Shown: positions 1 to 39,671 of the stretch, piece by piece
Layout: each line of letters starts with the position of its first letter
Numbering within the stretch: the first letter of the stretch is position 1
Source: Alphaproteobacteria bacterium
GTDB taxonomy: Bacteria > Pseudomonadota > Alphaproteobacteria > Caedimonadales > UBA9215
DNA length: 39,671 nt
Assembly (NCBI GenBank): GCA_024280495.1
Contig: JAJRPZ010000052.1
Location: 1-39,671 of the forward strand
Reading direction: 5' to 3'
Made by a program: the position numbers and the translations under genes
Notes under the pieces: generated by a model
What the model was told of the DNA's origin: nothing
The model's input: the letters and a program-made list of their open reading frames with translations, nothing else
Database searches by the model: none

Positions 1-84
1 CACCCCTGTGACCTTAAAATCGCTGCAAACCTGTCCTAAAACTAGGACCACCTTATCTCCCTGCGTTTGTGTTAATATATTCAT
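1..84 (-). CDS. Possible 5' part of a CDS running off the window (MNILTQTQGDKVVLVLGQVCSDFKVTGV...), product unknown
   Basis: ATG at 84 on the minus strand, open for 28 codons to the window edge; same orientation as the upstream gene. Confidence 0.35.
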   Translation of the reverse strand, partial: MNILTQTQGDKVVLVLGQVCSDFKVTGV

Positions 85-217
85 TAAGCTATTATTATCT
101 AGAGTCATATGTTTTTCCTTTCAGAATTAATATGACTCACCTTCTCGATTCACATCAAGATTTTTACACCACGGTTCCAGACGTATACACGCCTCTTGTA
201 GACAAAAAACTAATTAC

Positions 218-1147
218 CTATAAAAAAACCTTGATTTTATCGGTTAATCCTTTTTCCGCAGCCATCTTTTCATTGATATAAAGCCTTGAGTTATTCATTA
301 AATGCGGCGGTGGAAGTGGTGTCCCTTTTTCTTTTTTAAGGATTTTGATGGCAAGTTCTCCAACGGTTTTGCCAATTTGATATTGATCAAAGGCAAAGGC
401 GGCGAAGGCTCCACGTCGGACAGATTCGGGATCACTGACATATACCAGTTTGTTTTTTGCATTGGCGATTTTTAAAATACTTTCAATGGCGGAAATGACA
501 AGATTATCATTGGGTAAAAAGAAACAATCAACTTTTTCAATAATACTGTTGGTTGCCAGTTGAATATCAGATGATTTTGCAACGGGGACTTCGACAATTT
601 CGATGTTTTTTTTATCTGCTTCTTTGCGCAACATGGCTATTTGAAATTCAGAATTTGATTCTCCTGCGTTGTAAATAACACCAATTTTTTTTACTTGAGG
701 ATTTATATGTTTAATGAGACGCAAAGTATCACTTATGGGAGGTTGATCCACAACGCCAGTTAATTTTTCTGTTGGCAATTCTAGGGATTTTAGGAGATTT
801 GCTCCGATAGGATCGGTGACCGCCGCAAATACAATTGGCGTTGGAGAGCCCCTAAAATTTTTTACTATAGTTTGGGCAGAAGGTGTCGTTATGGGGACTA
901 CTATATCAGGTTGAAGACTTGCAAATTTTTGGGCGATTTGAGCCGCGATTGTGATGTTACCCTGAGCCGTATTAATAATGAACCTTGTATCAGGATATTC
1001 TTGTTTTAAGGTATCAACGATTCCTTCTTCAATGAGATTCAACGAAGGATGGGACATGATCTTGGTGATAGCAATGGTCAGGTTGTTTGCATGAATAATT
1101 GTTGTGGAAAAAATGAGAATGAAAAAAATTTTTTTAAAAAAAGACAT
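218..1147 (-). CDS. ABC transporter substrate-binding protein (TrpX-like / ABC_sub_bind family)
   Basis: Signal peptide; motifs HPSL, AQGN, TTPSAQ, PIVFAAVTDP, IGVIYNAGESNS, PNDN. Confidence 0.85.
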   Translation of the reverse strand: MSFFKKIFFILIFSTTIIHANNLTIAITKIMSHPSLNLIEEGIVDTLKQEYPDTRFIINTAQGNITIAAQIAQKFASLQPDIVVPITTPSAQTIVKNFRGSPTPIVFAAVTDPIGANLLKSLELPTEKLTGVVDQPPISDTLRLIKHINPQVKKIGVIYNAGESNSEFQIAMLRKEADKKNIEIVEVPVAKSSDIQLATNSIIEKVDCFFLPNDNLVISAIESILKIANAKNKLVYVSDPESVRRGAFAAFAFDQYQIGKTVGELAIKILKKEKGTPLPPPHLMNNSRLYINEKMAAEKGLTDKIKVFL

Positions 1148-1162
1148 AAGGAAATTCCTTGT

Positions 1163-2056
1163 TTAAGTCACGTCAATATGGGGGGCATTGCGTTCTATAT
1201 TTTCGCGATAAATAATATAAAGGCTGCTTAAAATAACTATAATACCGCCACTAATAAGGTGAATGGTGAGGGATTCTCCAAAAAAGAGAATGCCAAAAAG
1301 TCCTCCCCAAATCATGGACGTATAAATCATAGGGGCCACTGCAACGGCAGGAGCAATGCTATAGGCTCTTGTTAAAAAGATCTGACCAACGCCCCCACTA
1401 ACGCCAATAAAAATCAAAATAAGAGCATCTTTCATGGAAACAGGCATAATAAACTCACCTAGCATAAAAGGGAGGGCCGTTAGGGCTGCAAAACTTGCCA
1501 TATAAAATACTGTTGTGCTGACTTTATTGTGAGCCGTTGAAAGACGCAAAAGGATCATAATAACCGCATCAATGAAGGCAAAACCAATGGCGAGAAGGCT
1601 TCCCACCTGGATATTTGTATCGGGGCTTGCCATTAATAGAATACCTGAAAAGCCAACCAGTACCGCTGTCCATCGTCGCCAACCTACTTTTTCCTTTAAG
1701 AAAGGGACGGATAAGGCCGTTAAAAATAAAATGGAAGAATAAGCAAGGGCCGTGACATCGGCTAAGCGCCCAATTTGAAATGCTTTGAATAGAATAAAGA
1801 CACCAACGGCACCAATTACGCCTGTAATGGCAAGAAGGTGCAGCTTTTTCGGTTTGAGAGCAGGTATTCCCCCATCTTTTTTAAGGAGGTAGATAATGGG
1901 GATAAGGACAAAAAAGAAACGACAAAAAACAATCTGCCAGATGCCGTAGGTGTCGGCTATCTCTTTTACAAAGACGTTACTAATGGCAAAAAGGAACATG
2001 GCGAGAAGCATGCTAAGAATACCGCCTTTAATGTTTTGAGTGCGTGTTAGGGACAT
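1163..2056 (-). CDS. DMT superfamily (EamA) transporter
   Basis: About 10 hydrophobic segments; FLKEKVGWRRWTAVLVGFSG; APAVAVAPMIY; FFGE. Confidence 0.9.
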   Translation of the reverse strand: MSLTRTQNIKGGILSMLLAMFLFAISNVFVKEIADTYGIWQIVFCRFFFVLIPIIYLLKKDGGIPALKPKKLHLLAITGVIGAVGVFILFKAFQIGRLADVTALAYSSILFLTALSVPFLKEKVGWRRWTAVLVGFSGILLMASPDTNIQVGSLLAIGFAFIDAVIMILLRLSTAHNKVSTTVFYMASFAALTALPFMLGEFIMPVSMKDALILIFIGVSGGVGQIFLTRAYSIAPAVAVAPMIYTSMIWGGLFGILFFGESLTIHLISGGIIVILSSLYIIYRENIERNAPHIDVT

Positions 2057-2085
2057 TTTTTTTCTTTCTTATTTATCAAGTGTTT

Positions 2086-3378
2086 TTAGCGTTTTTGAGA
2101 CCAGGAAGATTGAAGAGCGCTGCCAGGTGTTTTGACAAGGCGTTCATTAAATCCAGTGATATCGATACTATAAAGTTGAGGTGATCCTTTTCGGTCATCA
2201 CGTGTGTATAAAATCACACGGCCATTGGGTGCCCAAGATGGGCCCTCAACTAAGAATCCTTTGGTTATGAGACGTTCACCTGAGCCATCTGTTCTCATGA
2301 TTCCAATATAAAATTCACCTCTCCAAATTTTTGTAAAGGCAATAAGGTCCCCACGGGGAGACCAGACAGGTGTGCGATAACCTCCACTGCCAAAACTGAT
2401 GCGCCTTGCACTGCCGCCTTTTGCTGGCATCACATAAAGTTGTGTTCTTCCTGATCTGTCAGAGGTGAAAACAATTTGTTCATCATCGGGAGAGTAACAG
2501 GGAGACGTGTCGATAACTGGATTGAAAGTTAGTCGTTTTATTTTGAGAGTTTTAAGGTTGATTTCGAATAAAGAGGTGTTGCCATTATGGGCAAAACTCA
2601 TAACCATCTTGTTTCCATCATGTGAAAAACGTGGCGCAAATGTCATGCCAGAAAAACTTCCCACAAGTCTGGTTTTCTTTGTGTCGCGATTATAAATATA
2701 AACGCGAGGTTTATTATTGGTGAAATTTAAAAATGCTAAATACCTAAGATCAGGAGAAAAACGAGGGCTCATAACGAGGTTTTTACCGTCCGTTAAATAC
2801 GCGTGATTTTCCCCATCTTGATCCATAATCGCAAGACGTTCTGTTCGTTTGTTTCCTTTTTCCGTGCGGGCAACATAGGCAATTTGTGTGTCAAAATATC
2901 CTGGGTCTCCAATAAGGCGTTGATAAATGGCATCAGAAATTTTGTGGGCCATACGGCGCCAATCTTCAACCTTACCCGTATAAGCCTTGCCTTCGATTTG
3001 TTGTTCACGGACGGTGTCAATAACACGAAGTTCAATGCGAAATTCCCCGTTATTTTTCGATAGAGATACGGAAACAAGGTTATCTGCTTTGATGAGGCGC
3101 CATTCATTGTAACGCACGGCTTTTTGGATGTCTTGAATGTTCTGAATATGGGCTGATTTAGGAATGATATTAAAAAGCCCCGAGCTTTTAAGGTCTGCTA
3201 GAATAACGTCTCTCATGTTTATGGAAATTTGGGCGCTATGATCAGAGTCTGCAACGAAATCAGGAATGGCAAGAGGGATAGGGTTTAAATGGCCCCGTGT
3301 GATTTTTATGTCAAGTGCAGCCCGAAGTGGGGAGAAAGTAATGAAAATTGCTAGAAAAAAGAGAGGAATAGCACGCAT
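2086..3378 (-). CDS. tolB: Tol-Pal system beta-propeller protein TolB
   Basis: Signal peptide; DLKSSGLF, AHKISDAIY, GYFDTQIAYV, LAIMDQDG, PD40 repeats (SPRFSPD, APRFSHDG, FTSDRSG, PVWSPRGD). Confidence 0.96.
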   Translation of the reverse strand: MRAIPLFFLAIFITFSPLRAALDIKITRGHLNPIPLAIPDFVADSDHSAQISINMRDVILADLKSSGLFNIIPKSAHIQNIQDIQKAVRYNEWRLIKADNLVSVSLSKNNGEFRIELRVIDTVREQQIEGKAYTGKVEDWRRMAHKISDAIYQRLIGDPGYFDTQIAYVARTEKGNKRTERLAIMDQDGENHAYLTDGKNLVMSPRFSPDLRYLAFLNFTNNKPRVYIYNRDTKKTRLVGSFSGMTFAPRFSHDGNKMVMSFAHNGNTSLFEINLKTLKIKRLTFNPVIDTSPCYSPDDEQIVFTSDRSGRTQLYVMPAKGGSARRISFGSGGYRTPVWSPRGDLIAFTKIWRGEFYIGIMRTDGSGERLITKGFLVEGPSWAPNGRVILYTRDDRKGSPQLYSIDITGFNERLVKTPGSALQSSWSQKR

Positions 3379-3435
3379 TTAAAAATAACTTACCTTAGGG
3401 ACATGTCCGTCAAATATAGCATGGTTTTAAAATGC

Positions 3436-4623
3436 TCATAAGGGAAAAAGTCCAGGGGTGAAGGGTTTAAAATAACTCTCAAAGTCGAGATCAAAAACAT
3501 CTTCAATCTTTTTGTGCTGCCAGTTGGGGGTATTATCTTTGTCGATGATAATAGAACGGATTCCCTCAAAGAAATCGGGTGTTTTTAAAAAGGTTTGAGA
3601 TAGGGAGAATTCCAATGCCATAACCTCATTAATATCCTTTGGGTGACGTCCTTTTTGCAATTGATAAAAAGTTATTAAGAGGCTGAAAGGCGATCTTTTT
3701 TGAAAGATATCTAAGGTTTCTTTTGCAAATAAATAATGAGGATCATCGAGGTCATTTTTTGCAGCTTTTAGTTTATTTATGAGGTCTTTAAAAGTTTCCG
3801 CACAAAAAAAATGGTCGATGGGCTTTTGTTTTTTCTCAAGGGACGAGTGCCCCTTCAGGAGAGCCGTCTGTTGTGTGAAATTTTCAATTATTTGATCAAT
3901 TTCATGGGAACGATTCACGGGGTTATCTGTTCTTAATTTTAAAATTTCAGCCAAGGCTAAGTCCTGATTGTGGCGGGACATATAGTGCGTTGCAAAACCT
4001 GCATAAAGGCTATCATTGATATCGCATATATTGCCAGTCATACCGAGGTAAAGACCTATATTTCCTGGGCATTTTTGAAGGAATGCAGTGGCGCCAGCAT
4101 CTGGGAAAAAACCGATTTTTGTTTCTGGCATAGCTGCAATAGTATTGTTCCCCATCAGTCGATAACTGCCATTTTGAGTAATACCCATGCCGCCGCCCAT
4201 GACGATGCCATCAATAAATGAAAGATAAGGCTTTGGATAAGAGGCAATGAGGGCGTCTAATTGATATTCTTCCCGAAAAAGAAATTCCAATAAAGAGTGT
4301 TTATTATGGCTCCAAGATTCATAAAGGGCCTTGATATCTCCGCCAGCGCAAAAAGAACGATCATTGCTGGAGAGAAGGACAACGGCATGAATTTTGGTGT
4401 CATTTTTCCATAAATTCAATTGATGTCGCAAGGTATACATCATGTAGGGGCTCAAGGCATTTAGGGCTTTAGGGCGATTTAGTTCAAGGGACCCTATATG
4501 GTTTTTGACGGATATATTGATAAAATGTTTATCGTCAGACCTCTTTTCATATGACTTCATTTCTTCAAGGTAATTTTGAATGGAAAAATGTTCATTTCTT
4601 TGTGACCGTACGGTACCTATCAT
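3436..4623 (-). CDS. 3-hydroxyisobutyryl-CoA hydrolase-like protein (enoyl-CoA hydratase/isomerase family)
   Basis: LNRPKALNAL, FCAGGDI, DGIVMGGGMG, MPETKIGFFPD, DFFEGIRSIIIDKDNTPNW. Confidence 0.9.
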   Translation of the reverse strand: MIGTVRSQRNEHFSIQNYLEEMKSYEKRSDDKHFINISVKNHIGSLELNRPKALNALSPYMMYTLRHQLNLWKNDTKIHAVVLLSSNDRSFCAGGDIKALYESWSHNKHSLLEFLFREEYQLDALIASYPKPYLSFIDGIVMGGGMGITQNGSYRLMGNNTIAAMPETKIGFFPDAGATAFLQKCPGNIGLYLGMTGNICDINDSLYAGFATHYMSRHNQDLALAEILKLRTDNPVNRSHEIDQIIENFTQQTALLKGHSSLEKKQKPIDHFFCAETFKDLINKLKAAKNDLDDPHYLFAKETLDIFQKRSPFSLLITFYQLQKGRHPKDINEVMALEFSLSQTFLKTPDFFEGIRSIIIDKDNTPNWQHKKIEDVFDLDFESYFKPFTPGLFPL

Positions 4624-4642
4624 AGTGTGTTCCCTTTGTTAT

Positions 4643-4694
4643 ATAGTCATTCCAAAAAGGTTCCAGACGTCGTCAATCATTCCCTCGCCTATAA
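4643..4694 (+). repeat. Dispersed intergenic repeat arm, family B (ATAGTCATTCCAAAAAGGTTCCAGACGTCGTCAATCA...CCTATAA)
   Basis: Aligns with 13581-13632 and with the reverse complement of about 26528-26580. Confidence 0.7.
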
Positions 4695-4700
4695 ATGGAG

Positions 4701-5666
4701 TTATTTTCCCCCAGGAGCATGGGCATTTAATACCGCAAGATAACGCTCTGCATCAAGGGCAGCCATACAGCCAAAACCAGCTGCCACAATGGCTTGACGG
4801 TAAGTTTTATCCTGAACATCCCCTGCTGCGAAAACACCAGGGATATTTGTATTTGCCGTGCCAGGGGCGCAAATAATATAGCCATCATTATCCATATCAA
4901 GTTGGCTTTTGAATATTTTGGTTGCAGGATCATGACCGATGGCAATGAAAACACCCGTTGTATCAAGTTCTGTAATATCGCCTGTTTTAACGTTTTTAGC
5001 TTTTAAGCCAGTGACGGACTTTGGTTGATCGGTACCTAAAACTTCTTCCAAAGTATGATTCCAAAGGACTTCAATTTTAGGATGGGCCAGCAAGCGATCT
5101 TGCATGACTTTTTCAGCACGTAAAGAATCGCGCCTATGGATAAGGGTTACCTTTGAGGCAAAATTTGTGAGGTAAATGGCTTCTTCGACGGCTGTATCTC
5201 CACCACCAATGACGGCAACATGTTGATTTTTGAAAAAGAATCCATCACATGTGGCACAACCAGAAACACCAAAGCCTTGAAATTTGGTTTCGCTTTCAAT
5301 GCCGAGCCATCTAGCTTGGGCCCCCGTTGAAATAATGACGGCATCGGCAGTATAAGTATCCCCCATATCAGTTCTAAGAATAAAGGGACGAACAGAAAAG
5401 TCCACAAATTCGATAAAATCTGAAATAAGGTTTGCTCCAACATTTTTTGCTTGGCTTTGAAATTGCTCCATGAGCCAAGGGCCTTGAATCACATCGGCGA
5501 AACCTGGATAATTTTCAACATCTGTTGTTATGGTGAGTTGTCCGCCAGGCTGATGACCTAAGAATAGAGAGGGTTTTAGGTTCGCCCGTGCTGTGTAAAT
5601 GGCGGCTGAGTAACCAGCGGGTCCTGAACCAATAATTGCAACGGGAAGGTGTTTTGTTTGAGTCAT
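4701..5666 (-). CDS. trxB: Thioredoxin-disulfide reductase
   Basis: IIGSGPAGYSAAIY, GGQLTITTDVENYPGF, CATCDG, GGGDTAVEEA, GVFAAGDV. Start placed at ATG 5666 because of an AAGGAG SD upstream; the ORF extends to 5771. Confidence 0.97.
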   Translation of the reverse strand: MTQTKHLPVAIIGSGPAGYSAAIYTARANLKPSLFLGHQPGGQLTITTDVENYPGFADVIQGPWLMEQFQSQAKNVGANLISDFIEFVDFSVRPFILRTDMGDTYTADAVIISTGAQARWLGIESETKFQGFGVSGCATCDGFFFKNQHVAVIGGGDTAVEEAIYLTNFASKVTLIHRRDSLRAEKVMQDRLLAHPKIEVLWNHTLEEVLGTDQPKSVTGLKAKNVKTGDITELDTTGVFIAIGHDPATKIFKSQLDMDNDGYIICAPGTANTNIPGVFAAGDVQDKTYRQAIVAAGFGCMAALDAERYLAVLNAHAPGGK

Positions 5667-5758
5667 GGCTTGCGCTCCTTTGTCAGCGTAAATAAATGAA
5701 GGGGTAAAGAGACTAAGTGTACAATAGAATAAAAAAATCCTTTGGAATAGGGGGGGGC

Positions 5759-6382
5759 TTAGGAAAACCATGCTTGTATCCTATTGTAAAAAAGGGTGTA
5801 AAAGGCAGTGTTTTTTTTTGGTTTCTGAAAAGGCGTTTCCAATATGCGCTTAATAAGCTTGGTCATTTCAGCTCCTTGCCAGTTTGCAGGTCCTTCAATG
5901 CGGCCAATGAGTTTACCGTTTCTATTGAAAAAAAGGGTGGTAGGGAGGCCCTTGATCGGTGGGCGCTTTGAGCTGGCACGGTGATAAGGTTTGAGGTGGG
6001 TGTAACGTTGGTTGTTGAAATAATTACGCAAGACACCAGGTCTTGGATCATTAAGGGATAGGGAAATAATCTGGATAGGGTTGTTTTTATGTTTTTTAGC
6101 TAATAATTCTAAAGATTTTAGTTCTTTGATACAGCTGCGACAAGAGGTTGCCCAGAGGTGTAGAATTGTAATTTTTTCATTTGAAATAATATCTTGAAAA
6201 GATATTTTTCTGGGGGATTTTATCCAGGGTTGATCCTCTTGAAAGGTGAAATTGCGTATTTCTTCTTGGGCAATAATTGTATATTTTTGTGGGAGGGCAA
6301 GGGCGTTATTGGGGAGGGCAGTATACCAAAAGAAAAAAAACAATGGAAATGCGCGATGTATCTGTCTCATAGGTATGTTCAA
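5759..6382 (-). CDS. tlpA: TlpA/ResA-family thiol-disulfide oxidoreductase
   Basis: N-terminal hydrophobic segment; LHLWATSCRSCIKE (CxxC); GLPTTLFFNRNGKLIGRIEGPANW. Confidence 0.8.
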   Translation of the reverse strand: MNIPMRQIHRAFPLFFFFWYTALPNNALALPQKYTIIAQEEIRNFTFQEDQPWIKSPRKISFQDIISNEKITILHLWATSCRSCIKELKSLELLAKKHKNNPIQIISLSLNDPRPGVLRNYFNNQRYTHLKPYHRASSKRPPIKGLPTTLFFNRNGKLIGRIEGPANWQGAEMTKLIKRILETPFQKPKKNTAFYTLFYNRIQAWFS

Positions 6383-6438
6383 AGAATCTACTTTATGCTA
6401 AAAAGAATAGGAGATTAATAAAGTTTAGGCAATCAGTG

Positions 6439-6579
6439 ATGTTCTTTTTTCCGACTTTTTTTCGAAATATTTTTTTGAAAAAATATTTTTTTATGGCCTG
6501 GATAGCACTTGTGCTATCGGGAATGACTTTGAGTCTTCAGGGTTGTGGTAAAAGAGGTAATCCACAAGCTCATTGTTAA
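6439..6579 (+). CDS. Small lipoprotein, LptM/YifL-like (MFFFPTFFRNIFLKKYFFMAWIALVLSGMTLSLQGCGKRGNPQAHC; alternative TTG start at 6475)
   Basis: Not in the ORF track (<60 aa). KK + hydrophobic h-region + lipobox LQG-C followed by CGKRG; divergent from tlpA. Confidence 0.6.
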   Translation: MFFFPTFFRNIFLKKYFFMAWIALVLSGMTLSLQGCGKRGNPQAHC

Positions 6580-6634
6580 ATGAAAGATACCTTGCCATTT
6601 AATGATCAATAATTACAAAAGAAAGTTTTAAAAT

Positions 6635-7260
6635 ATGGCTTTACCTACTATTCATCACCATTTAGGAGATTTACCTGAAGGGATACTATTTCCAAATGGC
6701 GTCGCCATTGATACAGAAGCCATGGGGCTGAATCCTCATCGAGACCGTTTGTGTGTTGTACAGCTTTCTGGTGGTGATAATATGGCTCATGTCGTGCAGG
6801 TTAATTTGGATCATAACTATGATTGTCCTAATTTGAAAAAAATCTTAAACGATAATAACGTTCAAAAAATTTATCATTATGGTCGCTTTGATATTGCCAT
6901 TTTGTACCAATACTTGGGGATCTTAACTACCAATGTTTTTTGTACTAAAATTGCCGCAAAGCTCGTGCGGACTTACACGTCAAGGCATGGTCTTAAGAAT
7001 CTTTGCAGTGAAATGCTCTCTGTCGAACTCTCAAAACAATCTCAAACATCAGATTGGGGAAGTAAAACCCTGACAAAAGAACAGCTGGCCTATGCTGCCA
7101 GTGATGTTTTGTATTTGCATAAGTTAAAAGAACAATTTGATGACGTTTTGATCCGTGAAGGACGTGTGGATTTGGCAAAACGTTGTTTTGATTTTTGCCA
7201 ACGGTGGCTCAATTGGACTTGTTGGGGTATGAAGATTTGTCTCTTTTTAATCATAAATAA
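6635..7260 (+). CDS. rnd: Ribonuclease D-like DEDD 3'-5' exonuclease, with an apparent 1-nt frameshift at T-run 7192-7196
   Basis: AIDTEAMGL, RDRLCVVQLS, HYGRFDI, CTKIAAKL, QTSDWG, YAASDV. Adding one T restores CFDFLPTVAQLDLLGYEDLSLFNHK* ending at 7260. Confidence 0.88.
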
Positions 7261-7262
7261 TA

Positions 7263-8351
7263 ATGAATCAGAAATTGGGTCTAGAAAAAGAGATGGGCTT
7301 GAAAAATAGTACTAACTCCCATGAAATCAACTCTCAAAAAATTTTGAAATTGCCTATGACTAAAAAACAAACAAAAGCTTTCTTAGAAAAAGCACAAAAT
7401 ACACTGTTAATTGAGGCAGGGGCTTTAACGTCCTTAGCTTCTGCTATTATGCTTGATTTATCGGAGCCTTTTGAAAAAGCGGTGGAAGCTTTATATGCAA
7501 CCAAAGGTCGTGTTGTGATTACGGGTATGGGGAAAAGCGGTCATATTGGCAATAAAATTGCGGCGACCCTATCCTCCACTGGAACGCCAAGCTTCTTTGT
7601 ACACCCAGCAGAAGCAAGCCACGGTGACCTTGGTATGATTACGCCACAGGATACGATTATTGCCATGTCTAACTCTGGTGAAACCACCGAACTTTCTGAT
7701 ATTATGGGGTATGCAAAGCGTTATCATATGCCGTTAATTTCTTTCACGTCAAACCCTAACTCTACATTGGCGACTTTGGCTGATATTTCTTTGGTGTTAC
7801 CTAAACACAAAGAAGCCTGTCCCCATGGTCTAGCACCGACGACATCATCCACAATGATGATTGCTTTGGGGGATGCTTTGGCCGTGGCCGTTTTGGAGAA
7901 GCGTGGTTTTTCTGCGGCTGATTTTAGTTTGCTCCACCCAGGTGGTAAGCTTGGTCAGCGTTTAACACCTGTTGAGAAATTAATGCATGGAAAAAAAGAC
8001 CTGCCTTTGTTGTTTCCAGAGGCCTCCATGGCTGAGGCTCTGTTACAAATGACGTCAAAAGGTTTTGGGTGTGTTGGTATTTTGGGTGAGGATCAGGACC
8101 TCATTGGTATCATCACCGACGGTGATTTGCGTCGTCATATGGAAGGGGATCTCATGGGGGCCTCTATCAAGGACGTTATGACACCGACACCGAAACTTAT
8201 CAGGCAGTCTCTTTTGGCTCAGGAGGCTTTGACCATGATGAACGACTTTGGGATTACTTGCTTATTTGTGCGGAAATCAGAAAATGAAATGGATCGTGTC
8301 CCCATAGGAATTTTACATGTTCATGATTGCTTACGTGTGGGATTGACTTAA
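7263..8351 (+). CDS. kdsD: D-arabinose-5-phosphate isomerase (KpsF/GutQ family, SIS + CBS domains)
   Basis: GMGKSGHIG, SSTGTPSFFVHPAEASHGDLG, EACPHGLAPTTS, GDALA, HPGGKLG, TDGDLRR; true start may be a downstream Met. Confidence 0.95.
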   Translation: MNQKLGLEKEMGLKNSTNSHEINSQKILKLPMTKKQTKAFLEKAQNTLLIEAGALTSLASAIMLDLSEPFEKAVEALYATKGRVVITGMGKSGHIGNKIAATLSSTGTPSFFVHPAEASHGDLGMITPQDTIIAMSNSGETTELSDIMGYAKRYHMPLISFTSNPNSTLATLADISLVLPKHKEACPHGLAPTTSSTMMIALGDALAVAVLEKRGFSAADFSLLHPGGKLGQRLTPVEKLMHGKKDLPLLFPEASMAEALLQMTSKGFGCVGILGEDQDLIGIITDGDLRRHMEGDLMGASIKDVMTPTPKLIRQSLLAQEALTMMNDFGITCLFVRKSENEMDRVPIGILHVHDCLRVGLT

Positions 8352-8373
8352 CATTAATATGAAAAAGTAATAT

Positions 8374-9765
8374 ATGACTTTGATTGATACGTCTTCTTTG
8401 AAAACAAAAAAAAGTCTCTCCAATGATGCTTTGCGTAAAATGAAACGTCATTCTATACGTGTGAAAAATCTTAGACGTGTCTTGCCTGCACTTTCTATTT
8501 TTCTCATTTTAGGTGTTATTCTCTGGATTAACTTGGATTCTTTTTTAGAAGAAAAAATTGAGGGTATTCCACAGACTGTTAAAAGAATAAGCGTTCTAAA
8601 CAAAGTAAAAAAACCACGTTTTCATATGACCGATAATGACGGAAATCCCATCCGCATTCAGGCAAAGTCTGGCACACAAAAAAGTGACACAAAGACTCAT
8701 CTGGTTGCGCCATCTGCTGATTTTGTTGGACCAGATGGCGAACAAATAACCTTAACGGCTAATAAGGCTTTTATTGATCAAGAAACTCAGAAGTTTGTTT
8801 ATGTGGGGGATGTGCGCTTTATTTCTGATCAAGGGTCTAATAAGGGTTTTGATGTACGAACAGACAAGATTACTGTGAATTTAAAAACTAAAAATATTTC
8901 AAGTGAGACACCGGTTATTGCTTTAGTATCCATGGGGCGCTTGACGTCGCCACAGGGTTTTTTCTTTAAGGGAAAGGATCAAGAATTAACGTTTATTGGT
9001 GAAACCCGCCTAATTATCTCCCGAGAAAAATATATTGAAACAGAAATTGTTGCTCAGGATGGCATTATTTGTCAGCTCAAGGATAAAATATGCAGGGCTA
9101 AGGGAGGGGTTGTGACCATCAGAAAATCACCAGGTGGCAGAACTAAAATGACCAGTGATTTTTTGCAGGCCTCTTTTAGTAAAGAATCTGGCACAACCGT
9201 ATTGGAAAATCTTATAGCAGAAAAAAATGTGAAAATAATACATGGAAAATTGGGTTTTAAAGCAGTGTCACAGTTTGCTCGTTATAATGTAGCCGAAGGA
9301 GGGACTCTTTTATTAACGGGAAAACCTATTTTGTCTCAAGGTGAAAATGTCCTTTATGTTGGGCGAGAACTCGTTATTAATGAACGGAATCTCACGGCAA
9401 AAACAAAAGGGCGTTCAACCCTCAAAATTATAGATAAATTATTGCAAGCCGATCACATGACTCTTTTTTTTAAAAAGAATTTGGAGGGACGTTTGAAAAT
9501 GGATCATTTGACAGTAAATAGCAATGTAAAACTTTCGACTCCCCATGAGTTTGTCACTGCCCAAAAAGGTGTGTACTATGCAGGCATAAAAGTGGCAGAA
9601 TTATTTGGTAAAGTGCATATTAAGCGAGACATCGGAATCGTTCAAGGTCAATATGCACGATTTGATATGGTCACTGGAGAGAGCCAATTGAAAAGCACCG
9701 TGAAAAAGACAGGGGTGAAAATGCCCCTTGATGAAAGAGTACATTTGGTTTTAGAGCCTTTATAG
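8374..9765 (+). CDS. Fused LPS export protein: LptC (TM + beta-jellyroll) followed by two LptA/OstA-like repeats
   Basis: N-terminus RHSIRVKNLRRVLP-TM...PRFHMTDNDGNP is LptC-like. C-terminal half has LptA-like strands (LIAEKNVKI, ARYN, LLLTGKPILSQGEN, AQKGVYY, AELFGKVHIKR, FDMVTG, RVHLVLEP). Lies between kdsD and lptB. Confidence 0.8.
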   Translation: MTLIDTSSLKTKKSLSNDALRKMKRHSIRVKNLRRVLPALSIFLILGVILWINLDSFLEEKIEGIPQTVKRISVLNKVKKPRFHMTDNDGNPIRIQAKSGTQKSDTKTHLVAPSADFVGPDGEQITLTANKAFIDQETQKFVYVGDVRFISDQGSNKGFDVRTDKITVNLKTKNISSETPVIALVSMGRLTSPQGFFFKGKDQELTFIGETRLIISREKYIETEIVAQDGIICQLKDKICRAKGGVVTIRKSPGGRTKMTSDFLQASFSKESGTTVLENLIAEKNVKIIHGKLGFKAVSQFARYNVAEGGTLLLTGKPILSQGENVLYVGRELVINERNLTAKTKGRSTLKIIDKLLQADHMTLFFKKNLEGRLKMDHLTVNSNVKLSTPHEFVTAQKGVYYAGIKVAELFGKVHIKRDIGIVQGQYARFDMVTGESQLKSTVKKTGVKMPLDERVHLVLEPL

Positions 9766-9864
9766 CTAATCATTTTTTGTTTACACTTTGTTGCTTCGCT
9801 CCTTGGCTATAAATATAGCCGTCGTCCCTTACGCCTCGTGTAAACAAAAAACTAATCAATTATA
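9761..9864. repeat. Palindromic intergenic element (RPE/MITE-like, family A)
   Basis: Perfect 14-bp inverted repeat TTTTTTGTTTACAC (9773-9786) / GTGTAAACAAAAAA (9838-9851); inner hairpin GGCTAT-AAAT-ATAGCC (9805-9820); TATA at both ends. Confidence 0.75.
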
Positions 9865-9896
9865 CAACCCAAAAGAATGATGAAAAAGTAGAGAAT

Positions 9897-10640
9897 ATGA
9901 AGAAAAAAATGGATTTTGATACAACCGTTGGGCTGACCGTTATAGGGGCAGCTAAAACCTATGGTAATAAACCAGTGGTTCGTAATATTAATTTGCATAT
10001 CCAGCGCGGTGAAGCCGTGGGTCTTTTGGGACCTAATGGTGCTGGAAAAACCACAACTTTTTCTATGATATCTGGTCTTATTTCGCCAACTCAAGGGCGT
10101 ATTTATTTGGATAATATGGATATTACCGATTTGCCCATGTATCGTCGAGCAAGGCTTGGTATTGGATATTTACCCCAAGAATCGTCTATTTTTAGAGGGA
10201 TGACCGTTGAAGAAAATTTAAGGGCTGTTCTTGAAATTTATGAGCCTGACCCCACAACCCGAGAAGACCGTCTTGAAAACCTTTTAGGTGAATTTTTGAT
10301 TGCGCATTTAAGATCTTCGCCAGCTATGACCTTGTCTGGAGGTGAACGCCGACGTGTTGAAATCGCAAGGGCTCTTGCAAGCCAACCTCATTTTATTTTA
10401 TTGGATGAACCTTTGGCGGGTATTGATCCCATTGCAGTCAAAGATATTCGTGAAATGATTTCACATCTTAAAGAACGTGATATAGGTGTGTTGATCACTG
10501 ATCATAACGTGCGTGAAACCCTTTCCATTGTGGATCGTGCATATATCATTAGCGAAGGTCAGGTTCTCATGGAAGGCACACCAGGGGACGTTATTGCCGA
10601 TGAAAATGTGAAACGCGTTTATTTAGGCGACACTTTTTAA
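9897..10640 (+). CDS. lptB: LPS export ABC transporter ATP-binding protein
   Basis: [71 protein letters not shown]. Confidence 0.97.
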
Positions 10641-10671
10641 TTAGGTAACTTTTGGGGCATGACTGTATGTT

Positions 10672-12363
10672 TCACTGGTTTACGGTGAAAGCGACGGCTT
10701 CTTCTAATTTTAGTTGATTGGTGATGTCATGATAGCTCATGAGATTAGAGCCATCGGGGAGGGGGATGTAAGAAAATTCAATGATTTTTCCGTCACTGCG
10801 GTGGATCTTTCGTGTCTTTTGTTGACGCTCATTTACTAATCCCATGACACGGTTTTTATATTCTTCCCAGTTATTAGTAGGAGAAATAAGATGTCGAACA
10901 TGCTCTGCCAAAGTAGAAATATGCTCGCCGCGCTTCATGATATCTTTAGGAATATTCCAAATATCGGAGAATGCTTGATTAGAGAATTGGAGACGATTAT
11001 CGCTACCAAAAACAGCGACGCCTTCAAAAAGATTGTCTAAGGTAGCACGATGCACGGCTAATTGAGTGTTGTATTTTGCTTCAAGTTTAAGGCGATCGGT
11101 GAGGTCTTCAAAAATATAAAAACTCCCTCCTCTGGGGTGGGGAGACGCAATGATTCTCATGGCACGACCATCGGGTAAATGATTAAGGGTTTCGTGGGGA
11201 GTTGTAATGTTTTTGACGAGGTTAATTTGTTCTTTTTTATAAGCATTGTAGTCTGCGTATTCTGTTAAAAGACGACGGCTACGTAAATTATCTAAAACTT
11301 CACCAAGGTGAGGGGCAGATAATAGCCAGTTTTCGTCAAAATCAAAAGTTCGAGCATAGGATTTATTGTAGTAGGACAATTTTTGTTCTTCATCATAAAT
11401 CGCAACCCCCGCAGAGAGAGATTCTAGAACTTCTCGATAAGAAAAAAGATGTTGACTTAATAGTTTTTCTTTTTCATGTAGGTTTGTTAAATCTTCACCG
11501 TAACCTAATGTGACTCTGCCTGGGAATGGAATTTCTTTAAAATGAAAAAGGTGTCGAGTTCCCTCAAAAACAACGGCTTTAGGTTGATTATCCCCCAAAA
11601 AAATACGATTTAAGGTGGTAAAGGTGAGGGGGGTATCTGAGTAGGAAGCACTTTTGAAGTTTCTTTGTTCAAAGAGTCTAGAACAGGCTGGATTGCAATA
11701 TAAAAGTTCGTGGTTCTCGCGAATCCAGAGAGGCCATGGAAGGTGATCAAAGGCTTGTTTATAAAGCTTAATAGAACTTGAAATCATTTTAGCTTCAAGT
11801 CGTAATGCCGCTTTTTCCGTTTCTTGCTTAGTTGTATCGTGGAGCATGATCACGGCCCACTTGCTGTTTCCTCTAAATGCATGGGCATTCAGTCGATAGG
11901 AATGATGCCCCTTTTTTGTGGTAAGAGTTAAACTAATGGGGCGTTTTTGTTGCTTTAAAGATTGGAAGGCAAAGCGAATTCCCCCATGCTCTGCTTCTTC
12001 AAAATGATTCATAAATTCATTGAAAGTTTTAAAACTAAGCTCCCGGAATTTAAGAATTTCCTTACGTTTAGTAAGATAAGAGAAAACTTTCTTTTCTTGG
12101 TGGAAAAAAGTTATAAAAACATTGCCTCGTTTGAGAGTGCGTAGGAGCTTTTTGTAAATAAAATTTGAATACAAAATATATCCTAGAAGTCCTAAGATCG
12201 TGATGCTTAAAAAACTAATGAGCATAAGGTGAGGTGGAAAGTCAAAGTAAGTCGAGAAAAACGCTGGCATTTTATACGAAGCCTTCCTGTTGTGGTCTGT
12301 TTTCCATGACTCTTTCTTAAGGGGACGTAATGGATTTGATTGATTATAGAATACATTATACAA
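10672..12363 (-). CDS. divL: Membrane-anchored multi-PAS protein, DivL-like, lacking the histidine-kinase domain
   Basis: N-terminal TM; PWPLWIR..LLYCNPA; TLDNLFEGVAVFGSDNRLQFSNQAF; PLPDGSNLMSYHDIT; ends before any DHp/CA domain. Start may be Met at 12270. Confidence 0.65.
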   Translation of the reverse strand: MYNVFYNQSNPLRPLKKESWKTDHNRKASYKMPAFFSTYFDFPPHLMLISFLSITILGLLGYILYSNFIYKKLLRTLKRGNVFITFFHQEKKVFSYLTKRKEILKFRELSFKTFNEFMNHFEEAEHGGIRFAFQSLKQQKRPISLTLTTKKGHHSYRLNAHAFRGNSKWAVIMLHDTTKQETEKAALRLEAKMISSSIKLYKQAFDHLPWPLWIRENHELLYCNPACSRLFEQRNFKSASYSDTPLTFTTLNRIFLGDNQPKAVVFEGTRHLFHFKEIPFPGRVTLGYGEDLTNLHEKEKLLSQHLFSYREVLESLSAGVAIYDEEQKLSYYNKSYARTFDFDENWLLSAPHLGEVLDNLRSRRLLTEYADYNAYKKEQINLVKNITTPHETLNHLPDGRAMRIIASPHPRGGSFYIFEDLTDRLKLEAKYNTQLAVHRATLDNLFEGVAVFGSDNRLQFSNQAFSDIWNIPKDIMKRGEHISTLAEHVRHLISPTNNWEEYKNRVMGLVNERQQKTRKIHRSDGKIIEFSYIPLPDGSNLMSYHDITNQLKLEEAVAFTVNQ

Positions 12364-12396
12364 TGATTATAACAAATATTTTTTTGCGAAGGTTTC

Positions 12397-13578
12397 ATGG
12401 TCGAGATTCAGGGTGGGAATATTAATCGAGATCAAAAGTCAAAAGGGACCATTGCCGTTGTGGCATCTGATCTCCGATCCTTAGTGCGCTCTCGCCTGGA
12501 TTTGCTTTTGCTTTTTCAAAAACAAGGTATTAAAATTAAAATTTTTGCCCCTTATGTGTCTTATAAGGATGCTTCCTATCAAAAAATTCTTCGAAAATAC
12601 AAAATTGATTTAATAAAACTCTCTCCTTTTTCTAAAAAAAGGGTGTTTGGTAAATATTTTACGGTTTTTAGATCTTTTTTTCGACTTATCAGGCTTTTTA
12701 AAAAAAATAAAATCACAGATGTTATTACGGTTCACGGAGCCTTAAGCCACTTTGGTATTTTAGCTGCTGCATGGGCTGGCATAGAGAAACGATTTTCCAT
12801 CTTAGGAAGTGCTGGATTGGTTGTGCCGCCAGATACGACATTGGGAAAAACAAAGAGCTGGTTTCATAAAAAAATGTTAAAGAGAATGGGGCATTTATCC
12901 ACAAAAATTTTAGTACAAAATCAAAAAGATGCAAAGTTATTAGTGAAGGGAAATCTGGTACCACAGGAGAAAATTGTGGTGGTAAAAGGTGCCGGCATTA
13001 ATTTGAAAAATTTTAAACAGGAACCTTTGAACCAAATAACGCCTTTAACTTTTTTGTATGTGGGACGTTTGAATCGTGAAAAGGGATTTGTGGAATTTTG
13101 TGAGGCAGTACAACTGGTGCGCAAAAAATATCCAGGGATGATTTTTAATGCCATTGGAGGACTTGCAAGGGTACCAGGTAAAAAGAAAGATTATTATCAA
13201 GAACTCGCCCTTGATTCTGGTGTGAATTATGTAGGTGACGTAGATGATGTCTTGCCTTATTTTAAGGCGTCACATGTTGTAGTTTTGCCGAGTTATGGTG
13301 AGGCAACACCAAAAGCTTTGTCAGAAGCCCTTGCTATTGGACGGCCTATTATTACAACTAATGTTTCAGGCTGTGAAGAAACGGTAACCCCTGAAAAAAA
13401 TGGTCTACTCGTACACACTCATGATCCCTGGGCCATTTCACAGGCCATGGTATATTTTATCGAGACCCCTGAAAAATTGCAAGAAATGGCAATGGCGAGC
13501 CGCCAGCTCGCCGAGGAAGAATTTGATGTTAAGGGTGTTAATACCCTTATTACGGATACTGTTTTCACTTATAGCTAA
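12397..13578 (+). CDS. GT4 glycosyltransferase (CapM/PglA-like)
   Basis: QNQKD, GAGINL, FLYVGRLNREKG, VVLPSYGEATPKALSEALAIGRPIITTNVSGC. Confidence 0.9.
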   Translation: MVEIQGGNINRDQKSKGTIAVVASDLRSLVRSRLDLLLLFQKQGIKIKIFAPYVSYKDASYQKILRKYKIDLIKLSPFSKKRVFGKYFTVFRSFFRLIRLFKKNKITDVITVHGALSHFGILAAAWAGIEKRFSILGSAGLVVPPDTTLGKTKSWFHKKMLKRMGHLSTKILVQNQKDAKLLVKGNLVPQEKIVVVKGAGINLKNFKQEPLNQITPLTFLYVGRLNREKGFVEFCEAVQLVRKKYPGMIFNAIGGLARVPGKKKDYYQELALDSGVNYVGDVDDVLPYFKASHVVVLPSYGEATPKALSEALAIGRPIITTNVSGCEETVTPEKNGLLVHTHDPWAISQAMVYFIETPEKLQEMAMASRQLAEEEFDVKGVNTLITDTVFTYS

Positions 13579-13651
13579 TCATAGTCATTGAAAAAAGGTT
13601 CCAGCCGCCGTTAATCACTTTCGCACCTATAAGTTATAGGCGTTGCTCCTT
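13570..13651 (+). repeat. Nested repeat: 13-nt family A end (TATAGCTAATCAT) + family B arm containing the palindrome CCTATAA-G-TTATAGG
   Basis: 13570-13582 is identical to 9761-9773; 13581-13651 matches 4643-4694 and the reverse complement of 26510-26580. Confidence 0.75.
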
Positions 13652-14151
13652 GGCTATGGTGCATAAATAAAACTTTGGCCGCGAAGGTGCAATTTCTTAA
13701 AAATATCAAATTGAACGGGTAGCATTAGATTTACCCAAACCATTCATGCGGTTCAATATTTGAACGGCGATCTGTGTTTCTTTAACCTGTCCTTTTGTAG
13801 TTCTTGCTTTGAGTTTGTTTCCTATAATTGCCTTATATCTATGCATTGTGTTCTCGACCTGGGCTCTTTTTCCATAGTCGTGATTGTTCTGCCAAGCCAA
13901 TATTTCCTTATCTTTAAAGTCCTTAAAGTTCTTTAAACGTTTTGGATTATCAGAGTCTTGGGCTTCTTGAAAGCCTGTGTTTGGCGGCAGAGCGCTTTAA
14001 TATCTTGCCCCTCTTATGATCCCGAAATGCCTTATATGTACTGGGAAAATCATACCCTCCATCCCCAAAAAAAGTATCAATGGGATGGTCAATATTCATA
14101 AATTGGAAAATAACACAATTGCCAAACTTTGACTATTTATGCACCACAGCC
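13652..14151 (-). mobile_element. Internally deleted IS5-family (IS903-group) element, 500 bp, both terminal inverted repeats present
   Basis: TIRs GGCT(A/G)TGGTGCATAAATA resemble the IS903 end GGCTTTGTTGAATAAAT; transposase remnants FGDGGYD and WQNNHDYGKRAQVENTMHRYKAIIG...LNRMNGLG. Confidence 0.88.
13706..14099 (-). pseudogene. IS5-family transposase fragment (C-terminal half, frameshifted)
   Basis: MNIDHPIDTFFGDGGYD (second Asp of DDE) and the YREK-type motif YGKRAQVENTMHRYK; N-terminal half deleted. Confidence 0.8.
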
Positions 14152-14271
14152 ATATGAGAGAGCCATGATGGATATTCCTTCTAGAAACGCCAAATATCTC
14201 AAATTTTCCAATGGACGTCGAAAGGAATTATGAGTAAAACATAAAGGTAACAGTTAAATAATGACTTTTAA

Positions 14272-15564
14272 ATGATCCATTTTCCGACCATATCTCCAAC
14301 GTCTCTTCGTCTGATCTTTGTATCTATTTTGCTTTTTTGTGCTTACAGTATTGGTCTTTGGGATTACGGTAATCAAAAATTAAATTCTTTTAATTTTTCA
14401 ACCCCACCAAGCATTTCACTCGATGCACCAACAGATACCATTGAAAGTTTGGAACCTGAATTTACAGACGAAACCCTTGAGGTGAAAAGCGGCGATAGTT
14501 TTTCATCAGTTTTGAACAGAGCTGGGCTCAGCAACAATCAAATATATGCTATTGTTAAAGTGTTAAGGCTTATTTTCAATCCCCGAGATCTTCGCACTGA
14601 TCATAAGCTTTTCATTAGTTATCGCACGAACCAAAAAGAAAAAAACGAGAAAGAAATTGACCGCCTCGTTATTCAACTTTCCATTGAAAAAGAAATAATT
14701 GTTGAACTTGGTGAAGATGGTCTTTTGAAAGCCAAACTTCATACTAAAAAATTAATTCATGATTATCGTCACGCCGAAGGCAAAATAAAAAACTCTCTTT
14801 ATGTTGATGCGGTTAGGCAAGGGGCTCATCCAAAAATTATCCATGATATGATTCAGGCCTTTTCCTATGATGTCGACTTTCAACGTTCTTTTCATTCAGG
14901 TGACAGTTATGTCCTCCTTTTTGATTTTCACAAGAACCCCAACACTCTTGAAGAAAAACCAGGTCATATTCTTTTTGCACGCCTTACTTTAAAGGGTGTT
15001 GATATTTCCATTTATCGTCATAAATCCAAAAATGGCGTTATTCAATATTACAATGAAAAAGGTGAAGCCGTTAAAAAAGGGCTTCTAATGACACCCGTTG
15101 ATGGTGCGCGCATTTCAGGGACCTTTGGGCGACGCAAACACCCTGTTTTGGGTTATACAAAGATGCATAAAGGTATTGATTTTGCTGCCCCTACAGGCAC
15201 TCCCATTATGGCGGCTGGTGCGGGTAAAATAATGAGAATAGGTCGCTTTAGTTCCTATGGAAATTACATTAAAATAAAACATAACTCGAAATATTCAACG
15301 GCCTATGCGCATATATCTCGTTTTGCAAAAGGCCTCAAAGTCGGAAGTTCCGTTCGTCAAGGTCAAGTCATAGCCTATGTTGGACGGACAGGACGAGCCA
15401 CAGGACCGCACCTGCATTATGAGCTTCTCGCCAATGGAAAGCAAATTAATCCGCGTCGCGTAAAAATGATGCCTGCAAGAAAACTTAAAGGAAAAGAACT
15501 TCAAACATTTTTGGCCAACAAAGATATTATAGATAAACGGCTTGAAAATTTACGTGCAGGATAA
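14272..15564 (+). CDS. M23 family peptidoglycan DD-metalloendopeptidase (MepM/Csd3-like)
   Basis: N-terminal TM; FSYDVDFQR; RKHPVLGYTKMHKGIDFAAP (HxxxD); ATGPHLHYE (HxH). Confidence 0.93.
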   Translation: MIHFPTISPTSLRLIFVSILLFCAYSIGLWDYGNQKLNSFNFSTPPSISLDAPTDTIESLEPEFTDETLEVKSGDSFSSVLNRAGLSNNQIYAIVKVLRLIFNPRDLRTDHKLFISYRTNQKEKNEKEIDRLVIQLSIEKEIIVELGEDGLLKAKLHTKKLIHDYRHAEGKIKNSLYVDAVRQGAHPKIIHDMIQAFSYDVDFQRSFHSGDSYVLLFDFHKNPNTLEEKPGHILFARLTLKGVDISIYRHKSKNGVIQYYNEKGEAVKKGLLMTPVDGARISGTFGRRKHPVLGYTKMHKGIDFAAPTGTPIMAAGAGKIMRIGRFSSYGNYIKIKHNSKYSTAYAHISRFAKGLKVGSSVRQGQVIAYVGRTGRATGPHLHYELLANGKQINPRRVKMMPARKLKGKELQTFLANKDIIDKRLENLRAG

Positions 15565-15720
15565 AGTGCCCTCCGTGGAAGTATGGTTTTTTAAGGAGTT
15601 GTTTTACGTAGAGATTTCATTAAATGGTTAATGCAGATTAAATCAGGGCCTGTTGCCAGCCTTGTCAAAAAGAGATATTATTATTCTTAAAATAATCGAG
15701 TTAAAAAGAAGGTGTTTCTT

Positions 15721-16020
15721 ATGGATATTATTTTAATTCCCCTTTTAAGTCTTATTAGTAGTGTTATCGGCCTGTACACATGGATTGTGATTATTCATGT
15801 TATTATGTCTTGGTTGGTAAGTTTTAATATTATCAATACTGGCAATCAATTTGTTGCTTTAATTAATAATTTTCTTTACGCAGCAACAGAGCCTGTTTTG
15901 CATCGCATTCGTCGAATTTTACCGAACATGAGTGGTTTGGACCTTTCTCCTTTGGTTCTTATTTTTTCATTGATGTTTTTGTCCAACGTTATGGCTAGAC
16001 TTATTGCTAAAATGATGTGA
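15721..16020 (+). CDS. yggT: YggT family membrane protein
   Basis: VIMSWLVSFNIIN, TEPVLHRIRRILP, GLDLSPLV; ATG 15721 preferred to GTG 15712. Confidence 0.92.
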   Translation: MDIILIPLLSLISSVIGLYTWIVIIHVIMSWLVSFNIINTGNQFVALINNFLYAATEPVLHRIRRILPNMSGLDLSPLVLIFSLMFLSNVMARLIAKMM

Positions 16021-16070
16021 AAATTCCCTTAGTTTTACTTTATTTGGAGACGCAGTTCTTTTTCAAAAAC

Positions 16071-16955
16071 ATGACTTTAAAAACAACTTTCCCCCTCTCT
16101 CAACGGGCTTTAATTATTGATGGTCGTTCTGCAGCTACTGACTTGAAAGCCATTCTTCAAAAGCGTGTGAACAAGCTCTACCGTGATCGAAAATTCAAAC
16201 CTGGACTTGCCGTTATTCGCATTGGGAATGATTCTGCTAGTGCCATATATGTGGCGTCCAAGATGAAACAATGTAAAGAACTAGGAATGCGCGGTTTTGA
16301 AATTGCCTTACCTACCAATATTTCCCTTAAAAAGATCTTATCTCGTATTCAAGACATTAATGAAGATCCTGAAATCCATGGGTTAGTTGTACAACTGCCC
16401 TTGCCAAAACTTTTAAATAAACAAAAGATTCTCTCTGCCATTGATCCCAAAAAAGATGTTGATGGGTTGCACCCTCAAAATTTAGGTCTTTTAGCAGCGG
16501 GAGCTTCCGATGGTTTTTCGCCTTGCACTCCCCTTGGTTGTTTACATCTCATTCATACCTTTCAACCGGACTTAAAAGGATTGCATGCCGTTATTGTAGG
16601 AGCTTCTAATCTAGTCGGGAAACCTATGGGGTTATTACTTTTGCAACAAGGATGTACGATTTCTATTTTAAATTCCAAAACCGTGACCCCTTCAGATATT
16701 GCACGAACAGCAGATATCCTCGTGGTGGCAACAGGTAAGGTTGGTCTTGTGACTAAGAAATGGATCAAACCAGGCGCCATAGTTATTGATGTCGGCATTA
16801 ATAAAGATGAAAAAACGGGATCCCTTAAAGGGGATGTTATATTCCATGACGTTTCAAAAGTTGCAGGAGCTATCACTCCAGTACCTGGGGGAGTTGGTCC
16901 TATGACCGTTGCCTATTTGCTTTCCAATGTTATCCGCGCTGCAGAATGTAGTTGA
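16071..16955 (+). CDS. folD: Bifunctional methylene-THF dehydrogenase/cyclohydrolase
   Basis: IIDG, PGLAVI, ASAIYV, VQLPLP, KDVDGLHP, PCTPLG, SNLVGKP, VIDVGIN, ITPVPGGVGPMT; ATG 16071 preferred. Confidence 0.96.
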   Translation: MTLKTTFPLSQRALIIDGRSAATDLKAILQKRVNKLYRDRKFKPGLAVIRIGNDSASAIYVASKMKQCKELGMRGFEIALPTNISLKKILSRIQDINEDPEIHGLVVQLPLPKLLNKQKILSAIDPKKDVDGLHPQNLGLLAAGASDGFSPCTPLGCLHLIHTFQPDLKGLHAVIVGASNLVGKPMGLLLLQQGCTISILNSKTVTPSDIARTADILVVATGKVGLVTKKWIKPGAIVIDVGINKDEKTGSLKGDVIFHDVSKVAGAITPVPGGVGPMTVAYLLSNVIRAAECS

Positions 16956-16996
16956 AACTGCCACAGCAATAACATCGATTTCATCATAATTTATTT

Positions 16997-36772: not shown

Positions 36773-38650
36773 ATGAATAACAAACCCGCTCTAGCAGAAA
36801 AAATTTCCTCCCAAGGAAAAATGGCAAACTTAACCCAAGAAGGGCTATTACAGCTTACAGCTTATTTGCTTTCTCAAGGTTTTTCTGGGCTGCTATTACC
36901 TAAAACAGACGCTCATCGCTCAGAATATTGCCCTGATCGGGATAACCTGGTTCAATTTTTAACGGGATTTACTGGAAGTACTGGGTGTGCAGGTCTTGTT
37001 TCAAAGGACTCTCTCCAGGTAAAAGGCGCTGTATTTGTTGATGGTCGTTATACCACCCAAGCCCATGATGAAGTGAATACGGATCAATTTTCCGTTGTGA
37101 ATTACACTGTAAAAGACGTGGCATCTTGGTTTTCAGATTCTTTGAACTCTGGTGATAAAATTGCCTTTGATCCACAACTCTTCTCTCTAAAAGAATATGA
37201 GGCCTATGGCGACCTGCTTTCTCATTATGGTATTGACCTTGTGCCCTTGTCTGAAAATCCTTTGTATGAATTATGGAAAAAACGCCCCGTCGCTGATAAA
37301 TATCCTTTGTCACTTCATCCTATTCAGTATTCAGGTGTGAGTTTTACGGATAAATTACAAGTTATCAGAGATCAAATGAAAAAGGTGAGCTCTTCAAAAA
37401 AAATACCCCTTGATGGTTTCTTTTTAAATTATTCGGAAAGCATTGCTTGGCTTTTCAATGTGCGTGCCCATGATCGCTTGATAACACCTGTTGCTCCCTT
37501 ATATGCTTATGTGCCGTCCAGCGGACCTTGCACGATTTTCATGGATAAATCACAGGATATGAGCGCCTTAATATCTGCATTCGGTATCTCTGTTGTCTTT
37601 AAAGATTATAAAGTTGCTTTTGAAAATAACGGATTATTTTCAGGGAAAAAAATTGCCCTTGATGCTGGAAATGCCACGATATCTATGAAAAATTGCATTG
37701 AATCACAAGGAGGAGAGGTTGTGAAATGCTCTGATTTCTGTGATATTCCACGCTCCTGCAAAAACAAAACAGAACAAGAAGGCGCAGTGGCCGCCCATGT
37801 GCGAGATGGCGTTGCAGTTTGTCATTTATTATCATGGTTAGAGTCGGCAATTGCCAATGATATCATCACTGAATTAGATGTGGTTAACCGTCTGTGGCAA
37901 TGCAGACTCGAGCAAAACCATATCAAAGGATACAGTTTTGATACAATCTCAGGGTCTGGTCCCAATGGTGCCATCGTGCATTATCGTGTATCTGAAAAAA
38001 CAAATCGCACCCTTAAACCTGACGATATTTTTCTTTTGGATTCTGGGGGGCAATATTTGGATGGCACAACGGATATCACCCGTACTATTTCCTTGAATAA
38101 AAAGCCGACTTCGGAACAAAAAGACAGATACACCCGTGTTTTAAAAGGACATATTGCCCTTTCCAGTGTGACGTTTCCAACGGGGACAACGGGATCAAAA
38201 TTGGACCCTCTCGCACGACAATATCTGTGGCAAATTGGAGAAGATTACGCCCACGGAACGGGGCATGGCGTTGGATCTTATTTGGGGGTACACGAAGGCC
38301 CACAACGTATTTCTCCAATTCATAACACCGTGCCTTTGTTACCAGGAATGATCCTCAGTAATGAACCTGGATATTACAAGGTGAATGCCTATGGGATTCG
38401 CATTGAAAATTTGGTGCTTGTTAAAAAGGTAATGGTTAAGTCGTCTCTTAATACTGATGAGTTGTTGTGTTTTGAGAACTTAACCATGGTCCCCATGGAT
38501 AAGTCCTTAATGGAAGTGACTCTTATGTCTCAGCAAGAGGTCAACTGGGTGAATGACTATCATCAACGGGTACACGACACATTGATACCCCTTGTCAATG
38601 AAGAGACTAAAAAATGGCTGCGCCTTGCTACGGAGCCTCTAACTCATTAA
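36773..38650 (+). CDS. pepP: Aminopeptidase P family protein (M24B)
   Basis: DAHRSEY, TGFTGS, VDGRY, GAIVHY, DSGGQYLDGTTDITRT, HGTGHGVG, VHEGPQ, NEPGYY, GIRIEN. Confidence 0.93.
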   Translation: MNNKPALAEKISSQGKMANLTQEGLLQLTAYLLSQGFSGLLLPKTDAHRSEYCPDRDNLVQFLTGFTGSTGCAGLVSKDSLQVKGAVFVDGRYTTQAHDEVNTDQFSVVNYTVKDVASWFSDSLNSGDKIAFDPQLFSLKEYEAYGDLLSHYGIDLVPLSENPLYELWKKRPVADKYPLSLHPIQYSGVSFTDKLQVIRDQMKKVSSSKKIPLDGFFLNYSESIAWLFNVRAHDRLITPVAPLYAYVPSSGPCTIFMDKSQDMSALISAFGISVVFKDYKVAFENNGLFSGKKIALDAGNATISMKNCIESQGGEVVKCSDFCDIPRSCKNKTEQEGAVAAHVRDGVAVCHLLSWLESAIANDIITELDVVNRLWQCRLEQNHIKGYSFDTISGSGPNGAIVHYRVSEKTNRTLKPDDIFLLDSGGQYLDGTTDITRTISLNKKPTSEQKDRYTRVLKGHIALSSVTFPTGTTGSKLDPLARQYLWQIGEDYAHGTGHGVGSYLGVHEGPQRISPIHNTVPLLPGMILSNEPGYYKVNAYGIRIENLVLVKKVMVKSSLNTDELLCFENLTMVPMDKSLMEVTLMSQQEVNWVNDYHQRVHDTLIPLVNEETKKWLRLATEPLTH

Positions 38651-38676
38651 CACTTTAATAAAAACAGGAAATTAAA

Positions 38677-39408
38677 ATGATAAAATTTTTTAAGACAATG
38701 ACTCTCGTTTCAGGAACCATCTTTTTGGCGACTAATGCCGCAAGTGCCCTGACGGCGGAAGCCCGCGATGAAATCGGACGTGCGGCCGTGGATTATATGA
38801 AAAATAACCCTAAATCTTTTACGGAAATAGTAACGGCCGTTCAAGAACATTCTCAAAAAATTGAAAAAAAACGCCAATTGGATTTACTTGCAAAACATCA
38901 AGATGATTTATTTAAGAAAATAACAAATGTACCCATTATTGGCAATAAAAAGGGCACCACGGAAATAGTTCTTTTCATGGATCCTTTCTGTCATTTTTGT
39001 CGCAAATTCGAGAAAACCATTAAGGTTGCTATCAAAGAGAATAAAAACATTAAATTCATTTCTCGTGATATTGCCATCATGCATCCAAAATCTATCATGC
39101 TGATCAAGGCTTTATTAGCTGCGGATCGTCAAGGAAAATACATGGAAATGCAGACCTTGGTTCATAAAGTTACCCCAAAAGTAGAGTCACAAGACCTTTT
39201 AAAATTTGCCGCTGACCTTAAAATGGATGTTACAAAATTCAAGGCAGATATGGATGATAAAAAAACCACAGAAATTCTAAAATCTAATATGGATCTAGCC
39301 GATAACCTTAATATTGAAGCCACTCCAACTTTTATTATTAAAGGAAAAAAATCTATAAATGCAGGATATGTATCATTTGATGAACTAAAAATCCTATTAA
39401 AGAAGTAA
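38677..39408 (+). CDS. DsbA family (Com1/ScsC-like) periplasmic thiol-disulfide oxidoreductase
   Basis: Signal peptide; YMKNNP helix; FMDPFCHFCRK (CxxC); EATPTF cis-Pro loop. Confidence 0.88.
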   Translation: MIKFFKTMTLVSGTIFLATNAASALTAEARDEIGRAAVDYMKNNPKSFTEIVTAVQEHSQKIEKKRQLDLLAKHQDDLFKKITNVPIIGNKKGTTEIVLFMDPFCHFCRKFEKTIKVAIKENKNIKFISRDIAIMHPKSIMLIKALLAADRQGKYMEMQTLVHKVTPKVESQDLLKFAADLKMDVTKFKADMDDKKTTEILKSNMDLADNLNIEATPTFIIKGKKSINAGYVSFDELKILLKK

Positions 39409-39417
39409 ATTATATTG

Positions 39418-39440
39418 GCTCTCACTTAAATAATGTGGAC
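39418..39440 (+). repeat. Short repeat, family C (GCTCTCACTTAAATAATGTGGAC)
   Basis: 21/23 identical to 29204-29226. Confidence 0.6.
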
Positions 39441-39503
39441 CCCCTAATTCTGCTCAAACCCTTATTTAGAAAGGAATACATCATATCCCTCCGTGTCTAA
39501 AAA

Positions 39504-39671
39504 GAGTTATAGCTAAAAGTTGTGTATGGGTATTTTTGAGAGAGATTTAGTGGTGTATTCTTAGATGTCCTGAAAAAACGGAATAGGAACACACCACCAT
39601 GTCACAAGATAATATAATTTCTTTCAAAAATCCAGCTTCTGAAGTCCCAGATTTACTCACTGAAATTGCGC
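39504..39671 (+). mobile_element. Left end of an IS256-family element; transposase starts at ATG 39599 and runs off the window
   Basis: End-like sequence GAGTTATAGCTAAAAGTTGTGTATGG; AGGA SD; ORF MSQDNIISFKNPASEVPDLLTEIA resembles proteobacterial IS256 N-termini (N.V..F..P...D.LTE). Confidence 0.65.

Follow-up and report, generated by a model that had tools for sequence, protein, structure and literature searches.

Is the single open reading frame that occupies the slot between kdsD and lptB in this alphaproteobacterial DNA a naturally evolved union of LptC and LptA, or is it a trace of faulty assembly or of a gene in decay? The window, by which we mean the whole stretch of 39,671 nucleotides analyzed, carries there one uninterrupted ORF of 463 aa, as a preliminary description had noted and as the ORF and the Pfam calls for its neighbors bear out. 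We conclude that it is very probably a real, probably functional, naturally fused LptC-LptA protein, and we infer its function, its export topology, and its docking to LptF and LptD. The window fusion is a new lineage-specific case of the known LptC/LptA system. The features considered are as follows.

7263..8351, + strand: kdsD, upstream neighbor, of the arabinose-5-phosphate isomerase type (Pfam SIS 94.3 bits, CBS 54.9 bits)
8374..9765, + strand: fused lptC-lptA ORF, 463 aa plus stop (P0001), one open frame
8467..8553, + strand: hydrophobic core of the N-terminal signal-anchor helix, aa 32–60 (Kyte-Doolittle; AF2 helix aa 17–58)
8590..9018, + strand: LptC β-jellyroll, aa 73–215 (PF06835, TIGR04409, LptC structures, congener LptC)
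9019..9042, + strand: fusion junction, aa 216–223 (SREKYIET; BLASTP borders with congener LptC and LptA)
9043..9336, + strand: first, divergent OstA-type module, aa 224–321 (homology to the N-terminal half of stand-alone LptAs)
9337..9762, + strand: second, canonical LptA module, aa 322–463 (PF03968, LptH/LptA structures, C-terminal motif)
9897..10640, + strand: lptB, the ABC ATPase, downstream neighbor (ABC_tran 131 bits)

Domains, junction, and predicted fold

The kdsD gene holds an identical position in the loci of relatives, and lptB likewise sits after the fused or split genes there. The chance of 463 codons remaining open is 4.2e-16. A scan of positions 7000–10800 found 13 promoter-like sites (9.1 ± 2.6 expected) and 7 terminator-like sites (2.9 ± 2.0 expected), none of the latter at the fusion junction on the + strand, and gave no sign of an internal transcription unit.

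The N-terminal part of P0001 resembles LptC by every measure except length. Kyte-Doolittle 19-residue windows above 1.6 start at aa 32–42 and mark the sole hydrophobic segment of the protein, an anchor helix that falls on the TM of stand-alone LptCs in alignments; the K/R-rich tail preceding it would place the N terminus in the cytoplasm. Pfam LptC (PF06835) matches aa 59–212 with 63.3 bits (cut-off 21) and TIGR04409 LptC scores 68.2 bits (cut-off 38); the curated cut-offs, the order of TM anchor and jellyroll, and the kdsD-lptA/lptB location all agree with LptC. By BLASTP, aa 14–215 correspond to residues 9–206 of the 217-residue LptC of a congener (G002) at 40% identity. Among LptC structures, 4b54 superimposes on the AF2 model with a TM of 0.84 and an rmsd of 2.0, 6mit_C gives a Z of 14.8, and 9doq_C falls on model residues 73–207. 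Stand-alone LptCs (~190–250 aa; frames of 211–250 aa in the 22 other genomes of the order) end after the jellyroll, whereas the frame of P0001 continues for 248 residues into LptA.

That second part aligns with LptA over its length, aa 224–462 corresponding by BLASTP to residues 31–269 of the 283-residue G002 LptA (36% identity). Pfam LptD_N/OstA (PF03968) matches aa 354–435 with 33.5 bits (cut-off 20.4), and thus a HMMER/Pfam search places both expected domains above cut-off. TIGR03002 LptA gives 42.1 bits, under its equivalog cut-off of 71.7, which is that of a narrow model passed by 1 of 10 matches in control genomes. What P0001 shares with LptA is an OstA/LptA-type jellyroll by sequence and a structural likeness to solved LptA; a cleavable signal peptide of its own is absent, and the relatives do have one.

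A whole canonical LptA or LptH covers only aa 322–462 of the model (LptH 4uu4, Z 17.0, rmsd 2.6, 130 residues aligned; LptA 2r1a_C, Z 17.0, rmsd 2.1, 125 residues aligned), leaving ~100 extra jellyroll residues at aa 221–321. A Pfam scan of the first LptA module alone returned no family; the module is predicted to be β-strands throughout at high pLDDT, and its Cys pair, C233 and C240, is invariant among relatives in the alignments. The first module of relatives does give an LptD_N stretch (residues 28–146 of the metagenomic LptA P0003). At the C-terminal edge of the second module (…RVHLVLEPL), an RV..L.P motif is conserved in the alignment. Stand-alone LptA is already a long two-module form, with two LptD_N stretches in both P0003 and the G002 LptA, and the stand-alone LptAs of the order carry 1, 2, or 3 OstA stretches. 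The repeat borders first proposed for the window, about 9030–9360 and 9360–9765, match the structural result, but the label "LptA-LptA" does not stand: because aa 221–462 match one LptA gene of relatives in a single alignment, this region is one ancestral two-module LptA and not two fused LptAs.

The junction itself is short. Where split congeners have an LptC tail of 11 residues, then a stop and an LptA N terminus of 30 residues that includes the signal peptide, the window protein has only 8 residues between its two homology blocks, and no remnant of signal peptide sequence is left. No start, stop, or second hydrophobic segment was found at this site, the best 11-residue window in aa 190–260 reaching 1.35. 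In the AF2 model, a strand (211–215), a loop (216–220), and a strand (221–227) follow one another, the two blocks have pLDDT values of 86 and 94, and a continuous sheet runs across the junction. Since the signal peptide sequence is gone and 8 residues remain, correcting a point error could not yield a working split pair. BLASTP and hydrophobicity together therefore uphold what the preliminary description had read here: a genuine in-frame fusion of LptC and LptA without an LptA signal peptide, a junction at about 9020–9030, and a lost stop codon as the disfavored origin.

The AF2 model of P0001 (pLDDT 90.5, pTM 0.78) contains 38 strands over aa 77–460, and its best structural matches are Lpt structures. 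As modeled, the chain is one continuous β-jellyroll of about three canonical units, which is what had been anticipated, and this includes the C-terminal half. With the 38 strands in two sheets and a rise that we take to be ~4.8 Å per strand, its length would be roughly 90 Å.

Split relatives and fusions in other lineages

Within the order, lptC and lptA are split in all 22 other genomes, and the LptAs closest to that of the window are likewise separate proteins with signal peptides; by this comparison, the fusion is lineage-specific. The arrangement kdsD-lptC-lptA-lptB with a signal-peptide LptA, earlier given as the normal one, is indeed seen in relatives. Split pairs of the same genus or family (G001–G005, with the metagenomic LptAs P0003 and P0015) are homologous to the window protein over its full length at 36–40% identity and share its two-module LptA and its neighbors. 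In G001–G005, an 11-residue LptC tail, a 1-nt overlap of the lptC stop with the lptA ATG (the state of the congeners), and a signal peptide stand where the window has 8 linker residues.

The source genome (G000) is 89% complete in 99 contigs. It encodes LptF, LptG, and LptD on contig C51, LpxC and a Kdo transferase are present, and every other Lpt/LPS gene looked for is intact. These genes would be useless without an LptA, which counts against a decayed fusion. A separate lptA, which the preliminary description had named as a point to check, was not found in this 89%-complete genome with three queries.

Fused genes do occur outside the order. All 3 genomes of the alphaproteobacterial family f42 carry stop-free fused genes. 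In family f111, each of the 61 genomes has its LptC-half match inside one stop-free frame of 334–583 aa; 50 of these are clear-cut fusions (9 of full span, 41 in which both halves fall in a frame of equal length), 11 are ambiguous by the frame readout, and none shows the split pattern. The fused genes of both families occupy the kdsD-X-lptB slot, and others are scattered in metagenomes, among them the P0020 cluster with 8 members on contigs of up to 145 kb. Fused genes were counted with a fused-form profile. The length of the open frame with the LptC family, surveyed over 401 genomes, was dropped as a fusion count, as GC-rich genomes give long stop-free frames. Comparisons used an alignment anchored by fused rows (A3); an earlier one (A1), in which LptA rows were stacked onto the homologous LptC jellyroll, was discarded.

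We define the natural single-chain LptC-LptA group here by architecture, there being no curated family: TM, LptC, and OstA in one chain, no internal signal peptide, a kdsD-lptB slot, and no separate lptA found, all of which the window matches. The genes of f42, f111, metagenomic P0016, P0020, P0058, and others, all from uncultured Alphaproteobacteria, have a TM, LptC, and one or more OstA modules in a single frame and resemble the window in lacking an internal signal peptide and in their kdsD-X-lptB slot, but they are only 20–26% identical to the window protein, with chains of, for example, 347, 443–458, and 569 aa and linkers of 0 to about 25 residues. Because fused forms are scattered among split ones in the LptA tree, the fusions of other lineages and that of the window have independent origins. 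In all 5 fused genomes that are 97–100% complete, the fused gene and an LptD frame of ~1080 aa are the only ones above the PF03968 cut-off. The survey of relatives that had been proposed for this locus thus went both ways, with every close relative split and the fusion present throughout the f42 and f111 genomes; the window fusion is not unique, and two further alphaproteobacterial families have the design as a fixed trait. Proteins 65–98% identical to P0058 occur in Alphaproteobacteria MAGs, several of them from animal gut.

Artifact, decay, or a second LptA

Could the fused frame have been made in contig building, from a genome that is really split, by a loss of ~100 nt or the joining of two strains? 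The genome is a fragmented, incomplete draft, its relatives in the order are split without exception, and the exact protein is known from one contig only: the P0001 cluster consists of a single member on a single contig, so that the junction is known from one assembly, and two metagenome scans (with P0001 and with an alignment as queries) found no relative. The loss, however, is in frame and coincides precisely with the LptC tail, its stop, and the signal peptide while both homology blocks stay intact, whereas a random collapse would be in frame 1 time in 3 and would have no reason to fall on these borders. Composition is uniform (GC 0.376 in the ORF and 0.395 in the window), and a like architecture has been assembled independently many times elsewhere, the eight-member P0020 cluster being one example. 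We therefore consider an assembly or binning artifact very unlikely. A decaying remnant, in which the deletion disabled LptA, or the bridge altogether, and left a young pseudogene or a protein with an LptC-only function, would fit a genome that at 1.14 Mb (89% complete) is smaller than any other in its genus (1.5–1.8 Mb), a first LptA module too divergent for Pfam, and the long branch (1.28) of the source genome in the LptA tree. Yet the 243 codons of the LptA part would be open by chance at p = 8.5e-9 (composition GC 0.376), with 9–21 stops in the five other frames; neither the invariant Cys pair nor the C-terminal docking motif has been lost; the predicted fold is confident throughout; and the other Lpt/LPS genes are intact with no replacement LptA found in the genome as assembled. 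The open frame, the kept Cys pair and motif, and an identity to G002 of 36% in the LptA part as against 40% in the LptC part point to purifying selection on the LptA part, and we judge decay to be slightly less probable still than an artifact.

The fusion might also be real and yet be one part of the bridge, with the 11% of the genome that was not assembled coding for one or more free LptA copies that extend the chain in the manner of the E. coli oligomer. Such a gene could lie at a distance, given that family f2, which belongs to the same order, shows no linkage between lptA and lptC. Against this, lptA adjoins lptC in the other five genomes of the source family (f1), the near-complete fused genomes of other families have no free LptA, and the three queries recovered none from the source genome, which makes this the least likely of the alternatives. 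A natural fusion that serves as the bridge is the reading that we carry forward.

Origin, transport, and bridge length

The split relatives suggest how the natural fusion could have come about. In an ancestor with adjacent, translationally coupled lptC and lptA, the loss of ~100 nt would have taken the C-terminal tail and stop of LptC together with the signal peptide and earliest mature residues of LptA, joining the last LptC β-strand in frame to the first LptA β-strand. A bias toward deletion as the genome shrank is the probable cause of the fusion, which may have been tolerated because the ends of LptC and LptA would already touch in the assembled bridge. The LptC signal-anchor would export the whole periplasmic part of ~400 residues, so LptA would need no signal peptide of its own. 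The modeled chain, LptC plus a two-module LptA, would form a continuous jellyroll groove that, on the E. coli Lpt model, would load LPS from the inner-membrane complex LptB2FG and pass it through the conserved C-terminal edge to the N-terminal jellyroll of LptD. Even a chain able to span the periplasm alone, as the preliminary description proposed, would still need two docking partners, LptF for one end and the LptD N-domain for the other. With one chain from LptB2FG to LptD, the LptC-LptA interface would become permanent, LptA stoichiometry would be fixed at one per transporter, and the LptD contact would be the only one able to open and close.

The LPS bridge is reportedly called transient in the title of one study; in a natural covalent chain, the gene would fix the number of modules and only the LptD end could detach. 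E. coli-type systems, with separate LptC and LptA and the order kdsD-(kdsC)-lptC-lptA-lptB, have the same locus position, anchor helix, jellyroll folds, and module order as the window. They consist of two polypeptides with a signal peptide on LptA, whereas the window has one chain and none; its LptA moiety has ~240 residues in two modules, against a whole canonical LptA that covers aa 322–462 only, and, unlike E. coli LptA, it could not diffuse, be in excess, or oligomerize freely. An engineered E. coli LptC-LptA fusion is described as binding LptB2FG stably and supporting ATP-dependent LPS delivery to LptD (PMC12065857); there, LptC and LptA are covalently linked as in the window, but the construct is man-made and nanodisc-tested and not an evolved gene. 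The LptA of Borrelia burgdorferi (BB0465) is reported to have an extended jellyroll, with a bridge modeled on a single LptA (bioRxiv 10.1101/2022.12.21.521298), and indicates that LptA jellyroll length varies by lineage; LptC there is separate and a lipoprotein. The number of LptA copies in a bridge is given as both "at least one copy" and "multiple copies" in passages of one paper (PMC12498426). As complete genomes carry a fused chain and no other LptA, our comparison suggests that a single tethered LptA moiety suffices. In the main texts of openly accessible papers, a search for natural LptC-LptA fusions turned up engineered constructs and the operon name lptCAB but no natural fusion.

A more tentative idea, which we consider possible but rather doubtful, is that single-chain LptC-LptA proteins are encoded rulers, in which the number of jellyroll modules fits the LPS bridge to the periplasm width of the lineage; fused chains of 347, 443–463, and 569 aa may be taken as about 2, 3, and 4 modules. 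If this were true, LPS transport would need neither LptA oligomerization nor an opening of the LptC-LptA contact. The window species and its split sister lineages form a natural before-and-after pair, in which the evolutionary step can be read as a ~100-nt deletion of tail, stop, and signal peptide and from which matched constructs for experiments can be drawn. Thanatin-type peptides are described as targeting the LptC-LptA interface, and since this interface is fused here, the architecture could matter for such drugs. The finding also bears on annotation, as the fused genes, where named at all in their sources, appear as "hypothetical protein," "LptA/OstA family protein," or "LptA."

One reading frame for LptC and LptA

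The slot between kdsD and lptB holds one uninterrupted ORF with LptC and OstA domains, as the preliminary description had read it.

8374..9765, + strand: fused lptC-lptA ORF, 463 codons in one open frame (product P0001)
7263..8351, + strand: kdsD, 5' neighbor, with SIS and CBS domains
9897..10640: lptB, 3' neighbor, an ABC ATPase

Residues 59–212 of P0001 match Pfam LptC (63.3 bits, cut-off 21) and residues 354–435 match the OstA-type family LptD_N (33.5 bits, cut-off 20.4); the first LptA module scanned alone gave no Pfam match. The NCBIfam LptC equivalog scores 68.2 bits against a cut-off of 38, and the LptA equivalog 42.1 bits, below its cut-off of 71.7. The sole hydrophobic segment (residues 32–60) follows a Lys/Arg-rich tail, and a hydrophobicity scan found no second stretch near the junction. 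At the composition of the ORF (GC 0.376), 243 codons would stay open by chance with p = 8.5e-9; the five other frames of the LptA part carry 9–21 stops.

The same slot in four congeners (G001–G004) and in G005, a member of the same family, contains two genes, an lptC of 211–217 aa and an lptA of 255–289 aa with a clear signal peptide, and in the ORFs listed for G001–G003 the lptC stop and the lptA ATG share one base. By BLASTP, residues 14–215 of P0001 align with 9–206 of the 217-residue G002 LptC (40% identity) and residues 224–462 with 31–269 of the 283-residue G002 LptA (36% identity). These borders indicate that the eight residues at the junction, 216–223 (SREKYIET), replace 11 LptC tail residues, the stop, and 30 LptA residues of G002, the whole signal peptide included. 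The earlier argument that a missing LptA signal peptide marks a real fusion rather than a lost stop codon therefore holds, with only eight residues between the homology blocks. Because the signal peptide is wholly gone, no single-base error could yield a working split pair; a stop placed at the junction would leave LptA stranded in the cytoplasm. An in-frame deletion of ~100 nt would be the best reading of the event. The junction is known from one contig, and the metagenome scans returned no independent copy of it.

The genome itself (1.14 Mb, 99 contigs, 89% complete) encodes LptF, LptG, and LptD, all on contig C51, as well as LpxC and a Kdo transferase; apart from the fusion, the pathway is intact. 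A separate lptA, which the preliminary description had named as a possible supplier of the bridge, was not found in this 89%-complete genome: PF03968 (LptD_N), TIGR03002 (the LptA equivalog), and the G002 LptA protein matched only the fused ORF and LptD.

Modules of the LptA part and predicted structure

The LptA part had been described as two repeats. The repeats are real as modules, but they are not two fused LptAs: residues 221–462 align in one stretch to the single LptA gene of relatives, and two LptD_N stretches each are present in the G002 LptA and in P0003, a metagenomic split LptA. This single-stretch alignment, together with long stand-alone LptAs, indicates that the two repeats derive jointly from an LptA that already had two modules. 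Cys233 and Cys240 of the LptA part are invariant among relatives (alignments A4 and A5), and its C-terminal RV..L.P edge is conserved.

LptA length was compared between loci L020, L022, L023, L015, and L006–L018 and window positions 9043–9762. Stand-alone LptAs of the order have ~233–249 aa with one OstA stretch (L020, L022, and L023 of genus g4, where one protein has 235 aa; these short forms are without the part matching residues 253–344), ~280–310 aa with two, or 384 aa with three (L015, genome G018). Within the order, the LptA jellyroll appears to gain and lose internal modules.

An AlphaFold2 model was computed from a 101-row alignment (15 fused anchors, 26 ORFs of the order, and 60 representatives) with a depth of ~55 rows along its whole length. 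The model (mean pLDDT 90.5, pTM 0.78) has one helix (residues 17–58) and 38 strands running unbroken from 77 to 460, in agreement with the expected continuous three-unit β-jellyroll. The junction is predicted as strand 211–215, loop 216–220, and strand 221–227, with block pLDDT of 86 and 94. Specific Foldseek matches are to LptC, LptA, and the LptD N-domain. With a second aligner, complete LptH (4uu4; Z 17.0, rmsd 2.6, 130 aligned) and LptA (2r1a_C; Z 17.0, rmsd 2.1, 125 aligned) fit residues 322–462 alone, LptC of LptB2FGC maps to 73–207 (9doq_C) or 73–278 (6mit_C), and LptD N-domains map to ~80–280. These matches suggest a chain of about three canonical units: LptC (73–215), an extra module (221–321), and a canonical LptA (322–462).

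Fused and split genes across the class and metagenomes

All 22 other genomes of the order have split genes, the LptC-part match falling in a frame of 211–250 aa; G005 has no Pfam LptC match at E ≤ 0.001, yet its 211-aa LptC ORF is present. In another family of the order, f2 (G006, G009, G012, G014, and G016), lptC and lptA are placed on separate contigs or at a distance on the same contig, so even close relatives do not all have the two genes linked.

The profile of fused forms (A2) was searched against 401 genomes of the class, G000 (the window's genome) included; 309 genomes matched at E ≤ 1e-25, and the best 150 matches were used. Among the matches listed, full-span stop-free matches occur in five genomes: G000, three of family f42 (G060, G235, and G363), and G405 of family f111. 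For the survey of relatives proposed in the preliminary description, both arrangements were found, the split pair with a signal-peptide LptA in congeners and a fused gene, fixed in the sampled f42 genomes (3 of 3). In f111, all 61 sampled genomes, from 16 genera, have the LptC-half match in a frame of 334–583 aa without stops, and none of the 61 has a frame of LptC size with a separate one of LptA size.

Readout of the 61 sampled f111 genomes
Single full-span match: 9 genomes
LptA-half match, identical frame length, no stops: 41 genomes
Stop counted in second match, identical frame length: 6 genomes
Differing frame lengths: 1 genome (G289)
First match only: 4 genomes (G426, G432, G436, G477)

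Loci read directly have kdsD, a fused gene, and lptB in G129 (347 aa) and G464 (569 aa), and 8 of 9 further f42 and f111 loci have the same order with fused genes of 443–458 aa; the ninth (L025) ends past the fused gene. Fused chains of f111 fall into at least three length classes (347 aa in L053, 456–458 aa in L037–L042, and 569 aa in L054, with frames up to 583 aa), and in the longest (L054, P0126) jellyroll parts are separated by a stretch rich in Ala, Ser, and Thr. A separate LptA was found in none of five fused genomes of 97–100% completeness, where PF03968 above cut-off matched only the fused gene and an LptD frame of ~1080 aa; G464 has one sub-threshold match located elsewhere.

The ordinary split state, in which lptC and lptA share a frame with one or a few stops between them, was seen among the matches listed in 18 of the 401 genomes: G408, G181, G062, G211, G174, G370, G301, G304, G220, G148, G100, G109, G162, G128, G392, G140, G270, and G298. 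Loss of the stop alone in such pairs would give a read-through fusion that keeps an internal signal peptide. The order kdsD-lptC-lptA-lptB was found in 7 of the 8 split loci read (L029–L036); L035 is without a listed lptB ORF. G062, whose locus is L031, is an unpublished genome, and so is G261, which is in the class sample only.

An exhaustive search of 1.84 billion metagenomic representatives yielded 806 proteins at E ≤ 0.001, of which 150 were listed. From these, 17 that spanned both halves or were long were picked; all 17 exceed the cut-offs for LptC and for an OstA-type family, which is LptD_N in 16 and OstA_2 alone in P0064. Several clusters were met again on independent contigs, such as that of P0020, whose 8 members lie on contigs as long as 145 kb, and members that carry a name are labelled "hypothetical protein," "LptA/OstA family protein," or "LptA." The GC-rich P0088 (646 aa) joins a KdsD C terminus, an LptC-like part, and an LptA-like part, separated by long stretches rich in Arg, Pro, and Gly. 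It resembles a frame-shifted or miscalled gene reading through from kdsD more than a triple fusion, and it was excluded.

Origin and proposed operation of the fused bridge

The LptA part was analyzed in a maximum-likelihood tree of 44 rows (the query, 13 each of LptAs from the order, fused forms, and split representatives, and 4 split LptAs of class loci), the remaining listed matches being excluded. P0001 groups with the split LptAs P0003, which has a classic signal peptide, and P0015, which has a hydrophobic N-terminal segment (support 98/98). The fused fragment P0004 groups with split P0014 and P0022 (96/74), and the remaining fused forms are scattered among split ones. The window's fusion is a different event from those in f42 and f111. 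It came about after the lineage had diverged from split relatives and is lineage-specific within the order, one of many independent instances of the design; several long branches and 12 unresolved forks make the count of events uncertain. G000, f42, and f111 share small genomes (0.9–2.0 Mb), which would fit an origin by deletion bias.

By analogy with the E. coli Lpt model, the anchor helix would export the whole periplasmic part, the LptC module would take LPS from LptB2FG, and LPS could slide along the three fused modules to a C-terminal edge for which the LptD N-domain would be the docking partner. Compared with split relatives, the number of modules is the same (1 + 2), whereas the LptC–LptA contact becomes a permanent one and each transporter has a fixed, single LptA. 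In a study of E. coli, an LptC–LptA fusion was engineered because free LptA oligomerizes, and it bound LptB2FG stably with ATP-dependent LPS cross-links to LptD (PMC12065857); on that account, the fused design is known to work in principle. In Borrelia, a bridge of ~185 Å was modelled from LptC, the LptD N-domain, and a longer LptA (bioRxiv 10.1101/2022.12.21.521298), and LptA length thus varies between lineages. No description of a natural LptC–LptA fusion was found in the main text of openly available papers. The fusion in the window is real and natural and probably functional; it is of use chiefly as a natural bridge of fixed stoichiometry that can be compared with split sister lineages.

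Two further ORFs of the window probably start downstream of their first ATG. That reading gives kdsD (7263–8351, + strand) ~40 extra N-terminal residues overlapping the end of an RNase D-like exonuclease ORF (6635–7309), and gives a thioredoxin-reductase-type ORF (4701–5771, − strand) an N-terminal extension of 43 residues ahead of Pyr_redox_2, hydrophobic over its first ~30. At 10672–12363 (− strand), a 563-aa ORF has PAS_7 at 115.8 bits in two stretches, further PAS matches, and no output domain (kinase, GGDEF, or other) at E ≤ 0.001; a sensor that lacks a recognizable output, or a truncated sensor, would be possible readings.
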